Sequence record: ON529855.1
Direction: 5' to 3' (one strand)
Length of the DNA stretch: 64,000 nucleotides
Each line of letters opens with the position of its first letter. Positions within the stretch are counted from its first letter, which is position 1. A program made the position numbers and the translations under genes. Positions 1 through 64,000 of the stretch are shown piece by piece. The notes under the pieces are model-generated. The model saw nothing but the letters and a program-made list of their open reading frames with translations, was not told the DNA's origin and did no database searches.

Positions 1-156
1 GCCGAGATGACGCGCGACCGGCGCGCCCTGATCGACAAGATGCGCAAGCGCGCGGACGCGCTGCGCAGCCTGTTCCTGCGCGACGACGCCGACCTGATGG
101 ACCAGGCGGCGCGCGAGATGGAGTATGACCTGCTGGCCTGGGCGGCGCCGCGATGA
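1..156 (+). CDS. 3' end of hypothetical protein (truncated by window)
   Basis: Open frame 1 with phage-like codon usage ending TGA at 154-156 and overlapping the next ATG. Confidence 0.55.
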   Translation, partial: AEMTRDRRALIDKMRKRADALRSLFLRDDADLMDQAAREMEYDLLAWAAPR

Positions 157-287
157 ACGGACCGCCAGAGCCGCCGCCGATGCAGGTCGTGGAGCGCGGC
201 CTGATCGAGCCCTGGGCGATCTGGCCCCTGATGATTCTGATCAGCCTGTCGATCGCCCTGATCCTGTTCGGGCTCGTCCTGGGTTAG
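153..287 (+). CDS. small membrane peptide (44 aa)
   Basis: ATGA overlap with upstream gene; MNGPPEPPPMQVVERGLIEPWAIWPLMILISLSIALILFGLVLG has one hydrophobic helix; not in ORF track. Confidence 0.55.
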   Translation: MNGPPEPPPMQVVERGLIEPWAIWPLMILISLSIALILFGLVLG

Positions 288-475
288 GGCGGGGCCACGC
301 GATCCAGACCGGCGTCGAGGTGGGCGAGCGCGCGTTGCACCCGGTTGGACAGGGCGCGGACCGGAGCGCGCTCGCCCGACGGGGTCTGCTGCCGCAGCGC
401 GCCCAGATCATGCAGCAGGGCGTCGAGGCGCTCCGCAATGGCGTCGGCTTCGCCGATAAGGTCTTCGAGGGTCAT
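284..475 (-). CDS. hypothetical protein
   Basis: 63-aa helical ORF converging on the preceding gene. Confidence 0.5.
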   Translation of the reverse strand: MTLEDLIGEADAIAERLDALLHDLGALRQQTPSGERAPVRALSNRVQRALAHLDAGLDRVAPP

Positions 476-581
476 GGACAGGGTTCCTGGGATGGAGCCT
501 GTCCAGGCGCCGGGATGAAGACCCCTGTCCAGGGACCACGCGAGCCTCAGTCCTAGCGCGACGGGCGCGCGTCGTCAAGGA

Positions 582-605
582 TTTGGCGCGAGATCGTTGA
601 CAGAC
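582..605 (+). promoter_or_regulatory. extended -35 promoter motif TTTGGCGCGAGATCGTTGACAGAC
   Basis: Near-identical copy at 20126-20149 (-); core GAGATCGTTGACAG also at 14642-14655 (-); upstream of gene 655. Confidence 0.6.
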
Positions 606-654
606 TGCACCGACTCGGCTACGCCGGTTCCTGACGAAGACGAAAGGAGGCCGC

Positions 655-957
655 ATGTACGCCATCATCATGTCCGACGCCCGATCGATTGGTAAGAAGC
701 CGGCGCTGAAACTGGGCTGGGTGACCAAGCGCCTGCCCGACGGCAGTCTGCGCGCCAACGTCGCGCCCCTCTCCACCCTGGGCAATCCGAAATGGTCCAA
801 GACCGCGCGCTATGTGCGGGGCAACCAGGTCGCGCAGTTGTTCGGCCCGAACGTCAAGCCGACCTTGGCCGACATCAAGGCCATCCGGGACCGGATGAAG
901 CCCTACCAGCCTCGCGCCGGCGGATTCGACGAAATGGGGCACTACGGCGGCGTTTAA
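655..957 (+). CDS. hypothetical basic protein
   Basis: AAAGGAGG RBS directly upstream; 100-aa ORF. Confidence 0.8.
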   Translation: MYAIIMSDARSIGKKPALKLGWVTKRLPDGSLRANVAPLSTLGNPKWSKTARYVRGNQVAQLFGPNVKPTLADIKAIRDRMKPYQPRAGGFDEMGHYGGV

Positions 958-958
958 C

Positions 959-984
959 TTGACGCCGTGAATCCTGACAGTTAA
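959..984 (+). promoter_or_regulatory. putative promoter TTGACG-N16-TTAA
   Basis: Same architecture recurs at 14623-14648, 58702-58727 and 62405-62430. Confidence 0.55.
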
Positions 985-1038
985 TGACGCTGATAACGGC
1001 AATCACGCCGTCTTCGTCATGCGCCGTTAACCATATTT

Positions 1039-1055
1039 GTTAACCGGTGGTTAAC
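1039..1055. promoter_or_regulatory. CtrA-type binding site (TTAA-N7-TTAAC)
   Basis: GTTAACCGGTGGTTAAC, a perfect inverted repeat matching the Caulobacter CtrA consensus; extra TTAACCAT half site at 1027. Confidence 0.7.
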
Positions 1056-1087
1056 CTTAATGGTCCGGCGCCCTCCAAGGATTCACT

Positions 1088-2476
1088 ATGCCTTTCGTCT
1101 TGATCGGAGGCGCCGTCTTTGGCGTCATTCTGGTGCTCGCCCTTCTGGTCGCGCTCATGCTGCGCCGCGTCGTTCCCACCAACATGGTCCACATCGTCCA
1201 GCGCGGTAAGACGACCATCTCCTACGGCAAGGGCAAGGAAGCCGGCAACGTCTACTACGAGTGGCCCCAGTCGGTGCCGGCGCTGGGCGTGACCGTGACC
1301 CGCTTCCCCGAGAGCGTCTTCGACGTCAGCCTGGCGAACTACGAGGCCTACGACATCGGCCGCCTGCCGTTCGTGGTCGACATCGTCGCCTTCTACCGCG
1401 TCGAGAACTCCGAGACCGCCGCCCAGCGCGTCGCCTCGTTCGACGAACTCCAGCAGCAACTGAAGTCGGTCCTCCAGGGCGCGGTGCGCACCATCCTGTC
1501 GACCAACAAGCTGGAAGAGATCATGCAGGACCGGGCCAAGCTGGGCACCGAGTTCACCGCCGAGGTCAACCACCAGCTTCAGGAATGGGGCGTGACCACC
1601 GTCAAGTCCATCGAGTTCATGGACATTCGCGACAGCAGCGGTTCGAAGGTCATCGCCAATATGATGGCGAAGGAGCAGTCGCGCATCGAGAAGGAAAGCC
1701 GCATCACCGTCGCGGAAAACCTGCGCGAAGCCGAACTGAAGGAAATCGACGCCGACCGCGTCGTCGAGGTCCAGAAGCAGGACGCCCAGCAGCAACTCGG
1801 CATCCGGACCGCCGAGAAGGAACGCGCCGTCGGCATCGCCGATGAGCAGACGCGCCAGGAAGTCCTGCTGGAAAGCAAGCTGACCGCCGAGCGCCAGATG
1901 GACGTTCAGAAGATCAACGACGTGAAGACGGCCGAGATCGCCAAGGACGTCGCCATCGTCAAGGCCGAGCAGGACCGCGAGGTTCTGGTGGTTAAGTCGG
2001 AAGCCGAGAAGCGCCAGACGGTCATCGCGGCCGAGGCGCAGAAGGAGCGCACCGAAGTCGTCGCCAAGGGCGACCTGGCGGCGGCCCAGAACGAGGCCCT
2101 GGGCCTGCAAGCGATCGGTGAGGCCAAGGCCAAGGCGGAAGAGGCCATCCTGATGGCGCCGGTCACCGCCCAGATCACCCTTGCCAAGGAGATCGGCGAG
2201 AACCAGCCCTACCAGCAGTATCTGATCACGGTTGAGCAGATCAAGGCGGGCCAGGCGGTCGGCACCGAGATGGCCCAGGCCCTGAAGAGCGCCGATCTGA
2301 AGGTCATCGCCAACTCGGGCGACGTCCAGTCGGGCGTGGGCGCCCTGGGCGGCATCCTGTCGCCGGCGGGCGGCACCGCGATCGCCGGCGCCCTGTCGGC
2401 CCTGTCGCAACTGCCCGAAGGCAAGGCCCTGGTGGACCGGCTCACCGGCGCGGACAAGGCGGCGACCTCCGCCTGA
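1088..2476 (+). CDS. SPFH/band 7 (flotillin-like) membrane protein
   Basis: N-terminal TM helix, SPFH domain (VDIVAFYRV...VRTILS...WGVTTVKSIEFMDI), AEA-rich coiled coil. Confidence 0.9.
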   Translation: MPFVLIGGAVFGVILVLALLVALMLRRVVPTNMVHIVQRGKTTISYGKGKEAGNVYYEWPQSVPALGVTVTRFPESVFDVSLANYEAYDIGRLPFVVDIVAFYRVENSETAAQRVASFDELQQQLKSVLQGAVRTILSTNKLEEIMQDRAKLGTEFTAEVNHQLQEWGVTTVKSIEFMDIRDSSGSKVIANMMAKEQSRIEKESRITVAENLREAELKEIDADRVVEVQKQDAQQQLGIRTAEKERAVGIADEQTRQEVLLESKLTAERQMDVQKINDVKTAEIAKDVAIVKAEQDREVLVVKSEAEKRQTVIAAEAQKERTEVVAKGDLAAAQNEALGLQAIGEAKAKAEEAILMAPVTAQITLAKEIGENQPYQQYLITVEQIKAGQAVGTEMAQALKSADLKVIANSGDVQSGVGALGGILSPAGGTAIAGALSALSQLPEGKALVDRLTGADKAATSA

Positions 2477-2498
2477 CGCCTCGGCTTGAGCACGACGG

Positions 2499-2530
2499 AA
2501 ACGGCCGGTCAAATGACCGGCCGTTTTTGT
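2499..2530 (+). terminator. intrinsic terminator
   Basis: AAACGGCCGGTCA-AA-TGACCGGCCGTTTTT hairpin with T-run. Confidence 0.8.
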
Positions 2531-2565
2531 GTGTGAGGGTTGACAGACAGCATTCCTGACAGGTA

Positions 2566-2988
2566 GTGACAATCGCGATGACATTCGTTGCTGACCCTCT
2601 TGAACCGGCGATCAACTCCGTGACCAACGGCCAGATTCTGTGCGAGACCCTGCCGCCGTGCTTCCGGCTGACGTGGCTGGATCATTCGTTCCACGACGCG
2701 CCTAAAGGCGCTGAGGCCGCACCCTACCACCGGGCGCGCGACTTCAAGCATCTTGGCGGCGCGATCGCCTGGGCGCGCCGGAGGATTTTCCACGGAGAAG
2801 CGTTCGGCGACGTGATCGAACTGGTCCGTGTGGACCGACGCCGCCTGAACGGCGTCTACGCCGAGGAGCCTTACGAGGCGCGCGACATCACCCTGGCGGG
2901 CTTCCTGCCCTGGGATCGGAAAAACTGGAGCGGAAGCACCACCGAGGTGGTCCTTTCGCGCCCCCACAAGAGGTGTAACTGGGAATGA
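2566..2988 (+). CDS. hypothetical protein
   Basis: 140-aa ORF after TTGACA promoter-like site; ATGA-coupled to next gene. Confidence 0.7.
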   Translation: MTIAMTFVADPLEPAINSVTNGQILCETLPPCFRLTWLDHSFHDAPKGAEAAPYHRARDFKHLGGAIAWARRRIFHGEAFGDVIELVRVDRRRLNGVYAEEPYEARDITLAGFLPWDRKNWSGSTTEVVLSRPHKRCNWE

Positions 2989-4097
2989 CCCTACGAGGCC
3001 TGAAGAAGAAACCCGACGTGATGGTCTTCATCGGTCGTTTCCAGCCGCTCCATAACGGGCACCTGGACGTGATCGCCCAAGCCCTCTCGGCCGCCGAACG
3101 GCTGATCATCCTGGTGGGCTCGGCCAACCTGGCCCGCGACACCCGCAATCCCTTCACCTACGAAGAGCGCGCTGCCCTGATCCGCACCGCGATCGAGCAG
3201 AAGTTCGGCGCCGAGACCGCCGACCGCGTGGTGGTCTGTCCTGTGCCGGACAGCCCCTACGAACTTCAGGAATGGATCGAGACCGTCCAGATGACGGTCA
3301 AGATGAACACCGTGCCGTTCGTGCGTCCGACGATCAACCTGACCGGACACGATCGCGACGAGACCTCCTTCTATCTGAAGCTGTTCCCGCAGTGGCCCTA
3401 CGCCGGAGCCGAAGGCGCCACCGACCTCAACGCCTCGGCCCTGCGCGCCGACTACTTCAACGGCGGCGTCGACCTCTTCAAGAACGCCTGGCGCGACAGC
3501 GGTCCGGTCTGGCCGGCGGTGGCGCCGCCGGCGACCCTCGCCTTCCTTCAGGCCTTCCGCGATCGCCCCGAATATGCGCGACTGATGCGCGAACTCAAGG
3601 CCGAGCGCGCCTACAAGGCCAAGTACGGTCCAGGCCCTCACGTCACCCTCGACGCGGTGGTGATCCAATCGGGCCACGTCCTGGTCGGACGCCGCAAGGG
3701 TGAATACGGTCACGGCATGCTGGCCCTGCCGGGCGGCTTCTTGGAGGTCAAGCGCAACGAAACCCTGCTGGAGGGGGCCGAACGCGAGTGCTTCGAGGAG
3801 ACCGGGCTGTTCAATCACTTCGGCCCTGACAATCTGATCACCGACGAACGCCGGCGCATGCTGCACACCCACCTGCGAGGGACCGACGTCTTCGGGGACC
3901 CGAACCGTTCGCGGCGCGGACGCCTGATCACCCACGCCCACCTGTTCAAGCTGCCGGACGACTACACCCTGCCGCCGGTCGAGCCTTGGGACGATCTGGA
4001 GGACGTGCACTGGATGCCGATCTCGGACGTCCGCGCCGACGAGTTCTTCGAGGACCACGCCTTCATCATCGAGAAGATGATCCGGCAGTTCCTGTAA
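2985..4097 (+). CDS. nadM: bifunctional NMN adenylyltransferase / Nudix ADP-ribose pyrophosphatase (NadM-Nudix)
   Basis: GRFQPLHNGH nucleotidyltransferase motif, SAN..NPF, Nudix box GGFLEV..ETLLEGAERECFEETG. Confidence 0.93.
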   Translation: MTLRGLKKKPDVMVFIGRFQPLHNGHLDVIAQALSAAERLIILVGSANLARDTRNPFTYEERAALIRTAIEQKFGAETADRVVVCPVPDSPYELQEWIETVQMTVKMNTVPFVRPTINLTGHDRDETSFYLKLFPQWPYAGAEGATDLNASALRADYFNGGVDLFKNAWRDSGPVWPAVAPPATLAFLQAFRDRPEYARLMRELKAERAYKAKYGPGPHVTLDAVVIQSGHVLVGRRKGEYGHGMLALPGGFLEVKRNETLLEGAERECFEETGLFNHFGPDNLITDERRRMLHTHLRGTDVFGDPNRSRRGRLITHAHLFKLPDDYTLPPVEPWDDLEDVHWMPISDVRADEFFEDHAFIIEKMIRQFL

Positions 4098-4131
4098 AAC
4101 CCAACCACATTCACACGAGGGGGAAATCTCC

Positions 4132-5559
4132 ATGGTCATTCGCGACACTGACGATCTGCCGAACTATCTGGCGCCGCTGCCTTACAACCTGATCGCCGAC
4201 ACCGACAGCTACAAGCTGGGTCACTGGACGCTCTATCGGAAGGGCACGACCACCGTCTACAGCTACATCGAGCCGCGCGGCGGGCGTTACCCGGTGGTGA
4301 TGTTCGCCGGACTTCAGAAGCTGCTCTACGAGAAGCTGGGCCAGCCGATCACCCGCGACCAGGTCGAGGAGATGGCGAAGTTCGTGCCCGCGCACGGCTT
4401 CGAGTTCAATCGCGAGGGCTGGGAGATCATCCTGAACGAATACGGCGGCAAGCTGCCGCTGCTGATCAAGGCCGTGCCCGAGGGCCTGGTCCTGCCGGTT
4501 CGCAACGCCCTGTTCACCATCGAAAACCTCGATCCGCGCCTGCCCTGGCTGACCTCCTACCTGGAGACGATGATCCTGCGCGACCTGTGGACGTCGTGCA
4601 CCATCGCCACGCGCATCTTCCTGATGACGCAGCGCATCAAGGGCCATTGGGAGCAGCACTCGGACAATCCCATGAGCCCCTTCGCCCTGCTCGACTTCTC
4701 GTCGCGCGGCACCATGGGCTATGACCACTCGGTCATGGGCGGCATCGCCTACCTGTTCCACTTCATGGGCTCGGACAACGTGCCGGCCGTGCGTGAAGCC
4801 AACTACTACTACTTCGAGGAAATGTCGGCCTATTCGGTGCTGGCCGCCGAGCACTCGATCTCCTGCTCCTTCGGCCGCGACAACGACGACGACTACATCC
4901 GCAACTCGCTGGAGGTCGCCAAGCCGAACTCGCCGCTGTCGCTGGTCGGCGACACCTGGAACATCTTCAAGTTCGCCGAGAAGGTGGTCGCCAACCACAA
5001 GGACCTGATCATCAACAAGGGGATCAAGTTCGTCGCCCGTCCGGATTCCGGCGAGATCGCCGACGTCCTGCCGCCGGTCTTCACCACCCTGGCGAAGGGC
5101 TTCGGCACCGACCGCAACTCCAAGGGCAAGGACGTCATTCGCTACGGCGCCGCCGTCCTGCAAGGCGACGGCATGAACGAGCACTCGCACATGGTGCCCT
5201 TCCAGGTCGCCGACGCCCTCGGCTTGGCCCCGGACAGCGTGATCACGGCGGCCGGCGGCGGCCTGATGACCGCCGACCTCGACCGCGACACCATGAAGTG
5301 GGCGATGAAGGCCTCCGAGATGGTGATCGACGGCGAGCGCGTCGACATCTTCAAGGACCCGATCACCGATCCGGGCAAGCAGTCCAAGCGCGGCCGCTTC
5401 GCCCTGGTGCGCAATGAAGACGGCGAGTTCGCCACCATCAATCGCATCAACGACGCCGAGGACCGCGCCGACCTGCTGGAGCCGCGCTTCCACAAGGGCG
5501 ACGTGATCAACGCCACCACCCTGGCCCAGGTGCGCGAACGCGTCTCGGCCCAACTCTAA
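4132..5559 (+). CDS. nadV: nicotinamide phosphoribosyltransferase (NAMPT)
   Basis: DTDSYKLGH, DFSSRG, AAEHS, RPDSG, QGDG, FKDPITDPGKQSKRG motifs. Confidence 0.95.
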   Translation: MVIRDTDDLPNYLAPLPYNLIADTDSYKLGHWTLYRKGTTTVYSYIEPRGGRYPVVMFAGLQKLLYEKLGQPITRDQVEEMAKFVPAHGFEFNREGWEIILNEYGGKLPLLIKAVPEGLVLPVRNALFTIENLDPRLPWLTSYLETMILRDLWTSCTIATRIFLMTQRIKGHWEQHSDNPMSPFALLDFSSRGTMGYDHSVMGGIAYLFHFMGSDNVPAVREANYYYFEEMSAYSVLAAEHSISCSFGRDNDDDYIRNSLEVAKPNSPLSLVGDTWNIFKFAEKVVANHKDLIINKGIKFVARPDSGEIADVLPPVFTTLAKGFGTDRNSKGKDVIRYGAAVLQGDGMNEHSHMVPFQVADALGLAPDSVITAAGGGLMTADLDRDTMKWAMKASEMVIDGERVDIFKDPITDPGKQSKRGRFALVRNEDGEFATINRINDAEDRADLLEPRFHKGDVINATTLAQVRERVSAQL

Positions 5560-5571
5560 GGACCCCCTCCC

Positions 5572-5937
5572 TTGACCCAGATGATCCTCGAAGGCTCGGC
5601 CTCCACCCATCAGACCCCGCTGGCGCCCAACCGCGCCGTCTGGGTCGTGGACGCCGAGGCCAAGACCGCCACCGCCGAACTCCTCGGCGGTCAGGCGGTC
5701 ATCACCCGCCGCGCCAAGGACAACACCCTGCGCGGCGTCTTCACCCTGCCGGTGGCGCTGGGCGGTCTGGAGCAGTCCTTCTCCCTGGCGGACTGCGCCA
5801 CCGTCTATCTGGCGCAGCAGCGCGCCGAGACGCTGATCCGCGAGACGATGAACAAGACCCATCCGGTCATGTACGCCGACCTCGCCAAGGCCGAGATCGA
5901 AAAGGCCAACGCCGAAGCCGGTCCGGACCCGTTCTGA
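5572..5937 (+). CDS. hypothetical protein
   Basis: TTG-start ORF in tightly packed operon. Confidence 0.65.
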   Translation: MTQMILEGSASTHQTPLAPNRAVWVVDAEAKTATAELLGGQAVITRRAKDNTLRGVFTLPVALGGLEQSFSLADCATVYLAQQRAETLIRETMNKTHPVMYADLAKAEIEKANAEAGPDPF

Positions 5938-6236
5938 TGGCGAACCTGGACGCCGAGGTCGCACGCCTGCCGCCTCGGCTCCAGGCGGCGCACGCCCAGG
6001 GTTACATGGTGACCGATGACCTGGAAGGATTCCCGATCGACAACGCGATGCGCTTCCGGGTCCAGGTCTTCTCCCCGCGTTACGGCTGGGTCAACGCCTG
6101 GAGCACGAAGGGCGAGTTGCACGCCGATACGCCCGACCGCCTGATCAGCATCTGCAACACCCTGGCCGCCCACGGCGACCGGGTCCGAATCATCGAACTT
6201 GTTCCCTCTCTTTACAGGACTTTCGAGCCAGAATGA
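5937..6236 (+). CDS. hypothetical protein
   Basis: TGATG coupling to upstream gene. Confidence 0.7.
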   Translation: MANLDAEVARLPPRLQAAHAQGYMVTDDLEGFPIDNAMRFRVQVFSPRYGWVNAWSTKGELHADTPDRLISICNTLAAHGDRVRIIELVPSLYRTFEPE

Positions 6237-6523
6237 CCCGTTTTACCGCCCGGATCGACGCCGAGTTCGACGTCGAGATTGATGAGAGCAAGGTCACGGC
6301 CGAGGTGCTGGAAGAGTTCAGCGCCTACATCACCTATGTCGGCAACGTCGAGGACCTGGTCGAGTACCTGGCGAACCTCTACGCGCGCGGCGTCATCGAC
6401 GGCTCCGACCGGATGATCGAGGGCCTGGGTCTTCCGTCCGCCTTCGGCCTGAAGTTCATCGGGGCGCACGGCGCCACGGATTTCGGCATGGTCAACGTCA
6501 ATGTCGACATCGAGCGGGCCTGA
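6233..6523 (+). CDS. hypothetical acidic protein
   Basis: ATGA coupling; phage codon usage. Confidence 0.7.
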   Translation: MTRFTARIDAEFDVEIDESKVTAEVLEEFSAYITYVGNVEDLVEYLANLYARGVIDGSDRMIEGLGLPSAFGLKFIGAHGATDFGMVNVNVDIERA

Positions 6524-6524
6524 C

Positions 6525-6719
6525 GTGGTCTCGATCCGCGAACGCTACGCCCGCATCACCAAGCGCGGCAAGGCCGACATCGCCGCCTGGAAGGCGTCGC
6601 TGGAGAAGGCGGTCGCCATGGGCGTGGACGGCGCGGCGGAAGAACTGCGTCTGCTGAACCACTACGAAGCCCGCGCCCGACGCGACTATCGCGCGGCGCC
6701 CAAGCGCAAGGCCGCCTGA
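6525..6719 (+). CDS. hypothetical protein
   Basis: GTG start just after upstream stop (ORF-track start 6501 is probably too early). Confidence 0.6.
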   Translation: MVSIRERYARITKRGKADIAAWKASLEKAVAMGVDGAAEELRLLNHYEARARRDYRAAPKRKAA

Positions 6720-7192
6720 TGTTCCAGCCCATCTACACCGACGAAGCCCAGATCGCCCACTACCCCGAGGACGTGCAGACGCTCATTCGCGGAATCCAGG
6801 CCAAGCTGGATGAGCGTTGGCGCTTCATCATGGAGCAGTATTCTCACAGCGAGACGCTCGACAGCGGGGCGGTGGTCCATCTGTCCAAAGACGGCGCCTA
6901 TATGCAGGAACAGGTCGGCTACTTCTTCAACCTGTCCTACGCCGCCTGGCTCTGCCTGCCGCGCCTGGCGCTTCAGGAGATGCCGCTGGACTGGCAGGCG
7001 CGCTTCGTCGCCCTGATGGAAGAGGGTTATGAGCGCGGACTGACGGGACCGAGCAATGTGTCGGTGGTGCGTAAGAAGGGCGGCAAGTTCGTCAACAACG
7101 ATCACTGGAACAACTATCGACGCGGCACGGTGCGTCACGCCAAGGCCCGCGACGCCGAACTCGGTATTGAGGATTGGACCGACGATGTCTGA
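6719..7192 (+). CDS. hypothetical protein
   Basis: TGATG coupling; 157 aa. Confidence 0.75.
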
Positions 7193-7613
7193 CCGCGACG
7201 CCGAAACAGCCGCCATCGCCATGCTGTCGCATCAAGGCTACGGCTATTACACCGATCCGATGGAGGGCGGGCAGGACGCCTATGATCTCTCCATGCAGAT
7301 GCTGGACCTGGCGGAGGCGGCGGTCAACGCCCTGCGCCGCACTGGAAGACTGGCCTTGAACAACGACGCACCCGCCAATCAATTGCTGTCGGACGAACGC
7401 AGCGACAACGCGCCGCCGGCGATCCGCGCCCTGTTCCGGGAGTACGATCAGGGGTGGGTCTTCAGCGCCCTGTCAGCGGCCGGCATCAACGGCAACCCGG
7501 CGCTCTACACCGAGCGCCAGTTGACCCAAGGCGTGGCTCTCGCCACGGCGCTTCTGGAGGCCCAGCGCCGCCGCGACACCGAGGCTCTTTTTCGGACCCC
7601 GCCTGGCGGTTGA
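7185..7613 (+). CDS. hypothetical protein
   Basis: Start MSDRDAE overlaps upstream stop. Confidence 0.65.
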
Positions 7614-7651
7614 GCGTTGACGGACAAGATTGCTGGTAGTAAGTGTCAGGC

Positions 7652-8176
7652 ATGACGGCAATCACCTCACACGCGATCCTCTCCGAGGAAAATCCGCCCC
7701 TCTACCGCTACTGGCTGGAGCGGGTCTGGGATGAGGCTCTGCCGGTCATGGTCTGGGTGATGCTGAACCCGTCGACGGCCGACCACACCGTCAACGACCC
7801 CACCATCCTGGCCTGTATGGACTTCGCGCGCCGGAACGGCTGCGGATCGATCGCGGTGGTCAATCTCTACGGCTTCCGCTCGCCGCACCCCAAGGTGATG
7901 AAGGCGGCGAAGGACCCGGTCGGCGACCTGACCTACGACTACCTGCAACGGGCGATGCGGATGGTGAGGGATCGTCCGGGCTCGTTGGCGATCTGCGGCT
8001 GGGGCAACGGCGACTTCAACTACATGGCGCTGGGGCTGCGCCGGCATGCCCAGGACGCCGGCGTGACGCTGCATTGCTTCGGCGTCACCAAGGACGGTTC
8101 GCCCAAGCACCCGCTGGCGCGAGGGCTCCACCGCATCCCGCGCGACACCTCGCCCCTGCCCTACGCGATCGTCTGA
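7652..8176 (+). CDS. DUF1643 family protein
   Basis: YRYWLERVWD, WVMLNPSTAD...DPT, VVNLYGFRS, GSPKHPL motifs typical of DUF1643. Confidence 0.85.
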   Translation: MTAITSHAILSEENPPLYRYWLERVWDEALPVMVWVMLNPSTADHTVNDPTILACMDFARRNGCGSIAVVNLYGFRSPHPKVMKAAKDPVGDLTYDYLQRAMRMVRDRPGSLAICGWGNGDFNYMALGLRRHAQDAGVTLHCFGVTKDGSPKHPLARGLHRIPRDTSPLPYAIV

Positions 8177-8985
8177 TGAGCAAGCCGCCGTCGACGCTTC
8201 AGAACCTGTGTCTGGACATACCGCAGTCACCGTCTCCCGCGCCCTACATCATCAGCGTCGATCCGGCGTCAAAGGACTCCAAGTCCTGTGGCATGGCGAT
8301 CCTGCCGCGCAATCGGGTGCCCGCGCCGCCGACTTCGCCTCTGGTCGTGTCCGCGACGCAGCAAACGATCGACTGGAAGTCGGTTTCCGTTGGCGTCGAC
8401 TGGGCGGATGCGGCGGCCGCCATGGCGAAGTACCGTGATGCGATCGCCTCCATTTCTCAGGCTCAAATGAACTCCTACTTCCAGACGAACATTCTCGGCG
8501 CCCATTCCCCCTTCAGAGACCTCAACGAGTCGCGGTTTGCGCCGACGCGGGCGGAAGACCTGGGCTGCGTCACCGCCATGATTCAGGCCGTGCGGGACCA
8601 TTTCGGCTCCGACGACGGCCTGAGCATGGACTACCGCGTGGAGTGCTGGCAGGACGAGAACCCCTACTACCTCAATGCCTGGCTTTTCGGCCCGCGCGGT
8701 GAATTCACCGGATACGCGCGCGTCGACGCGCTCAAGGACGAGTTCAAGCATCACGCGCGCACCGCCCGACGCGGCGACGTCGTGACGGCGAAGCTGAGAG
8801 GCGTTCCGATCCCGGTGACTTTCCGGGTCACGATGCTGGCGGGCCTCGATGACGCCATGCGGGGCAGCCGCCTTTACGGCCGGCGCGACGAACCCCAGGC
8901 CTATTACCAGTTCGCCTCCTACGAAGACTACGCCGCCTGGGAATCCCTGGCGGCCTACGACCGGACCAGCCTCCATGACCTCTAA
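8176..8985 (+). CDS. hypothetical protein
   Basis: TGATG coupling; 269 aa. Confidence 0.65.
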   Translation: MSKPPSTLQNLCLDIPQSPSPAPYIISVDPASKDSKSCGMAILPRNRVPAPPTSPLVVSATQQTIDWKSVSVGVDWADAAAAMAKYRDAIASISQAQMNSYFQTNILGAHSPFRDLNESRFAPTRAEDLGCVTAMIQAVRDHFGSDDGLSMDYRVECWQDENPYYLNAWLFGPRGEFTGYARVDALKDEFKHHARTARRGDVVTAKLRGVPIPVTFRVTMLAGLDDAMRGSRLYGRRDEPQAYYQFASYEDYAAWESLAAYDRTSLHDL

Positions 8986-9508
8986 ACCCGATCGCGCCCT
9001 GGTGCTGGAATTCTCCTCGGCCTTGCAGTTTCTCAAGCCGGATGAGGAGGCGTTCACCCTGTGGCTCAACACCATGGCGGGCGGCGACTACGCCTTCGGC
9101 TACGGCCTGCTGCGCACCTATGAAGACGAGTACGACCCGTGCGGCATTCTGGTGGCGATCAACGGGGGAGACTGGCGGTGGGACGCGCAGGACGAATCCT
9201 GGGCCTACGCGGACTCCGCCACCACCCTGAATCCCATGACTGTGGCGAAATGGCTCGGGATGGCGCGGGACTGGCATTGGCTGAACATCTTCCTGGACTC
9301 CCTCACGCGCCTGAGCGACGAGAGCACCGCCTTTGCACCGATCGTCGCCGTGTTGCGCGAGGCGCTGTCGACGATGCAGACCACGCGTGAGCGCTTCCAT
9401 GACGGCGTACACCTGGCGCACACCTCGGGACGAATGCTTGGACCCGACTCGGACCTGCGGACCAAGAACCTCTTGCGCCGCGACCTCAAGCCCTTCTACG
9501 CCCGATGA
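8975..9508 (+). CDS. hypothetical protein
   Basis: Start MTSKPDR overlaps upstream gene end. Confidence 0.7.
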   Translation: MTSKPDRALVLEFSSALQFLKPDEEAFTLWLNTMAGGDYAFGYGLLRTYEDEYDPCGILVAINGGDWRWDAQDESWAYADSATTLNPMTVAKWLGMARDWHWLNIFLDSLTRLSDESTAFAPIVAVLREALSTMQTTRERFHDGVHLAHTSGRMLGPDSDLRTKNLLRRDLKPFYAR

Positions 9509-9921
9509 GCGCGATCGCCAATATCATCGTCTGCGGCGGCCGGGTCGGGCGCAACCTGACCCAGCAGCGGGTCTGGAAGGTCATGGATACGCTGGCGCCC
9601 AACTGGCCGCGCCCGTTCCGCATCGTCCAGGGCCAGGCGCAGTTCGCCGACAAGTGGAGCGGGCAGTGGGCGCTGAACCGGGGTCACCCGATGCAGCCGG
9701 TTCCGATCGACCCGCGCTTCGATGGCGACGACCTGGACGCGCCCTATCAGCGCAACCAGCGGATGGCGGATCACTTCCCGCCTTACGCCTGCGTCGGCTT
9801 CCCCGGCGGCAACGGCACCCTGAACATGATGACCATCTGCCACGATCTCGGCGTGCCCGTCGCCGACGTCGAACTCAACCATGACGGGACGTTTGCAATC
9901 CATTGGTGGCCTCAGAAATGA
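9505..9921 (+). CDS. SLOG-family (DUF2493/YspA-like) protein
   Basis: IIVCGGR, IVQGQAQFAD (HG.A.GAD-like), RNQRM, FPGGNGT motifs. Confidence 0.8.
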   Translation: MSAIANIIVCGGRVGRNLTQQRVWKVMDTLAPNWPRPFRIVQGQAQFADKWSGQWALNRGHPMQPVPIDPRFDGDDLDAPYQRNQRMADHFPPYACVGFPGGNGTLNMMTICHDLGVPVADVELNHDGTFAIHWWPQK

Positions 9922-11177
9922 CCGACTTCATCCACGCCTACGACCCGGAAGACGCCGCGACCGACGTCGGGCCTGTGCTGCGCCACCGGCCGATCTACAA
10001 GGTCGACGCCCTGGGCAAGATGCGCGTCTGGTTCATGGAGCGTCAGGACGAGAAGCACCGCGTCGTCGCCGGCTTCGACGGCGGGTCGCTGGTGGAAAAC
10101 GCCTGGACCGTGTGCAAGTCCAAGGGCAAGGGCAAGGCCCAGACCACGCCGCTGCAACAATGCGCCAAGGAGGTCGAGGCCCTCTACAAGAAGGCTCTGG
10201 AGCGCGACTATTACGAGACCCACGCCGAGGCCAAGGGTCCGCCGCGCAACTACCTGCCCATGCTGGCCGAAAGCTGGAAGGACACCACCTGGGACAAGTG
10301 GGTCGCCCGCCTGAAGAAGGCGGGCTCCACGCCGCTGCCGGGCACGTCCGGGGTCTACTTCCAGCCCAAGCTGGATGGCTACTGCTGCATTTCCTACGAC
10401 CGCAAGATGCAGTCTCGTGAAGGCCTGCCGATCCTGACGGCGCCCCACGTCGTCGCCGCGCTGGAATCCTTCTATGCGATGTTCCCCGGCCGACCGCTCC
10501 ACGGCGAACTCTACAACCACGACCTCAAGGAAGAGTTCGAGGCCCTGGGTTCGCTTCTGAAAAAGCAAAAGGACATCACCCAGGACCACATCGACGAGGT
10601 CGTCGCCAAGGTCCAGTTCCACATCTACGACTATCCGGGCGCCGGCGAACACCTGCCGTTCGGCGAGCGGATCGCGGCGCTGAAGCGCGACCTGATCGCG
10701 GCCGGCGTCGACCTCGACAGCGGCGTCATCCAGATCGTGGAAACGACCGAGGTCCAGGACGAGGCGCACCTGGAGACCCTGTGCGGGCTCGCCCTGGAAG
10801 CCGGTTATGAAGGCGGCATCGGCCGCCTGCACCTGGCTTACGAAAAGGCCAAGCGTTCCTGGAGCGTCATCAAGATCAAGATTTTCGACGACGCCGAGTT
10901 CGAGGTGGTGCTGGTCCTGGAGGGCGAAGGCAACTACGCCGGCTACGCCAAGGCGGTGGTCTGCTGGCTGCCGGGCGCGGACCAGTCCGAGGGGCCGACC
11001 AAGGACACCACCTTCAAGGCCGGCATCAAGGGCCAGAAAAACCAGCGCCTCAAGGACCTGCTGACCGAGGAGAACCGGATCGTGACGATCCGCTACTTCG
11101 GCTACACCTACGGCGGCACGGGCAAGCCCCGATTCGCGGTCGCCACCAAATGGCACGGCCTGGAACGGGTGCTCTGA
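9918..11177 (+). CDS. lig: ATP-dependent DNA ligase
   Basis: QPKLDG motif I, HGELY, FHIYD, GYEG, KRSW..IKIK, C-terminal OB fold (TIRYFG...KPRF). Confidence 0.92.
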   Translation: MTDFIHAYDPEDAATDVGPVLRHRPIYKVDALGKMRVWFMERQDEKHRVVAGFDGGSLVENAWTVCKSKGKGKAQTTPLQQCAKEVEALYKKALERDYYETHAEAKGPPRNYLPMLAESWKDTTWDKWVARLKKAGSTPLPGTSGVYFQPKLDGYCCISYDRKMQSREGLPILTAPHVVAALESFYAMFPGRPLHGELYNHDLKEEFEALGSLLKKQKDITQDHIDEVVAKVQFHIYDYPGAGEHLPFGERIAALKRDLIAAGVDLDSGVIQIVETTEVQDEAHLETLCGLALEAGYEGGIGRLHLAYEKAKRSWSVIKIKIFDDAEFEVVLVLEGEGNYAGYAKAVVCWLPGADQSEGPTKDTTFKAGIKGQKNQRLKDLLTEENRIVTIRYFGYTYGGTGKPRFAVATKWHGLERVL

Positions 11178-11473
11178 TGGAAACCTTCAATCGCGGCCTT
11201 GAACTGATCGGCACCGGCGCCGCCGGCCTGTTAGCATTGGTGTGCCTCATCTTCGGCGCCTGCTGGTGCGGGATGAAGGTCGGCGGCGTCCTGGAACCGC
11301 TCGTCACCTGCGCCCGCGCCCGCCAGAACGCCTGGACCGCCACGAAGGCCCTGACCCAGGTCCTGTTCTGGATCGTCGTGATCCTGGGCGCGCTGGCGGC
11401 CCTGGGCTGTCTGGTTGAACTCTTCCTCGGCGCGCCCCTGGCGGAGGCCGTCAACACTCTCGCGAGGTCCTGA
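11177..11473 (+). CDS. small membrane protein
   Basis: Two hydrophobic helices; TGATG coupling. Confidence 0.7.
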   Translation: METFNRGLELIGTGAAGLLALVCLIFGACWCGMKVGGVLEPLVTCARARQNAWTATKALTQVLFWIVVILGALAALGCLVELFLGAPLAEAVNTLARS

Positions 11474-11474
11474 C

Positions 11475-11738
11475 ATGGAACCTGACCCCACCTTCATCGA
11501 CGTCGGCATCCTCTACCTGTTCGGCCTGGGGGCTGCGACGGCTCTGATCGTCATGGGCGTCAACCTGGTGCGGCGTTTCTCAACGACCGGGTTCGCAGGC
11601 GTCTGGCGCAGCCTGCGCTATACCGCCATTGGACTTTCCCTGACCATCGCCGCCGGCGGGATCGCCATCGGCGTCCTGTTGGTCCTCGCCTACGCGATCG
11701 GCTGGATCGTCCACCTCCTGGGTTGGTGGCCCTATTGA
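11475..11738 (+). CDS. small membrane protein
   Basis: Two hydrophobic helices. Confidence 0.7.
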   Translation: MEPDPTFIDVGILYLFGLGAATALIVMGVNLVRRFSTTGFAGVWRSLRYTAIGLSLTIAAGGIAIGVLLVLAYAIGWIVHLLGWWPY

Positions 11739-12019
11739 CGGCGGACCTGGAGCGCTACTTCGGCGCCGGGGGCAGCGTCCTGATGGTCCTGTTCCTGATG
11801 GGGTTCGGTTTGTGGTGCGCCTGGCGCGTCTACGTCATCACCCGGACGCGGCGCTGGGGAACAATCCTCCGCATCGTGCATGAGTACGCCGCACCCATCT
11901 ACCCCATGTTTGTCATGCTGGCGTTGTTCGCGGTTCTCGCCGTTCTCAGCGTCGCCATCGGCTGGACCCTGGAACACCTCAACCTCTGGCCTTTTTGGCT
12001 GGCCCCTGCTACAAGCTGA
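11735..12019 (+). CDS. small membrane protein
   Basis: Two hydrophobic helices; TTG start overlapping upstream stop. Confidence 0.65.
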   Translation: MTADLERYFGAGGSVLMVLFLMGFGLWCAWRVYVITRTRRWGTILRIVHEYAAPIYPMFVMLALFAVLAVLSVAIGWTLEHLNLWPFWLAPATS

Positions 12020-12041
12020 GCCGTTAGAAGAAAGTAAGCCG

Positions 12042-12518
12042 ATGAGCACTCTGAAAGACCTCCAAGACCTCGCCCTCCAGCAGCGCAAGGCCGCCGCCCA
12101 GGGCGACGGCGGCGAGCACGCCGTCTTCCTCGCCATGATTCTGTCCGACGCCGCCGGCCTCGCCAAGAGCCAGCAGCGGTCGATGACGGACGAAGACGCC
12201 GAGACCGCCATCCGATCGACCGTCAAGGCGTTCGACAAGACCCTGGCCGGCGACGAGGCCAAGGGGCTCAAGGCGGTCGATCCCGACAGCGACTACGGGC
12301 GCAAGATGATCGCCCAGCGCGACGTCATCGCCGCCCTGGTGCCGGCGCCTCTGGACGGCCACCTGCTCGCGATGGCGATCCGCGACGCCGCCCAGGCGAC
12401 CGAGAGCGAGATCAGCGCCAAGGGCATGGGCAAGATCATGGGCTGGCTGAACGCGCAATACCCTGGCCGGGTTGACGGCGCCAAGGTCAAGGCCGTCCTG
12501 GTCTCGGGCGCCGCCTGA
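12042..12518 (+). CDS. GatB/YqeY-domain-like protein
   Basis: Helical protein with VIAALVPAPLD and KGMGKIMGWL...GRVDGAKV signature of YqeY. Confidence 0.75.
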   Translation: MSTLKDLQDLALQQRKAAAQGDGGEHAVFLAMILSDAAGLAKSQQRSMTDEDAETAIRSTVKAFDKTLAGDEAKGLKAVDPDSDYGRKMIAQRDVIAALVPAPLDGHLLAMAIRDAAQATESEISAKGMGKIMGWLNAQYPGRVDGAKVKAVLVSGAA

Positions 12519-12739
12519 TGAGCGAGGCACAGACGCGAATCGTCTACGGTGAACCCGGTGTCGGCAAGACCACGAACGCCGAACGCCTGCGGCTTAAGTT
12601 CGACTGCACGTCGATCGTCGATGATTGGAACGGGCGAGACCCCTTGGCTGCTGGAGCCCTGGCACTGACCACCTGTCCCGGCCCTTATCGTGATGCGCCG
12701 GATGTCGAGGTGCTGACCTACGAACAGGCGATGGCCTGA
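12518..12739 (+). CDS. very short P-loop protein
   Basis: GEPGVGKTT Walker A and IVDD Walker-B-like in only 73 aa. Confidence 0.7.
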   Translation: MSEAQTRIVYGEPGVGKTTNAERLRLKFDCTSIVDDWNGRDPLAAGALALTTCPGPYRDAPDVEVLTYEQAMA

Positions 12740-12741
12740 AA

Positions 12742-12780
12742 CAAAAGGCCCGCTGGATCACTCCAGCGGGCCTTTTTCTT
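12742..12780. terminator. bidirectional intrinsic terminator
   Basis: AAAAGGCCCGCTGGA-TCAC-TCCAGCGGGCCTTTTT between convergent genes. Confidence 0.85.
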
Positions 12781-13030
12781 ATCGCCGTTTCTTGAACGAC
12801 CGGGTCTTGGGCTTGAACCCCTTCACCATCGGGGCGCCGACGTGCCAATGATCGCCGTGGCGGCAGGGATAGGGCTCGACCGGCGTGGCGCCCGGAAGCG
12901 TCATCAGGTAGGCGGCGTGACGCTCGGCGTCTGTCCGTGACCGCGCGATCTTACCCCGACACTCATTCGGGGGCGCGGGGTCAACCGTTGGTGTCGGCAG
13001 GTCCCGCAAAGAGCGCAGCAGACTACCCAC
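12779..13030 (-). CDS. hypothetical protein (C/H motif, possible Zn-binding)
   Basis: C..GK..RS...A...PYPCRHGDHWH pattern. Confidence 0.7.
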   Translation of the reverse strand: MGSLLRSLRDLPTPTVDPAPPNECRGKIARSRTDAERHAAYLMTLPGATPVEPYPCRHGDHWHVGAPMVKGFKPKTRSFKKRR

Positions 13031-13535
13031 GCGACACCTTGCCCAGTCCCAGCGAGACGTTCTCCATCCGCATGTTCAGGTCGTTGAGCGCGGCGCGGAG
13101 TCCGCCGTAAACCGGGATGCCGTAACGTTCGCCCATGATGTCGATATTGCCCTTGCGCCAGAACCCGTCGGGACAACACACGATCGTCTGTTGAGGCTTG
13201 AGGGCGCAGCACAGGCCGAACTCGGCCATGGTCACGGGGCTCTTGGAGCCCGGAAGGAAGTTGAACAGGACGAAGTCGGCGCGCTCGATCATGTCGAGTT
13301 CCCAGTGGGCCTGGTTGTTGAAGGCCTCACTGTCGATCGACTGCGCCCAGGTCGAGTCCCAGGCGGCCCGGCGCGGATTGTAGATGAATTCCGCCCGCCG
13401 GCCGATGTCCTCCGCCGCCTGGGCCTGCCAGTCCTGGGACTCGCCCATGTCGATGGTGCCCGCAAGAAAGACAGTGGCTTTGCGCGAGAGCGCCCCTTTA
13501 TAGCGGATCAGGGGCGGGTAGACGACGTTGGACAC
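13023..13535 (-). CDS. nucleoside 2-deoxyribosyltransferase-like protein
   Basis: VFLAGTID...WQ, YNPRR, WELDMIERAD, SPVTMAEFG motifs of the NDT-like family. Confidence 0.82.
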   Translation of the reverse strand: MSNVVYPPLIRYKGALSRKATVFLAGTIDMGESQDWQAQAAEDIGRRAEFIYNPRRAAWDSTWAQSIDSEAFNNQAHWELDMIERADFVLFNFLPGSKSPVTMAEFGLCCALKPQQTIVCCPDGFWRKGNIDIMGERYGIPVYGGLRAALNDLNMRMENVSLGLGKVSRG

Positions 13536-13975
13536 TAGACCTCGCGAGGCGGTTGCTGGCCCGGCAGGGGCTCCAGCGCGGTGGTGATGGCGTCAACCGC
13601 CTCGTCGACCTGGGACAGACCGGCGTAGGGCATGCCATGCAGGTTCATCAGCTTGGCGAGCGCGACGATGCGCTCGGTGAGGATGAACTGGAGGTGGCGG
13701 GCGACAGGAGGGTTCAGGTCGCGAGACTTGTTGAGGTAACGCGTGACCTGGGACTTGGAGCAGCCGATCGCCTTGGCGATGTCGGCCTGCCAGTGATCCC
13801 CGTTGAGCGTAGAGCCGATCAGGCGAAAATCCTCAGGGCTCAGAATTGGCGGCGTGGGGGCCACGGCAGCCGTCTTAGCAGGGCGAGCGCTCGCTGCTCG
13901 CGCAGGCCGTCCAGGGGACTTGGCGGGGGCAGTCGCACGGCGGGCGGGGGGCGTAAGGGTGGGGGCGTCCGGCAT
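13535..13975 (-). CDS. HTH DNA-binding protein
   Basis: Low-complexity Ala/Pro/Arg N-terminus then WQADIAKAIGCSKSQVTRYL helix-turn-helix. Confidence 0.75.
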   Translation of the reverse strand: MPDAPTLTPPARRATAPAKSPGRPARAASARPAKTAAVAPTPPILSPEDFRLIGSTLNGDHWQADIAKAIGCSKSQVTRYLNKSRDLNPPVARHLQFILTERIVALAKLMNLHGMPYAGLSQVDEAVDAITTALEPLPGQQPPREV

Positions 13976-13976
13976 G

Positions 13977-14588
13977 TCATGCAGTCTCCGGGAGGGCGCC
14001 GCCGCCTTTGAGCAAGGCGGCGTATTCAAACAGGGTCATGGGGGCGTCAGCGGCGCGATTGGCCCAGGCGGCGGCGGTCCCGCCGACCTGAACGGACGCG
14101 CCGGCGCCAAGGGTTTCCGCCAGAGCGAAGGCCTGAACCCCGACGTCCGTGGGATAGTAGCGGGTCCGGCGCACCTGGAAGCCGACATGCTGATCCGTGG
14201 TGCGCAGCGCGCCGCCCTTCACCAGGCCGCGCACCGCTCCAGGCACGGAGCCGCACAGCGCGGACTGTCCGGTCTGTTCCAGATAGGCTTGGATGTCCTT
14301 GACCGCCACCCCCGGATCGTCCGCGCCCTGCACCCGCAGGGCGGACCAGGCGCTCCAGACGGCCTTGAAGATCGGCAGATGGCTCAGGGTCAGTCTCAGG
14401 GCGGGCTGGTCAGCCTTGCGCAGCACGACGGCGTCGCGTCTCGCCCCCGGCGGACTGCCGCTGATTCGACCTCCGGGGCGCACCGACGCGATCGCCGCCA
14501 TCTCAGCCGGGCGGACGATCTTGCGGCGCGGTCGGGCGCCCACCACTTCGGTGGCGCCGTCGTCGTCGATGTCGTCGAAACCCTGCAT
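13977..14588 (-). CDS. hypothetical protein, probable winged-helix C-terminus
   Basis: Promoter and GGAG RBS upstream; VKDIQAYL...VRGLVKGGAL...RYYPT pattern. Confidence 0.65.
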   Translation of the reverse strand: MQGFDDIDDDGATEVVGARPRRKIVRPAEMAAIASVRPGGRISGSPPGARRDAVVLRKADQPALRLTLSHLPIFKAVWSAWSALRVQGADDPGVAVKDIQAYLEQTGQSALCGSVPGAVRGLVKGGALRTTDQHVGFQVRRTRYYPTDVGVQAFALAETLGAGASVQVGGTAAAWANRAADAPMTLFEYAALLKGGGALPETA

Positions 14589-14622
14589 ATGCACTCCACG
14601 CCCCAGATGGGGATCAAGGGGC

Positions 14623-14655
14623 TTAACCGTATTGGAGACGCCTGTCAACGATCTC
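14623..14655 (-). promoter_or_regulatory. promoter GAGATCG-TTGACA-N16-TTAA
   Basis: Direct motif match; divergent intergenic region. Confidence 0.6.
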
Positions 14656-14735
14656 GGTCAAAAGACGTCGAGTGTTGACTGACAGCAGAGTTATGTCATA
14701 CTTGCGCTTCCCCCGCAACGAAGGAGTATCCCTGC

Positions 14736-15047
14736 ATGCAGATCAACACCCGAGGCGTGCTCCTGATCGCCGCCGTCGCCCTAATCGTGCTCAAGCTGGC
14801 CGGCGTCATCGCCTGGCCCTGGCTTGCGGTTCTCGTCCCCGCCCTGGTCTATCTGGCGCCCTTCATCTGGTCGCTCGCCTGCGCCATCGGCGCGGTCGCC
14901 GTGGGCCTGATCTTCCTGATCGGCATCCTGATCGTGGGCGCCTGCGCCAGCCTGGTTGAGGCGGTGCAGACGCAGCGCTGGAAGGCGGCGCGCCAGGCCC
15001 AGTTGAAGGCCGGCGCCCTGGAAGGCCCCTGGGACCTGCGCGCCTGA
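14736..15047 (+). CDS. membrane protein
   Basis: AAGGAG RBS; hydrophobic helices. Confidence 0.8.
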   Translation: MQINTRGVLLIAAVALIVLKLAGVIAWPWLAVLVPALVYLAPFIWSLACAIGAVAVGLIFLIGILIVGACASLVEAVQTQRWKAARQAQLKAGALEGPWDLRA

Positions 15048-15289
15048 TGGGCATGGCGACCGGATCGTCCGGCTCCAACACCATGCCGGACTGGGTTCAT
15101 GTCTACGACACCGCCGTCAGCCACAATCAGCCCGTCGGCGACGACAAGCCCGCGCCCCCGCCGAAGCGGCGCAAGCGCGCCAAGGCCCGCCAGAAGACGG
15201 TGGAGCACCTCTACGCCGATCTGATCAAGGCGGGGATCGTGCGGATCGAACGCAAGAAGGGGCAGCCGCCTCGGATCATCTGGCTCTGA
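15047..15289 (+). CDS. hypothetical basic protein
   Basis: TGATG coupling; Lys/Arg-rich. Confidence 0.65.
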   Translation: MGMATGSSGSNTMPDWVHVYDTAVSHNQPVGDDKPAPPPKRRKRAKARQKTVEHLYADLIKAGIVRIERKKGQPPRIIWL

Positions 15290-15291
15290 TA

Positions 15292-15330
15292 GAAAAACCC
15301 CGTAGGCGTCAGCCCACGGGGTTTCTTTTT
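15292..15330 (+). terminator. intrinsic terminator
   Basis: GAAAAACCCCGT...ACGGGGTTTCTTTTT. Confidence 0.75.
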
Positions 15331-15542
15331 GCGCCGACCTCCGACGTCGCGAACGCCTGGAGGCCGCCGAGGCCTGACTTTTCGACCGACTTTCACGGTC
15401 GGGTTGGTCAATCACGCCGGCCCACCTAACCCGATGGCCCCTGTTCATGAGGCGCGGCCTTGGCCCGTCGACTGACTGTACCGCACGCCCACCCTAGAGC
15501 GTGACCCGGTCAACGTCAAGATTTACGGCACTGTGAAACGCC

Positions 15543-15573
15543 AAAGGCCCCGGCGACGAGCGCCGGGGCCTTT
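15543..15573 (-). terminator. intrinsic terminator downstream of primase-helicase
   Basis: AAAGGCCCCGGCG-ACGAG-CGCCGGGGCCTTT. Confidence 0.7.
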
Positions 15574-15619
15574 CTGATCCTGCCGTATTCCCACCCGGCA
15601 GGACCGCCCGCCGGTCCCC

Positions 15620-18600
15620 TTAGGCAGCGAGGGGATCGGGCTGAGGCTGTTCTTCGAGGTACTGATCCACCCGTTGCAGGAAGAACATCGGATCGCCTTC
15701 CTCCGACAGACCCGAACGGACCAGATAGTCGAGGTTGTCGATGCGGAAGGCGCGGCCGTCCAGGTTGTGCATCTTCTTCTGGAACATGCGCTTCTTCTGG
15801 TCGTCGTTGTTGCCTTCGATGATGTCCATCTCCATGCCGTAGGCGTGGTTGAACAGGTCGCCGGTGAGCACCTTGTTGAAGCCGTACTTCTTGATCCACT
15901 CCTTCACGAAGGCGCGGATCGCCGTCTCGTCCATGTCGGCGATGGCGCTGGCGCGGTTGTCCAGGAAGCCTTCGATGCCGCAGGCCTGGAGCACGCCGCC
16001 GACCTTGCGCGACCAGTCCTCGAACGAGGCCCGCTTGCGCTCTTCGAACATCGGCTTCTCCAGGTCGATCCAATACTGGATCATCGTCAGGATGTAGCCG
16101 ACGATCTTGGAGCGGTTAGAGTTCAGGAAGTCGGTGAAGTCCTTGTGACGGAACACCCGCGTCTGGATGTCGACCGTCTTGCCGTTCAGACGCACCCAGA
16201 CGATTCGGCGCTCCATTTCCGACAGCACGATCGGGTTGTTGCCGGTGCCGATCCAGTTGAACAGGTTCGGCCGGCTGACATTGGCCGTCTTGCCCAGCAT
16301 GCGCCCGCCGATTTCCTGCGCCGTGATCGACTGGAGCAGGGCGCGGTTATTGAACTCCTTGACGTCGTCGAAGAACAGGTGAGAACGAGTCTCAATAATC
16401 GCCGACAGCAGCGACTTCTGCATCTCCTCCTCGTTCTGCGTATAACGCATCGGGGCGCTCTCCTGGCCGTCGAACAACAGCATCGGCAGCTTGCCCAACA
16501 GGGTGCCGCCGGTGCCGGGGGTCGGTTTGGAGACGAAGAAGACCGGCGTACAGCCGTTGATCATCCGTCGCATGAACGGGGTGATGATCATCGCCAAGGC
16601 GTTGGCCTCGGACGGCCCGCGCCGTTCGTTGCCGTTCGTGTCGTAGTCCAGGAAGGGGAAGTCGATCAGGACCTCTTCGCGCAGGAAGGCGACCGCCTCC
16701 TCCACCTCGTCCCAGGTCGGCGACTGCGGCACCGCGACCGTGAAGTTGATGTTCGCCATCAGGATGTTGAGGTCGGGCTTATAGCCCGGCGTCATCACCA
16801 GATCGCCGTCGGCGGTGAACAGGGGCGTATAGATGATCTCCGGCGATTGCGGCAGTTCATTGTAGCACTGCTGGTAGACGTATTCGCCGACCTCCTTGGG
16901 GATGGCCTCACGCGTGCCGTCGCCCTTCTCGGAGCGCCGCATGAAGGTCATGCGCTTGTTCATCTCCGAGCGCATCGCCGCCTCGTTCAGGACGTCGAAG
17001 GAGATGCGCCCCGTCTTGGCGTTGCGGTTCAGGCGCACGGGATCAGTCTGCACGCAGGAGAAGGTGGGTTCCTTGTCCTTCTTGTTGGTCATGGTCAGGG
17101 TGCGGAAGCAGGCGTCGAAGGCTTCGTCGAAGTTGTAGCTGCTCTCGTACTCGAACACCTCGCGGCCTTTCGGGTCCTTGATCGAGCCCTTTTCGTTCTT
17201 CGCCCGCGAAATCTCCGCGCGCGCCGACTTCAACAGCTTGGTGACGTTGGGCTGAGAGAGTTTCAGCGCCTTCCTGATCTTGGCCTCGATCTGAATGCTG
17301 CGCCGCGTCGGCAGGTTGGCTTCGATCACCGCGCGCAGGCAGTCGTCGACGTCCTCTTCCGAGGAATCCTCCGTCAGGCCGTCGACCAGCTTTTCGTAGA
17401 CCTCGCGGGCGTCGTCCTCGGCCTTGATCTTCTCGCCTTCTTCCGACAGACCTTCGGCGCCTTCCTCCAGAAGGGCGTTGTAGGTCGGGTCGTCGATGGT
17501 GTCGCGGTCGAACCAGTCGTCCTTGAGCATCTTGCCCAGGAAGTCGAGATTGGTGCGCTGCGAGCAGCTATCGTGCTGGCACTTGATGGTGAAGATTTCG
17601 CTGGGACCGTCGCCGGCGTTGACCGCGAAACAGCCCTTGTCTTCAGGATTGCCCGGATCGGAGTGATCCTCGTCGAAGGGGCACTCGATGTCGATCTTGT
17701 GGGCGCCGTTGGTGCGGATGCGGTCGTCGGCGTGATCCTTGATCAGGTCGACGATCTGGAAGCCGCCGGCCGCCTTGATCGACCAGCGGCCGAGATCGCG
17801 CCCTTCCTCGGTGGTGGACTTGGACTTCGGCTTGGTCTTGTCGGTGGCCTTGACCTCGTTGAGCACCAGGTCGAGCAGAGCGTCTCCGGTGGGCGCGTCG
17901 TCAGCGCCGCCCGAGGTCAGTTCCAGCGACTTCCAGTCCAGCAGATCGCCGCCGACGATGCGGGCTTCGAACGGCCGGTTGGCGGCGTGGCGCGGGAAGT
18001 AGAACAGACGCGACGGGTCAACGGCCGACCGGTCGAGCGGCAGGTCGCCCAGGGCCTTCGCCAGCGCGTGGCAGACCTCGCCCCACATCTTCATGCCTTC
18101 GTCGTGGGTCTTCGCCACGGCGGTGGGCACGAAGGGCTCCGTCAACGGCAGCACGATGCGGTGCTTGGGCATCGGGATGTGATCAAGCTGGACCATGAAC
18201 CCTTCCGGGTCATGGACGTCGTCGACGTATTCGACCGTCTTGATGATCGATTCGTCCCAACGCATGGTGGGTTCTTCACGCAGGAAGCGCTCGATCGTCT
18301 GCTGGTTCACGCCCTCGTCGATGTCGTGCTTCTTGCACCACTTGGCGATGCGGTCCTTCAGCATCTTGGTCGAGGTCTTGGCGTGGCTGTGGGTGGTGTA
18401 GCGCACCGCCAGCTTGCCCAGCTTGCTCAGGGCCTCGTCGATCACGGCGCCCGAGACGCCCACGTCGATGTCGAGGCCGACGCCGTAGCAGGCCTTGACG
18501 GCGGCCTTGCGCCGCTGATTGCCGACGATCTCGGCCAGGACGAAGGCCAGGCCGTCCTTGTTCTTGTCTTCGCGGTGACGCGAGAGCATGTCGACGAAGG

Positions 18601-19276
18601 TCCACACCGGCATGGCCTTGGGCGTCCACTTGACGGATTCGCGGTTGGCGCCGATGGAGATGATCATCTCGGGGGCGTAACGCGGATCGTCAAGCTGGAA
18701 CGGGCTCAGCAGCTTGGCGTCGTTGAGCGCGCCGAAGTCTTCCTCTTCCCACGGCAGGGCGTAGCCTTCCGTCTGCACCGCCGGGGCGTCGATCAGGCCT
18801 TCCGGCGCCGGCGGGGCGTCATCGGCGTAGACCTCGGCCAGTTGCGCGAAGGTGACATAGTGTTCCGGATCGAGGTGGACCAGGTCCCAGCCGTTGGCGC
18901 CGGGCGTCGGCACCGGGTCGGTCAGGAAGCCCGCCATCGCCTCGGCGATCGCCGTCACTTCCGGCGTCGCTTGAACCGCCGCATCCAGGGCGTAGGCGCA
19001 GATCAGCAGGCCGTCCTTGAACAGGACCGCCGTGGGCTTGACGACGTCATCCTGCCACTGGTCGGGCTGGGCGTTTTCGGTAAAGGCGTAGAGGAACGGC
19101 ACATCGCCGTTGGCGGTCACCGGGTCCAGATAGAGGGCCTCGGCTCCAGCGGCGGCGGCGGCCGCCTCCAGGGATTCAGGGGTGGTGATTTCTGCGGTGA
19201 CGTCACCGTAGATCAGGCGAAACGCGTCTTCGGTTGCGCTGACCAGCGCCGACAGGAATTCGTTCAGGGCTGCCAT
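15620..19276 (-). CDS. primase-polymerase / helicase-like replication protein (1218 aa)
   Basis: AEP-like motifs GLDID, YTTHSH, HRIVLPL, DPSRLFY; Zn-like CPFDEDH...CQHDSC; C-terminal P-loop-like domain (PGTGGTL, FFDDV). Confidence 0.8.
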   Translation of the reverse strand: MAALNEFLSALVSATEDAFRLIYGDVTAEITTPESLEAAAAAAGAEALYLDPVTANGDVPFLYAFTENAQPDQWQDDVVKPTAVLFKDGLLICAYALDAAVQATPEVTAIAEAMAGFLTDPVPTPGANGWDLVHLDPEHYVTFAQLAEVYADDAPPAPEGLIDAPAVQTEGYALPWEEEDFGALNDAKLLSPFQLDDPRYAPEMIISIGANRESVKWTPKAMPVWTFVDMLSRHREDKNKDGLAFVLAEIVGNQRRKAAVKACYGVGLDIDVGVSGAVIDEALSKLGKLAVRYTTHSHAKTSTKMLKDRIAKWCKKHDIDEGVNQQTIERFLREEPTMRWDESIIKTVEYVDDVHDPEGFMVQLDHIPMPKHRIVLPLTEPFVPTAVAKTHDEGMKMWGEVCHALAKALGDLPLDRSAVDPSRLFYFPRHAANRPFEARIVGGDLLDWKSLELTSGGADDAPTGDALLDLVLNEVKATDKTKPKSKSTTEEGRDLGRWSIKAAGGFQIVDLIKDHADDRIRTNGAHKIDIECPFDEDHSDPGNPEDKGCFAVNAGDGPSEIFTIKCQHDSCSQRTNLDFLGKMLKDDWFDRDTIDDPTYNALLEEGAEGLSEEGEKIKAEDDAREVYEKLVDGLTEDSSEEDVDDCLRAVIEANLPTRRSIQIEAKIRKALKLSQPNVTKLLKSARAEISRAKNEKGSIKDPKGREVFEYESSYNFDEAFDACFRTLTMTNKKDKEPTFSCVQTDPVRLNRNAKTGRISFDVLNEAAMRSEMNKRMTFMRRSEKGDGTREAIPKEVGEYVYQQCYNELPQSPEIIYTPLFTADGDLVMTPGYKPDLNILMANINFTVAVPQSPTWDEVEEAVAFLREEVLIDFPFLDYDTNGNERRGPSEANALAMIITPFMRRMINGCTPVFFVSKPTPGTGGTLLGKLPMLLFDGQESAPMRYTQNEEEMQKSLLSAIIETRSHLFFDDVKEFNNRALLQSITAQEIGGRMLGKTANVSRPNLFNWIGTGNNPIVLSEMERRIVWVRLNGKTVDIQTRVFRHKDFTDFLNSNRSKIVGYILTMIQYWIDLEKPMFEERKRASFEDWSRKVGGVLQACGIEGFLDNRASAIADMDETAIRAFVKEWIKKYGFNKVLTGDLFNHAYGMEMDIIEGNNDDQKKRMFQKKMHNLDGRAFRIDNLDYLVRSGLSEEGDPMFFLQRVDQYLEEQPQPDPLAA

Positions 19277-19386
19277 TCAAACTTCGGGGGCGGGGGTGAG
19301 CCGAGGGTGGGGCCTCGTGATGAAGCCGCACCCTCGTCTATCCCGCCTCGATTGTCAAGATTGACGGCAGTGATTGCCGTGAATTC

Positions 19387-20061
19387 TCACCAGTTTGCGA
19401 CGTTGACCAGATCGCGCTGATAGTCGCTGGGCTCGATGTAGGCAGCGGTGGTTTCCAGCCGCTTGTGCCCCATCAGTTTCTGGACGTCCAGGATGGAGCA
19501 CTTCTTCTGGTTCGCCATGCGGGCGCGCACGGTGCCGAAGGTGCGGCGGCCGCTGTGCGAGGTCGCCCCGTCCAGCGAGGCCTTGGCGTAGAGGCGGCGG
19601 AACCACTGCACCACGGCGTTCGGGGTCACCGAGCCGGGCACGTAGTCGTTGGCGATGGTGGAGACACGCTTCTTGGCGCGGGTCAGTTTCACCGTGCCGT
19701 CAGCGGCCTTGGCCTTGGGCGGCATATAGTTGTGCAGGGCGTAAAAGACATATTCGTCTTCGGGGCGAGCCTTGCGCAGGCGTTGCAGCACCGAGGCCAG
19801 TTCCGGCTCGATCGGGATCAGGCGCTCGACCGAACGCTTGCCGACATCGCCGGTGATCGCCAGGGTCGAGCGGACCTTGCCGCTGGCGTCGAGCACGTTG
19901 GTCCGCCAGCGCAGCTTGGCGATCTCCGAGGCGCGCAGGCCGGCGAAGAAGGACAGGCGCAGCGCCGCTTCGTCGCGCAGCGGGCTGTCGCTGGCGCGCG
20001 TGATCTTCAGGGCCGCCTTGAACTGTTGTCCGGTCAGGGTCTGGGCGCGCTTGGTAGCCAT
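19387..20061 (-). CDS. tyrosine recombinase (catalytic domain only)
   Basis: GLRASE, K in GKRS, HSGRRT, MGH, terminal Y: complete R-K-H-R-H-Y set. Confidence 0.9.
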   Translation of the reverse strand: MATKRAQTLTGQQFKAALKITRASDSPLRDEAALRLSFFAGLRASEIAKLRWRTNVLDASGKVRSTLAITGDVGKRSVERLIPIEPELASVLQRLRKARPEDEYVFYALHNYMPPKAKAADGTVKLTRAKKRVSTIANDYVPGSVTPNAVVQWFRRLYAKASLDGATSHSGRRTFGTVRARMANQKKCSILDVQKLMGHKRLETTAAYIEPSDYQRDLVNVANW

Positions 20062-20125
20062 GGGAAAGTTCCTCCGTTGATGTCGTCACGGAGTCACATA
20101 AAGAAGGTCGACGTGACTGTCAAGC

Positions 20126-20149
20126 GTCTGTCAACGATCTCACGCCAAA
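20126..20149 (-). promoter_or_regulatory. extended -35 promoter motif upstream of recombinase
   Basis: TTTGGCGTGAGATCGTTGACAGAC, 23/24 identical to 582-605; second TTGACA in tandem. Confidence 0.6.
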
Positions 20150-20311
20150 ATCATTTAGATCGGCTTTTTGGCGCGGTTTTTGCCGGCGCGCGCGCCGCAG
20201 TGGCCGCACTTGGCCCCGGCGCGGACGAGCCGGGCGTCGCAGCGACACCAGAAGCTGCGTCCGCGCGGCTGCCGCGAGGCCTCGCGGTTGGTCAGCGGCG
20301 GGTCTTGCACA

Positions 20312-20695
20312 TCAGGCGGGATAGCGGCGGCCGGCGTGGACGCCGTCCTGCGTGGTGGTCGGCGCCGGCTCCACGCCAGTCTTGCCGTCCATGAACCGCG
20401 CGCGATGCGACGCCTTGGCGCCGGCCAAGGCCCTCGCCAGCAGGTCTCGGTCTTCGCCGATCGCCGTCTTGAACGCCGCCTCGAAGCGGTCCATGGCGAC
20501 GTCCAGGTCGACGTCCATCTTCACCTGGTAGATCGGCACGTCCTCATGGACGAACTGGGTCCAGCGCGTTTGGCGTCGGCCCTGGCTGTCGTAGCCCGGC
20601 TTGATGATGTGGAAGGTCTCTCCGCCCATGACGAAGGCGCCGATCTTGTTGGCCTTGAGCGCCCCGGCGTAGAGGGCGTGCGCTTGACGGCTCAA
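20312..20695 (-). CDS. hypothetical protein
   Basis: TTG start overlapping upstream stop; phage codon usage. Confidence 0.7.
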   Translation of the reverse strand: MSRQAHALYAGALKANKIGAFVMGGETFHIIKPGYDSQGRRQTRWTQFVHEDVPIYQVKMDVDLDVAMDRFEAAFKTAIGEDRDLLARALAGAKASHRARFMDGKTGVEPAPTTTQDGVHAGRRYPA

Positions 20696-21135
20696 TGGAC
20701 CGCTCGGCTGTCCGGCAGGAGAATGCCGTGCACGCGCTTGCCGTATTCGCGGTTGAAGGCGCGGTTCCAGTATTCCGCCGCCGCGTGATTCGACCAGGCT
20801 TCCGTGGTCGTCAGTTCGGGGTTCTCATCCAGCAGGCGCGCGAAGAACAACGTGCGCAGGTAGGAGAAGTAGAGCCCCGCGCTGATCAGGCTCAGGTCGT
20901 CGGACAGTTGCCAGTCATCGAGCGGCAGGGGCAGGTCGAGGTGGAAGTGGTCCGGGTGCAGGCGCAGGGCCTCGGCGATGTAGGCCACCTTGTCCTTGTT
21001 GCTGATGCGCGACTGGAAGGCCTCGTCCGGCGAATCGTCGCTCAGGACGGCGGCGTGGAGTTTGTCGTACTGGTGTCCGTAGCTGGGGATTCGCTGGGGT
21101 CCGTCACCGTCACCGTGATTCCGTGAATTTCGCAT
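20692..21135 (-). CDS. hypothetical protein
   Basis: GGAAG RBS-like; 147 aa. Confidence 0.7.
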   Translation of the reverse strand: MRNSRNHGDGDGPQRIPSYGHQYDKLHAAVLSDDSPDEAFQSRISNKDKVAYIAEALRLHPDHFHLDLPLPLDDWQLSDDLSLISAGLYFSYLRTLFFARLLDENPELTTTEAWSNHAAAEYWNRAFNREYGKRVHGILLPDSRAVH

Positions 21136-21417
21136 GACTTCCTCGCGTACCAGACAGGCCGCGACGCATCGTCGGGGCCGAAGATTTCGACAAACTCATT
21201 CCGGGCTGCGCGCTCTTGGCAGATGCAGCCTTCCACACCACGCTGGGGGAGTTCGGGATGATGAGGAAAACGCCCGCGCACCTTGGCGGGGGTGGTTTCC
21301 TGCGTGATGTTTCGCATTCAGTAATTCTGACTGAAATCGTCCCGATCGTCAAGAATTACGGCATAGTTCGGTGCTCAGGTGGCGTTTATGCGTTGACAGT
21401 CGGCGTCCACAAGGCCT

Positions 21418-23607
21418 ATGCCGTTAATACCGTCATCGCCTACCGGAGTTCCCGCCTTGCGCTACGCCTACAAGCCCGACCACATGGAGGCCTCGGGCGT
21501 CCTGGCTGTCCGGAAATCGTCCACGCACACCTCGCGCAAGACGATTCGCATGCAGATCAACGATCTCTATTCCGACAAGGTCGGCGCGATCGTGCGCGAG
21601 ATCACCGCCAACGCCGATGATTCGCACCGTCGCGCCGGTCAGGAGCGACCCTTCTACGTTCACGTCCCCACGGCCCTGGAGCCGGAGTTCTTCGTGCGCG
21701 ATTTCGGCTGCGGCATGACCGACCAGGTCATGGAAGAGGTCTACATCGTCATCGGACTGAGCGACAAGGACGAGAGCGACGCCGAGACCGGCATGTGGGG
21801 CCTGGGCTCGAAGACGCCCTTCTCCTACGCGGACCAATACACCATCACCTGCTTCGACGGCGAGACCGCGCGCCACTACGGCTACGGCATCGCCGATGAC
21901 GGCATCCCCAATCTCTACACTCTGGCGATCGAGCCTTCCGACGAGCCCTGCGGCGTGCGCATCGGCCTGGCGGTCGAGGCCCAGGACTTCCACCTGTTCG
22001 AGACGGCGGTCAAGCACAGCGCCGTCGCCCATGAAGGTCGGTTCGAGCACAATCTGGGCGAGATCAAAACCGGATCGGTGGCCTACCAGGGCGCCGGATG
22101 GACCGCGCTCTCCGAGGCCCCCTTGACCGGCGCCAGCACCTACAACGACACCTGGTGGGTGCGACAGGGCTGCGTCGTCTATCCGCTCAAGGACTCGCAG
22201 ATCACCCTGCCGCAGAGTTCGCGGATGGACGGGCGGCTCGCCTACATCCTGGACTGCCCGATCGGTTCGGTGCGCATGACCCCGTCGCGTGAAGCCCTCC
22301 AGTATGACGCGGAAGGGGTTGAATACCTCAAGGCGCGCATCGAGAGCGTCAAGGCGGAGATCGGCGACGCCGTGCATGAGGCGACCAAGGACATCGTTTC
22401 GGTCGTCGACTATTTCGAGAAGGTGGCGAAACTCAAGCCCTCCTTTCTCCAGCGCAACTTCACCCACCCGCTTACCGGCTTGACGACCTGCGCGCTCCAC
22501 CTGGGCTGGCCCTCCCTGCTCTACAGCGCCGAACGCCGGGCCACCGGGGAGTGGGCGTTCGACATGCCGGGCGCCCTCGACCTGCGCTTCACCCGAACCG
22601 ATCATCGCCGGGTGTTCATTCTGGACGACATCCAGCCCTTGCTCGATCCGTCGCGGGGGGAAAAGGACGCCAAGACGGGCGACACCAAATGGCTGACGCG
22701 CAGCGAACTGCGCCGGGTGAGCCGTTTCGTGCGTCACTTCCTGGAATCGAAGCGCATCAACAACGCCTACCTGGTGTGCAACGTCGATTGGAGCGACGAG
22801 TTCATCCAGGCCTTTAGCCACCAGAAAGGACATCCGGTCGCCGCCTTCGAGCGACTGTCGTTCGAAGACCTGCGGGCGGCGGTCCCCCGTCGCGTGGCGC
22901 CGCCCACGCCGGCGGCCGCCACGCCTCCGATCCGGGGCCTCGCCCTCGCCAAGGCCGCCGGCGAGCAGAAGCCGGTGTTCTCGGTGCATGAGGCGAATGA
23001 GAAATACGCCTGGGTCGCGTCTGATGAATACCGCAAACAGGCGGGCGCGCTGTTCAAACTGGCGCGCAAGGCGGGGGTCGAGGCCCTCTATATCGCCGCC
23101 GAAGGCGACGCCCAAAAGCAGGTGATCGACGCGGGGCACCCCCACTTGTCGGTCTTCCTGGAGAAGATGTTCACCCGCGCCGGCTGGACCATGGCGACCC
23201 ATGAGTTCGTGCGCCTGACCTTCCCGTCGGACTACTCGAACAAGACGTCGGAGTTCCTGCGCATGCTGAAGCAGGTCAACCCCGAACAGTACGACCGCCT
23301 CGCCAAGGGCGACGGCGTCTATTCCGAACTGGCGACGGCCTTGAGCAAGGTCATCGCCAAGCCGCTGGTCCCTTTGACGGACGATGAGCGCCGGGTGATG
23401 GAAACCCTGCTGCCCAAGCCCGAGATCAAGGTGACCAAGAAGCTTCAGGCGGCCAAGGTGCTCTACAATTCCCTGGAGTCCCACTACTACAACCCGACGA
23501 GCAAGTTCGTCAGCGAACTGAAACTCACCAAGGACCGGGCCGAGGACTACGTCAGCGCCATTCTGGCGCTCCAGTCCATCATCCCGCCCACCGCCCGCCA
23601 CTCCTGA
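21418..23607 (+). CDS. rIIA: rIIA-like protein (GHKL ATPase N-terminus)
   Basis: LYSDKVGAIVREITANADD, VRDFGCGM, GMWGLGSKTPFSY; directly upstream of rIIB. Confidence 0.88.
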   Translation: MPLIPSSPTGVPALRYAYKPDHMEASGVLAVRKSSTHTSRKTIRMQINDLYSDKVGAIVREITANADDSHRRAGQERPFYVHVPTALEPEFFVRDFGCGMTDQVMEEVYIVIGLSDKDESDAETGMWGLGSKTPFSYADQYTITCFDGETARHYGYGIADDGIPNLYTLAIEPSDEPCGVRIGLAVEAQDFHLFETAVKHSAVAHEGRFEHNLGEIKTGSVAYQGAGWTALSEAPLTGASTYNDTWWVRQGCVVYPLKDSQITLPQSSRMDGRLAYILDCPIGSVRMTPSREALQYDAEGVEYLKARIESVKAEIGDAVHEATKDIVSVVDYFEKVAKLKPSFLQRNFTHPLTGLTTCALHLGWPSLLYSAERRATGEWAFDMPGALDLRFTRTDHRRVFILDDIQPLLDPSRGEKDAKTGDTKWLTRSELRRVSRFVRHFLESKRINNAYLVCNVDWSDEFIQAFSHQKGHPVAAFERLSFEDLRAAVPRRVAPPTPAAATPPIRGLALAKAAGEQKPVFSVHEANEKYAWVASDEYRKQAGALFKLARKAGVEALYIAAEGDAQKQVIDAGHPHLSVFLEKMFTRAGWTMATHEFVRLTFPSDYSNKTSEFLRMLKQVNPEQYDRLAKGDGVYSELATALSKVIAKPLVPLTDDERRVMETLLPKPEIKVTKKLQAAKVLYNSLESHYYNPTSKFVSELKLTKDRAEDYVSAILALQSIIPPTARHS

Positions 23608-23620
23608 TCGGACCCCTCTG

Positions 23621-25186
23621 ATGACCGACACCACCGCCACGCCGCCGGCGCCTGCCGCCATGCCGATCGCCTTCATGATCGGCAAGGAACGCGTCAGCTT
23701 CGTGCTGAACTCCCGCCACCGGTCCTACCACCTGAAATCCCAGCAGGGCCAGGACCTGGTCGCCCTGCTGCGCGCCGAGCCCCAGGACGTCGAGCGGATC
23801 GGCGAACTGGCCGACATCATCACCTATATCGCCAAGCAGTCGAACGGCCGCGTGACGGTGGATGATTGCGACCGCCTGCGCCTGGACGGCAAGCTGATCG
23901 ACTACGGCCTGTCGGGGCGGATGGCCCAGGTCGTTGAGGCGGGCGTGCCGTTCGACGCGCTCAGCCGCTTCATCGAGAAGGTCTCCGAGAACCCCGACAA
24001 GACGGTGGCGGAAGACCTTTATCGCTTCATGGAGAAGGGCGGCATCCCGCTGACTCCCGACGGCAACATCCTGGTCTTCAAGAAGGTCGATCCGAACTAC
24101 TACTCCTATGCCTCGGGCACCACGATGGCCCGCGCCACCCTGGCCGACGGCACCGTCAAGGAGATGACCGGCAAGGTCCTCTATCCGTTGGGCGGCTATG
24201 TCGAGATGGATCGCGAAGACTGCGATCCAAACCGCCAGCGCACCTGTTCCAAGGGCCTGCACGGCTGCTCGCCGGAATACCTGAACTTCTGGTATAAGCA
24301 GGCCGGCATCGTCCTGATCGGCGAGGTCGACCCCAAGGACGTCACCGCCATCCCGGCGGACCACAACGACCAGAAGCTGCGCTGCTGCCGCATGAAGATC
24401 GTCGGGGAAATCCCCGAGGACGACGCCAAGACCCACTTCCCCTCGGTGGTCGAGCGGCGCTATGAGACGTCCTACCCGACCTGGGACCTGTCGGACGACG
24501 GCCGCCGCGCCGGCGGTCCGGCGCTGGACGCCGAAGGCCGGACGCAGGCCTGGATCAAACGCGATGCCGTCATGATCTGGGGCGTGGAAGGCGCGTCGGA
24601 CGACGAGGGCTCCGCGCCCACGGCGCCGGCGGACGCCGTCAACGACCGCGCCCCCGCCGAGCCGGAGGCCCATACGCCGCTCCAGTTCGTCGCCACGGAC
24701 GAGGACGACAACGAGTTCGACGCCTGGGGCTGCGGCGAGGGCGAGGGGCTCATCGCCGGGCGTCAGGACAAGGCGAACGGCTATCCGGCCGACGACACCA
24801 TCCTCAGTGAACCGCGCAACCTCGACGCTGACGACCTGAAATTCTATCGTGAGGGTTACGCCGACGGCTATGCCAGGGGTTACGCCGAGCCCGCCGACGA
24901 GACCCTGGCTGACGCCGACGGCGAAGGTCGCTGGACCCTGGCGCGTGTGCTCCAGGAGGCCCGCAAGGCGGGGTCGGACGAGGCCAAGAACAATGCGGTC
25001 GCGGACCTGGACTACACCAACGACCCCTGGGACGCCAACGCCCTGGCGACGTTGTCCGAGTGGCTGAACGACGTTCTGCCGGACGACGCCAATACGGAAG
25101 ACCACGCCTTCATCAAGGCGTTCGAGCGGGCCTACCGCGACGCCTACCATACGGCCTGGAACGCGCATGAGGACGCGGCCGCCTGA
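23621..25186 (+). CDS. rIIB: rIIB-like protein with acidic C-terminal extension
   Basis: DLYRFM...LTPDGNILVFKKV, CDPNR.RTCSKGLH, VDPKDVTAIP.DHN..KLRCC motifs. Confidence 0.9.
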   Translation: MTDTTATPPAPAAMPIAFMIGKERVSFVLNSRHRSYHLKSQQGQDLVALLRAEPQDVERIGELADIITYIAKQSNGRVTVDDCDRLRLDGKLIDYGLSGRMAQVVEAGVPFDALSRFIEKVSENPDKTVAEDLYRFMEKGGIPLTPDGNILVFKKVDPNYYSYASGTTMARATLADGTVKEMTGKVLYPLGGYVEMDREDCDPNRQRTCSKGLHGCSPEYLNFWYKQAGIVLIGEVDPKDVTAIPADHNDQKLRCCRMKIVGEIPEDDAKTHFPSVVERRYETSYPTWDLSDDGRRAGGPALDAEGRTQAWIKRDAVMIWGVEGASDDEGSAPTAPADAVNDRAPAEPEAHTPLQFVATDEDDNEFDAWGCGEGEGLIAGRQDKANGYPADDTILSEPRNLDADDLKFYREGYADGYARGYAEPADETLADADGEGRWTLARVLQEARKAGSDEAKNNAVADLDYTNDPWDANALATLSEWLNDVLPDDANTEDHAFIKAFERAYRDAYHTAWNAHEDAAA

Positions 25187-25590
25187 TGCCGGTCCTGTTC
25201 CAGAAGATCGTCAAGCGCGAGGACCTGCGGCGTAATCCGCAGGTGCTCTACGTGTTCGGCGACAACGTCCAGCGCGTGGGTCTGGGCGGCCAGGCCGGCG
25301 AGATGCGGCGCGAGGTCAACGCCGTCGGTGTGGCGACGAAATACTCGCCCGCCGACTACTTCGGCGAAGACCCCGCCGAGGTCGCGGCGCAGAACCGGAT
25401 CATCGACCAGGATATGCGGCCCTTGTTCGAGAAGGTGAACCAGGGCGGCATCGTCGTCTGGCCCGCCGACGGGATCGGCACCGGCCTGGCGGACCTGCCG
25501 CGTGTGGCGCCCTCGACCTTCGCCTACCTCAACCAGAAACTGGCGGCCCTGCTGAAGGCGGCCGACCTGTTCGACAAGGAGACGGCATGA
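25186..25590 (+). CDS. conserved phage protein, macrodomain-like fold suspected
   Basis: LYVFGDN...GLGGQA..MR, GIGTGLADLP motifs. Confidence 0.7.
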   Translation: MPVLFQKIVKREDLRRNPQVLYVFGDNVQRVGLGGQAGEMRREVNAVGVATKYSPADYFGEDPAEVAAQNRIIDQDMRPLFEKVNQGGIVVWPADGIGTGLADLPRVAPSTFAYLNQKLAALLKAADLFDKETA

Positions 25591-25859
25591 CCTTGCCCGC
25601 CCTGACCGTGGATCACTACGGACGCGCCGCCGAGCGCGCCAAGCCGGTGCTGAAGCGCGGCGACAAGGTCTACATGATCGCGCACGGCGCCGACGGCAAC
25701 GGCTTCGCCACCTACACCTTCGACCACTGGGACGAACACTCGCCCGGCGGCGACTTCTTCGTGTCGAAGTCGGGGATCGACGAACTGCATCCCTTCAACA
25801 TCGCACGCCTCAACGGCGCGACGATCAGCTTCCGGGACGAGGGTCATGTCGCGGTCTGA
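25587..25859 (+). CDS. hypothetical protein
   Basis: ATGA coupling. Confidence 0.7.
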   Translation: MTLPALTVDHYGRAAERAKPVLKRGDKVYMIAHGADGNGFATYTFDHWDEHSPGGDFFVSKSGIDELHPFNIARLNGATISFRDEGHVAV

Positions 25860-26079
25860 GCCTGAAGAAAATCCGTTCGATTCCATCCACGCCTGCATCG
25901 CCTTCTCGCCGCACGACTGGTCCCAGCACCACCGTATGGCGTGGATTTACGGCATCGTGTGCGGCTGGGACGCCGCGTCGATGAAGACGGTGGCGGCCAA
26001 GCACCGCTGGGGACCGGATGAAGTCGCGCGTCTGAAGCGGCTGCACATCCGCTACCAGGCGCAGAAGAAGGACGCCTGA
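25846..26079 (+). CDS. hypothetical protein
   Basis: GAGG RBS; 77 aa. Confidence 0.7.
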   Translation: MSRSEPEENPFDSIHACIAFSPHDWSQHHRMAWIYGIVCGWDAASMKTVAAKHRWGPDEVARLKRLHIRYQAQKKDA

Positions 26080-26080
26080 C

Positions 26081-26677
26081 ATGGCGAACTACTGGAGCCC
26101 GCTCTTCTACACCAAGGCGGACTACGACGGGTTCATGGTCCCGGCGGCCGAGGGCGGCCGAGGCCCCGACAACGCGCGCCACGAACTGGGGCTGGAGATC
26201 GACCACCACGCCGGCATGAAGACGGTGGTGCTGCTGCCGGGCGAGAGCGTCGAGCAGGCCGCCTATCGCGCCATGCGTGAGAGCCACGCCTTCCTGACCG
26301 ACGACAATCACGCCTGGGAGGTCGTTCCGGGCCAGCAGGCGCACTGGATGTCGCGCCTGCGGGTCATCAAGAACGAAAAGTCCGGCTACTTCACCCGCAT
26401 CCCCGGCCTGTCGTGGATGATCCTGGAGGACGGACCTGGCGCCCACTGGTTCGACATGCACTTTCGCCTCGCCACCGTCGGCATGATCGCCGCCGAGATC
26501 GAGGCGGACCGAGTGTCGTCCTTGAAGTATGACGCCGAGGCGGACGCCTGCAACGATTCCATCCGGGGCCGCAAGCGCGCCCGGACGGCGCGCAATTGCG
26601 CCCATTCGGCCCGGTTTCGCGGCGAGGTCGCGCCGGGGCGGCGCTGGCCGAACCACTTCCCCCGCGAGGCGGCGTGA
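26081..26677 (+). CDS. hypothetical protein
   Basis: 198-aa ORF in operon. Confidence 0.7.
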   Translation: MANYWSPLFYTKADYDGFMVPAAEGGRGPDNARHELGLEIDHHAGMKTVVLLPGESVEQAAYRAMRESHAFLTDDNHAWEVVPGQQAHWMSRLRVIKNEKSGYFTRIPGLSWMILEDGPGAHWFDMHFRLATVGMIAAEIEADRVSSLKYDAEADACNDSIRGRKRARTARNCAHSARFRGEVAPGRRWPNHFPREAA

Positions 26678-27225
26678 TGAAGGTCGTCTTGCTGGACCCT
26701 GCGGGCGTCGTTGTCGGTTATACGGCGGTGGCGCCCTTGCCGGCCGAGGCCCCGCAGCAAATCCCCGACCTGCTGGAGCATCGCCACGTCTTCTACGCCC
26801 TGCAACCGCGCGAAGCCTATCCTGAGGCCTTGTGGAATTGCGAAGCGGCCTTTAAGGAAGTCATCTGCGGCGACATCACGACCCCGGTCTATGCCGACAA
26901 GGTCGACGGTCTGGCGCTGAGGACGCTGCAAGACCTGAAGTGGTTTCTGTCGCAACCGCGCAGCGCCGTCCTGATCGATGATCCGCAGACGGAGGCCGTA
27001 GTTGCTCGGGGTGAAGCCCTTCTGGCGGCGACGACGCCTCTGCGCCCACACAACGCTCAGGTCCTTCAGGACCTCCGCGTCGCAGTCGCCGAGGCCCGCT
27101 ACTGGATGAAACCCGACCCCGGCACCGCCAGGGCCGTGGTCCAGGCGCGCGATCGTCGCCACATCGCTGGCGCCCGGACGGACTTCGCCAAGGCGTTGCT
27201 CCACACACGAGACGAGAGACCCTGA
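26677..27225 (+). CDS. hypothetical protein
   Basis: TGATG coupling (start MKVVLLD). Confidence 0.65.
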   Translation: MKVVLLDPAGVVVGYTAVAPLPAEAPQQIPDLLEHRHVFYALQPREAYPEALWNCEAAFKEVICGDITTPVYADKVDGLALRTLQDLKWFLSQPRSAVLIDDPQTEAVVARGEALLAATTPLRPHNAQVLQDLRVAVAEARYWMKPDPGTARAVVQARDRRHIAGARTDFAKALLHTRDERP

Positions 27226-27539
27226 TGAACTGGATCATGAACGGGCAGGACCCTGACGCACCGCGCGGGCCGTGTCGCCGTCGATACCTGCCGATCGCCT
27301 TGGCGGCGGCCGCCGCCCTGTCGGGCTGCAAGGGCGTGGCCGAGGAAATCCACGCCGTCGGATTGCAGGCCCGCGACGATCTGATCGCGGGGAACACCTA
27401 CCACTACGACCCCCGCGTGAACCTCTGTTTCGCGGTCGGGGCCTACGCCCGTACCGGCAACTTCACCGACAATCTGACCCAGACCTATGTGCCATGCACC
27501 GACGAGGTCATGGCCCAAGCCCTGAAAGACGCTCCGTGA
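27225..27539 (+). CDS. putative lipoprotein
   Basis: Signal-like segment ending LSGC (lipobox). Confidence 0.65.
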   Translation: MNWIMNGQDPDAPRGPCRRRYLPIALAAAAALSGCKGVAEEIHAVGLQARDDLIAGNTYHYDPRVNLCFAVGAYARTGNFTDNLTQTYVPCTDEVMAQALKDAP

Positions 27540-28393
27540 GTTACATCGCCCCCGTCCTGCCGCACGACGTCTACGGCGAGGCCAATGTGCGCCTCGGCCG
27601 CGTAGAGGCTGAAGAGAACGTCACCATCCTGTTCGCGGTGGAGTCCGGGTCGCGCGCCTGGGGCTTCCCTTCGCCCGACAGCGACAACGACGTGCGCTTC
27701 TTCTACGTGCGCCCGATCAGTCACTACCTGGGCCTGGAGTCTCCGCGCGACGTGATCGAACGTCCGATCGAGGACCCGTGGGACCTGAACGGCTGGGACC
27801 TGCGCAAGGCGCTGCAACTGCTGGTCAAGGGCAACGCCACCGCCATGGAATGGCTGTCGAGCCCGCTGATCTACCGTGAGCACGGCCCGCTGCCGGCGCG
27901 CCTGCGCGACCTGATCAAGCGGCACGCCTCGCCGGAATCCAGCGCGCGGCACTACTTCGGCCTGACCCGGCAATGCTACGCCGGCGAAATCAGCAACCGG
28001 CCGACCGCCGCCCAGAACGCCCAGAACGAGGCTGACGGGGTCATCGTCAAGGGCCTGACCCAGGTCAACCTGAAGAAGTACCTCTATGCGGTGCGCGGCG
28101 CCATGTCGATCGCCTGGATCGCCCGCTACAAGGAGGTGCCGCCGATGACCATGCCGGCGCTGATGAGCCATGCCGTGGCCTCCGAAGCCGTCGCGGCCGA
28201 GATCACCACCCTGCTGCGGCGCAAGTCGACCATGGGCGAGTTCGGTCACGGCGACCGCATCGCGGTGCTGGATGAGTTCATCGAAGCCCAAATGGAATGG
28301 GTCAAGGCCCAGGGCTTCGACCGGCTGCCGATGAGCGAGGCCTTCGCCGCCGAGGCCGAACAGCTTCTGCTCGACGCCCTGGGGATCGGCTGA
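27536..28393 (+). CDS. DNA polymerase beta-superfamily nucleotidyltransferase (YcgL-like)
   Basis: ESGSRAWGFPSPDSDNDVRF, DLNGWDLRKAL.LL.KGN, KKYLYAVR motifs; GTG start. Confidence 0.88.
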   Translation: MSYIAPVLPHDVYGEANVRLGRVEAEENVTILFAVESGSRAWGFPSPDSDNDVRFFYVRPISHYLGLESPRDVIERPIEDPWDLNGWDLRKALQLLVKGNATAMEWLSSPLIYREHGPLPARLRDLIKRHASPESSARHYFGLTRQCYAGEISNRPTAAQNAQNEADGVIVKGLTQVNLKKYLYAVRGAMSIAWIARYKEVPPMTMPALMSHAVASEAVAAEITTLLRRKSTMGEFGHGDRIAVLDEFIEAQMEWVKAQGFDRLPMSEAFAAEAEQLLLDALGIG

Positions 28394-28608
28394 TGGGGAT
28401 GCTTCGTCTGCGCATCGTCGAGGTCGGCGCCGAAGGCGGCTTCCTGATCGAGCGGCGCCGGTGGTGGGGATGGGACGCCGTCGCCGTGCATGATTCTGTG
28501 TCCGAAGCCCATGACGACGCGATCACCATGGGCGTGATGTGGCGGCGGGTCCGAGGCTACGCGGATACGGCCCGCGTGCGCATCGTTGCGAACCACGCCT
28601 ACGCATGA
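28393..28608 (+). CDS. hypothetical protein
   Basis: TGATG coupling. Confidence 0.6.
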   Translation: MGMLRLRIVEVGAEGGFLIERRRWWGWDAVAVHDSVSEAHDDAITMGVMWRRVRGYADTARVRIVANHAYA

Positions 28609-28856
28609 GCGCCCAGGCCATTCATCTGCTGGCGTTGATCGTGCTGTTTCCGGCCACGATCGCGTCGTTCGTCTGGTTCCTCATGGCGTGGGGATTCAGG
28701 GGCGGCTTCGGCGTCACCTGGCGCTCGGTCATCCTGTCCGGCGGCGTCTTCCTGACGCTGTTCATCGCCCTGGGCGTGGTCCTCTACCATCCCTACGCCC
28801 TGCCGAACCTCCTGTCCGGCATCGTCCTGCCGCCCAACCCCTTCAAGGTGTCCTAG
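28605..28856 (+). CDS. small membrane protein
   Basis: ATGA coupling; two TM helices. Confidence 0.7.
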   Translation: MSAQAIHLLALIVLFPATIASFVWFLMAWGFRGGFGVTWRSVILSGGVFLTLFIALGVVLYHPYALPNLLSGIVLPPNPFKVS

Positions 28857-28857
28857 C

Positions 28858-29199
28858 ATGTTGACCGAGGTCTACTGCGCCCAGAAAACGATCGATGATC
28901 GCGGCGCGCTCGGCGCCGTCATCGGCTATTTCAGCACCGAACCCGCCGCCACCCTCGCGGCGGCGAAACAGGGCTGGTACGGCGGCGACGGTCGGGTCAC
29001 GCGCTGCTGGATCATCGCCCATGAGGGCCGCTTCTATCCGATCGAACGGGGCATGGAGAAGGGCATGCTGCTCGCCCTGCTCGACCAGAACATCCCCGAG
29101 GAAACCAAGCGCCTGCGCGCGGCGGCCTGGATCAAGGTCACCGAGGCGCTCAGCCCCGATGAACGAGACCTCCTGGGTCTCCAGGAGCCGAAGTCATGA
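28858..29199 (+). CDS. hypothetical protein
   Basis: Packed ORF, phage codon usage. Confidence 0.7.
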   Translation: MLTEVYCAQKTIDDRGALGAVIGYFSTEPAATLAAAKQGWYGGDGRVTRCWIIAHEGRFYPIERGMEKGMLLALLDQNIPEETKRLRAAAWIKVTEALSPDERDLLGLQEPKS

Positions 29200-29561
29200 C
29201 CAATCCCGTCGTCCTGATCGTCGAGGAGACGATCCAGCGCGCCTATAAGCTGGACCTCGACGATCCCGCCCACGTCGAAATGGTGGACCGGGTGCTGAAC
29301 AACCCCCTGGATCGACCGGCGGTGTTCGCCTTCGAGCGTCACACGCCGCCGGCCTTGTTGGGCAAGCGCGCCCTCAAGGGCAACCGCACGCCCTGGATCA
29401 GCGCCACGAACGCCAAGGGCCACCAGGTGCGCCTGGACCCGGACGCCGAACACGCCGTCAACTCGACGATGACGCTGCTGCACGTCGACGAGAAGGGCAA
29501 GGCCTACCACCAGGTCAAGGTGAAGCGCACCACGGTAGAACGCGGGCCGGTGAAGTCGTGA
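29196..29561 (+). CDS. hypothetical protein
   Basis: GGAG RBS, ATGA coupling. Confidence 0.75.
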   Translation: MTNPVVLIVEETIQRAYKLDLDDPAHVEMVDRVLNNPLDRPAVFAFERHTPPALLGKRALKGNRTPWISATNAKGHQVRLDPDAEHAVNSTMTLLHVDEKGKAYHQVKVKRTTVERGPVKS

Positions 29562-29875
29562 GTTCGGCGATGCTGTGTCCTGAAAACGCCATGACGGTGG
29601 TCGGCGCGCCGCGCGACAAGAGCGGCCCGATCATCCTGCGCCTGCACGCCAGTCACTACGCCCAGGCGGTGCAGGCGCTCCTGGAAGAGACGGCCGCCGA
29701 CCTGCGCGACGACCTGAGCCCCGAGGAAGAGGCGGACCCGCAGGCCCAGGCGGACGCGGACCACCAGGCCTGGAACGACGCCTGCGATCACTTCACCTCG
29801 GTGAAGGTCTATCGCGGACACCCGCTTGAAGGGTCGGACGTCGTGACGCCGCTCCAACTGATCCACGAGGAATAG
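29558..29875 (+). CDS. hypothetical acidic protein
   Basis: GTGA coupling. Confidence 0.65.
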   Translation: MSSAMLCPENAMTVVGAPRDKSGPIILRLHASHYAQAVQALLEETAADLRDDLSPEEEADPQAQADADHQAWNDACDHFTSVKVYRGHPLEGSDVVTPLQLIHEE

Positions 29876-30118
29876 ATGCACCCTGGATTCTATGTCGTGC
29901 GGATGCCGAAGAACGGCGCTGGCAGCCGCTTGATTGTGGAGAGCCGACCGTTCCGAAAGATCGCCTGGATCGAGGCGGAAGAGCCCGGCTACGCGCGCCG
30001 CCAGGCCGAAAGCTGGCGTGACTTCGTCCAGGACGAGCATCCCAAGGATGACGTCTTCGTCATCGAGCGTGAAGGCCCGATGGACGAATCCCCGCGTCCT
30101 CCTCGGCGGACGGACTGA
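29876..30118 (+). CDS. hypothetical protein
   Basis: GAGG RBS; abuts upstream stop. Confidence 0.7.
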   Translation: MHPGFYVVRMPKNGAGSRLIVESRPFRKIAWIEAEEPGYARRQAESWRDFVQDEHPKDDVFVIEREGPMDESPRPPRRTD

Positions 30119-30666
30119 TGGAGCCGCCCTGCAAGAAACGCTTCCTGGCGAAGTCCATCCAGGACTTGGGGGAGTTCACGCGCCATTACGGCCTGACGCC
30201 GCCCGAGGGCCATGACCGGAGCCTGAAGGCTCTGGAGCAGAAATCCTGGGCGTGGTTCGCCAAATCGCTTCACGACGTCAGCGGCGAGATTTACAGCGCC
30301 AGCATCGACGCCTACCTGCGCCCGATGGATCGTCAGTGGGGCACGGCCATGGCGATCGCCTACGAGCCTGTGCGCGTCGGCGGGCTGGTCTTCATCTGGG
30401 ACGCGCGTCCCTGTGGAAATCTGGATCGCTACTTGGACGCCGTCGGCGTCCTGGTGAAGATCGATCGGGAGAAGAACCCCAACCGCCTTTACGAAGAGGA
30501 CGGCGGACCCGCCAGTTGCGGTCAGCGCTACCACCTCCAGAAACTGGACGGGTCAACCGTCTCCTGGGGCAACTGCGCCCCGCGCAATGTGGTCTCACAC
30601 CGGATCACCGAAATGAACCGACAGATCGTCAAGGACCTGGCAAGAGCCCGATGGCCGACCCTCTGA
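30118..30666 (+). CDS. hypothetical protein
   Basis: TGATG coupling; 182 aa. Confidence 0.7.
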   Translation: MEPPCKKRFLAKSIQDLGEFTRHYGLTPPEGHDRSLKALEQKSWAWFAKSLHDVSGEIYSASIDAYLRPMDRQWGTAMAIAYEPVRVGGLVFIWDARPCGNLDRYLDAVGVLVKIDREKNPNRLYEEDGGPASCGQRYHLQKLDGSTVSWGNCAPRNVVSHRITEMNRQIVKDLARARWPTL

Positions 30667-30917
30667 CCCCCGCCGAGATCGATGAAGGCTGGATGGCCGA
30701 GCCCTGCGGCTGCGCCTACCATCCCGGCTCCAGCACCCCGCGCGACCTCGGCGGCGGCATGATCGTGGTCAACGAAGGGTTCCGCCGCCGGTGGTGCCAG
30801 ACGCACACCGATGAACTCATGCGCGATCGTGCGGCGCTGCGCTATCGGTTGTTCGAAGCGCCAGACTCTCCGGCGCCTAGCCCGATGGAACACTGGCTCC
30901 GGCGCAACCGCTGCTGA
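30651..30917 (+). CDS. small Cys-containing protein (CGC...C..H)
   Basis: Start MADPLT; possible Zn ligands. Confidence 0.6.
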   Translation: MADPLTPAEIDEGWMAEPCGCAYHPGSSTPRDLGGGMIVVNEGFRRRWCQTHTDELMRDRAALRYRLFEAPDSPAPSPMEHWLRRNRC

Positions 30918-30918
30918 C

Positions 30919-31389
30919 ATGGCGGTTCTCGACATCGGCTCATGGAAGCCCTGGCCCTCGGGCGCCCTGTCCAACTTCCCACCCCACGCCTTCGTGTTCG
31001 AGGACGTCGAATGCGCCTCCATGGAGGGGCTGGTCCAGGCGTTCAAGTTCAACGAGCCCTACAAACAGGTCATCACCTGCAAGGCCGTGGGCGAGGCCGC
31101 CAAGAACATGGGACGGCGACGCAACCTGCACTGGCAGCGCGTCCAGACCCTGTGGTGGAAGTCGGACGCCTACGACCGTCACAGCCCCGAATACCAGGCG
31201 CTGCTGGATCGCGCCTACAACGCCCTGGCGACCAACCAAGACTTCCGCAACGCCTTGCTCGCGACGGGCGATCACTTCCTGACCCATTCGATCGGCGGAC
31301 GTGATCCACACGAGACCATCCTGACCGAAGCCGAGTTCTGCACCCGGCTGATGCGGCTGCGCCGCGAAATCCGCGAAGGCCTGAGATGA
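30919..31389 (+). CDS. NADAR superfamily protein (T4 gp30.3-like)
   Basis: ALSNFPPHAFVFEDVECASMEGLVQAFKF, TLWW, ALLATG..LTHSIG...ETILTE.EF..RL motifs. Confidence 0.85.
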   Translation: MAVLDIGSWKPWPSGALSNFPPHAFVFEDVECASMEGLVQAFKFNEPYKQVITCKAVGEAAKNMGRRRNLHWQRVQTLWWKSDAYDRHSPEYQALLDRAYNALATNQDFRNALLATGDHFLTHSIGGRDPHETILTEAEFCTRLMRLRREIREGLR

Positions 31390-31640
31390 CCGCTCCTTGC
31401 ATCTATCTTACGGCCCCGGCCGAACTGCATGAGGCCAAGCGCTTTGGCGACGGTTGGCGCCAGGTAGCGCAGCCGGAGCGCTTCCTGTGCGCCTGGGCCA
31501 CCTACCACGAGGACGCCGTCACGGCGCTGTCGAAGGCGCCACCCTGGCTGGTGACCAATGCGCTCGCCGGGCACCTGGTGCGCGCCGACAAGGATTGCCC
31601 GCGCTGCCCCTACTACAAGGCCGGCGATCCGGTCGAATAG
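31386..31640 (+). CDS. hypothetical protein (C-terminal CxxC)
   Basis: ATGA coupling. Confidence 0.65.
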   Translation: MTAPCIYLTAPAELHEAKRFGDGWRQVAQPERFLCAWATYHEDAVTALSKAPPWLVTNALAGHLVRADKDCPRCPYYKAGDPVE

Positions 31641-31672
31641 CCGGAAATCCTGACATCTTCTGCCGTATTTCT

Positions 31673-31701
31673 TGACACCTACGGCGGCGTTAACCATAGT
31701 C
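31673..31701 (+). promoter_or_regulatory. sigma70-like promoter with CtrA half site
   Basis: TTGACA-N17-CATAGT containing TTAACCAT, upstream of RNA ligase. Confidence 0.55.
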
Positions 31702-31733
31702 CGAGGCTTGAACCCCCGACCTCAGGACTAGCC

Positions 31734-32972
31734 GTGAGCACCTTTGCTGTTCCGATCCTCGCGATCGACGACGTCTACGATCACCCCAACGCTGATCGCC
31801 TCTCCATCATCCGCATTCGCGGCTACGAAGCCGTCGCCGGCAAGGCCGAGGACGGATCGCACCGCTTCGTCAAGGGGGAGCGCATCATCTACGTGCCCGA
31901 GGGCGCGGTGGTGCCGGCCGCGCACCTGAAGGAGCGCGGCTACTGGAACGAGGCCAAGGACATCGGCCTGCTGGCGGGAACCAAGGGCAACCGCGTCAAG
32001 GCGATCACCCTGCGTGGCGTGCTGAGCCAGGGCCTTGTGTGGAAGACCGAACCCCTCGTCGGTGCAAAGGTCAAGGATCGCGCGACCGGAGACATCGTCG
32101 CCCAGGTGAATCCGGAGAAGCCTGCGCTGGCGGTCGCCACGGCCGAAGACGGCTCGAAAACGGCGGTGATGGTTGATTTCGGCGACGACGTCGCCGACTT
32201 CTTCGGCATCACCAAATACGACCCGCCGATCCCTCCGGGCCTGGACGGCGACGTCTTTGGCCTGTTCGAGGCGATGTTCAACTACGACATCGAGAACGCC
32301 AAGGCCTTCCCGAACCTGTTCACCGAGGACGACGTCGTCACGGTGACGGAGAAGCTGCACGGCACCTTCTGCCGGATGACCTACATGCCCGGCATCGAGC
32401 CGCGCGAGGACCTGTTCGGCGACGGCCGCGTGGCGATCACCTCCAAGGGCCTGGGCGCCGACGGCCTGGTGTTCAAGAACACCGCCTTCAACCGCCAGAA
32501 GAACGTCTACGTGCGCAACATGCTGCCGCTGGTGGACCACTTCGTCTCGGCCTGCAACCAGGACGCCAAGGGCCTGACGGTCCACCTGATGGGCGAGGTC
32601 TACGGCGCCGGCGTGCAGGACCTCAAGTACGGCCGCACCGAAGACCAGGGCTTCGCCGCCTTCGACGTCTGGATCGAGAAGTCGGGCTTCCTGGCCGAGG
32701 TCGAGAAGGATTACGCCTGCATCGCCTTCGGGGTGGAGCGGGTGCCGGTGCTGTTCGAGGGCTTCTACGACAAGGCGCTGATCGAAGACTTCGCCAAGGG
32801 CGACACCACGATCGACGGCGCCGCGAACATCCGCGAGGGCGTCGTCGTGACCCTGACCGGCGAGCAGGACAAACGCCCTGACGGCAACGGCCTGGGCGGC
32901 ACCCTGCGCCCGATCTGCAAGGTCGTGTCGGAAGCCTACCTGACCCGCAAGGGCGGGACCGAACTGCAATAG
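31734..32972 (+). CDS. RNA ligase, DRB0094 (Rnl2-related) family
   Basis: HPNADRL, LRGVLSQGL, TEKLHGT motif I, GEVYG.GVQ, FDV, REGVV, terminal K.VS..YL. Confidence 0.92.
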   Translation: MSTFAVPILAIDDVYDHPNADRLSIIRIRGYEAVAGKAEDGSHRFVKGERIIYVPEGAVVPAAHLKERGYWNEAKDIGLLAGTKGNRVKAITLRGVLSQGLVWKTEPLVGAKVKDRATGDIVAQVNPEKPALAVATAEDGSKTAVMVDFGDDVADFFGITKYDPPIPPGLDGDVFGLFEAMFNYDIENAKAFPNLFTEDDVVTVTEKLHGTFCRMTYMPGIEPREDLFGDGRVAITSKGLGADGLVFKNTAFNRQKNVYVRNMLPLVDHFVSACNQDAKGLTVHLMGEVYGAGVQDLKYGRTEDQGFAAFDVWIEKSGFLAEVEKDYACIAFGVERVPVLFEGFYDKALIEDFAKGDTTIDGAANIREGVVVTLTGEQDKRPDGNGLGGTLRPICKVVSEAYLTRKGGTELQ

Positions 32973-32987
32973 GAGTCACGTTTTCCG

Positions 32988-33332
32988 ATGCAGTCGCTTC
33001 AGGACGGCCTGGTCGAATGGGCCACCTACGCCTTCGGGCGTGAAACGATCGACGATCAGCGTCAGCGCGCCATGCGCTGCCTGGAAGAGGCGGTCGAACT
33101 GGCCCAGGCCCTGGGCGTGGATGAGGCGGCCTGCCATCGGCAGGTCGTCCACACCTACGGCCGCCCCGTCGGCGATCCCGCCCAGGAGGTCGCCGGCGTC
33201 ATCAACGGCGCCTTGATGGCGGCCGAGAGCATCGGCGTCGACGGCCTGCTGGTCGCCGAGGCCGAACTGGAGCGGGTCTGGCTCTGCGTGGACGACATCC
33301 GCGTCAAACAACTGGCGAAGGTTCAGCCCTAA
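32988..33332 (+). CDS. MazG-like NTP pyrophosphohydrolase
   Basis: W...AFG...R..R.LEEA.EL all-helical motif. Confidence 0.7.
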   Translation: MQSLQDGLVEWATYAFGRETIDDQRQRAMRCLEEAVELAQALGVDEAACHRQVVHTYGRPVGDPAQEVAGVINGALMAAESIGVDGLLVAEAELERVWLCVDDIRVKQLAKVQP

Positions 33333-33335
33333 GCC

Positions 33336-36314
33336 GTGGCCCACATCGACTATGAGAACAACCTGTTTCTCGGACGCGGCACGTTCGAGGAGCGGGAAAT
33401 CTTCCGTGATGTCCTGGGCAAGTTCCAGGGCTTCACCTTCTCCAAGGAATACGGCTGCTGGACGACCGGCGACGTCGTGATGGCCCAGGCGGTCAAGGGC
33501 GTGGTCTGGACCGACCGCGCCATGGCGCGTCTGCGCACCCTGCTGGAAGCCGCCAAGATCAGCGAAGAACTGTCGTGGCGATCGGATACGACCTATGTGC
33601 CGCCGTCGCCGCCGGGGTTGAGTTACCTCCCCTACCAGCGCGCCGGCATCGAATACGCACTGATGCGCAAGGACACGCTGATCGCCGATCAGCCCGGCCT
33701 GGGCAAGATGGCGAGCGTCAATACGCCCGTACTAACCCCGTCTGGGTGGCGCCGTATGGGCGATCTGGCCGTGGGTGACGACGTGATCGCCGTTGATGGT
33801 CAGTCCACGCGGGTCATCGGGGTCTATCCCCAAGGCATTCTGCCAAACTATCGGGTTCGATTCCGGGACGGCACGACGACCAACTGCGGCGCCGACCATC
33901 TCTGGGCCGTCGGAAGCCCGACGCGTCGAAACCGCGCAAAAGCGATGGGCAGGCCAGACTACGAATACACGGTCAAGTCCCTGCAAGAACTGATGGACGG
34001 CGGGCTCACCTCGTCTCCCGACGGCGTCCGCGTGGGGGCGAAATGGTATGTGCCTCTGGTCGAGCCGGTCGCGCACCCCGCGCGGGACCTGCCGATCGAC
34101 CCCTACATTCTCGGCGTTCTCCTGGGCGACGGCGCCTTGACCTCCTGCGGCACCGGGTTCTCCAACCCGGACATCGACGCGGACATTCGCGACGAAGTCT
34201 CACGGCGCCTGCCCGACGGCTACCACCTGCGCGTGGACCGATCTTCGGGCTGCCCGCGCGGCATGATCGTATCGGAGACGCACAAGGTTCACGCGCTCAA
34301 GGCCGCGCTCCGTGACCTGGGGCTGAACGTCCTCAGCGGCGATCGCTTCATCCCTGAAGGCTATATCCTCGCCTCCGTCGAACAGCGGCTGAGCCTGCTG
34401 CGCGGGCTCATGGATACGGACGGCTCATCGAGCGGAAACCGGATCGCCTTCCACACGACGTCGCCCAGGTTGGCGGCGGGGGTGGCCGAACTCGTCCGCT
34501 CGCTGGGAGGCGTAGCGATCGAACGGTGGTATGACCGCGAGGCTGAGGGTAAGCCTGCCGAATGTCAGGTCAACGTGAAGATGGCGATCTGCCCCTTCTT
34601 CGCACGACGCAAGGCCCGCAACTGGTCACCCCAAAACCCGCGCCGATACATTCATGCCGTTGAGCGGATCGAGGACTGCGAGCAGGTCTGCATCGCGGTC
34701 GATCACCCTCGCCGGCTCTATGTCGCCGAGCACTACATCGTCACGCACAACACGATTCAGGCGATCGGCGTCCTGAACGCTGACGAGACCATCAACAGCG
34801 CCCTGTTCATCGTACCGGCCTCGCTGAAGATCAACTGGCACCGCGAGATCGACAAGTGGATGCTGCCCAACCTGACCTTCGGCATCGCCGAGGCCAAGCG
34901 GATCGACAAGGAGTTGATCGGTTACGCCAAGGCCTATGAATATGTCGAGGACGGGGTCTACAAGACCGGGGCCAAGGCGGGCCAGCCCAAGTTCAAGAAG
35001 GTCGAGGTCCAGGGCAAGCCCAAGTATCGCAACGTCGAGACGTCCGACTACTGGCCCGACACCGACGTCGTCATCATCAACTACGACATCCTGGAGCGCT
35101 TCGCGGTCCAGATCAAGGAACGCAACTGGGATTACCTAGTCTGTGACGAATGCCATGCGCTGAAGAGCGCCGCCACCGGCCGCACCCTGTTCGTCCTCGG
35201 CGGAAAGCAGGAGTTCAACAAGGCCCAGCGCGACAAGCGCAAGGCCGAAGGCCTGTCGTCGCGACCGATCTGGCATCGCGCCATCGACGCCAACCGTCGC
35301 GTCTTCCTGTCCGGCACGCCGATGATGTCGCGGCCGGTGGAGTTGTGGCCCGTCGCCCACGCCTTCAACCCCTCCGACCTGGGTCGCGACTATGTCGACT
35401 TCGCCTACCGCTACTGCGCCGCCTGGACGACCGCCTACGGTCTGGACGTTTCGGGCGCCTCGAACCTGGAGGAGTTGGGCCAGAAGGCCCGCGCCAGCTT
35501 CATGGTGCGCCGGCTGAAACGCGAGGTGCTGCCGGAACTGCCGCCCAAGCGCCGCATCGTCGTCACCTTGGATAGCCCTGAAATCCGCGAACTGGTCGCC
35601 CGTGAAGACGAACTGGCCCAGGCGTTGCGCCTCTACGAGAACGTCACCCTCAACAAGGGCGTGGTGGTCGACGAGATCAACCACGGCATCCAGATCGTCA
35701 ACCACATGACGCGGATGGGGATGACGGACGAGTTCGATCCCGACAATCCGAACTGGCGCTCGCTCGACCTCGACTACGCCGCCTCGGTCGCCGGTCTGGA
35801 GCCGCCGGCCGTCGCCATCCTGTTCGAGGAAATGGCGAAGGTGCGCCGCGATCTCGGGCTCGCCAAGCTGAGCGCGCTCAAGCCGTGGATGGATGACTTC
35901 CTGGAGGGCGGCGAGAAGCTGCTGATGTTCGCCTACCACTCCGACGTGGTCAAGGCGCTGGCCCTGGCGGCCGAGAAGTGGAACCCGGCGGTGATCTGGG
36001 GCGGCACGCCCCTGCACAAGCGCCAAGGCGAGGTCGACAAGCTGCAAGGCGACGAAAGCTGCCGCCTGTTTATCGGCAACATCCAGGCGGCCGGCGTCGG
36101 CTTCACCATGACGCGCGCCCATGACGTCGCCTTCGCCGAGGGCGACTGGGTGCCCAGCCAGATTGAGCAGTGTGAGGACCGCGCCTGCCGCATCGGCCAG
36201 ACGGCCGAGAAGATCAACAGCTACTTCCTGGTCGCCAACGGCTCGCTCGATTCCCGCATCGCCCAGGCCGCCAAGGCCAAGGAAGACAACATCAACCTGG
36301 CGATGGGGGCGTGA
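33336..36314 (+). CDS. SNF2-family helicase containing an intein
   Basis: Extein join DQPGLGK|TIQAI (motif I), DECH, LSGTP, HelicaseC GVGFTMT and QCEDRACRIGQ. Confidence 0.93.
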   Translation: MAHIDYENNLFLGRGTFEEREIFRDVLGKFQGFTFSKEYGCWTTGDVVMAQAVKGVVWTDRAMARLRTLLEAAKISEELSWRSDTTYVPPSPPGLSYLPYQRAGIEYALMRKDTLIADQPGLGKMASVNTPVLTPSGWRRMGDLAVGDDVIAVDGQSTRVIGVYPQGILPNYRVRFRDGTTTNCGADHLWAVGSPTRRNRAKAMGRPDYEYTVKSLQELMDGGLTSSPDGVRVGAKWYVPLVEPVAHPARDLPIDPYILGVLLGDGALTSCGTGFSNPDIDADIRDEVSRRLPDGYHLRVDRSSGCPRGMIVSETHKVHALKAALRDLGLNVLSGDRFIPEGYILASVEQRLSLLRGLMDTDGSSSGNRIAFHTTSPRLAAGVAELVRSLGGVAIERWYDREAEGKPAECQVNVKMAICPFFARRKARNWSPQNPRRYIHAVERIEDCEQVCIAVDHPRRLYVAEHYIVTHNTIQAIGVLNADETINSALFIVPASLKINWHREIDKWMLPNLTFGIAEAKRIDKELIGYAKAYEYVEDGVYKTGAKAGQPKFKKVEVQGKPKYRNVETSDYWPDTDVVIINYDILERFAVQIKERNWDYLVCDECHALKSAATGRTLFVLGGKQEFNKAQRDKRKAEGLSSRPIWHRAIDANRRVFLSGTPMMSRPVELWPVAHAFNPSDLGRDYVDFAYRYCAAWTTAYGLDVSGASNLEELGQKARASFMVRRLKREVLPELPPKRRIVVTLDSPEIRELVAREDELAQALRLYENVTLNKGVVVDEINHGIQIVNHMTRMGMTDEFDPDNPNWRSLDLDYAASVAGLEPPAVAILFEEMAKVRRDLGLAKLSALKPWMDDFLEGGEKLLMFAYHSDVVKALALAAEKWNPAVIWGGTPLHKRQGEVDKLQGDESCRLFIGNIQAAGVGFTMTRAHDVAFAEGDWVPSQIEQCEDRACRIGQTAEKINSYFLVANGSLDSRIAQAAKAKEDNINLAMGA
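33708..34751 (+). mobile_element. class 3-type intein with LAGLIDADG homing endonuclease (348 aa)
   Basis: Starts with Met after PGLGK; block B NCGADHLW; LAGLIDADG-like LGVLLGDG and LRGLMDTDG; block F QVCIAV; ends VTHN before Thr+1. Confidence 0.9.
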
Positions 36315-36733
36315 CCTCCCGCACCGCGTGGCAAAAAGAGGTCGACGACCTGTTCTGGGGCGGCGAGCCGTTCGCCGCCCGCCAGCGCCGGGTCGAGACT
36401 GAACGCCGCGAGCGGTGGTCCCAGGAAGTGCGCATCAATCCGTCGGCCGAGGTCTTGGTCGGGCTGTGCCGTAAAGCGCGGTCGCAGGGTCTGCGCGGCA
36501 TGTTGCACCAGGGCGACCTCTACTGGTGGCAGGCCTATTACGCCACGCACCACGACGTCCTTCACTGGATGGCGATCCCCGGCAACAAACTGGCGACCGG
36601 CGTGGAGTTGCACGTCTTCGATGACGGAGCCGTCGGCCTGACCACGTTCGACCGGACGACCTTCGAGGCGTGCTTGATCCATCCGAGTCTGATCGGCCGG
36701 ATCGACGCTGAAGGCGTGCTGATCAGCCGCTGA
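36311..36733 (+). CDS. hypothetical protein
   Basis: GTGA coupling. Confidence 0.65.
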   Translation: MTSRTAWQKEVDDLFWGGEPFAARQRRVETERRERWSQEVRINPSAEVLVGLCRKARSQGLRGMLHQGDLYWWQAYYATHHDVLHWMAIPGNKLATGVELHVFDDGAVGLTTFDRTTFEACLIHPSLIGRIDAEGVLISR

Positions 36734-36814
36734 CAGGCGCCGGCGTTTTCGGCGCCGCAACAAAACTGTGATAGGGGCGTTGGTCAGGTTGTAGTTTTTG
36801 CCTTCAGGACCCCT

Positions 36815-37144
36815 ATGCATACCCGACAACCCGAAGAGTTCGCCCGAATCCTCGACGAGGCGGCCGAGCATATCGCACGCCAACCCATCCATCCCGGCCA
36901 ATCCCTGCCGGGGTTATGGAACCTGGACGACGATTCGCACGAGCCGGCGCGCCTGATCGGCGTCATCGTGGCCTCGGCCCTGGCCCAGGTCTGCAAGACC
37001 GGCGATTGCGACCTGCAAGAGGCGCTCGCCAGCTATGCGGCGGTCTCTCACAACATCCCCCTGGTCGCCAAGGGCGGTCCGGACGTGATCGCGGCGCAGA
37101 ACCTGCGCGACGCCGCCCGGACCCTGCGCGAAGCGCGCCATTGA
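36815..37144 (+). CDS. hypothetical protein
   Basis: AGGA RBS; 109 aa. Confidence 0.7.
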   Translation: MHTRQPEEFARILDEAAEHIARQPIHPGQSLPGLWNLDDDSHEPARLIGVIVASALAQVCKTGDCDLQEALASYAAVSHNIPLVAKGGPDVIAAQNLRDAARTLREARH

Positions 37145-37147
37145 CGC

Positions 37148-37183
37148 AAAAAGGCCCGTCGCTGTCGAGCGCCGGGCCTTTAA
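37148..37183. terminator. probable bidirectional terminator
   Basis: AAAAAGGCCCG...CGGGCCTTTAA between convergent protein and RNA genes. Confidence 0.65.
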
Positions 37184-37186
37184 TGT

Positions 37187-37273
37187 TGGAGGTGCGACCT
37201 GGACTCGAACCAGGATGAGGGTTTCCCCTACGGCTTATGAGGCCGCTGCCTATTCCAGCCGCGCCACCGCACC
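37187..37273 (-). tRNA. tRNA with CAT anticodon, long variable arm and U73 (Met/Ile2 identity uncertain)
   Basis: GGTGCGG acceptor stem; GCGGC-CTCATAA-GCCGT; V-arm AGGG-GAAA-CCCT; CCTGG-TTCGAGT-CCAGG; encoded TCCA end. Confidence 0.85.
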
Positions 37274-37284
37274 AAAAAGAAGTC

Positions 37285-37363
37285 CAGGCGTGCTCCCGTT
37301 ACACTAAACCGGCGAGGGTCATGACCCTCGGGCGCCGGCTGCGGGATCGAACCGCTCTACCTG
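37285..37363 (-). ncRNA. circularly permuted tRNA-like element
   Basis: Order T-arm (GCGG-TTCGATC-CCGC), acceptor-like stem GCCGGCG/CGCCGGT capped by a hairpin, D-arm (GTGT-AACGGGA-GCAC); closed by CAGG/CCTG. Confidence 0.7.
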
Positions 37364-37367
37364 TGTA

Positions 37368-37436
37368 TCCGCTGTCCGCGCCACGCCAGCGTCCGCCGCT
37401 AAGCGGGCGCCTGGAGAGTCGAACTCCGACAACGAA
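37368..37436 (-). ncRNA. second permuted tRNA-like element
   Basis: 9-bp closing stem TTCGTTGTC/GACAGCGGA, T-arm GGAG-TTCGACT-CTCC, capped acceptor-like stem; D-arm degenerate. Confidence 0.55.
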
Positions 37437-37504
37437 GATTCGGACCAGCCCGTCGGCCGGTCCACGAACGCCGCGACGCCGAGGGAGGCGTCGGGGCGGT
37501 CGAA

Positions 37505-37582
37505 TGGGAGCGGGGACACGATTCGAACGTGCGATCTCTTGGTTATGAGCCAAGAATGTTGACCGGGCTACACTACCCCGCG
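37505..37582 (-). tRNA. tRNA-Met (CAT), initiator-like
   Basis: 5' CGCGGGG with 1:72 mismatch, CTTGG-CTCATAA-CCAAG, T-loop TTCGAAT, encoded CCA. Confidence 0.9.
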
Positions 37583-37593
37583 ACTCTTAGGCG

Positions 37594-37894
37594 CCAGTTC
37601 CGACGGCAGTGCGCCGGCTGGTACTCAACGGGCTCCTCCGCCGACCCTGCGCCAGGAACCATGGCGGGCACAGGATCAAGACGGAGGCGTTGCTTTACAC
37701 CCACCTTGGACGTCGGACCCGTCGGGCCGACGAAACTTTGACCAGGGGTTGTGGGACGAGTAATCCCGCCCTCTGGCCCGGCGGACTACTAGGCCTGCCC
37801 TTGCCTGGGCTCCCCCAGGCGTCCGGCACGACTTTTGGTCAACCAACCTTTACTCACGAAGACGGACGTAGCACCCGGCGTGGATCGGAACTGG
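37594..37894 (-). ncRNA. unidentified structured RNA (about 300 nt)
   Basis: 10-bp terminal stem CCAGTTCCGA/TCGGAACTGG, nested CGCCGG/CCGGCG and TTGACCA/TGGTCAA stems, internal hairpins; no credible ORF. Confidence 0.55.
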
Positions 37895-37974
37895 TAGGCC
37901 CCTCTCCTGAACGGGCCGCCGTGCTCTGGCGGGGGTCCGTCGTCATCGCCGCCGGCGTCCGCCTGCGAGAGTAA

Positions 37975-38312
37975 AGTGGGGAACTTTCTGTTCCAAGGCC
38001 CGGCAAGCCGGGGTTCCCCATACCCGTGGTCGCCCTTAGGCGGCCAGGAGGACTCGTTCGCCAGCGGCGAAGTTGTCGTTGGAAGCTTCGACAGTTGTCA
38101 AAGTTGGATCGTGAGCGGCCGAAACCGCCATGCAGACCCTAGCACTCGCCATTCAATCCCGTCACCAACGTCAATCGATACTGTTCGGCCCCTCAAACCG
38201 CGCCCGTCTCCCATCATAGGAGGGGGATTGGTGGAGCCGACGGGATTCGCACCCGTGTCTTGCCCGTCTGTTTCGTTCTCTCTGCTTCGGACCGAAGTCC
38301 TCCGCGCGACGA
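37975..38312 (-). ncRNA. ssrA: tmRNA, circularly permuted two-piece form
   Basis: Acceptor piece ends CGGCTCC-A-CCA at 38229; 36-nt spacer; coding piece starts GGGGCCG at 38192 (G3:U70); tag frame ...SNDNFAAGERVLLAA-stop (38036-38083); outer ends approximate. Confidence 0.9.
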
Positions 38313-38318
38313 AATGCC

Positions 38319-38347
38319 TGTATACAGAGTCCGTTTTGGAGTGTCAA
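38319..38347 (-). promoter_or_regulatory. sigma70 promoter of tmRNA
   Basis: TTGACA-N17-TATACA immediately upstream of the acceptor piece. Confidence 0.75.
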
Positions 38348-38366
38348 GGATTACGTCAAAGATTTT

Positions 38367-38453
38367 TGGAGGGACGGGTGAGAATCGAACTCACGCCAGG
38401 CTTTCGCCAGGAGGATTTGCAGTCCCCCGCCTTACCACTCGGTCCACCGTCCC
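38367..38453 (-). tRNA. tRNA-Cys (GCA) with long variable arm
   Basis: GGGACGG/CCGTCCC acceptor, GGGGA-CTGCAAA-TCCTC, V-arm GGC-GAAA-GCC, T-loop TTCGATT, U73 and CCA. Confidence 0.9.
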
Positions 38454-38463
38454 CTGGCATCGA

Positions 38464-38598
38464 TCTGGAAAGGGGTACCCGCCCGTGCCCGCCGCAGGTC
38501 CCGTGGTCGGTCCCGGCGGCGTCAGGGTTTCACGGCCCCAGGTCGACCCGCTCCCGTGATAGAGGGCGATACGCTGCGGGCGGGCTCGCCTTTCCAGA
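38464..38598 (-). ncRNA. unidentified stem-loop RNA (about 135 nt)
   Basis: Terminal stems TCTGGAAAGG/CCTTTCCAGA and CCCGCCCG/CGGGCGGG; lies between promoter and tRNA-Cys. Confidence 0.5.
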
Positions 38599-38658
38599 CG
38601 AAAAGGACCGCCCTGTTGCACTCCCCGGAGGGATCGTGTGACGGCCCGTGACCCTCGT

Positions 38659-38687
38659 CTTATAGCGGAAGCGGTCGGGGCAGGCAA
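38659..38687 (-). promoter_or_regulatory. sigma70 promoter for RNA cluster
   Basis: TTGCCT-N17-TATAAG (GCTATAAG, Caulobacter-style -10). Confidence 0.65.
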
Positions 38688-38832
38688 GTTCGAAAACGCG
38701 CGGGTGTCAAAAATCTCGGCACTTCGTCAGGATTCTGCCGCTAAAATGTCGATTGAACTTTATGTTAAGTCGTGCTAAGGTCCTCATGCAGTCGTCAGCA
38801 ACAGACTGCGTCCTGCCAACGGAGACATACAG

Positions 38833-39570
38833 ATGCTGCACAGTGTTCATGGTACGGTTCCTAAGCTTAAACGATGGTGCGGCCCCTCCGCCATCTCCAT
38901 CATTACAGGCCAGCCCTATCACCACGCTTTGGCGTTGCTTAAGGACGTCAAGGCCGCCAGACGAACCTACCGCGTAACGAAGGCGCCGATTGTCAAGGGC
39001 GCGTCATCGCCTAGCGTGCGCGCCGTTCTGAAGAGCCTGGGTTATCTGACGACGCAGCGGGTGACGCCGGCAGGGATCACCGTCGCGGCCTGGCTGGCGG
39101 CGCGTCCTCCCGCCGACCAGTTCACCACCTTCCTGATCGTGGCGGCCAACCACTGGATGGTGGTGCGCGGCGACGAGGCCTGCTGCGGCATTCTCGGGAC
39201 GCCGACGCCGGTCGAGCGCATGAAGTTCCGACGCGGCGTCGTCACCGAATGCTGGGTCGTCACGCCGTCCTCGCAGGGCGTGGCCCCGATCGTGACCGAG
39301 GCGCGCAAGCCGTCCGCTCGGGCAGCGTCCTCCTGGGACCGCAGCGAGGCGCGCGACCGCCGCGCCTTCGTCAAGCTGGCGCGCCAGCACGCGTTCACCT
39401 ACGACATCGTCCGGGATTGCGACACGATCCGCTACATGGAGATCGCGCCCTGCGCCGTCTTCCCCAAGGGGCTGGACACCCTGCACCATGACTGGGCGGA
39501 AACCCTGGATCGGGTCCGGCATTGCCTCGATCACCCCGAGGACGCCGCCTCGGGCAGCTACGGCCGCTGA
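38833..39570 (+). CDS. hypothetical protein, papain/C39-like Cys-His pattern
   Basis: GGAGA RBS; WCGPSAISIITG and NHWMVV; own promoter-like site and terminator. Confidence 0.75.
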   Translation: MLHSVHGTVPKLKRWCGPSAISIITGQPYHHALALLKDVKAARRTYRVTKAPIVKGASSPSVRAVLKSLGYLTTQRVTPAGITVAAWLAARPPADQFTTFLIVAANHWMVVRGDEACCGILGTPTPVERMKFRRGVVTECWVVTPSSQGVAPIVTEARKPSARAASSWDRSEARDRRAFVKLARQHAFTYDIVRDCDTIRYMEIAPCAVFPKGLDTLHHDWAETLDRVRHCLDHPEDAASGSYGR

Positions 39571-39574
39571 ACGC

Positions 39575-39610
39575 AAGAGCCCCGACCGATCACTCGGTCG
39601 GGGCTTTTTC
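39575..39610 (+). terminator. intrinsic terminator
   Basis: AAGAGCCCCGACCGA-TCAC-TCGGTCGGGGCTTTTT. Confidence 0.85.
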
Positions 39611-40560
39611 TCGCGCCATCGTCTGTGTCTCGGCCGGCGCAGCGTCAGAAGGGTGTGTCGCGAGACCTCCGTCGCGGTCCCAGGGCACTGGGGCTCCCTG
39701 GAACAAACCTCACCTGAACGTGGCTTTCCTCCCCAAGGGGCTGAAGGTGGCGGGGTCCAGGCGACCCTGTGGGGCTCACACGGCAAGGCCTCTTCTCAAT
39801 GCCAGGCATAGAAGTAGGCAGAGAGCATAGGTTCTTCCTACCCTCGTCATTGTCGTGGTCCGTTTTCCGTCTATCACAGCCTCTGGCTGCCGTCACGCCT
39901 GGTTCCCATTTCTAGGACGGCGTTCCCCTCAGAAGACGGGTCCTGGTAGACCGCGTGTGGCTCTTCAGCGCCTGACGGAACTCGACGACGTGGTTGCCGG
40001 CCGTCTGAACTAGCGTCCCCAAGCGCCCCCATGGACATGCCGTAGGGGTGTGGCAGGGTCCGCCCCACGCTGTGTCAGGATATACGACAATGAAGAGGGG
40101 GAGGTCAATACCGCCTCTGGCGGCCGTCACGCCTAATCGTTCGTCTCGGGCGGCGTTCCCGTCAGGCCTGATTGTCCCCGGCCGAGGTTTGTTCGGGGGA
40201 GCGGTGCGGTCAATCACCCCGACTCACGTTCTCTCGTAACCCGACAGCACGGGCTTAAGCGCGCACGAGCGCTGTGATACAGTCACGCGGTGGTCGACCT
40301 ATGGTGAGGTCATCGAGCCCAGTCGCGCAATCCCACCCTGTATGACGGGATTCATGGCTATCGTCAAGGGGTAACGGGCGCTCTCTCCCGGTCACGCCTC
40401 GTCCTGATGTCTCAGCCGGCGTTCGCTTCAGACAGTACGGCAATCTCGGGGCCGTCCCACGCTCCCGCTGTCGTCGGGCCTGTTCCCAGAGGAAGGTCTA
40501 CTCCAGGGCAGTCTGCTCCAGAGGCCAGGTCAGGGCGAACCCTGTGTGCTGCGCCTAAGG
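39600..40560 (-). ncRNA. array of four homologous unidentified structured RNA units
   Basis: Conserved core CTGA-N3-(GAA)CGCCG-NN-YRAG-A-N8-11-GGCGYGA at 39611-39648, 39893-39932, 40127-40165 and 40392-40431; long closing stems; no credible ORF. Confidence 0.65.
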
Positions 40561-40607
40561 ACCTTCAGCAAGATTGAAGCCTACCAGAACAAACCGAAAC
40601 GGGCAAA

Positions 40608-40640
40608 GAAAAACGGCCCCGATCCGAAGATCGGGGCCGC
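40608..40640 (-). terminator. terminator downstream of Ro60
   Basis: GCGGCCCCGATC-TTCG-GATCGGGGCCG-TTTTTCTTT on minus strand. Confidence 0.8.
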
Positions 40641-40697
40641 ATCGTTCTTTACGCGACAGCGTAATTCCGCGAACGGATTACGAATACCCGTATTGGA

Positions 40698-42083
40698 TCA
40701 GCCGCCGACGAGGCCGTCGTCGAACTCCATCGCCTCGACCTCACGGATATAGCGCAGGACGCTCTCCGAGAAGCCGTCGATGTGGACCCATCCGTTGCCG
40801 TAGCCGATGCCATGCGCATAGCTGGCGACGTTGATCATATAGGCCTTGCCGGCCTTGGGCGCCGGCAGTCGCCCGCCGCCCATGCCGCTGCTCAGCGTTC
40901 CCGACGCCTGTTCGTCGGTGATGACGATCAGGCGGTCGCAGGCGAACTGACGGTTCACCACGTCCACGGCCTGGGCCAGGGCGGTGCCCTGGTGCGGCTG
41001 CGAACGGATCACCGCCTCGACGCCCGCCATGCCCTTGCGGGCCGGGACCTCGACCAGACCGTTGGAGAAGGTCACGACGCGCACGTCGCCCGGCAGGATC
41101 GCCGCCAGCGTCGCCGCCGCATCCATCCGGGTCAGGTCCGACTTTCCGGACAGTTTTTGCCGCATGGAGTAGGAGACGTCGACCATGACCACGGTCGAAC
41201 CCTTCAAGGGTTCGGCCTGATCAATCGTCGCCACGAGGGCGTCGTCCAGCGCCCGCTCGAACGAGGGCGCATAACGCGCCGCCGCCGTGAAGCGGAAGGG
41301 CAGGACGCGGTCCGCGCCCTTGCGCGCGCGGATCGCAGCATTGACCAGATCGCGGTCGACGCCGGCCTGATCCATGTTGCGCAGGTTGCGCAGCAGGGCG
41401 AGGTAGCCCAGCTTGCCGTCGGCCAGCAGACGCGTGAACGTCGCCTTCTTGTCGGCGCCGCCCGACAGGGCGACTTCCCAGGTGTCGGGCGCCGTCAGTT
41501 CATTGTCGACCAGCTTCTTGTAGAGGGCCTCGCGGTCGTCGTTCGCCGGCTTGGCGTGCGCCAGGAACAGAACGTCGCGCAGGCGCACGGACTTGGCCCG
41601 GTCGTACTTGGCGATCTGATAGGCGTCGAAGTTGCCGAAGGCCAGCGACAGCCCCTTCTTCACCTGAGCGGACAGCGGCGCCTTCTTGCCGTCGGCGCGC
41701 ACCGGGTTGAGCGCCCAGTAGAGGGCCAGGAACTCGCTCAGTTCATCGGCGCGTTGGATGACGCGGGCGATGGTCAGCGACACCAGGGCCGAGCCGGACC
41801 CGCGTTGGGCCAGAACGACGAGCAGCAGAAGGGGGACGTGACGCAGCTTGGCGTCCTCACGCGCTTCAATCGCGATCTGGGCGAGGGTCTCGACCGGAAC
41901 TTCCTTGGCGAGGCTCTGGATACGGTCGGCGATCGACACGCCGCTCTCGTAGAAATTGTCTTCCCACAGCAGGCAGGACATGACCGACCGGCGCAGGGCC
42001 TGGGTCTTGGTCATCCGATCGGCCGGTGCGCCTTCATGGGTGCGCGCGGTGGTCGTCTTGGGCTTTGCGTTGATCGACGCCAT
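40698..42083 (-). CDS. rsr: Ro60 / TROVE-vWA RNA-binding protein
   Basis: TROVE motifs (CLLWEDNFYE, R...KLRHVP, YQIAKY, TWE..LS, ALLRNLRN, VLPFRF) and vWA MIDAS VDVSYSM...VITDEQ; GAGGAG RBS before ATG 42083. Confidence 0.95.
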   Translation of the reverse strand: MASINAKPKTTTARTHEGAPADRMTKTQALRRSVMSCLLWEDNFYESGVSIADRIQSLAKEVPVETLAQIAIEAREDAKLRHVPLLLLVVLAQRGSGSALVSLTIARVIQRADELSEFLALYWALNPVRADGKKAPLSAQVKKGLSLAFGNFDAYQIAKYDRAKSVRLRDVLFLAHAKPANDDREALYKKLVDNELTAPDTWEVALSGGADKKATFTRLLADGKLGYLALLRNLRNMDQAGVDRDLVNAAIRARKGADRVLPFRFTAAARYAPSFERALDDALVATIDQAEPLKGSTVVMVDVSYSMRQKLSGKSDLTRMDAAATLAAILPGDVRVVTFSNGLVEVPARKGMAGVEAVIRSQPHQGTALAQAVDVVNRQFACDRLIVITDEQASGTLSSGMGGGRLPAPKAGKAYMINVASYAHGIGYGNGWVHIDGFSESVLRYIREVEAMEFDDGLVGG

Positions 42084-42111
42084 AATGGGTCCCCTCCTCG
42101 TCTGGTCAAGC

Positions 42112-42279
42112 GACCAAGAGGTCGGGGAGGAACAAGCACGAGCCCGGTTCATCCGGTGCGTCTACCACTTCCGCCACCTGCACCAGAGATGCAGGCCAGG
42201 ACTTGAACCTGGATACCCTTGACGGGCGCCGGCTCCAGCGAAGTATAGGCTCGTTACGCCATCCCCGACCTCGCGGTCA
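42112..42279 (-). ncRNA. Y RNA (YrlA-like) 1, tRNA-Leu-derived permuted module
   Basis: Long terminal stem; V-arm, T-arm CCAGG-TTCAAGT-CCTGG, capped acceptor CCTGCA/TGCAGG, Leu-like D-arm GCGGAAGTGGTAGACGC. Confidence 0.85.
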
Positions 42280-42285
42280 GTGAAC

Positions 42286-42428
42286 TCCGGCGCTCTGGTA
42301 GGAAGGCGGGGGAACATGCGCGACCGGATGCGGGATCGAACCGCGAGACCGGGGGTTTGAATCCCGGCTTATCAACCAGCGATGTAACCGACCGCTCTCA
42401 CCACCCGCCCACCAACCAGGGCGCCGGA
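42286..42428 (-). ncRNA. Y RNA-like 2, non-permuted tRNA-like module with TCA loop
   Basis: Terminal stem TCCGGCGC/GCGCCGGA; same TGGTG / TGTTCC motif; D-arm, GGG-ATTCAAA-CCC, T-arm in normal order. Confidence 0.7.
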
Positions 42429-42436
42429 AAAGCAGA

Positions 42437-42591
42437 AACATGAAGGCGGCGGGGGAATAAGCGACCCCACTCTTTTTTAGGCGTGCTACCGTTACACCAA
42501 ACGCCGCTAGGCGACGTTGCGGAATCGAACCGCTCATCCCGCTCCACATGCGATGAAAGTGACGTCTATCGCCACCCACCGCCTTCATGTT
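42437..42591 (-). ncRNA. Y RNA (YrlA-like) 3
   Basis: 13-bp terminal stem AACATGAAGGCGG/CCGCCTTCATGTT; T-arm GCGG-TTCGATT-CCGC, capped acceptor CGTCGC/GCGGCG, D-arm GTGT-AACGGTA-GCAC. Confidence 0.85.
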
Positions 42592-42599
42592 GTTGGCTC

Positions 42600-42774
42600 A
42601 GAAGCGTGTGGTGGATCGACAGGGGAACCGGCGGAAAGGCGCCGTTTGGACTATCGTTCTACCAACTGAACTACCGCCGCGCCCGAAGGTGCGCCGAGTG
42701 GGATTCGAACCCACGACCTACAGTTTGCGAAGAAGGCCTCTCCCTCACCACCTGTCGATCCGCCACACGCTTCT
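42600..42774 (-). ncRNA. Y RNA (YrlA-like) 4
   Basis: 24-bp terminal stem; ACTGT-AGGTC, T-arm GTGGG-TTCGAAT-CCCAC, capped acceptor, D-arm GTTC-AGTTGGTA-GAAC, ATAGT: a tRNA opened at the anticodon loop. Confidence 0.88.
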
Positions 42775-42780
42775 CAACCC

Positions 42781-42930
42781 TGTCCTAGACAGACCCGAGG
42801 ACCCAACCCCGGACGAGGAACCGAAGTTCCCCGGCGGGATCAGGATCGTCCGGGAATAGGCGGAACCGAGAGCGGGGCCAAGGCCCCCACGTACCAAAAA
42901 CGAAGAACTCGGTCCCTGTCGCCACGGACA
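42781..42930 (-). ncRNA. structured leader RNA upstream of the Y RNA array
   Basis: TGTCC/GGACA and GACAG/CTGTC outer stems; 9-bp GGGACCGAG/CTCGGTTCC and CCCGGACGA/TCGTCCGGG; UUCG hairpin. Confidence 0.5.
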
Positions 42931-42934
42931 ATGA

Positions 42935-42964
42935 CTGTGTGCCCGATCCCGGTTCAGGTGTCAA
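42935..42964 (-). promoter_or_regulatory. putative promoter of Y RNA-Ro60 operon
   Basis: TTGACA at 42959-42964 followed at 16-17 nt by a weak GCACACA -10. Confidence 0.45.
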
Positions 42965-42996
42965 CAACAACGGCAGAAAAAGTTGAGATTACCGGC

Positions 42997-43030
42997 AAAA
43001 AGAAAACCCCCGGCCGAAGCCAGGGGTTTC
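42997..43030 (-). terminator. terminator after repressor-like gene
   Basis: GGAAACCCCTGGC-TTCG-GCCGGGGTTTCTTTTT. Confidence 0.75.
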
Positions 43031-43062
43031 CACGACATCTGACGTCGGCGGGGGTTCCAGGG

Positions 43063-43842
43063 TCAGACGCCGATCTTGCCCACCACCTTGCCCAGCAGGG
43101 TGAGGCTCTTGGCCGGAACGTCGCGGTGGCTGCGACGGTCCTGATCGAAAATGCGGTAGGGGCCGTTGGCGCTGGGGCGGGTCAGGTGGTCGACGCGGAC
43201 CTCGCCGTCCAGGGCGTAGACAAAGGTGGCGCCGGTGGGGGTGGGGGTCGCCTCGCGTTGGACGAAGGCCATTTCGCCCGGTTGCAGGTTCTCGGCGAAA
43301 TCGTCGATTCGGATCAGGGCGAGGGATTCGGTCGGCACGTCGAACTGGGTTTGCAGCCAATCGGCGAACATGGGCCAGGCGCGGGCGGCGGTGAATCCCT
43401 TGCGGACGCCGAAGTATTCCACCTCTTGCAGGGTGACGAGGTCGTCGATCCCGTCGGCCAGCCACTGCGGCGCGGTTTGCAGCGCCTCGGCCAGAATGTC
43501 TTCCTTCTGGGTGCCGAACGCCAGCCATTCCGGCGAACATTGCAGCGCCTCGGCCAGGGTCACGATCTTGTCAATGTCCGGCAAGACGTCGCCGGTCTCA
43601 TACATGCAGTAGGCCGAGCGGGACAGCACCTTCCACTCGCCCTGGCGTTTGTTGAAGAACCTGATCTTGGCCGCCACTTCGGCCTGGGACATGTCCAGTT
43701 CCATGCGGCGCGACGTCATGCGCTCCTGCATGGTGGTGGGATTATCGATCATCCCCTTGAGCGAACCCTTGCGATGCATGGGTCCCTTCTCCTTGACAAC
43801 GGCAGACTTGGTCGTGCGGGTCGCTTCCAGCGTGCTCGGCAT
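43063..43842 (-). CDS. XRE-family HTH regulator with degenerate S24-like C-terminal domain (CI-like)
   Basis: MSQAEVA...SRSAYCMYETG..LPD...LAEALQCSPEWLAFG; C-terminal LLGKVVG. Confidence 0.85.
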   Translation of the reverse strand: MPSTLEATRTTKSAVVKEKGPMHRKGSLKGMIDNPTTMQERMTSRRMELDMSQAEVAAKIRFFNKRQGEWKVLSRSAYCMYETGDVLPDIDKIVTLAEALQCSPEWLAFGTQKEDILAEALQTAPQWLADGIDDLVTLQEVEYFGVRKGFTAARAWPMFADWLQTQFDVPTESLALIRIDDFAENLQPGEMAFVQREATPTPTGATFVYALDGEVRVDHLTRPSANGPYRIFDQDRRSHRDVPAKSLTLLGKVVGKIGV

Positions 43843-44178
43843 TTCGTATAGTCCTCTTCTCAGGCGACCGGTCTCCCGGCCTGCGGCGCCATGTCAACAG
43901 CGGTAACCGCGACTGACAGGAATGGTTGCAGAGGCTTGTAACGATTGTCTGGCAACGAATCAACGCCAGACAACGAAAAAACCCCGGCGACACGCAAAAT
44001 CAGCGCGGCCGCCGGGGCTTCAACCATCAGTATGAGGCGATCTTGTGACGAACTTGCGGACGTTAAATGCCCGCCCGAACACGGATATTGGTGTTTTTCC
44101 TGACGGAAGCCGCCAAACATCCTCACAGGGTTGGGGTGCGACAATCTGCCTCACCCTAATCCACGCAACTTTACGCGA

Positions 44179-44823
44179 TCAGGCTTGACCGGTGGAACCG
44201 AATCCGCCTGCGCCCCGCGCCGTGGGGCTCAAGGCCTCCACCTCCACCCAGCGCGCCTGGACGACCGGCGCCACCACGGCCTGGGCGATTCGATCGCCGC
44301 GTGCGATGTGGAACGTCTCCTCGCCGGCATTGAACAGGATGACCTTGATCTCGCCGCGATAGTCGGCGTCGATCGTGCCTGGCGCATTCAGGACGAAGAC
44401 GCCGTGTTTGGCCGCCAGGCCCGATCGCGACCGGACCTGGAGTTCATACCCGGCGGGGACGGCGACATTGAACCCCGTGGGCACCATGGCCCGCGCGCCC
44501 GGCTTGAGATAGATGCTGGAGTGCTCCATGATCGCCGCCCGCAGGTCCATGCCGGCGGCCTGGGCCGTCTCATAGGCCGGCATGGGCAGATCGACGCCAT
44601 AGGGCAGGGCGACGAACTCGATCGGCACGGCCTTGTCGAGCCCATGCAGGTAGAGCGCGGCGTCGTGCCAGGTCATCCGCGTGCCCGAGGGCAGGACGAC
44701 GACGTCCTGCTCGCCGTAACCGACGTGGATGTTGTCGAAGCCGGCGGCGACGAACTGCCGACGCAGGGCCTCGGCCGCCTCATGGCGACCGGACCGCACG
44801 TACTGGATCAGAACCTCGCTCAC
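44179..44823 (-). CDS. dut: dUTPase with N-terminal extension
   Basis: [42 protein letters not shown] motifs. Confidence 0.95.
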
Positions 44824-46154
44824 GCGGTCAGGACCTTTTCGAGTTCGGCCGCGCCGCCGAGGAAATCGGCCTCGTGGAAGAACTCCTCGGTGCCGACGCC
44901 GACACCGGCGTGGACGGCGCCGACGTCGAACACCAGCGGGAAGGTGCGCCAGCCCGGTTTGGCTGCTTCCTTGAGACGCGCGCGTTCTTCCGCGTCCTCG
45001 ATCAGATGGAACTCGACCTTATGGTCCGATCCCAGCAGCAGGGCCTTGGCCTTGTCGCAGTAGGGGCAGTTCGGCATGGTGTAGACCACGAACGCCTTCG
45101 GCAGGGCCGTAATCAGCGTCTTGGCGATCTTGCCGGCGCCGCCCTCGACCAGCAACGGACCGCGCTTCAGGAAGCTGAAGGCGTTATCCCAGCCCTGGGT
45201 CTCGCCCTTGCCGTATTCCGTCGAGCGCTGCTCGAAGAAGTTGGTGTGGGTCGGGGCGTTCATGATCCAGTCGAGCCAGTCGAACGGGTTCTCCTTGACG
45301 CCGTAGTTGGCCTTCAGGCCCAGTTGCAGCAGGCGGCGGTCGGCGATGTAACGGATATAGGCCTTGGCCTCGGCGGGCGTGACGCCCTCCACGCCGCCCA
45401 GGGAGAAGGCTTGGTCGATGAAGGCGTCTTCCAGGTCCACCATGTCGCGGCAGGCCTGATAGATGCGCTGCTTGGTCTCGTCGTTCCAGATGCGCGGATG
45501 CTCCTTGATCAGTTCGTGGAGCAGCTTGATCATCGATTCGACGTGGTGGCTCTCATCGCGGATCGACCACTCGACGATCGTCGTCATGCCCTTCATCAGG
45601 CCGCGACGCTGGAACGACATCAGCAGGGCGAACGACGAGAACAACTGCATGCCTTCGCCGAAGGCCGAGAAGACGGCGATGTCGACGGCCAGATCGGAGA
45701 TGCCCTTGCCGGTGTTGCGCTCGAACATGTATTCGTGCTTGGAGCGCATAGCGGCGTAGTCCTGGAACGCCTTGAACTCGATTTCAGGCAGGCCAAGCGT
45801 GTCGATCAGAGTTGCGTAGGCGTCGATATGGTTCGCCTCGGCAGCAATGAACGACCCGATCATCATGCGCAGTTCAGGATGTTGGAAGCGCAGGGCGTAC
45901 TTCTCGAAGTAACCGCGCGCTACATCGACGTCCGCCTGAGTAAAGAACCGAAAAAGCTGGGTGAGGAGCGACTTTTCATTGTCGTTCAACTTCTTCTGCC
46001 AGTCCTTGACGTCTTCCGCCATAGGGGCTTCGTGCGGCAGCCAGTGCATGGACTGCATCGTCTTGTAGGCCTGGTAGGCCCAGGGGTAGGCGAAGGGCTT
46101 GTAGTAGTCGCGGGGCTCAAGGAGCGAAGGCTGAACGTGGGGGGCGGTGGTCAT
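44820..46154 (-). CDS. nrdB: class Ia ribonucleotide reductase beta subunit fused to C-terminal glutaredoxin
   Basis: [36 protein letters not shown]; then [13 protein letters not shown]...WRTFPLVF. Confidence 0.93.
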
Positions 46155-46161
46155 GTCTATC

Positions 46162-46731
46162 TCAGATGTGGATGGGGTCGGGGGCTTGGTTGCCCCACAG
46201 AGCCCAGCCGGGTCGGGCGCGGCGGGCGAAAAGTTCGATCTTGGACGCCTCGGGGTAGAGAGCCTCGATCCGTTCGTGGACGTCGTCCGGTTTGCGGGAA
46301 TGTTCGGTTCGGGGCGCGAAGACGGTCTGGACCACCTTCTCGCTCGCCAGCTTCATCGGGCGGCCCTTGGCGACCGGAGAGGCCGCCAGGACGTATTCGG
46401 TCAGCGGCTTCACGATGGAGGGGCGCACCCCCTGGGCGCCGATGGGCGTGCCGTCCATCTTGGTCTTGATCCAGACGAACGCCACGCCGCGATAGTGCAG
46501 CTTCCAGGCGCGCAGGCAGTCGATCGCGAAGTCGAGACGCGGCGCCGTCACCCACATGAACAGGACGCCGTTGTCGGACAGTAGCTGGCGCATGGGAAAC
46601 GCCAGCAGGTCCGCGTCGGGCATCGTGGGGTAGTGGTTCGCCGCCGCGCCCATCTTGTCCTGCTGGCCGTGGTATTCCCACGGCGGGTCGGCCAGCACGA
46701 CATCGAAGGTCCCCTGAGGGAGGGCGATCAC
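46162..46731 (-). CDS. MT-A70-family adenine methyltransferase
   Basis: VLADPPW, LFMWVT, WIKT, EHSRKPD, KIELFARR...WGNQ. Confidence 0.92.
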   Translation of the reverse strand: MIALPQGTFDVVLADPPWEYHGQQDKMGAAANHYPTMPDADLLAFPMRQLLSDNGVLFMWVTAPRLDFAIDCLRAWKLHYRGVAFVWIKTKMDGTPIGAQGVRPSIVKPLTEYVLAASPVAKGRPMKLASEKVVQTVFAPRTEHSRKPDDVHERIEALYPEASKIELFARRARPGWALWGNQAPDPIHI

Positions 46732-46735
46732 GCCC

Positions 46736-49561
46736 TTACCCTTCGCACGCGATGCAGGTGCTGTCGTCGAGCGGGTTGGCGCTGAGGCCGTTCGACGGCG
46801 GCGCCTCGTAGGCCTCGATCACCTTGCGCTCCACCTTGGAGTTGGTGTTCTCGGCGCGACGCGGCGTCGTCGAACGGTAATAGTAGAGGCTCTTCAGCGG
46901 CGCGCCCTCGCCGTCCGGGTCCCAGGCCATGTAGTGGACCTCGGTCGCATAGCCGGCGTCGGCGTCGTGCGGGAAGGCCAGGTTGATCGACTGCGCCTGG
47001 TCGATTTCACCCTGACGGTCACGGGCGTGCTGGACGACCCAGCGCATATCCAGTTCCGTGAAGGTCTTGAACACGGCGCGGACGTGATCCCAGTCGTCGG
47101 CGTCCACGAAGGTGCCGAAGATGTCGTAGACCGCCGGCTCGCCCAGCTTCTCGATACGCACGCCCAGGTTCTGGATCGACCCCTCGTCCGCGACGATGGC
47201 CTTCCAGACCTCGGCCGTATCCAGGTTCCGCTTGCGCAGTTCACGGATCAGGAAGGGGTTCTTGACCGCGAAGGACCCCGACAGGGTCTTCTGGAGGTAG
47301 GCGTTGGCGCGCCAGGGTTCGACCGACGGCGAGGTGTTGCCGCACAGGATCGAGGACGAGGCGTTCGGCGCGATCGCCAGCTTGTGGGCGAAGCGTTCGC
47401 CGGTGCCGGCCATGTCCGGAGCCTCGCCGCGCTCGGCGCCCAGGACCAGCGAAGCCTGATCGGCGTCCGCCCGGATGTGGCGGAAGATCAGCTTGTTGAT
47501 CTCGCGCGCCGCATTCGATTCGAACGCGATCATCTTGCGCTGGAGCAGGGCGTGGAAGCCGAGCAGGCCCAGACCCACCGACCGCTCCTGGGTCGCCGAA
47601 TAGACCGCATAGGCCAGTTCCGGCGGGGCGTCGTTGATGAAGACCTCCAGGCAGTTGTCAAGCATCCGCATCAGGTCAGGGATGAACTCCGGCACCGTGC
47701 TCCACTCGGGATACTTCTCGCCGTTCACCGACGACAGGCAGCAGACGGCGGTGCGCTTGGCGCCCGTGTCGTCGCGGCCGGTCGCCAGGGTGATTTCGGT
47801 GCAGTTGCCGGTCAGCAGGCCGTTGAAGACGCCGCGCGACCGCTGGGATTCGGTGAAGCAGAAGGTGTCCGACTTCCAGGCGAGAGGCTGGACGTCGACG
47901 ACGACCGGCAGAGGGGTCAGCTTGCCGATGTGATCTTCCGGCAAACGTGACTCCTGCTTGACCAGCAGGCCCTTGTTCGCCAGGCGATGCACGTCATAGA
48001 CGTTCAGCATGAAGCCGGCGCCGGTGTCGGTGATGCGCACGCGCGGGGTCAGACCGGCCTCCAGGGCCGCCAGGCGCATTTCGCGCACCAGGTCGGCGTC
48101 GGTCGTGGCGACCGACAGGTAATCCCGGAACCCGGTGGCGTCCGCCTGGTCCAGTTCGATCCACTCGCCCGCCGCATCCATGACGCCGGCGAACCAGGCC
48201 AGACGCGCCTCTTGCGACCAGCGCAGGGGCGCGCGGCCCGACGGGATCGTCTGGGGTTCGAAGCGGATGTAGAGACCTTCCGCGACCGTGTCGGCCTGGG
48301 AGTCCACCGACACCGACAACAGCCGCTTCAGGACGCCCACGTCGGTCTCCCGCGCGAACACCGACAGGCGGTTCTTGTCCTCGAAACCGGTGAAGGTCGC
48401 ATAGCCCGCCGTGTAGGCGGTGTCGATCGAATGGGCGGCGTCGTTCGGGTTGACGACGGTCGGATGGTTGGCCGGCTCCAGGCGCAGGCCCGGCGTCAGT
48501 TCGCCGGCGCGTTTCAGGCCTTCGGTGGTGTAGAACTTGTGGTGGGGCGTGCAGTCCAGATGCGAACCGTCTTCAAACCAGACGCGCACCAGTTCCTGGG
48601 CCGTGCCGGTCTGCTCGACGGTGGTGACGCTCCAGTCCTCGCCGTTCCAGACCTCGACCTGCCGGCCCTTGAGGGCGCCGATCGGCGCATAACCGTCGCG
48701 GGTCAGGATTTCCGTCTGCGGCGTGACGCACAGGTTGGACTGATTGACGCGCAGGCCCTTGGCCTTCTGCGTCGCCGGCAGGGCGGCGTTGGCGTGATCG
48801 ACGAAGAACAGATAGGGCTCGCCCGTCTGCTTGCGGGTCTCGATGATCAGGCGCCACAGAGCGCGGGCGTCCACCGTCTCGGTGACCGCCTTGGTCTTCG
48901 GGTCGACCAGATCGAACGTGCCTTCATCGCCGACGGCCCGCATGAACTCGTCGGTGATGCAGACGGCGTTGTGCAGGTTGGTGAACTTGCGGTTCTCGTC
49001 GCCGCCCGTCGGCTTGCGACCGGTGATGAACTCGACCACCTCGGGGTGGCTGATGTCCAGGTAGGCCGCGTAGGAGCCGCGACGGGTGCCGCCCTGGCTG
49101 ACCGACAGGATCAGGCGGTCGACGGTGGCGATGAAGGGGACGACGCCGGTCGAGGCCGAGCCCTTGGAGGTCTTGGCGCCGTTCGAGCGCAGGCCGCCCC
49201 AGTAGCCGCCGACGCCGCCGCCGACCGACGACAGCCAACCCGTCTCGGCCCAGTGATCGAAGATGCCGGCGCGGCTGTCTTCGGCGGTGGTCAAGAAGCA
49301 GGAGATCGGCAGGCCGCGATCGGTGCCGCCGTTCGACAGCAGCGGCGTAGCGAACATGAACCAGCCCTGGGACACGTAGTCGTACAGGCGCTGGGCATGG
49401 GCTTCATCGTCGGCGAAGGCGGCCGAGGCGCGCGCGAAGGCCTCCTGAGGCGAGGTCTCGCCAGGGATCAGGTAGCGGTCCCGGAACGTCTGAAGGGTGA
49501 ATTCATCGAACACCTCGTCGCGCGTGAGATTGAGACGAAGAGACGAGCGATCGACAGACAT
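46736..49561 (-). CDS. nrdA: class I ribonucleotide reductase alpha subunit containing an intein
   Basis: FATPLLSN, ISCF, SQGGTRRGS, extein join QSNL|CTEI, CCLSS, AIAPNASSS, KSLYYYRS, terminal CIACEG. Confidence 0.95.
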   Translation of the reverse strand: MSVDRSSLRLNLTRDEVFDEFTLQTFRDRYLIPGETSPQEAFARASAAFADDEAHAQRLYDYVSQGWFMFATPLLSNGGTDRGLPISCFLTTAEDSRAGIFDHWAETGWLSSVGGGVGGYWGGLRSNGAKTSKGSASTGVVPFIATVDRLILSVSQGGTRRGSYAAYLDISHPEVVEFITGRKPTGGDENRKFTNLHNAVCITDEFMRAVGDEGTFDLVDPKTKAVTETVDARALWRLIIETRKQTGEPYLFFVDHANAALPATQKAKGLRVNQSNLCVTPQTEILTRDGYAPIGALKGRQVEVWNGEDWSVTTVEQTGTAQELVRVWFEDGSHLDCTPHHKFYTTEGLKRAGELTPGLRLEPANHPTVVNPNDAAHSIDTAYTAGYATFTGFEDKNRLSVFARETDVGVLKRLLSVSVDSQADTVAEGLYIRFEPQTIPSGRAPLRWSQEARLAWFAGVMDAAGEWIELDQADATGFRDYLSVATTDADLVREMRLAALEAGLTPRVRITDTGAGFMLNVYDVHRLANKGLLVKQESRLPEDHIGKLTPLPVVVDVQPLAWKSDTFCFTESQRSRGVFNGLLTGNCTEITLATGRDDTGAKRTAVCCLSSVNGEKYPEWSTVPEFIPDLMRMLDNCLEVFINDAPPELAYAVYSATQERSVGLGLLGFHALLQRKMIAFESNAAREINKLIFRHIRADADQASLVLGAERGEAPDMAGTGERFAHKLAIAPNASSSILCGNTSPSVEPWRANAYLQKTLSGSFAVKNPFLIRELRKRNLDTAEVWKAIVADEGSIQNLGVRIEKLGEPAVYDIFGTFVDADDWDHVRAVFKTFTELDMRWVVQHARDRQGEIDQAQSINLAFPHDADAGYATEVHYMAWDPDGEGAPLKSLYYYRSTTPRRAENTNSKVERKVIEAYEAPPSNGLSANPLDDSTCIACEG
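47804..48730 (-). mobile_element. intein in NrdA active-site loop (309 aa), degenerate endonuclease
   Basis: Starts CVTPQTEILT, block B CTPHHKF, ends TFCFTE...GLLTGN before Cys+1; LAGLIDADG motifs eroded (YTAGYATFTG, FAGVMDAAG). Confidence 0.9.
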
Positions 49562-49732
49562 AGGCGTTTCCGAAGAAAAGGCTCTGCCCAGCAAAAAGTG
49601 CTGTCTAAACAGAGCCTTAGAGATTTAGTGAAAGGTGGTCACTCTATCGAGAAACCGGTTGATTGTCAATTATTACGGCAGTCAGTTGGGGAGATTGATT
49701 CCTTGACAGGCACTCATCCCGAAACGTGACTC

Positions 49733-49954
49733 TTACTCGTCCGCGTACTTCAGATTGGCCGCGCGCAGGATGTCCCTGACATTGCACAGCTTTCCATCCA
49801 GGGTGTAGCCCAGCTTGGTCTCCTTCATACGGGGACCGAGAATCGTCTGGGCGATCTCCATCAGAGGCGGCGGGTCGTTGAAAGGCACGACGGGGTGGTT
49901 GTCCTCGCGCGGCAGGCGCTTGGACAGTTTCTCGTTGACGGGTTTGCGAGCCAT
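49733..49954 (-). CDS. hypothetical protein
   Basis: 73 aa, packed with upstream gene. Confidence 0.7.
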   Translation of the reverse strand: MARKPVNEKLSKRLPREDNHPVVPFNDPPPLMEIAQTILGPRMKETKLGYTLDGKLCNVRDILRAANLKYADE

Positions 49955-49957
49955 AGG

Positions 49958-50239
49958 CTAGGCGGCCCCTTTACAGGTCTTGGGATGGGCGTTGTCCGGG
50001 ACGACGCAGGTGCGCTCGGTGCGGACGCAGATTTGGCGCGGATGATCGACGTCGATCCACTGTCCCTGGACCAGGCGACGGACCTGGCCCAGTTCGGTGC
50101 GGTAGGCGGCGCAGGTCGTCTCCCAGTACGGCCGGGGCTTGATCACCCCGACCGCTTTGGAGACCTCGTAGGCGCCCCCGGCCGCGCCGGCGAGCGCCAC
50201 GAACCAGAACGCGACGCGTAGCTGAGTGACGATGCGCAT
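49958..50239 (-). CDS. membrane-anchored small protein with Cys pairs
   Basis: N-terminal hydrophobic segment; four Cys. Confidence 0.65.
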   Translation of the reverse strand: MRIVTQLRVAFWFVALAGAAGGAYEVSKAVGVIKPRPYWETTCAAYRTELGQVRRLVQGQWIDVDHPRQICVRTERTCVVPDNAHPKTCKGAA

Positions 50240-50670
50240 CAGGCGCCGCGCACCCGGTCGGGATAGGCGGTATGGATCGGGCTCGGGGCCGTGATCTTGA
50301 CCTTGGTGATCCGATGCGGCGGATAGTGGACCAGCACATGCGGCTGGTTCGTCTGGACCGAGCGATAGCCCGTCGCGATGATGGCCGAGACGTGCTCGCG
50401 CGCCGCCGGCATCGACGGCAGGTCGTATTCGTAGACGAGGCCGTCGTCGATATAGACCGAGACGACCCAGTTCTGCGGAATCGTGCCGCCGCCGGCCGCA
50501 GCGGCGTCGCCAGGGCCTCCCCGATAAACGTCGCGGGGCACGGCGCTGCCGCCGCCGAGGGTCGAGACCGCCGCCTCGCCGCCGCCCACGACGACGGGAA
50601 CGTCAGCGGCGGAGGCGTAGGGACGTCCGGACGCGTCTTCGCGCCCCATGCCGAGGAAACCGGGGCTCAC
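50239..50670 (-). CDS. hypothetical protein
   Basis: GTG start, TGATG coupling. Confidence 0.65.
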   Translation of the reverse strand: MSPGFLGMGREDASGRPYASAADVPVVVGGGEAAVSTLGGGSAVPRDVYRGGPGDAAAAGGGTIPQNWVVSVYIDDGLVYEYDLPSMPAAREHVSAIIATGYRSVQTNQPHVLVHYPPHRITKVKITAPSPIHTAYPDRVRGA

Positions 50671-50673
50671 GCC

Positions 50674-51048
50674 CTAGCCCTCGACGGTCGAGACGGCCCC
50701 GGCCAGGGCTTCGTCGGCGGCGTCGGCGATCGCGTCTTCCGCCTCGCCGGCTTCAAGCTGCTGCGTGACGCTGCGCAGGGTCTCATTGACCAGGTTGACG
50801 GCGCTGCGGAAGTCTTCCGGCTGCGTCTGGATGATGTTCGACACCGCCAGGGCGATCACGTCGACGATCGACACCGGGAACGACTTGTCCGGGTAGAGTT
50901 CGTTCATCTTGGCGCCGTGCAGGCCCAGGCCGACGGTGAAACCGCCGCCGGGGGCTTCGGTCAGGGTGATGATGGCCTTGGGGGCTTCGGTCATGGCGGA
51001 CTTCTTGGCTTGACGGCGCTGGAGGCGCGACTTGGAGGAGGTGGTCAT
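50674..51048 (-). CDS. hypothetical protein
   Basis: 124 aa, phage codon usage. Confidence 0.75.
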   Translation of the reverse strand: MTTSSKSRLQRRQAKKSAMTEAPKAIITLTEAPGGGFTVGLGLHGAKMNELYPDKSFPVSIVDVIALAVSNIIQTQPEDFRSAVNLVNETLRSVTQQLEAGEAEDAIADAADEALAGAVSTVEG

Positions 51049-51060
51049 GAGACTCTTGGG

Positions 51061-51363
51061 TTAGGCGCCGAGCGGTTCGTCTTCTCGGCGCAGCAGGTGT
51101 TGAATGCGGTTGGCGGCGTCGACCTCGTTGATCGAGCCCGACGCCAGCAGTTCATCCATGCGGTCGGCGATCAGGCCCTCTTCGTCGAGGGTCAGGACCG
51201 CGAGGAGGTAGAGACCCGCCAGCGAGACGTGCTTGCGGATGTCCGGCCGTTCAGGGAAGTTGACGATCAGTTCCACGTCGGCTTCTTCGTCGTCGCCGAC
51301 GTCAAAGAGGTCCAGCGTGTATTGCCGCAGCGCGAACAGATCGTCGGTGGGGGTAGAGGACAT
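51061..51363 (-). CDS. hypothetical acidic protein
   Basis: GGAG RBS before MSSTPT. Confidence 0.7.
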   Translation of the reverse strand: MSSTPTDDLFALRQYTLDLFDVGDDEEADVELIVNFPERPDIRKHVSLAGLYLLAVLTLDEEGLIADRMDELLASGSINEVDAANRIQHLLRREDEPLGA

Positions 51364-51445
51364 GACCGGCGGTCTCCAGAACGTCATTGCCGTGATTGTT
51401 GTCAATCATTGTCATGATGGCTGGCGCCGGTCAACGGTGTTTCCC

Positions 51446-51715
51446 CTAAGAAACCCTGTCGGTTGAGGGAGTTGACCCGAAGCGCGCAGGAGGGTGCGGC
51501 AGCGGAGTCCACCATTCGTGATAGCCCGGCCAACCGCCCAGATTGACCACGGCGGTGAAGTCGCCGATCGACAGTTCGTAGCCCCGGCCCAGGCACAGGG
51601 GCGAACCGACATAGGGCGCCTCGGTGACCGGGTTGGTCCACCACAGAACGTCGCCCATGTCCTCGTGCCACTCGTCGATATGTCGGGCGTCAGGGGACGG
51701 CGGGCGCGCGGTCAT
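51446..51715 (-). CDS. hypothetical Trp/Pro-rich protein
   Basis: GGGAG RBS; ATGA coupling; C-terminal part of ORF-track 51446..52318. Confidence 0.65.
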   Translation of the reverse strand: MTARPPSPDARHIDEWHEDMGDVLWWTNPVTEAPYVGSPLCLGRGYELSIGDFTAVVNLGGWPGYHEWWTPLPHPPARFGSTPSTDRVS

Positions 51716-51933
51716 GCCCATTCTCCCTGATGCAGGCGGCTGTCGCCGTATTGGCGCTCCAGCGGGGCCTTGAAAACGACGTCCTGGGGGCCGGCGACCT
51801 TCTTGGCGTAGGGCGGGATGAAGAGCCCGGACATGCCGGGCTCGTCGATCCAATCCTGCCACTCCGACCGCGCCGCCTGCTCGACCAGATACCACTGATC
51901 GCGCACCTGGGAGAGGAAGTAGTAGCCTCGCAT
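51712..51933 (-). CDS. hypothetical protein
   Basis: TGATG coupling to thyX-like gene. Confidence 0.65.
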   Translation of the reverse strand: MRGYYFLSQVRDQWYLVEQAARSEWQDWIDEPGMSGLFIPPYAKKVAGPQDVVFKAPLERQYGDSRLHQGEWA

Positions 51934-52868
51934 CACAGGCACTCGTTCGGCACGAACTTGCGGAACTGGGCGAAGCCCTTGAGATTGCCCTGCACCCAGT
52001 CAGGCTCGACGTCGAAGGCGATGCGGGCCTGGTGCTCCAGCGGCGAGGCGTGCAACGGCGTGGCGCCGGCCAGGCGCAGATAGAGGTTGAGATCAGTGTC
52101 GATCTCGGGACGGGCGCCGTCGTGCTTGGAATAGCTGACGCGGCAGCAGCGGGCGGTGGAGATCGCCAGCAGCAGAGCATCGACCGGCGACACGCGTTCG
52201 AACGGTCCGCCCAGGTTCTTGACGCCGCACAGGGTGTCGATGATCTGGTAGGCGAGCGGATGACGATTGAGTTCGAGGACCACCCGCTTGGCGTCGGCGA
52301 TGTCGTCTTCGGTGACATAGGGCAGATGCCAGTCGCCTTCGCGCAGCAGGCGCGGTTCGGCGTCCTGGCGCGCCTGCTTGATCGCCTGGGCCAGATGCAT
52401 GATCTCGTCCTGGGCGTCGGTGTGGTCGCGCAGGGCGTCGAAGTTCGACCAGGTGGTCGAGGTGGCGACCACCTCGATATAGCCGAACCACTCCAGCGGC
52501 CGGTTGACCCACTGCTTGTGCACGTTCAGGCCGTCCTTGGCCGCCAGCAGACGGGTCTTCTCCAGGACGAAGTCCGCCATCTCTCGCCAGATCGCCTCGG
52601 CCTCGGCCTGCTTGTCCGGCGACAGGAAGTCCCCCGGCTGCATGCCGGGCTGATTGACGCGGAACTGCGGGACGTAGATGTCGGCGTCGCGGATCGTCAG
52701 CGAGGCGTGAGGAATGGCGCGGCTCGACGAAGCGTTGCGGCTGAAGACGCGGTGCGTCATGAAGTCGGCGTGCACCATGCGCGGGTAGCGCAGTTGCAGG
52801 GTGTCGATGCGCTCGCCGTCCTCGGTGATCGAGGAGGCGATGGATTTAGCGGTGATTTGAGGAATCAT
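51933..52868 (-). CDS. thyX: flavin-dependent thymidylate synthase-like (ThyX/Thy1)
   Basis: HADFMTHRVFSRNASSSRAIP, HKQWVNRPLE, STARCCRVSY, HASPLEH. Confidence 0.85.
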   Translation of the reverse strand: MIPQITAKSIASSITEDGERIDTLQLRYPRMVHADFMTHRVFSRNASSSRAIPHASLTIRDADIYVPQFRVNQPGMQPGDFLSPDKQAEAEAIWREMADFVLEKTRLLAAKDGLNVHKQWVNRPLEWFGYIEVVATSTTWSNFDALRDHTDAQDEIMHLAQAIKQARQDAEPRLLREGDWHLPYVTEDDIADAKRVVLELNRHPLAYQIIDTLCGVKNLGGPFERVSPVDALLLAISTARCCRVSYSKHDGARPEIDTDLNLYLRLAGATPLHASPLEHQARIAFDVEPDWVQGNLKGFAQFRKFVPNECL

Positions 52869-53107
52869 TCGGAAGGCTTCCAGTCCTTGGACCAGCTTTG
52901 CTTGATCGCGGCGGTGAAGAGTTGAACGGGGCGGCTGTAGAAGTCGGCGAAGGCCTCCCAGGCGTCGCCCAGGGCGCTGGGAAGGACCCAAAGGACGGTC
53001 GGGGCCATGCCGACCACCATCACCGGCACGGCGATGAAGATCACCGCCAGGCGTCGCAGGAAGGTGGAGCGGATGCCGCCGATCAGGCCGTTGGGTCCGG
53101 GAGCCAT
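52865..53107 (-). CDS. small membrane protein
   Basis: One long hydrophobic segment; coupled at both ends. Confidence 0.65.
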   Translation of the reverse strand: MAPGPNGLIGGIRSTFLRRLAVIFIAVPVMVVGMAPTVLWVLPSALGDAWEAFADFYSRPVQLFTAAIKQSWSKDWKPSE

Positions 53108-53727
53108 CAGACGATGGCCGGGCCGGTGGTGAAGGTCGCCAGCGGCACGGCGTGCGCCGGCGCCAGCAGCAGGGCGGTGTCACGCAGTTCGCGAACCGTG
53201 CGATCGTTGACGATCGTCAGGTCGACCCGCAGCAAGGGGATTTCGCGTTCCGAGGCGTGGGCGCCGTAGACGTCCATGATCTTCTGATCGTCGCCGTGGT
53301 TGTTCATCTTGCGCGGGTCGGTGATCTTGACCAGAGACGCGCCCATGGAGCGCAGCATGGCCGCCTCGTTCAGGAAGCGGCAGTCGGAACAGATCACGCC
53401 TTCGGCCCCATCACGCAGCAGGTCAGAGACCGTGCGTTCGAACGCCTTGACCCAGGTATCGTCGAGGTAGCCCCGGAACATCTCGGTGCCGATCCGCTGA
53501 AGCAGTTCGCGCGGCGATTTGAACGGATAGCGATCCAGCGGCGTCTCTTTCAGCACCGGGTCGAGCATCTCGATGTAGGAGACGCCGTAGACGCGATGGC
53601 AGACGTCCCGCACCGGGTCGGCGAAGTTGACGTGGGCGTAGCCGTAGGTTTCGGTCAGGGCTTCGGCGGCGGTGGTCTTGCCATGGCCGCGCAGTCCGGT
53701 GAACGCGATGATGGGGCGGGCGCTCAT
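53107..53727 (-). CDS. deoxynucleoside monophosphate kinase
   Basis: TGLRGHGKTT, FADPVR, SPRELLQRIGTE, SDCRFLNEA, HASE. Confidence 0.9.
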   Translation of the reverse strand: MSARPIIAFTGLRGHGKTTAAEALTETYGYAHVNFADPVRDVCHRVYGVSYIEMLDPVLKETPLDRYPFKSPRELLQRIGTEMFRGYLDDTWVKAFERTVSDLLRDGAEGVICSDCRFLNEAAMLRSMGASLVKITDPRKMNNHGDDQKIMDVYGAHASEREIPLLRVDLTIVNDRTVRELRDTALLLAPAHAVPLATFTTGPAIV

Positions 53728-53751
53728 GGGCGCAGTCCTTTCAGGCAAGGG

Positions 53752-55116
53752 TCAAACGAGGATTTTGAGGGTTTCAGCGGCGCGGGTGATGCCGGTGTAG
53801 AGGTGCTTGTCCGCGTCCTCCCGGAAGCAGCCCGACTCGTCGATGAGCACGACATGGTCCGACTGCGAGCCCTGGAAGTTGTGCACCGTCAGCGCATAGG
53901 CCCAGTCGAGTTGGATCAGACGCTGCTTGGCCCGGTAGGCCGAGCGGCTGTCGGTCGAGAAGGAGTTCTTCTTGGTCGTGTAGTGCTCTTCGAACAGGCC
54001 CTGGAAGACGGCCTTGTCCATGTATTGCGCGCCGTCCTCGTCCTCGAACGACATGCGGCAGGCGTTCTGACCCGGCGAGAGATGGACCTGTTCCGACAGG
54101 CAGGTCGCCAGGGCGCCGTTGACCAGAGCCGGGTGCTCCTTGGAGTTCTTGCGCACGATCAGCGGCTCGCCGCCGACCGGACCGGAGGCCAGGCCTTCGC
54201 GGTACATGCGCGTGATGCGCCAACGCGTCCGGTTGGTGCCGCACAGCACCTGGGGCACCTCGACGTCGAGACCTTGGCGGCGATCCGCCGACGCCTGGAT
54301 CGCGCTCTCGGGATCATAGTCGCGTCGGCTCAAGACCTCGGCGCGGACGACGCCGGAGGAATCCTTGAACTGCCCCATCGGCAGGTCCTTGCCCTGGCGG
54401 GCCAGGGTGGCAAGCTGGATGATCGGGTTGTCGGCCGCCTGGCGGTGGATTTCCGTCAGGAAGAAATCGGGATCGCCCGCCGTCAGGCCCGGCTTGTCGC
54501 CGACCGGAGGAAGCTGACCCGGATCGCCCATGGCGATGATCGGCACCTTGAACGACATCAGGTCGCGCGTCATCTGGAGGCCCACCATGGAGGCCTCGTC
54601 GACGACGATCACCTTCTTGTTGGCGATCGCGCTGTCGCCGTTAAGCTGGAAGTTGATGCGGTCCTCGACGTAGCAGTTCTCCAGGTCGGCTTCGAGGCGG
54701 CGGATCGTGGCCTGGACCTTGACGATCTCGGCATGAGCGCCGCCCGACTTCAGCAGGGCGTCGCGCGCGACCTGGGCGGCGTACAGTTCGTTTTCCAATT
54801 GCCCCACCGGCGCCGGCTTGGCGCGGTAGATGGCCGAATGGATCGTCGAGGCGAACGGCAGGGCGAACTTCTGCGCCTTCAGCTTGGCGCTCATGATCTT
54901 GGCGGCCTTGCCGGTCGGCGCACAGAAGCCGATCTCTTCCGGCTTGAAGCCCAGATCATCCAGAATGAACGGCAGGATGGTCGACTTACCGGTGCCCGCG
55001 TAGCCGCCGATATAGGTGACGTCCTCCGGATACTCGCCTTTCAGGCGGGCCGTGACGACGCGCACGGCGTCGCCCTGGTGTTCGGTAAGGGTGGTCATAT
55101 CCGAAAGGTGCGCCAA
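53752..55116 (-). CDS. SF1 helicase, Dda/RecD-like
   Basis: GYAGTGKST, APTGKAA, DEASMV, GDPGQLPPV, EIHRQ, YALTVHNFQGSQ, LYTGITRA. Confidence 0.92.
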   Translation of the reverse strand: MAHLSDMTTLTEHQGDAVRVVTARLKGEYPEDVTYIGGYAGTGKSTILPFILDDLGFKPEEIGFCAPTGKAAKIMSAKLKAQKFALPFASTIHSAIYRAKPAPVGQLENELYAAQVARDALLKSGGAHAEIVKVQATIRRLEADLENCYVEDRINFQLNGDSAIANKKVIVVDEASMVGLQMTRDLMSFKVPIIAMGDPGQLPPVGDKPGLTAGDPDFFLTEIHRQAADNPIIQLATLARQGKDLPMGQFKDSSGVVRAEVLSRRDYDPESAIQASADRRQGLDVEVPQVLCGTNRTRWRITRMYREGLASGPVGGEPLIVRKNSKEHPALVNGALATCLSEQVHLSPGQNACRMSFEDEDGAQYMDKAVFQGLFEEHYTTKKNSFSTDSRSAYRAKQRLIQLDWAYALTVHNFQGSQSDHVVLIDESGCFREDADKHLYTGITRAAETLKILV

Positions 55117-55223
55117 GGGGTCTTGGACGGGATCACACTGAAGGAGGTCGGCGGCCGTTCAGGCGCACGCACGCTCCCCCAGTCGAACCGACTGAGAGCG
55201 ATGAAGAGGAAACGGGTGAGAAG

Positions 55224-55258
55224 GAAGCGCCCCGCCCGGTGAACCGGGCGGGGCCTTC
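55224..55258 (-). terminator. GC-rich hairpin after ssb (terminator or processing site)
   Basis: GCCCCGCCCGGT-TC-ACCGGGCGGGGC stem with weak pyrimidine tail. Confidence 0.5.
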
Positions 55259-55269
55259 AGCCACGTCGC

Positions 55270-56103
55270 TTAGAAGCGACGGCCACGGCCGGCGGGGGCC
55301 GCCGCAGCGGGAGCGGCTTGCTCCTGGGTTTCCGCCGGAGCGGCGTTGGCCGAGCGGGGGGTGCCCGCCGAGGCCGGGGCGTCGCGACGTCCGCCACGCT
55401 TCGGGGCTTCAGCGGCCGGTTCCGGGGTGGGTTCCGGCGCCGGCAGAGCGGCTTGCTGGCTCACTTCGTCGGCGACGTAGTCGTCGGCGTTCGAGCCTTC
55501 ACCTTCCTTGTAGCCGGCGAACTCGTCCTGGGTGATCCAGCCCTTGATCGTGAACTTCGGCGCATGCTTCTTGACCTTGCGGCCGCCGTCGCGGGGCTTG
55601 GCTTCGAACTCGTTGGCGCTGAGTTCGATGACCGGGACCATGCCGGGGTTGCTCTTGAACTGACGCGCGAAGTCTTTCATGACCGCTTCCAGAGCGTTCA
55701 TCTTCGAGCGGTTGTTCGCCTGGAACAGCAGGGCCGGGGCGTCGCCCTCGATCGGGACGAACTCGATCGTCTTCTGCTCCGACCAGCCGTCGTCCTGGCC
55801 GTAGGGGCCGTAGTCGGGCAGCAGGTGCTTCTGCGGCGGGACGCCCTCTTCGAGGGTCATCATGATCTCTTCCTGGACCTTGCCGTCCTTCCAGCAAATC
55901 CAGCCGCGCTTCAGCGTGCGCGGGTCCATCGCCGCCTGGGTGCCGATCTCCAGATCGGTGTCATCGGCGCCGTAGCTGTAATAGCCGTCATTGCCGTTGA
56001 ACTTCAGGAAGGCCGATCCGCCGCCACCGCCACGGTAGCTTTGGGCTTCGGCCGCGAGGGCGGCGTAATAGTCGTCCGTGGACGTAACGAGAGCGTTGCT
56101 CAT
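55270..56103 (-). CDS. single-stranded DNA-binding protein (putative)
   Basis: FLKFNGNDG..SYG, GWICWKDG, P.F.I.GW and acidic/low-complexity tail; position between exonuclease and helicase. Confidence 0.7.
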   Translation of the reverse strand: MSNALVTSTDDYYAALAAEAQSYRGGGGGSAFLKFNGNDGYYSYGADDTDLEIGTQAAMDPRTLKRGWICWKDGKVQEEIMMTLEEGVPPQKHLLPDYGPYGQDDGWSEQKTIEFVPIEGDAPALLFQANNRSKMNALEAVMKDFARQFKSNPGMVPVIELSANEFEAKPRDGGRKVKKHAPKFTIKGWITQDEFAGYKEGEGSNADDYVADEVSQQAALPAPEPTPEPAAEAPKRGGRRDAPASAGTPRSANAAPAETQEQAAPAAAAPAGRGRRF

Positions 56104-56114
56104 CTTCTTCTACT

Positions 56115-56202
56115 TCTAAATCTAAGACTAAGTCTAAGGGGTTGGGGGTTTCCCGCCCGACTACGCGCCGGGCGGGAGTTGTCCTCCCGACTACGCGCCG
56201 GG
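56115..56202 (-). repeat. ssb leader repeats: 4x CTAA hexamer and 2x 17-bp hairpin repeat
   Basis: TCTAAA-TCTAAG-ACTAAG-TCTAAG (56115-56138); CCCGACTACGCGCCGGG at 56156-56172 and 56186-56202. Confidence 0.8.
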
Positions 56203-56309
56203 TGAACGGGGTCTTTCGTCAGACCATTTTGCGTTTTGTTGTTATTGTCGAGAGGTGGCTTCGACGAATATAGTCTTAGCACAAATCTCATCTTGGCGGA
56301 AGTAAAACG

Positions 56310-57407
56310 CTACTCCTCGTCAGAGATTTTTGGACCCTTTTCCTTAATGGTGAGGCGATCGTGACCTTCCGACGTCTTGGTGAAATCATCCACCGGAAGC
56401 CCTGCGGCCCGCATGGCTTCAACGTCGTAGGTCTTCCTGCCCTTCATCCAGGAGAGGGAAACCTTCGCCAGACCGGGCACCTCGGCCCGACGAACTCCAA
56501 CGTCGCGGAACCAGGCCTTAAGTCTCTCTGAGGCTGACCTGTATGCCGCTTCCGAGGCCTTGCGCGCTGCGGACGCCGCCCGCTCTTCGCGCAAGATGTC
56601 CTCGAATTCCTTCATGATCGGCATCGCCATATTGCTGGCGTTGGCTTCACCCTGGGTCGGCGTGGAAAGCCGCGACGCCTTGGCGCAAGCCTGGGTGAAC
56701 TTGCAGTAGGTGCAGCCGCCGTCGACCTTGCCCTCGGGATAGACCTGGCCGACATCCTTGATGGTGTAGACCGATCGGGCGCGCTCCTTGGCGATGTCGT
56801 AGGTGTGCTGATCGAACGGGATCACGAACACTTCGATGTCGTCGAAGAAGGAGGCGTCGATGTAGACGATCACCGCATAGTTCGGCCGATAGTCGGTCGT
56901 CTCGCGGATCGTGCCCATCTGCACCTGGGTCTGGCCCCGGTGAATCCCCTTCTCCTCCTTCAGATTTACGCGGGGATCGATCGACTTGATCTCAAAGTTG
57001 AAGCATCCCGTGCCGCCCAGGCTGGGAATGCCGTAGACGGCGAGGGCGTCGTCGTCGGCGTCGATGACCAGACCGTCCGGCGTGGCGGTGAGAGGCGCGT
57101 CGGCGGCTCGGAACGTCTGCTGGTCGTCGCCGCCCCAGATCAGGCGGGTGTCCCAGAAGTAGTTCTCCAGAAACCACTTGACCGCCGGCTCGGCGAAGTG
57201 CTGCTCGATCAGGTCGCCGCGTTGCAGGGCGCCCCAGCTTTCGACATAGTCCTTGTCGACCTCGCCGCCGTGCTTGGCGAACCACGTCTTGCGCAGACAG
57301 CCGAACGCCTCCGAGGCGCCGACCGTCTTGGAGCGGTCATGCGCCCAGACTTTCTGGTGGCCCTTGACGTAGGTGTCGTAGGCTTCCTTGAAGTCGATTT
57401 CAGCCAT
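56310..57407 (-). CDS. Cas4-like PD-(D/E)XK exonuclease with Fe-S cysteines
   Basis: GASEAFGCLRK, ATPDG, FEIKS, Q.QVQM, CTYCKFTQAC. Confidence 0.88.
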   Translation of the reverse strand: MAEIDFKEAYDTYVKGHQKVWAHDRSKTVGASEAFGCLRKTWFAKHGGEVDKDYVESWGALQRGDLIEQHFAEPAVKWFLENYFWDTRLIWGGDDQQTFRAADAPLTATPDGLVIDADDDALAVYGIPSLGGTGCFNFEIKSIDPRVNLKEEKGIHRGQTQVQMGTIRETTDYRPNYAVIVYIDASFFDDIEVFVIPFDQHTYDIAKERARSVYTIKDVGQVYPEGKVDGGCTYCKFTQACAKASRLSTPTQGEANASNMAMPIMKEFEDILREERAASAARKASEAAYRSASERLKAWFRDVGVRRAEVPGLAKVSLSWMKGRKTYDVEAMRAAGLPVDDFTKTSEGHDRLTIKEKGPKISDEE

Positions 57408-57550
57408 TACGGATTTCGTGACTCATTCAGACCGGCGCGGCGCCGGACATGTTGGGCGGGTCGCCGGGCATGAAGAGCGCGACGAGCAAGAGCAGGAGGG
57501 CGAGGGCTTCCATCACAACAACAGGATGAAGCGCGGCAGGAGCGTCTCGG

Positions 57551-58165
57551 TCACGTCGCCGCCTCGGCCTTGGCGGCGCGCTCGGCCGCCAGGTGGTCCT
57601 GGATGAACCAGAAGAGGTCACGGCAGTCGATCACGTCGCCGATCGCCTGGTGAGCCGAGGTCGGTTCACGCCCCAGCAGCTTGCGCACCGCGTCTTCCAG
57701 CTTGGGCCAGGCGTAGCCCTGATAGCCGTTCTTGTTGGGGAACTTGCAGATCGGAATGCCGGTCTGCATGGTGCAGAACTGCTGCTTGCCCTGGAAGACG
57801 TCGAGGGCCGGATTGCCCGACAGCAGACGCGCCGCGTTGTTGACGATGTTGACGTCGAACTCGATGTTGTGCGCCACCAGAACATCGGCGACCGCGACCA
57901 TGTCGCAGAACACATCCAGAACCGGTCCTTCCGTCAGGCCGATCGCCTGAGACACCGCCGTGGTGGTGCCGTGGACGTTGGACGAGGCCAGCGGAATGGG
58001 CTGGTCGCGGTAGACGATCAGGTCCATGCGCATGAGTTCGGCGCGCGTGTCGCTGTCCTGAAGGATCGCGGCGATCTGGACGATGCGCGGTTGAGCCTCG
58101 TGGCCGCACGGCGAACGCTTGTCCCAGAGGCCGGTGGTTTCGGTGTCGAAGAAGAGCAGGTTCAC
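57551..58165 (-). CDS. DEDDh 3'-5' exonuclease (epsilon-like)
   Basis: FFDTETTG, AHNIEFD, AHQAIGDV. Confidence 0.92.
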   Translation of the reverse strand: MNLLFFDTETTGLWDKRSPCGHEAQPRIVQIAAILQDSDTRAELMRMDLIVYRDQPIPLASSNVHGTTTAVSQAIGLTEGPVLDVFCDMVAVADVLVAHNIEFDVNIVNNAARLLSGNPALDVFQGKQQFCTMQTGIPICKFPNKNGYQGYAWPKLEDAVRKLLGREPTSAHQAIGDVIDCRDLFWFIQDHLAAERAAKAEAAT

Positions 58166-58166
58166 G

Positions 58167-58673
58167 TCACGCGTCTCCCGACGGAGTCGGATTCTTCAAG
58201 GCGTCAAGACGCTCCTTGAGGAAGTCGGTCATGTAGGCGACGGTCCCCTCGGGCGCGGGGCGTTCCGACGCCTCCGTCGCACGGACCATGGCGTGGATTT
58301 GATCCTGAGCCGCGCAGGCGGCGTTGGCCTGCGCCTGGGCGTAGGCCGCCATGGTCGTCAGGATGTGGGCCGCCACCAGGGTGTAGCCCTCGAACATCCC
58401 GCGCGTCCGGACGGCGGCCGCGTGATTGATCAACGCCCAGGCGGCGTTGAAAACGAACCAGCCGATCGCCGCCAGCATGGTGACGCGGAGCAGACCGGCG
58501 GATGGCGCGCCGATGAGGCCGGGCGCCAGGGCGTGCCCGATCGTGAAGAACAGAGTCAGGCCGCAGGCGACCAGCAACAGCAGCGAGGTCAGGGCGCGAA
58601 AGCCCGCCGCGTCCGCCGCAGGCTGATGCGGCGTTGGTTTCACCGGCTTGTTGAGGGGAGTGTCGGAGGACAT
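58167..58673 (-). CDS. membrane protein
   Basis: Start MSSDTPL downstream of promoter; two TM helices plus coiled tail. Confidence 0.7.
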   Translation of the reverse strand: MSSDTPLNKPVKPTPHQPAADAAGFRALTSLLLLVACGLTLFFTIGHALAPGLIGAPSAGLLRVTMLAAIGWFVFNAAWALINHAAAVRTRGMFEGYTLVAAHILTTMAAYAQAQANAACAAQDQIHAMVRATEASERPAPEGTVAYMTDFLKERLDALKNPTPSGDA

Positions 58674-58701
58674 CGGGGCGTCTCGTTCTTGAGGGTCTTT
58701 G

Positions 58702-58727
58702 TTAACCATATTGGCGATGAATGTCAA
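58702..58727 (-). promoter_or_regulatory. promoter TTGACA-N16-TTAA
   Basis: Shares CCAATAYGGTTAA with the 14623 copy. Confidence 0.6.
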
Positions 58728-58764
58728 CATTCCCGGCAATGAAATGCCGGAAAATGTGACTCCA

Positions 58765-61248
58765 TCAGTGCGTTTCAGACCAGCGACGGCCGAACTTGGT
58801 GTCCACGTCGACGGGCAGGCGGAAGCCGAAGCCGGCGCCGGCGTCGTAGGCCGCGTCCCTGATGTTTTTCTCGCAGATCGCCATGATCCGGGCGTCGTCG
58901 CGAACGGCGACCTGGAGTTCGTCGTGAATCCAGGCGACGATGGCGAAATCGCCGTCCCAGCCATGTTTCAGGCCGTCTTCCAGGCAGTATTCGTGGAAGT
59001 TCACGCACCACTGCTTGGCGATGGTGGCGCCGGCGCCCTGAAGCAGGGTGTTCAAGGCGGCGTGCTGCGCCCGCACGAACAGTCGACGCCCATCCATCGC
59101 GTCCAGCATGCCGGACTTGGCCTGCTTCTGGATATTCTTGACCACCATGCCCAGGGCGGGAATGCGGGTCATCAGGCGACGGCGCATTTCGGCGCCGACC
59201 TTCTTGGCCTCGGTCGGCCGCAGCGCCAGCGCCGGGTCGATGACCGTGCCCAGCTTGAAGTCCTGGGCGCCGTAGATCAGGGCGTAGATGAAGGTCTTGG
59301 CCGTGTCGCGGTTGTTCAGTTCCAGCGCGGCGGTGTGCAGGTCGTGAGGATCGGATTCGACCACCAGGCGGCCGTAGACGCCGTCGTCGAACTCCGCCAT
59401 GAAGTGACCGAGGGCGCGCAGTTCGATGCCCTTCTGGTCGGAACCCATCAGAATCCAGCCCTTGGGCACGATGAACAGGTCGCGGCAGTTCCAGCCGTGA
59501 TCGCCGGGGCGGCCCTTGAGCATCTGCTTCTTGGTCAGAATCTTCTGACCCTCGTCCAGCAGATACCAGCCGTCACGGCCGTCGATCGCCTCGACCCGGA
59601 CGAACTCGCCCGCCTCGTTGAGATAGCCGTTCAGGCCGTCGCGCACGATGACGTCCAGCGCCGAGCCGTCCTTCATCTTGGCCTTGGCGGGGTTTCCTTC
59701 AAGCTGCTTGCCGGTCAACGGATCGAGCAGCGGCGTCAGATCGGCGCGGTGCTCGAAGACCTGCTTGTCGTCAGGGCCGTCGACCCAGTAGCCGTAGATG
59801 ATCTTGCCCTGCTGGAAGTCGATGCCGACGCCCGGCTCCAGCCACTGCTTCAGCTTCTTGAAGACGACGCGAGGGACCTGGGCGATGTTCGGGTTGGCGT
59901 GCGAGGCGCGGTTGGTCACCGTCCCGCCGACGTTGAACGTCGGGTGGATGCGTCCGTCGCCGCGCTCCAGGGCCTTGCCGATCCAGCCGTTCTTGCCGTC
60001 GACAAGCTGGCCGAGCCGCTTGTTGTAGTAGAAGAGTTCGGCCAGTTCGTCGCAGATCGGAATCGTCTGGGCGAGGTCGCGCAGGATTTCGTCGTTGACG
60101 GCGATGCCGCCGGTTTCCGTCTTGTCGCGGTCGTCGTGATCCCAGCCGTAGACCTTTTCCAGTCGCTCGATGATCTGCGGGCGCGAGCCGGGGTTGAACT
60201 CCTTCAGTTCCACCGGGCAGTAGGCGCAGCCTTCCATCCGGTCCGGCTTGCCCGAGCCCGGCTTGAACTTCATCGTCTTCTTGGGAACCGTGATGTCGCC
60301 CCAGTTGGAGCGGCCCAGGTCTTCGCCGTGCTCGGTGCGCGGCTTGTAGGCGATCTTGGTCTTCTTGATCTTCCCGTCATCGTCCAGCAGGGGCTTGCCG
60401 GTCTCGGGATCAAGCATCTCGACCGTGTATTCCTTGCCGACGGTCTTCCACTTCGAGGGCACCCACCACTCGCCGAAGTGCGCGATCGCCTTGCGCTGCT
60501 TCTCGTCGACGACTTCGCGCAGTTCGGCCTCAAGGGCGCGCGCGGCCTCCATGTCGAAGGGGAAGCCGTTGTTGGTGACCTCCTCCATCAGGGCGTGGAC
60601 GCGGTGCTCCAGCGTGATCGACTGTTCGGAGTGCCGGCGCGGGTCGGCCTCCATCAACCGCCACAGGGCCTCGTTGACGTTCAAGTCCTGAACGCAGTAG
60701 TCCTCCATCTCCTGGTTCCATTCGGACCAGACGAGACGGATCAGTTCTTCCTTCGGGTAGTCCGGGTAGAGGGACTTGTAGTAGGCCTGCTGGGTCTTGG
60801 CGTAGTCGCCCTTGGGGAAGCCCAGGCGCTGGCCCCAGGCCTCAAGGCCGTGACGGCCGATCTGGGCGCCCTCGATCTCGTCGCGCTTGAAGCGGCGGAA
60901 GTCGCGTTCCTTCTCGTCCGCATAGAAGATGCGGCTCAGCACCATGGTGTCGCGCACCAGGGCGTTGCACTGGAACTGCGGGTAGAGCAGTTCGATCGCG
61001 GGAATATCGAAGCCCACGATGTTGTGCCCGACCAGCAGGTCGGCCTCGGCCAGCATCGCCACGCCGCGCGCGATCTGGTCCGTCCGCTTGTTCTTGCGGA
61101 AGACGTGCGTCTGACGCGTGGTCAGATCGCGGATCGCGAGGATGTGGATACGGCTCTTGACGTCGTCGCCCTTGTGGGCGGTCAGATAGGGCAGCAGGCC
61201 CGTCGTTTCGATGTCGAAGAGGTACTGCTTACCGGGGGGCAGTTGCAT
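58765..61248 (-). CDS. family A DNA polymerase (T7-like) with 3'-5' exonuclease
   Basis: FDIETTG, GHNIVGFD, YCVQD, motif A DQKGIELR, motif B AKTFIYALIYG, motif C HDE. Confidence 0.95.
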   Translation of the reverse strand: MQLPPGKQYLFDIETTGLLPYLTAHKGDDVKSRIHILAIRDLTTRQTHVFRKNKRTDQIARGVAMLAEADLLVGHNIVGFDIPAIELLYPQFQCNALVRDTMVLSRIFYADEKERDFRRFKRDEIEGAQIGRHGLEAWGQRLGFPKGDYAKTQQAYYKSLYPDYPKEELIRLVWSEWNQEMEDYCVQDLNVNEALWRLMEADPRRHSEQSITLEHRVHALMEEVTNNGFPFDMEAARALEAELREVVDEKQRKAIAHFGEWWVPSKWKTVGKEYTVEMLDPETGKPLLDDDGKIKKTKIAYKPRTEHGEDLGRSNWGDITVPKKTMKFKPGSGKPDRMEGCAYCPVELKEFNPGSRPQIIERLEKVYGWDHDDRDKTETGGIAVNDEILRDLAQTIPICDELAELFYYNKRLGQLVDGKNGWIGKALERGDGRIHPTFNVGGTVTNRASHANPNIAQVPRVVFKKLKQWLEPGVGIDFQQGKIIYGYWVDGPDDKQVFEHRADLTPLLDPLTGKQLEGNPAKAKMKDGSALDVIVRDGLNGYLNEAGEFVRVEAIDGRDGWYLLDEGQKILTKKQMLKGRPGDHGWNCRDLFIVPKGWILMGSDQKGIELRALGHFMAEFDDGVYGRLVVESDPHDLHTAALELNNRDTAKTFIYALIYGAQDFKLGTVIDPALALRPTEAKKVGAEMRRRLMTRIPALGMVVKNIQKQAKSGMLDAMDGRRLFVRAQHAALNTLLQGAGATIAKQWCVNFHEYCLEDGLKHGWDGDFAIVAWIHDELQVAVRDDARIMAICEKNIRDAAYDAGAGFGFRLPVDVDTKFGRRWSETH

Positions 61249-61383
61249 CAGAAGTGACCAGTTGGCGCAGGTCCCCGGCCGTGATCGGGCCGGGGCTGAG
61301 CAGTTGTTGGATCAGGGCGGCTGGCGTGCCCGCCGCCCTAAGCATCGTCGCGGGGTCGCGAGACATCAGCAGCGGCGGAGGAG

Positions 61384-62391
61384 TCACGCTGCTTCGCGTT
61401 TCATGACTCTATCCAGACGTTCGCCGAGCCAGCGGACGACCGGAACAGCCAGGGAGTTGCCGATGGCGGTGCGGCGCGCCGTGACCGAGGCGCCGGGGAT
61501 GTCGGTGTAGCCGTCCGGCATCCCTTGCAGGCGCTCGTATTCCACCGGGGTCAGGGCGCGCACGACCCAGCGCCCTTCATGCTGGGTCAGGACCTGGGCG
61601 ACGGACCCGCCGCCGGCGGCCGTGCGCAGGCAGTTGGAAACCTCGTCGCCCTGCTCGATCTGCTGGGCCTTGACGCCCTTCAGGAGGCGTCCACGGATGG
61701 CGATGCGATAGGCAGGGGCGATAGCGCCTCCAGCAGTTCCGGCGACAGGGTCCGTCCCGCCGCCCGCGCGTTCGCCAGCAGCGTCGCCTTGCGATCCTCG
61801 CTCAAAAAGAACGTCGCGGGGATCGATTCCGCCCCGAGGACACGCGACAACGTAGACGCGCTCGCGTTGTTGGGGCAGGCCGAAGTGTTGTGCGTCCAGG
61901 ACTCGCCAAGCAATGGCCCGTTTGGGGCCAAGCACATAACCAGCGTTCGTCCACCGATCCCCTGACGGGACGAGGTTCCCAAACTCTCCGGCCAGGGCTC
62001 CGAGGAATTGTCCAAAGGCGTTGCAGTCATCGGTGAGCAGTCCGGGCACGTTTTCGAAGAAGAAGACATCAGGATCGATTTCGTCGATCAGCTTGATGCC
62101 GGCGAGGGTGAGGAAGCCACGGCCGCCGTCGACACCGGCCTTCTTGCCGGCCTCGGAAAAATCCTGACAGGGGAAGGAGGCCCACAGGATGTTGACGGCC
62201 TTGCGGAAGGCTTCGCCGTCGATCGTCAGCAGGTTGCCCAGGTTGGGCGTTTCGCCGTAGCGGTGATGCAGAAATCGGGTCGGGAAGGCGGCGTTGTCGG
62301 CAAAGAATACCGGCTTCAGCTTGAGGTCCTTCCACGCCAGAGACACGGCTTCAATGCCGGAGCAGAGGGTGGCGAAGGTGGGTTGGGTCAT
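61384..62391 (-). CDS. C5-cytosine DNA methyltransferase
   Basis: TLCSGIEA, SFPCQDFS, ENVPG, QQRERV, RALTPVEYERLQG, IGNS; start MTQPTF after promoter. Confidence 0.93.
   Translation of the reverse strand: MTQPTFATLCSGIEAVSLAWKDLKLKPVFFADNAAFPTRFLHHRYGETPNLGNLLTIDGEAFRKAVNILWASFPCQDFSEAGKKAGVDGGRGFLTLAGIKLIDEIDPDVFFFENVPGLLTDDCNAFGQFLGALAGEFGNLVPSGDRWTNAGYVLGPKRAIAWRVLDAQHFGLPQQRERVYVVACPRGGIDPRDVLFERGSQGDAAGERAGGGTDPVAGTAGGAIAPAYRIAIRGRLLKGVKAQQIEQGDEVSNCLRTAAGGGSVAQVLTQHEGRWVVRALTPVEYERLQGMPDGYTDIPGASVTARRTAIGNSLAVPVVRWLGERLDRVMKREAA
61680..62069 (-). CDS. overprinted alternate-frame ORF resembling the beta polypeptide of split C5-MTases
   Basis: PDCS...SS..W....GE.W..NT...P.....TLS.VL....P..FFLS......L...RA pattern recalled from M.EcoHK31I beta-type proteins; entirely inside the MTase gene. 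Confidence 0.6.
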   Translation of the reverse strand: MSSSSKTCPDCSPMTATPLDNSSEPWPESLGTSSRQGIGGRTLVMCLAPNGPLLGESWTHNTSACPNNASASTLSRVLGAESIPATFFLSEDRKATLLANARAAGRTLSPELLEALSPLPIASPSVDAS

Positions 62392-62404
62392 GGGTCCGGT
62401 ATGG

Positions 62405-62430
62405 TTAACGAATGCCGTAGATGGAGTCAA
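62405..62430 (-). promoter_or_regulatory. promoter TTGACT-N16-TTAA
   Basis: Direct motif match upstream of the MTase start. Confidence 0.55.
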
Positions 62431-62452
62431 GGATTGACGGGAAAACTGACAA

Positions 62453-63229
62453 TCACTCCACCTGACCCGGCCAGACACGGTCCGCCAGCCGCAGCAGGGC
62501 GCCGATGACCAGCTTCTTGTCCTTACCGTTGACGAAGGGGCTCATCGTCTCAGGCCAGCGCGGCGGCAGGCCCAGGAAGGGCAGGGTGCGCTCGGCCGCC
62601 TCGAACTCCGAGGCGGCGAAGGCGGCGACCTGCTGAAGACCGACGGCGTAGGAATGCAGGCCGTACTGCTTCGCGTTGCCGCCGTCGTGGTAGCCCATGC
62701 CCAGGCGGATTTTCTCGATCTCGCTGTCGTAGGCCATCCAGCAGAACCGGCCGTCGGGCAGGTCGAGGTGCTGGGTGTCCCAGTCCAGCGGATGGCCGAA
62801 GGCGTCGATGCGGCAGCGGTCGACGGCCTGGGAGAAGGGCTCCAGGCGGCCGATCGCCTTGATGGTGGAGACCAGAGGCATGAAGCGGCCCGCCGCCAGT
62901 TCCAGGCACGGGGTCTGGTCCAGCAGGGCGCGGTATTCCGCCACGGTTTGCCCGGCGCTCGACAGCGGATGGCGCTTGCCCTCGATCTGCTCGCGCAGCA
63001 GCAGGCCGTCGATCGGATCACGCGCCGCCAGCCATTCCACAAAGGCCGAGACGTGATACTCGTGCACCTGAGGCCCCAGAATGTGGGCGCGCTGGAGTTC
63101 GTTGACCGATTCCATGCCAAAGCCGATGTGCAGGCTGTTGTTCTCGTCCTGGTGCAGGGCGTAGAGGAACAGCCGACTGGCGCCGGTGGCCTTCAGCGGC
63201 GTGCGTTCATAGGCGTTGAGGAGGCTCAC
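62453..63229 (-). CDS. hypothetical protein
   Basis: GTG start overlapping upstream stop; about 258 aa. Confidence 0.7.
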   Translation of the reverse strand: MSLLNAYERTPLKATGASRLFLYALHQDENNSLHIGFGMESVNELQRAHILGPQVHEYHVSAFVEWLAARDPIDGLLLREQIEGKRHPLSSAGQTVAEYRALLDQTPCLELAAGRFMPLVSTIKAIGRLEPFSQAVDRCRIDAFGHPLDWDTQHLDLPDGRFCWMAYDSEIEKIRLGMGYHDGGNAKQYGLHSYAVGLQQVAAFAASEFEAAERTLPFLGLPPRWPETMSPFVNGKDKKLVIGALLRLADRVWPGQVE

Positions 63230-64000
63230 AGGCGCCACTTCGCTCCCTGCATGGTGATGATCTGGCGCTGGCCGTTGTGCAGGGTCACGACGTGGCTGTG
63301 CGACCACGACGAGAGGCCCTTGTTGTAGCCCATGTCCAGCTTGGAGGTGGTGCCTGACACGAAGGCCCCGTCGATGATCTGACACGAATGGGTGTGCCCG
63401 GTGGTCGACTTGGCGCCGGCGCGGGTGAACTGCCGGGGATTGCCGCGCGCGCCATTGGCGCCCAGGTGCCCGTGCATGCCCTTTTCGATGTCCATCACCT
63501 GGAAGGACTCGTCCTCGCGCAGGAAGCGCACGCCTTCGCAGGCGATGTCGTCGAAATAGTCCGTCAGGACATATTCGAACACCGAGAAGTCGCCGTCATG
63601 TTCGCGGATCGCCTGGTAGGCGCGCCGCTGGCAGGCCAGGAAGAACTCGGCGTTGCGCGGATCGTGGCGATAGTCGGCTTCCTTGAGCCAGCGCTTCAGC
63701 GCCAGGTCATGGTTGGACTCCACCACGACCGTCTTGCAGAAATCCCGTCGCGTGGATTCGATGAAGGACGCCACCTCGCGCAGTTCCGTCTCGACGGAGT
63801 CGGCGCCGGCCACGAACAGGGCGAACATGTGGTGGGGATCGCGCAGATTGTGGTGGTTGCGCGCCTGGAAGTCGCAGACGTCGTGATAGAACTGGTACGA
63901 CGGCCGCAGCGCGTCCAGGATCGGCATCGGATCGCTCTCGCCCGAGGTCGCCCAGCGCCGGCCGGACCCGCGCCCCTTGGCGTCAAGCGGGTAGAAGCCG
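63226..64000 (-). CDS. metallophosphoesterase-like protein, T5 A1-like (5' truncated)
   Basis: SNHD, MHGHLGANGARG, TGHTHS, KLDMGYNKGLSSW motifs. Confidence 0.78.
   Translation of the reverse strand, partial: GFYPLDAKGRGSGRRWATSGESDPMPILDALRPSYQFYHDVCDFQARNHHNLRDPHHMFALFVAGADSVETELREVASFIESTRRDFCKTVVVESNHDLALKRWLKEADYRHDPRNAEFFLACQRRAYQAIREHDGDFSVFEYVLTDYFDDIACEGVRFLREDESFQVMDIEKGMHGHLGANGARGNPRQFTRAGAKSTTGHTHSCQIIDGAFVSGTTSKLDMGYNKGLSSWSHSHVVTLHNGQRQIITMQGAKWRL

What the first reader, a model, noticed from the sequence alone, without database searches (positions are those of the whole stretch)
39600..40560. Four tandem copies of an unrecognised 200-260 nt structured RNA downstream of Ro60
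Seen: about 950 bp without a credible ORF. On the minus strand four cores align: CTGACGCTG-CGCCGGCCGAGACACAGACGATGGCGCGA (39611-39648), CTGAGGGGAACGCCGTCCTAGAAATGGGAACCAGGCGTGA (39893-39932), CTGACGGGAACGCCGCCCGAGACGAACGATTAGGCGTGA (40127-40165) and CTGAAGCGAACGCCGGCTGAGACATCAGGACGAGGCGTGA (40392-40431). They recur at 282, 234 and 265 bp spacing. Units also share a 5' GYG-loop-CAC-A-hairpin motif, and two share a 3' GCCAGAG before the closing stem. Long-range closing stems differ in sequence (39840-39856 with 40084-40100; 40103-40114 with 40287-40300). The CGCC/GGCG stem flanked by GA...GA resembles a kink-turn. Inference: a diverged, structure-conserved ncRNA family (ribozyme, protein sponge or additional Ro60 ligand) that matches no class I can recognise.
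Basis: partly seen in the sequence, partly recalled or inferred. Interest (0 to 1): 0.9.

Follow-up and report, generated by a model that had tools for sequence, protein, structure and literature searches.

The report
Widespread unnamed phage RNA hairpin module
The four repeats downstream of the phage Ro60 gene are copies of a short two-hairpin RNA module, absent from Rfam, that recurs (often in tandem) between genes and just before tRNA genes in hundreds of phages and prophages of many bacterial phyla. It is therefore a general phage RNA element of unknown biochemistry, not a Ro60-specific RNA.

Summary
The window is Brevundimonas jumbo phage vB_BpoS-Domovoi.

**Observation.** Three of the four cores are real and significant. 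The fourth is a degenerate copy whose second hairpin is replaced by an intrinsic terminator.

**What the core is.** It is not a 200-260 nt structured unit. It is a ~55-60 nt module: G-GGAAC, then P1 (ACGCC...GGCGU), then GAC-NN, then P2 (5-6 bp, loop GAGAGA or CAGAG).
- Sequence patterns and two covariance models find the module in more than 120 IMG/VR contigs and in prophages of many phyla.
- Both helices covary.
- About 20% of the fetched viral loci hold tandem copies.
- Copies usually sit just after a stop codon, or 6-20 nt before a tRNA.
- Rfam 15 has no family for it.

**Link to Ro60.** It is not tied to Ro60. In Caulobacter phage CcrColossus the homologous tandem array abuts tRNA-Cys, about 24 kb from Ro60. 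The canonical YrlA-type Y RNAs lie upstream of Ro60 (window ~42100-42800).

**What is not supported.** The long closing stems and the GYG/CAC hairpin do not hold up in relatives. The sequence blocks between cores are 96-100% conserved within the genus but cannot be aligned outside it.

**Best reading (inferred).** A cis-acting RNA "punctuation" module that defines or protects RNA ends. Rivals are a put-like antiterminator, a protein decoy and a DNA-level element.

The parts
40373..40432 (-). Module copy 4, the 5'-most on the transcript. Reads UCUGAAGCGA-ACGCC[19-nt loop]GGCGU-GAC-CGGG AGAGAGCG CCCG. P1 arms are 40418-40422 and 40394-40398. P2 is atypical.
   Evidence: R2 34.1 bits, E 3.5e-8; R1 64.6 bits; exact pattern match.
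40107..40166 (-). Module copy 3. P1 arms are 40152-40156 and 40129-40133. P2 is GGCCGCC-AGA-GGCGGU, 40110-40125.
   Evidence: R2 46.6 bits, E 2e-11. The P2 stem covaries with the other copies.
39873..39933 (-). Module copy 2. P1 arms are 39919-39923 and 39895-39899. P2 is GGCAGCC-AGA-GGCUGU, 39876-39891.
   Evidence: R2 38.6 bits, E 2.4e-9; repeat family D1/D2.
39611..39656 (-). Degenerate copy 1. It has P1 only: GCGCC[GGCCGAGACACAGACGAU]GGCGC-GAG.
   Evidence: R1 17.2 bits, E 0.01; not significant with R2. It is conserved in Kabachok, Bambus and Marchewka. Gurke has an equivalent copy directly before its terminator.
39575..39608 (.). GC-rich hairpin between convergent transcription units. It takes the position of P2 of copy 1 and ends the RNA array.
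   Evidence: Inverted repeat I4, 15 nt, 93% complementary. Terminator scan.
40433..40572 (-). Conserved non-coding block preceding copy 4.
   Evidence: 84-100% identical (mostly 96% or more) between Domovoi and Bambus in 25-nt windows, against 92% and 84% for the flanking CDSs. No homology outside the genus-level group. MFE z +1.03, for block plus core.
40167..40300 (-). Conserved non-coding block preceding copy 3.
   Evidence: 92-100% identical to Bambus from 40275 downward; its 5' edge is variable. MFE z -0.06.
39934..40102 (-). Conserved non-coding block preceding copy 2. It follows copy 3 with almost no spacer.
   Evidence: 84-100% identical to Bambus. MFE z -0.10.
39657..39812 (-). Conserved non-coding block preceding degenerate copy 1.
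   Evidence: 76-100% identical to Bambus. MFE z +0.38.
40613..40640 (-). Intrinsic terminator-like hairpin plus U-tract after Ro60, upstream of the array.
   Evidence: Terminator scan: 12 pairs, followed by TTTTTCTTT. Compensatory changes in Bambus.
40698..42083 (-). Ro60 (TROVE + vWA) gene, given as context. Coordinates follow the GenBank CDS; the longest ORF runs to 42152.
   Evidence: Pfam TROVE 9.6e-12, VWA_2 4.4e-6. GenBank annotation.

Best explanation
**Shown: what the repeats are.** The four repeats are copies of a short RNA module. The module has two hairpins, P1 and P2, joined by invariant junction nucleotides (G-GGAAC...UGAC) and a purine loop (GAGAGA or CAGAG). It is a general intergenic element of tailed phages and prophages.

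**Inferred: how the region is organised.** In Domovoi the module punctuates a roughly 1-kb untranslated minus-strand stretch. That stretch lies between the Ro60 terminator and a second terminator. It appears to hold four segments of about 200-280 nt, each ending in the module. The last copy uses the terminator hairpin in place of P2.

**Inferred: most likely mechanism.** The module acts in cis on the transcript as a boundary element. It would mark where the RNA is cut or trimmed and leave a compact, protected 3' end on the upstream RNA. Whether the cut is made by a host nuclease or by the RNA itself is unresolved. On this reading the strongly conserved blocks between modules are the cargo: small RNAs of unknown function.

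**How sure.** Membership in the widespread family is close to certain (about 0.9). The boundary mechanism is about 0.4-0.5. The confidence value given is for the mechanism.
For: **Family membership**
In 108 of 122 hits an unrequired P2 stem of at least 4 bp is present.
- A second pattern that leaves P1 free recovers P1 variants with compensatory changes: ACGUC/GACGU, ACGAC/GUCGU, ACCAC/GUGGU. AAGCC/GGCUU appears in Gurke and L001.
- On 54 sequences, 93% of cells pair, and 82 cells change on both sides against 18 in shuffles (0 of 500 shuffles reach the observed value). Slid controls pair at 25-47%.
- Prophage copies occur in Proteobacteria, Myxococcota, Acidobacteriota, Verrucomicrobiota, Chloroflexota, Planctomycetota and others. 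Cultured phages of Cronobacter, E. coli, Pseudomonas, Stenotrophomonas and Planktothrix also carry it.

**Boundary role**
- Between Domovoi and Bambus, conservation ends right after P2 and the following spacers are variable.
- In other phages the module typically starts 18-50 nt after a same-strand stop codon. In about 25 of 110 cases the next ORF starts 4-28 nt after it.
- The nearest upstream ORF is on the same strand in 48 of 65 cases. The downstream ORF is on the same strand in only 34 of 59, so copies often lie between convergent genes.
- In 6 of 60 loci a tRNA starts within 20 nt of P2. In CcrColossus the last unit ends 11 nt before tRNA-Cys.
- Tandem same-strand copies 65-330 nt apart occur in about 20 of 100 loci. 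Up to four follow a major head gene.
- Copy 1 and its Gurke equivalent use the terminator as P2.
Against: - No transcript ends were observed, so everything about processing or protection is inference from position.
- The sequence is conserved across phyla whose RNases differ. A purely host-nuclease signal does not explain that well.
- Many copies sit about 20 nt before a start codon or a tRNA. That fits a 5' leader role equally well.
- Only 14 of 87 copies have a U-run after P2, so it is not a classical terminator.
- The alignment used for covariation was pre-selected for at least 4 pairs in each helix. This inflates the percentage paired, though not the number of pair types.
- The ORF-based context statistics are noisy in GC-rich DNA.
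Confidence: 0.45

Rival explanations
1. A put-like processive antiterminator. The nascent two-hairpin RNA would bind the transcribing RNA polymerase and make it resistant to pausing, to Rho and to intrinsic terminators. This would protect long untranslated operons (tRNA, tmRNA or Y RNA arrays) and late operons.
For: - It has two hairpins in about 55-70 nt, like HK022 put (PMC9378689).
- It is conserved across phyla, as expected for a ligand of a universally conserved polymerase surface.
- Copies lie 200-450 nt downstream of a TTGACA promoter next to the repressor gene of coliphage mEp390, and upstream of the terminase operon of Cronobacter phage CS01.
- Copies directly precede untranslated tRNA arrays.
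Against: - A loose motif pattern (regex) found no match around the HK022 early region.
- Many copies lie between convergent genes or at the very end of a unit, and copy 1 is fused to a terminator.
- Tandem arrays of 3-4 copies are not needed for a cis antiterminator.
- The association is stronger with the upstream gene than with the downstream gene.
Confidence: 0.2
2. A protein decoy or sponge, which includes the reader's idea of an additional Ro60 ligand. Multiple copies of a purine-loop hairpin module would be expressed at high level and titrate a conserved RNA-binding protein.
For: - Tandem multi-copy arrays are typical.
- Some are placed after the most highly expressed late gene.
- The junction GCGAACG/GGCGAACG resembles the Y RNA motif GNCGAAN0-1G (PMC4201824). 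One Gurke copy matches that motif exactly.
- Two IMG/VR Ro60 loci carry a copy right after the Ro60 stop codon.
Against: - Most family members read GGGAACG, which breaks the Ro60 motif.
- The module is common in contigs with no Ro60 nearby.
- In CcrColossus and CcrPW the array is about 24 kb from Ro60.
- The Rfam YrlA model does not match the region, even at E<=10, while it does hit upstream of Ro60.
- The Domovoi-type P2 loops lack GGA, which argues against CsrA.
- Single copies are the commonest state.
Confidence: 0.12
3. A DNA-level element, such as a promoter, an operator or another protein-binding site. On this reading the hairpins would be incidental palindromes.
For: - GTGACA resembles a -35 hexamer.
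- In L001 the 3' half of the module reads TTGACA-17 nt-TATAAT, directly before a tRNA array.
- In Domovoi, Gurke and CcrColossus a TTGAC follows P2 by 5-12 nt.
Against: - The P1 loop varies from 10 to more than 36 nt, and the stems covary while their sequence drifts. That is the signature of a folded single strand, not of a duplex binding site.
- G-U pairs occur in the stems.
- No -10-like hexamer sits at the right distance in the family as a whole.
- The element is strand-specific relative to the neighbouring genes.
Confidence: 0.06
4. One large ornate RNA of about 1 kb, similar in kind to GOLLD or ROOL, which also sit next to phage tRNA genes. The four cores would be internal pseudo-repeats.
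For: - About 1 kb of non-coding sequence is more conserved than the neighbouring genes.
- It is adjacent to a tRNA/tmRNA cluster in all relatives.
- Long-range complementarities exist (I2-I3).
Against: - The module exists alone in most phages.
- Variable spacers interrupt the array exactly after P2.
- The long-range stems are not maintained in Bambus.
- There is no excess folding energy.
- There is no Rfam hit to GOLLD or ROOL.
Confidence: 0.05

Closest known systems
Bacterial Y RNAs (YrlA, Rfam RF02553; YrlB)
   Same: - Non-coding and on the same strand as Ro60, within 4 kb of it.
- Several copies per locus.
- A CGAA-like junction (GCGAACG) next to a stem.
   Different: - There is no tRNA-like T/D domain and no 5'/3' terminal Ro-binding stem.
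- The YrlA model does not match, even at E<=10.
- Most family members occur without Ro60.
- The true YrlA-like RNAs lie upstream of Ro60 in this window.
HK022 put RNA (cis-acting antiterminator)
   Same: - About 60-70 nt with two hairpins.
- Phage-encoded and presumably acting on its own transcript.
- Some copies lie just downstream of early promoters.
   Different: - No match in HK022 itself.
- put is known from about ten enterobacterial sequences (PMC9378689), whereas this module spans many phyla.
- The module is frequently at 3' ends of units and in tandem.
T7-type RNase III processing signals and REP-like 3' stabilisers (from general knowledge)
   Same: - Intercistronic hairpin elements co-directional with the genes.
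- They punctuate polycistronic phage transcripts and leave a protective 3' structure.
   Different: - Those elements are defined by shape and are clade-specific.
- This module has invariant junction and loop nucleotides conserved across phyla, and stems that are too short for RNase III.
Hammerhead ribozyme (type I topology)
   Same: - In the Domovoi clade the order CUGA..GA-[stem]-GA.-[stem] mimics CUGANGA-stem II-GAAA-stem III.
- Tandem G-A pairs are possible at the base of P1.
- The phage intergenic lifestyle, often in tandem, is similar.
   Different: - There are three nucleotides instead of one between CUGA and GA, and the sequence reads GAC instead of GAA.
- CUGA is absent from the wider family.
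- There is no Rfam hammerhead hit.
GOLLD / ROOL large RNAs
   Same: - Unexplained structured RNAs in phages and prophages, next to tRNA genes.
   Different: - Those are single RNAs of 500-800 nt with their own Rfam models, which do not match here.
- The conserved unit here is about 55 nt and is modular.

Membership tests
YrlA / bacterial Y RNA | Match to the Rfam YrlA covariance model (RF02553) | tested here: not met
   No YrlA hit in 39571-40697, even at E<=10. The same model gives 27 bits, E 0.002 at 42652-42722, upstream of Ro60.
YrlA / bacterial Y RNA | tRNA-like domain (T arm, acceptor-like stem, D arm) | tested here: not met
   Neither ARAGORN nor the Rfam tRNA models find anything in the region.
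YrlA / bacterial Y RNA | GNCGAAN0-1G motif near the 5' end, in a stem formed by the 5' and 3' ends (PMC4201824) | tested here: inconclusive
   Copy 4 reads AGCGAACG and copies 2 and 3 read GGGGAACG/CGGGAACG. Only one Gurke copy (GGCGAACG) fits exactly. The motif sits at the 3' end of each block, next to a local hairpin and not in a terminal stem.
YrlA / bacterial Y RNA | Encoded within about 4 kb of Ro60 on the same strand, and co-occurring with Ro60 across genomes | tested here: not met
   The proximity criterion is met in the Domovoi and Gurke groups, L001 and L009. Co-occurrence fails: the CcrColossus and CcrPW arrays are about 24 kb from Ro60, and more than 100 contigs carry the module in other contexts.
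Hammerhead ribozyme | Core CUGANGA ... GAAA ... with three stems; Rfam models | tested here: not met
   The sequence shows CUGA-NGN-GA and GAC. The wider family lacks CUGA. No Rfam ribozyme hit at E<=10 or E<=1.
Intrinsic (Rho-independent) terminator | GC-rich hairpin immediately followed by a U-tract | tested here: not met
   The terminator scan does not call copies 2-4. Only 14 of 87 family members have a run of at least 4 U within 12 nt after P2. The hairpin at 39575-39608 after copy 1 does qualify.
HK022 put antiterminator | Sequence or structure similarity to putL/putR, and a position downstream of early promoters | tested here: inconclusive
   A loose motif pattern found nothing around the HK022 early region. 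Position fits for the mEp390 copies but not for copies at unit ends. Activity is not testable here.
Kink-turn | Three-nucleotide bulge followed by tandem sheared G-A/A-G pairs between two helices | not testable with these tools
   GA-[A...U]-GA flanks P1 and is nearly invariant. However, no conserved partner helix or 3-nt bulge could be defined from the sequence.
GOLLD / ROOL / other Rfam large RNAs | Match to the curated covariance models | tested here: not met
   No hit in the window at gathering thresholds, or in 36500-41500 at E<=10.

The most novel reading that the evidence does not exclude
The module is a previously undescribed class of structured RNA with a biochemical activity of its own. 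It would be either a small self-cleaving ribozyme or a fold that engages a universally conserved machine (RNA polymerase or an exoribonuclease). Phages of many bacterial phyla would use it to cut, end or protect their transcripts, including tRNA, Y RNA and capsid-gene transcripts.
Probability: 0.4. Interest if true: 0.85.

Novelty: new variant of a known kind. Interest (0 to 1): 0.7.

Why it matters
If this holds, the finding changes from a curiosity next to one Ro60 gene into a widespread RNA family that has no curated name.

- **Breadth.** The family has invariant junction nucleotides and covarying stems. It has a stereotyped place in phage genomes: gene ends, tRNA-array leaders and tandem arrays. 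It is found in phages of Proteobacteria, Cyanobacteria, Acidobacteriota, Myxococcota and more.
- **Tractability.** Copies exist in laboratory-tractable coliphage relatives (mEp390, Cronobacter CS01). Its activity (self-cleavage, nuclease blocking, antitermination or protein binding) can therefore be tested directly.
- **Annotation.** The module gives annotators a marker for RNA-unit boundaries in phage genomes.
- **Correction for this locus.** The canonical Y RNAs are upstream of Ro60 and are unannotated.

Tried and rejected
- **Rfam** at gathering and permissive thresholds on the window and on 8 motif-bearing loci found nothing at the motif.
- **Y RNA reading** was rejected for the reasons given in the membership test.
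- **Hammerhead reading** was rejected on core sequence.
- **Sigma-70 promoter reading.** Only L001 has a consensus -35/-10 overlapping the module. The family has no -10 at the right distance.
- **Intrinsic terminator reading.** There is no U-tract in most copies.
- **HK022 put.** No match.
- **Long closing stems and unit-wide structure.** These are not conserved in Bambus, and the blocks show no excess folding energy.
- **Unit-level homology** between the Domovoi, Gurke and CcrColossus arrays: only the cores align.
- **BLAST of two IMG/VR contexts** against cultured phages gave no match.
- **Literature search** by sequence words and by topic found no description. A 2023 catalogue of about 10,000 unnamed viral RNA candidates (PMC10690425) may contain the module, but I could not check its models.
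- **A pseudoknot** between the P1 loop (GAGUC/GUCA) and downstream ACUC or UGAC fits only a subset of sequences and was dropped.
- **CsrA sponge.** The Domovoi-type loops lack GGA.
- **One script** for shuffle z-scores timed out. The strand folding replaced it.
Full report
**Source and setting**

The window is Brevundimonas phage vB_BpoS-Domovoi (ON529855.1), a 352-kb member of the Dolichocephalovirinae. It is 100% identical over a 2.7-kb query.

The finding lies in an unannotated gap, 39571-40697. On one side is a + strand hypothetical CDS (38833-39570). On the other is a minus-strand gene (40698-42083) whose product has TROVE and vWA domains, that is, Ro60. Further along the minus strand lie tRNA-Cys, a permuted tmRNA and two tRNA-Met genes.

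A terminator-like hairpin with a U-tract follows Ro60 (40613-40640). A second GC-rich hairpin (39575-39608) closes the gap.

**Checking the observation**

The four cores are at the stated coordinates and spacings. Three of them match a 22-nt degenerate pattern exactly, where shuffles give 0.55 matches even with three mismatches allowed. Repeat detection recovers the same three, plus the shared GCCAGAG segment.

The fourth core (39611-39648) is much weaker. It scores 17 bits, E 0.01, with a clade-specific model and is not significant with the general model. It keeps only the first hairpin. The terminator hairpin stands where the second hairpin would be. Gurke has an equivalent arrangement at the end of its array.

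Rfam 15 gives nothing in the gap, either at gathering thresholds or at E<=10.

**What is conserved**

I aligned the gap of Domovoi with Kabachok, Bambus and Marchewka. Four blocks are nearly invariant, mostly 96-100% identical between Domovoi and Bambus in 25-nt windows.
- The Ro60 CDS is 92% identical, with 81 of 112 differences at third codon positions.
- The other flanking CDS is 84% identical.

So the gap is under nucleotide-level constraint stronger than that on the neighbouring genes.

Each conserved block ends right after the second hairpin of a core. The spacers that follow are the variable parts: identity is 0.40 in the window just before block 4 (cols 101-125), 0.60-0.84 between copies 4 and 3, and 0.56-0.72 after copy 2.

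Outside this group only the cores can be aligned. Gurke and Kikimora have three copies downstream of Ro60. CcrColossus has three to four copies. Blastn with word size 7 finds nothing but the 40-90 nt cores.

They lose pairs in Bambus and Marchewka through changes on one arm only. The 5' GYG-loop-CAC hairpin of unit 3 is replaced there by CUGC-CUU-GCAG. The four blocks fold no better than dinucleotide shuffles, with z between -0.10 and +1.03. The conserved structural unit is therefore the core, not a 200-260 nt RNA.

**The core belongs to a large family**

The core folds as follows.
- P1 is ACGCC/GGCGU, around a loop of 10 to more than 36 nt.
- Its flanks are G-GGA on the 5' side and GAC on the 3' side.
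- After two nucleotides comes P2, a 5-6 bp hairpin. Its loop is GAGAGA in most members and CAGAG or AGA in the Domovoi clade.

Evidence that this is a real and widespread family:
In 108 of 122 matches a P2 stem of at least 4 bp is present.
- The same pattern in GTDB genomes gives a mixture of chance hits (64 without P2) and 58 clear copies. These come from Pandoraea, Caballeronia, Collimonas, Aminobacter, Aquamicrobium, Myxococcales, Vicinamibacteria, Verrucomicrobiota, Chloroflexota, Phycisphaerae, a Defluviitaleaceae MAG and others, presumably in prophages.
- A second scan that fixed only GGGAAC, TGAC and GGAGAGAC left P1 free. P1 still forms 4-5 pairs in 79 of 94 distinct hits, with compensatory variants ACGUC/GACGU, ACGAC/GUCGU and ACCAC/GUGGU. 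Gurke copy a and L001 have AAGCC/GGCUU.
- A related version, GCGACACCUGCC...GGUGUGAC-P2, occurs in arrays with a period of about 90 nt.

On a 54-sequence alignment, 93% of cells pair and eight of ten pairs show double changes. There are 82 double-change cells against 18 in shuffles (0 of 500 shuffles reach this). Sliding the 3' partner drops pairing to 25-47%.

One caveat applies. Sequences were chosen with at least 4 pairs per helix, so the percentage paired is inflated. The diversity of pair types is not.

G-U pairs and strand bias relative to genes indicate a folded single strand, read in the direction of the genes. Eight motif-bearing loci gave no Rfam hit at the motif at E<=1. RefSeq annotation shows nothing at the E. 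coli prophage copies. Literature searches found no description. A catalogue of about 10,000 unnamed viral RNA candidates might contain the module.

**Genomic habits of the module**

With the general model R2, 100 IMG/VR loci give 120 hits at E<=0.001. About 20 loci carry two or three same-strand copies 65-330 nt apart. The tandem arrangement in Domovoi is therefore typical of the family.

Position relative to genes:
- Copies usually begin 18-50 nt after a same-strand stop codon.
- In roughly a quarter of cases the next ORF starts 4-28 nt after P2.
- The nearest upstream ORF of at least 100 aa is co-directional in 48 of 65 cases. The nearest downstream ORF is co-directional in only 34 of 59. 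Many copies therefore sit at the end of a transcription unit.
- Neighbouring genes include a major head protein (followed by one to four copies), RecT, a DNA methyltransferase and ParB.
- In 6 of 60 loci a tRNA gene starts within 20 nt of P2.

Examples in cultured phages:
- Cronobacter phage CS01 has a copy upstream of the terminase operon.
- Coliphage mEp390 has copies about 200-450 nt downstream of a TTGACA promoter beside its repressor gene.
- Planktothrix, Pseudomonas and Stenotrophomonas phages also carry it. In these records the match falls mostly in stretches with no annotated feature.

**Relation to Ro60**

The tie to Ro60 does not survive comparison. In CcrColossus and CcrPW the homologous Domovoi-type units (CUGACGCGAACGCC...GGCGUGAC-GGGGGCC AGA GGCCC) form a tandem array. 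The last unit ends 11 nt before tRNA-Cys, and a further copy lies between the tRNA-Met genes. Their Ro60 gene is about 24 kb away and has no copy nearby.

In the Brevundimonas phages, Ro60, the array and the tRNA cluster happen to be contiguous. There are hints of recurrent proximity:
- L001 (Ro60 56% identical) has a copy right after the Ro60 stop codon and before a tRNA array.
- L009 has one copy after Ro60 and another before its four Y RNAs.

I could not test whether this exceeds the background density of the module.

The canonical Ro60 partners are on the other side of the gene. Window ~42100-42800 (minus strand) holds four tandem RNAs, each with a 5' GGUGGCG(U/A)AG, a T arm, an acceptor-like hairpin, a D arm and a 3' GUUCCCC. 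One of them gives a sub-threshold hit to Rfam YrlA (27 bits, E 0.002). CcrColossus has about six such RNAs, one of them annotated as tRNA-Gln.

**Mechanism**

These points are shown:
- It is an RNA-level, strand-specific, two-hairpin module with invariant junction and loop nucleotides.
- It is placed at the boundaries of RNA units and is often repeated.

The following is inferred. It most likely acts in cis as punctuation. It would mark where a polycistronic or untranslated transcript is cut or trimmed, and leave a compact protected 3' end on the upstream RNA. That upstream RNA could be a capsid message, a small RNA block as in Domovoi, or the RNA preceding a tRNA that RNase P will release.

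Four observations fit this reading:
- Conservation ends at P2.
- The association is with the upstream gene.
- Copies lie between convergent genes.
- A terminator substitutes for P2 in the last copy.

It remains open whether the cut is made by a host enzyme or by the RNA itself. Conservation across phyla and the ribozyme-like pattern (variable stems with fixed junctions) keep self-cleavage alive. However, the core is not a hammerhead, and no Rfam ribozyme model matches it.

Rivals:
- A put-like antiterminator fits the mEp390, CS01 and tRNA-leader positions, but not copies at unit ends.
- A multi-copy protein decoy, including a Ro60 ligand, is weakened by the distribution without Ro60.
- A DNA site is contradicted by the variable loop length and the covariation.
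- One large ornate RNA is contradicted by the modularity and the variable spacers.

**Verdict**

It is wrong about its size, its closing stems and its link to Ro60.

The interest lies in the family. It is widespread and sharply conserved, has no match in Rfam 15 or in the papers searched, and is experimentally accessible in coliphage relatives.

Noticed in passing
window 42090-42800 (minus strand); L026 4360-5560; L009 3500-4000; L006 3400-3900: Four tandem YrlA-like tRNA-mimic Y RNAs lie directly upstream of Ro60. Each has a 5' GGUGGCG(U/A)AG, a T arm, an acceptor-like hairpin, a D arm and a 3' GUUCCCC. They are unannotated in the Domovoi record. One gives a sub-threshold Rfam YrlA hit (42652-42722, 27 bits). 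CcrColossus has about six, one of them annotated as tRNA-Gln. The fourth Domovoi copy overlaps the longest Ro60 ORF (start 42152), which supports the GenBank start at 42083.
   Followed up: partly
window 38036-38291 (minus strand): A permuted (two-piece, alphaproteobacterial-type) tmRNA gene lies between tRNA-Cys and the tRNA-Met genes (Rfam tmRNA_permuted, 60 bits). It is not annotated in the GenBank record of the phage.
   Followed up: no
window 38367-38453 and 37187-37273 (minus strand): The phage tRNA-Cys and one tRNA-Met are 87 nt long, with a 12-13 nt insertion in the variable-arm region. This is unusual for these tRNA identities.
   Followed up: no
L102 (reverse strand, about 6050-6400 in reversed coordinates), L070, L054, L066: A variant of the module, GCGACACCUGCC...AGUGGUGUGAC-P2(GAGAGA), forms arrays of up to four copies with a period of about 90 nt. 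The arrays follow a major head protein gene in uncultured phages. The P1 change CGCC/GGCG to CACC/GGUG is compensatory.
   Followed up: partly
L001 3755-3790: In this IMG/VR phage the 3' half of the module reads TTGACA-17 nt-TATAAT, a perfect sigma-70 consensus. It lies 20 nt upstream of the first tRNA of an array and directly after the Ro60 stop codon.
   Followed up: partly
L273 (coliphage mEp390) 1100-1540: A roughly 450-nt stretch next to the repressor gene is conserved in 84 enterobacterial phage records, including Stx2c-converting phages. It contains two module copies. The annotated 80-aa hypothetical gp36 overlaps one copy and may not be a real gene.
   Followed up: partly
window 40340-40372 and L027 2400-2440: After P2 of copy 4, the segment CUUGAC-N12-GAAUCCCGUCA(A)UA is conserved between Domovoi, Bambus and Gurke. 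A TTGAC follows P2 by 5-12 nt in several Domovoi, Gurke and CcrColossus units. These could be internal promoters for the next unit.
   Followed up: no
window 38833-39570 (+ strand): A hypothetical CDS with no Pfam hit lies between the RNA array and tRNA-Cys in the Brevundimonas phages. It is missing from the corresponding stretch of CcrColossus, where the array abuts tRNA-Cys directly. This looks like an insertion that separated the array from the tRNA cluster.
   Followed up: no

What the first reader, a model, noticed from the sequence alone, without database searches (positions are those of the whole stretch)
40698..42774. Phage Ro60 gene preceded by a tandem array of four Y-RNA-like elements, each built from a different tRNA
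Seen: four back-to-back long inverted repeats (42112-42279, 42286-42428, 42437-42591, 42600-42774) directly upstream of a TROVE-vWA gene on the same strand. All four carry the same bulged-helix signature, 5' TGG(C/T)G opposite 3' RTTCC, within otherwise unrelated stems. Three enclose a tRNA circularly permuted at the anticodon loop (T-arm, acceptor stem closed by a loop, D-arm). Element 1 has a Leu-like D-arm and variable arm, while elements 3 and 4 have class I-like arms. Established: bacterial and phage Ro60 orthologues bind YrlA RNAs with exactly this permuted tRNA domain. Inference: the phage keeps a panel of independently derived Y RNAs that could tether Ro60 to different RNA-processing partners or act as decoys for tRNA-targeting defence nucleases. 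An array of this size and mixed ancestry appears unusual.
Basis: partly seen in the sequence, partly recalled or inferred. Interest (0 to 1): 0.88.

Follow-up and report, generated by a model that had tools for sequence, protein, structure and literature searches.

The report
Phage Ro60 gene with Y-RNA array
A giant Brevundimonas phage carries a Ro60 RNA-binding protein gene preceded by five (not four) small structured RNAs with a shared Ro60-docking motif and mostly tRNA-like heads, a real but already known kind of locus that is common in this protein's relatives.

Summary
The window is Brevundimonas phage vB_BpoS-Domovoi. Upstream of its TROVE+vWA (Ro60) gene lie back-to-back long-stem RNAs at the stated coordinates, all sharing one motif.

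Corrections and additions:
- There are five modules. A short, highly conserved one without a tRNA-like head lies at 42845-42932.
- The shared signature is larger than reported: outer stem, UGGYGNAG, a covarying 7-9 bp helix II, (U)UACUUC, then CG.YU.RUUCC and the outer stem. It corresponds in position and partial sequence to the GNCGAA and YUAY motifs published for YrlA.
- E4, E3 and E1 carry permuted tRNA domains (T-arm, closed acceptor, D-arm). E1 is tRNA-Leu-like. E4 is generic class I. E3 has no identifiable parent tRNA.
- E2 is not permuted. Its order is D-like, anticodon-like, T, as in Deinococcus Yrn1.

The claim that the array is unusual fails. Relatives CcrColossus and CcrPW have eight modules, Gurke has six, and a Rhizobium phage has seven or eight. 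Chromosomal Caulobacterales Ro60 loci have up to five, next to RtcB or a Pnkp-like RNA-repair enzyme. Y RNAs near phage Ro60, including CcrColossus, were reported in 2014.

Verdict: a new, unannotated member of a known kind. Function (Ro60 RNPs in RNA surveillance or repair) is inferred, not shown.

The parts
43002..43031 (-). Intrinsic terminator ending the upstream HTH-gene unit. It marks the 5' limit of the Y-RNA/Ro60 unit.
   Evidence: 13-bp stem, UUCG loop, T run. Present in all five related phages.
42959..42964 (-). TTGACA, a -35-like hexamer inside an invariant TGTTGACA block about 27 nt upstream of the first module. It is the candidate promoter of the whole unit.
   Evidence: Invariant in Domovoi, Marchewka, Gurke, CcrColossus and CcrPW while the flanks vary. 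Promoter function is inferred. No convincing -10 element was identified.
42845..42932 (-). It has an outer stem, UGGCGACAG (42916-42924), helix II, GUUCUUCG (42901-42908), a terminal GC hairpin (42874-42888) and CCGCCUAUUCC (42853-42863). There is no tRNA-like head.
   Evidence: It is the best conserved module: 0.94 identity to Gurke and 0.80 to CcrColossus. The consensus fold has 3 compensatory pairs in helix II.
42775..42844 (-). 70-nt spacer with small hairpins. Gurke and CcrColossus carry an extra short module at the equivalent position, so this may be a degenerate remnant.
   Evidence: Not a module by any of my scans.
42600..42774 (-). Features:
- 23-bp outer stem
- UGGUGAGG (42743-42750)
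- helix II (42736-42743 with 42633-42640)
- CUUCUUCGC
- anticodon-stem halves (42720-42724 with 42650-42654)
- variable loop AGGUC
- T-arm (42698-42714)
- 7-bp acceptor closed by UUCG, with its 3' strand followed by ACC (42674-42697)
- D-arm (42655-42673)
- GCCGGUUCC (42624-42632)
   Evidence: Rfam YrlA 27.1 bits; re-permuted core accepted by ARAGORN; class I tRNA matches at 73-80% over the full length.
42437..42591 (-). Module E3, YrlA-type. It has a 17-bp outer stem, UGGCGAUAG (42566-42574), UUUCAUCGC, a V-like hairpin, a T-arm (42518-42534), a closed acceptor (42500-42517), a small-loop D-arm UGGUGUAACGGUAGCACG (42482-42499) and CGCUUAUUCC (42454-42463).
   Evidence: No similarity to annotated tRNAs outside its own family.
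42286..42428 (-). Module E2, Yrn1-like (non-permuted). It has a long outer stem, UGGUGAGAG (42395-42403), GUUACAUCGC, a D-like hairpin (42371-42383), an anticodon-like arm with loop AUUCAAA (42348-42368), a T-arm (42329-42345) and CGCAUGUUCC (42311-42320).
   Evidence: tRNA-Sec model 21.8 bits, E 0.13; ARAGORN only at relaxed threshold, using the module's stem as acceptor; RNAalifold on five orthologues, 15 compensatory pairs.
42112..42279 (-). Module E1, YrlA-type with a class II tRNA-Leu-like head. It has UGGCGUAAC (42253-42261), UAUACUUCGC, a long variable arm (42215-42227), a T-arm GGUUCAAGUCC (42196-42212), a closed acceptor (42177-42195), the Leu-type D-arm UGGCGGAAGUGGUAGACGCA (42157-42176) and UGCUUGUUCC (42129-42138).
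   Evidence: (all annotated matches among the 25 listed rows outside its own family are tRNA-Leu, 78-83% identity).
40698..42083 (-). Ro60 orthologue (TROVE ring plus vWA), 461 aa. Its Shine-Dalgarno GAGGAGGGG lies at 42091-42099, 12 nt after module E1.
   Evidence: Pfam TROVE 8.7e-12 and VWA_2 4e-06. PDB 9KOP/9L5Y phiLo Ro60 at E 1.3e-20 over residues 11-452. Annotated only as a hypothetical protein in ON529855.
40613..40640 (-). Intrinsic terminator closing the unit.
   Evidence: 12-bp stem, UUCG loop, T run. The only terminator-like hit between 42932 and this site is a weak 5-bp one inside the Ro60 CDS at 41589-41576; none lies within or just after the array.

Best explanation
This is a single transcription unit of a jumbo phage. 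It consists of a promoter, five Y-RNA modules (E0, E4, E3, E2, E1) separated by only 6-8 nt between E4 and E1 (70 nt between E0 and E4), the Ro60 gene and a terminator.

Proposed mechanism:
1. The precursor is cut into separate RNAs of about 90-175 nt by host RNA-processing enzymes, as shown for M. smegmatis YrlA and YrlB, which are processed from a single precursor upstream of rsr.
2. Each RNA docks on the phage Ro60 ring through the conserved asymmetric loop, 5' UGGYGNA opposite 3' G.YU.RUUCC, clamped between the terminal stem and helix II.
3. The distal head differs between modules: a plain hairpin, two class I-type permuted tRNA mimics, a cloverleaf-order mimic and a class II tRNA-Leu mimic. 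The head decides what the RNP contacts or excludes.
4. By analogy with Deinococcus, Salmonella and Thermus phage phiLo, the RNPs gate Ro60 and tether it to host PNPase or other tRNA-recognising enzymes. This serves RNA surveillance, decay or repair during infection.

Shown here: the anatomy, motif conservation, covariation, gene linkage and linkage to RNA-repair genes in relatives. Inferred: transcription, processing, Ro60 binding and the cellular role.
For: Anatomy and statistics:
- Folds are much more stable than shuffles.
- Five pattern hits fall in 821 nt, against 0.25 expected per window.

Shared module across 72 pattern-selected modules from 33 phage-record and viral-contig loci:
- G2, G3 and G5 of the 5' motif and the last C of the 3' motif are invariant.
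- Helix II was not used to select the elements. It is 69.8% paired, and all 9 pairs show changes on both sides.
- The covariation score is 0.664, against 0.20 for shuffles and 0.11-0.22 when partners are slid.
- A third block, (U)UACUUC / UUCUUC / UUCAUC, sits 16-17 nt after the motif.
- These blocks correspond in position and partial sequence to the GNCGAAN0-1G and YUAY features of YrlA (PMC4201824).

Family resemblance:
- Rfam YrlA hits E4.
- It hits orthologous and related modules at 30-52 bits in CcrColossus, Gurke, a Xanthomonas phage and Caulobacterales chromosomes.
- Re-permuted heads are accepted as tRNAs.

One unit: terminators flank the unit, none lies within or just after the array (one weak 5-bp hit inside the Ro60 CDS), and a conserved TGTTGACA lies upstream.

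Protein: TROVE plus vWA, with full-length similarity to phiLo Ro60, which binds two upstream-encoded Yrl RNAs and host PNPase (PMC12135203).

RNA-repair context:
- RtcB lies directly upstream of the array in a Caulobacterales MAG.
- A kinase-phosphatase-ligase (Pnkp-like) enzyme lies downstream of Ro60 in Asticcacaulis.
- RlaP and an RNA ligase lie in this window.
Against: - There are no expression, processing or binding data for this phage or any close relative.
- No module reaches the Rfam YrlA gathering score (best 27.1 bits against 69).
- The literal GNCGAA motif is replaced by GGCG(U/A) or GGUGA.
- The GG/CC pairs of the docking helix never vary, so they give no covariation evidence.
- My element set was chosen with a pattern that required the motif and a 5-bp outer stem, so conservation of those parts is partly built in.
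- No PNPase partner or specific target is indicated by the sequence.
Confidence: 0.7

Rival explanations
1. The tRNA-like heads act mainly as decoys or competitive inhibitors of host tRNA-directed defence nucleases or tRNA-modifying toxins. Ro60 would serve only to stabilise them.
For: - Heads of different tRNA classes sit in one array, including a Leu mimic.
- The phage invests in tRNAs, a tmRNA, RlaP and an RNA ligase.
- Competitive inhibition of an anticodon nuclease by YrlA was proposed for Salmonella, where YrlA is not cleaved (PMC7790460).
Against: - E4, E3 and E1 are opened exactly at the anticodon loop, the target of most known anticodon nucleases. Only E2 keeps such a loop.
- E0 has no tRNA-like head yet is the most conserved module.
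- Comparable arrays sit in bacterial chromosomes next to RtcB or Pnkp-like genes, so the system is not specifically a phage counter-defence.
Confidence: 0.15
2. The structures are a cis-acting leader of the Ro60 mRNA, for autoregulation by Ro60 binding or for transcript stabilisation, rather than separate stable RNAs.
For: - Same strand with no internal terminator.
- The last module ends 12 nt before the Shine-Dalgarno sequence.
Against: - Five to eight independent stem-closed modules with conserved, different heads is far more than a leader needs.
- In bacterial relatives the modules are split into groups, each preceded by its own palindromic promoter-like site.
- M. smegmatis YrlA and YrlB upstream of rsr are processed into stable Ro60-bound RNAs (PMC4201824).
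Confidence: 0.08
3. They are decayed or rearranged tRNA genes, or permuted tRNA genes that yield working tRNAs.
For: - T-arms, D-arms and acceptor stems are tRNA-grade.
- Annotators called a tRNA-Ser in Gurke and a tRNA-Gln in CcrColossus inside homologous modules.
Against: - There is no anticodon loop in three of the heads.
- ARAGORN finds nothing in the native order at its default threshold.
- The non-tRNA parts (docking motif, helix II, UACUUC) are the conserved parts across distant phages and bacteria, with covariation. That argues for selection on a different function.
Confidence: 0.03

Closest known systems
YrlA RNAs of Salmonella Typhimurium and Mycobacterium smegmatis (Rfam RF02553; Chen et al. 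2014, PMC4201824)
   Same: - Encoded next to Ro60 on the same strand.
- Terminal stem and a 5' docking motif, followed by a YUAY-type block.
- T-arm, closed acceptor stem-loop and D-arm in that order (E4, E3, E1).
- In M. smegmatis the RNAs lie upstream of rsr and come from one precursor.
   Different: - The docking motif is UGGYGNAG rather than GNCGAAN0-1G, and a conserved 3' strand (RUUCC) is recognisable.
- Scores are far below the Rfam threshold.
- One head is a class II Leu mimic with a long variable arm, whereas published YrlA D and T arms are described as nearly invariant.
- There are five modules rather than one or two.
Y RNA-like RNAs of Caulobacter phage CcrColossus (reported among 22 phages by Chen et al. 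2014, as cited in PMC12135203)
   Same: - Orthologous locus: dUTPase, HTH gene, array, Ro60.
- Same module order, and E0 is 80% identical.
- Same docking motif.
   Different: - CcrColossus has eight modules, including two class II-like heads. Domovoi has five plus a 70-nt remnant.
- I could not see the 2014 supplementary table, so I do not know how many of the eight were reported.
Yrn1 of Deinococcus radiodurans
   Same: E2 has the D-like, anticodon-like, T order, with the Ro60-binding stem in the place of the acceptor stem. Both strands of the docking helix are conserved, as described for Yrn1 (PMC4201824).
   Different: No sequence similarity to Yrn1 was tested. E2 sits in an array together with YrlA-type modules, whereas the two architectures were described as separate lineages.
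Yrl1 and Yrl2 with phiRo60 of Thermus phage phiLo (PMC12135203; PDB 9KOP, 9L5Y)
   Same: - Phage Ro60 with Y-like RNAs directly upstream.
- The protein is similar over its full length (E 1.3e-20).
- Both RNAs bind the protein and host PNPase in vitro.
   Different: phiLo has two RNAs defined by a CGAA motif, and no tRNA-like heads are described for them. Domovoi has five modules, four of them with tRNA-like heads.
YrlB (Salmonella, M. smegmatis)
   Same: E0 is a short Ro60-motif RNA without a full tRNA-like domain, encoded in the same cluster.
   Different: No sequence relationship was tested. E0 lacks the T-arm noted in M. smegmatis YrlB.

Membership tests
YrlA (Rfam RF02553 / Chen et al. 2014) | Encoded within 4 kb of a Ro60 orthologue on the same strand | tested here: met
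   All modules lie 29-850 nt upstream of the TROVE+vWA gene on the minus strand.
YrlA (Rfam RF02553 / Chen et al. 2014) | tRNA-like domain in the order T stem-loop, closed 'acceptor' stem-loop, D stem-loop | tested here: met
   Met for E4, E3 and E1. Not met for E2 (opposite order) or E0 (no such domain).
YrlA (Rfam RF02553 / Chen et al. 2014) | GNCGAAN0-1G motif near the 5' end | tested here: not met
   None of the five has the literal motif. At the equivalent place they have GGCGACAG, GGUGAGGG, GGCGAUAG, GGUGAGAG and GGCGUAAC. Relatives range from UGGCGUAG to CGGCGAAG, the latter being literal. This is therefore a variant of the motif.
YrlA (Rfam RF02553 / Chen et al. 2014) | Score at or above the curated Rfam gathering threshold (69 bits) | tested here: not met
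   No hit at gathering. The best is 27.1 bits, on E4, as a local match to model positions 23-85. Relatives reach 30-52 bits.
YrlA (Rfam RF02553 / Chen et al. 2014) | Bound by Ro60/Rsr in vivo, and carrying tRNA modifications (pseudouridine 55, dihydrouridine) | not testable with these tools
   Needs RIP and modification mapping.
Y RNA in the broad sense | 5' and 3' ends pair into a terminal stem that carries a conserved bulged helix or loop used by Ro60 | tested here: met
   The terminal stems are 8-23 bp and unrelated in sequence. The loop motif is conserved and the flanking helices covary.
Yrn1-type Y RNA (for E2) | D-like, anticodon-like and T arms in tRNA order, with the Ro60 stem replacing the acceptor stem | tested here: met
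   RNAalifold consensus of five orthologues gives 47 pairs, 15 of them with compensatory changes. ARAGORN at a relaxed threshold uses the module stem as the acceptor.
Functional tRNA gene | Cloverleaf in native order with a 7-nt anticodon loop | tested here: not met
   ARAGORN at default settings finds nothing in 42112-42932. E4, E3 and E1 are opened at the anticodon loop.
Ro60 / TROVE protein | TROVE (HEAT-repeat ring) domain followed by a vWA domain | tested here: met
   PF05731 at 8.7e-12 and PF13519 at 4e-06. Aligned over residues 11-452 to phiLo Ro60. No structure was predicted here.

The most novel reading that the evidence does not exclude
The array is a deliberately diverse panel. One Ro60 protein would be loaded with a plain, two class I, a cloverleaf-order and a class II (Leu) tRNA mimic, so that the RNPs recognise, compete for or recruit enzymes specific to different tRNA classes. 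Candidate partners are host tRNA-directed nucleases, and repair and processing enzymes such as RNase P, the CCA-adding enzyme, RtcB/Rnl and RlaP. This would give the phage class-resolved protection or repair of its 25-tRNA translation kit.

A related evolutionary reading is that each YrlA-type module descends from a head-to-tail tRNA dimer. Three observations fit:
- An ACC (E4) or ACCA (CcrColossus) remnant follows the acceptor 3' strand.
- tRNA finders read the 5' halves of modules as tRNAs.
- UGGCGUAG resembles tRNA positions 8-15, and GUUCC resembles the T-loop.
Probability: 0.15. Interest if true: 0.75.

Novelty: new member of a known kind. Interest (0 to 1): 0.35.

Why it matters
The locus adds an unannotated Ro60/Y-RNA system to a cultivable phage-host pair (Brevundimonas pondensis). 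The genome record calls the protein hypothetical and lists none of the RNAs.

Two results could be useful to the field:
- This Ro60 clade, in Caulobacterales and in several phage lineages, routinely carries 3-8 modules. They share a three-block signature that the Rfam YrlA model misses at its threshold. Y RNAs are therefore likely under-counted.
- Both permuted (YrlA) and cloverleaf-order (Yrn1-like) architectures, plus a tRNA-Leu mimic, coexist in one operon. The literature treats the two architectures as separate lineages.

The biological role of bacterial and phage Y RNAs is still open. A lytic jumbo phage whose five modules can be deleted one at a time would be a convenient test bed.

Tried and rejected
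- Rfam at gathering thresholds found no Y RNA in the window. Only the permissive mode did.
- ARAGORN on the native sequences found nothing at default settings.
- BLAST of re-permuted E3 and of E2 against the phage collection found only their own orthologues, so no parent tRNA can be named for them.
- A stricter scan requiring both the outer stem and at least 5 bp of helix II lost true modules with one mismatch (for example E3) and admitted weak 5+5 hits. I replaced it with a 5'-signature count that has a measured background of 0.15 per kb against 1.79 per kb upstream of Ro60.
- I looked for covariation between the variable C/U at motif position 4, or position 6, and the 3' strand, and found none (inspection). 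The loop is therefore treated as protein-read rather than fully paired.
- The 2014 supplementary tables and the two Wolin reviews were not available, so I cannot say how many CcrColossus modules were already listed.
- The sigma-70-like hit at 42109-42082 overlaps the Ro60 start codon and is disregarded.
- Repeat or mobile-element explanations were rejected because the stems share no sequence, only the motif.
Full report
**Identity of the window.** The region is 100% identical to Brevundimonas phage vB_BpoS-Domovoi (ON529855, 352.7 kb, Dolichocephalovirinae). Window position plus 186000 gives the record position. The record annotates the gene at 40698-42083 (minus strand) as a hypothetical protein. 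It annotates nothing in the 979-nt gap between that gene and the upstream HTH gene.

**The protein.** The 461-aa product has a TROVE domain (8.7e-12) followed by a vWA domain. It aligns over residues 11-452 with the Ro60 of Thermus phage phiLo, PDB 9KOP/9L5Y, at E 1.3e-20. It is a Ro60 orthologue.

**Checking the observation.**
- Each of the four intervals folds into a long terminal stem around a structured core. z-scores are -4.1 to -6.1 and no shuffle is as stable.
It hits once elsewhere in the window on both strands. Dinucleotide shuffles average 0.25 hits per window.
I call it E0.

**Anatomy of the shared module.** I anchored 72 non-identical, pattern-selected modules from 33 phage-record and viral-contig loci on the two motifs. 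The common plan is:
- outer stem
- U-G-G-(C/U)-G-N-A-G
- a helix II strand of 7-9 nt
- (U)UACUUC, UUCUUC or UUCAUC at +16/17
- a variable head
- the returning helix II strand
- C-G-N-Y-U-N-R-U-U-C-C
- outer stem

G2, G3 and G5 of the 5' motif and the final C of the 3' motif are invariant. Helix II was not part of my selection rule. It is paired in 69.8% of cells, and all nine of its pairs show changes on both sides. Over the whole structure the covariation score is 0.664, against 0.20 for column shuffles and 0.11-0.22 when partners are slid by 1-3 columns.

The outer stem was partly selected for, so its high pairing is not independent evidence. The two G-C pairs of the motif never vary and say nothing either way. 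I found no covariation between the variable positions of the loop and the 3' strand. The 7-nt / 9-nt loop therefore looks like a protein-read surface rather than a helix.

The 5' block and the UAC block correspond in position and partial sequence to the GNCGAAN0-1G and YUAY features that Chen et al. described for YrlA and proposed as the Rsr site (PMC4201824).

**The heads.**
- E4 has, in order: the 3' half of an anticodon stem, a 5-nt variable loop AGGUC, a T-arm, a 7-bp acceptor closed by UUCG, a D-arm and the 5' half of the anticodon stem. Rfam YrlA matches this core at 27.1 bits, E 0.0019.
- E3 has a V-like hairpin, a T-arm, a closed acceptor and a small-loop D-arm.
- E1 has a long variable arm, a GGUUCAAGUCC T-arm, a closed acceptor and the D-arm UGGCGGAAGUGGUAGACGCA.

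When I cut each core in the acceptor loop and rejoined it at the anticodon position, ARAGORN called a tRNA for E4, E1 and E3. It called none on the native order at default settings.

Similarity searches of the re-permuted cores gave different outcomes:
- E1 matches, outside its own family, only genes annotated tRNA-Leu among the listed annotated hits, at 78-83% identity.
- E4 matches Met, Gly, Lys and Arg tRNAs at 73-80% over the full length, so it is a generic class I shape.
- E3 has no detectable parent.

E2 is different. Its order is D-like hairpin, anticodon-like arm and T-arm, with the module's own stem in the acceptor position. RNAalifold on five orthologues supports this with 15 compensatory pairs. 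That is the orientation described for Deinococcus Yrn1. E0 has only a GC hairpin as its head. Its fold is supported by three compensatory pairs between the Brevundimonas and Caulobacter phage lineages.

**One transcription unit.**
- A strong terminator (43031-43002) ends the HTH gene.
- An invariant TGTTGACA lies about 27 nt before E0 in five phages whose flanks differ.
- Spacers between E4, E3, E2 and E1 are 6-8 nt.
- No terminator-like site lies within or just after the array. The only internal hit is a weak 5-bp one inside the Ro60 CDS. A strong terminator (40640-40613) follows the gene.

Co-transcription and later processing are inferred. The precedent is M. smegmatis, where YrlA and YrlB lie upstream of rsr, come from a single precursor, and YrlA is cut by RNase P and receives CCA. 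The acceptor 3' strand of E4 is followed by ACC, and one CcrColossus module has ACCA there.

**Is the array unusual? No.**

In the same phage subfamily:

| Phage | Modules |
|---|---|
| Marchewka | 5 |
| Gurke | 6 |
| CcrColossus, CcrPW | 8 |

In other lineages:
- An IMG/VR contig (L026) has eight modules, and a Xanthomonas phage has five by the 5' signature.
- A Rhizobium phage has seven or eight GUUGCGA-type modules, including a cloverleaf-order one and a Leu-like one immediately before Ro60.

The closest cellular Ro60 proteins (61-64% identity) are chromosomal genes of Caulobacter, Asticcacaulis and Phenylobacterium. These loci have up to five modules upstream (mostly 3-4). Two per locus are recognised by Rfam YrlA at 39-51 bits. 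With a 5'-signature count, density is 1.79 per kb upstream of Ro60 against 0.15 per kb elsewhere. Of the 82 loci with enough upstream sequence, 62 have at least two modules. The mode is three and the maximum is eight. Among the loci I checked, the Leu-like head was found only in phages: the Dolichocephalovirinae and the Rhizobium phage.

**Function.** Nothing here measures function. The context points to RNA surveillance or repair:
- RtcB lies directly upstream of the array in one Caulobacterales genome.
- A kinase-phosphatase-RNA-ligase fusion lies downstream of Ro60 in Asticcacaulis.
- This window itself encodes RlaP (2e-72) and an RNA ligase, besides tRNAs and a tmRNA.

Published work supplies the analogies:
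- A Y RNA tethers Rsr to PNPase in Deinococcus.
- phiLo Ro60, its Yrl RNAs and host PNPase form complexes.
- A comparative jumbo-phage study lists TROVE with a tRNA-like partner among RNA-repair adaptations (PMC12135203, PMC7824862).
- Competitive inhibition of an anticodon nuclease by YrlA has been proposed (PMC7790460). However, three of the four tRNA-like heads here lack the anticodon loop.

**What is and is not new.** Y RNAs next to phage Ro60, explicitly including CcrColossus, were reported in 2014. Domovoi's are unannotated, and the genome paper does not mention them. They fall below both the Rfam threshold and, probably, the 2014 cut-off. I therefore file them as a new member of a known kind. 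They work like YrlA, YrlB and Yrn1, but as curated they are not members of RF02553. Three points may be under-appreciated:
- the three-block signature
- the frequency of 3-8-module arrays
- the coexistence of both head orientations with a class II mimic

**Limits.**
- The element census rests on my own patterns, not on a calibrated model.
- The Leu assignment rests on 47-70 nt alignments.
- I could not read the 2014 supplementary tables.

Noticed in passing
window 39570-40612 (minus strand); cores at 39876-39933, 40110-40165, 40391-40432: The 1.1-kb non-coding stretch just downstream of the Ro60 terminator holds three repeat units of about 235-265 nt. Each has a conserved core CUGAnGgGAACGCCGnCnnAGA, about 10 nt, then AGGCGUGAC, with an invariant ACGCC/GGCGU hairpin. 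The core is kept in Marchewka and in the 72%-identical Gurke. No Rfam family matches. These are possibly three paralogous unknown small RNAs.
   Followed up: partly
window 38036-38291 (minus strand): A permuted (two-piece, alphaproteobacterial type) tmRNA scores 60.2 bits against a gathering score of 47. The genome paper states that no tmRNA could be detected, and the record has no such feature.
   Followed up: partly
window about 37290-37400 (minus strand), between the two tRNA-Met genes: This is another permuted T-arm / interrupted acceptor / D-arm domain and a clear paralogue of the E3 head. The T-arm GAGCGGUUCGAUCCCGCA matches 17 of 19 positions and the D-arm UAGUGUAACGGGAGCACGCCU matches 19 of 21. 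It is preceded by UGGCGCGG-ACAGCGG-AUACACA, a degenerate 5' signature, but has no RUUCC return strand. It could be a sixth, truncated or differently closed Y-like element inside the tRNA cluster.
   Followed up: partly
window 38367-38453 and 37187-37273 (minus strand): The annotated tRNA-Cys(GCA) and one tRNA-Met(CAU) are 87 nt long with long variable arms and encoded CCA. That is a class II shape, which is unusual for these anticodons. The Cys one keeps U73. Both are conserved in related phages.
   Followed up: no
L003 2270-2344 (Gurke) and L004 1675-1742 (CcrColossus): The tRNA-Ser and tRNA-Gln annotated in GenBank upstream of Ro60 are the 5' halves of Y modules: outer stem read as acceptor, then the docking motif, then the T-arm. 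They are probably mis-annotations.
   Followed up: partly
L045 about 2056-2080 and 2752-2775; L046 about 2092-2110, 2268-2290 and 2727-2750; L055 about 2048-2125 and 2585-2605: In chromosomal Caulobacterales Ro60 loci a palindrome TTGTTGCA-N4-TGCAACAA precedes groups of Y modules several times per locus. It looks like an operator or promoter for an unknown regulator. It is absent from the phage array, which has a single TGTTGACA instead.
   Followed up: no
window 27536-28393 and 31734-32972 (plus strand): These encode RlaP (RNA-repair-pathway nucleotidyltransferase, PF10127, 2e-72; annotated only as a putative nucleotidyltransferase) and an RNA ligase with a PHA02142 OB domain. They are RNA-repair genes lying about 9-15 kb from the Ro60 unit.
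   Followed up: partly
window 42674-42697 (E4) and L004 about 1735-1785: The acceptor 3' strand of E4 is followed by ACC, and that of a CcrColossus module by ACCA. This looks like a fossil CCA end and fits an origin of the permuted heads from head-to-tail tRNA dimers.
   Followed up: no
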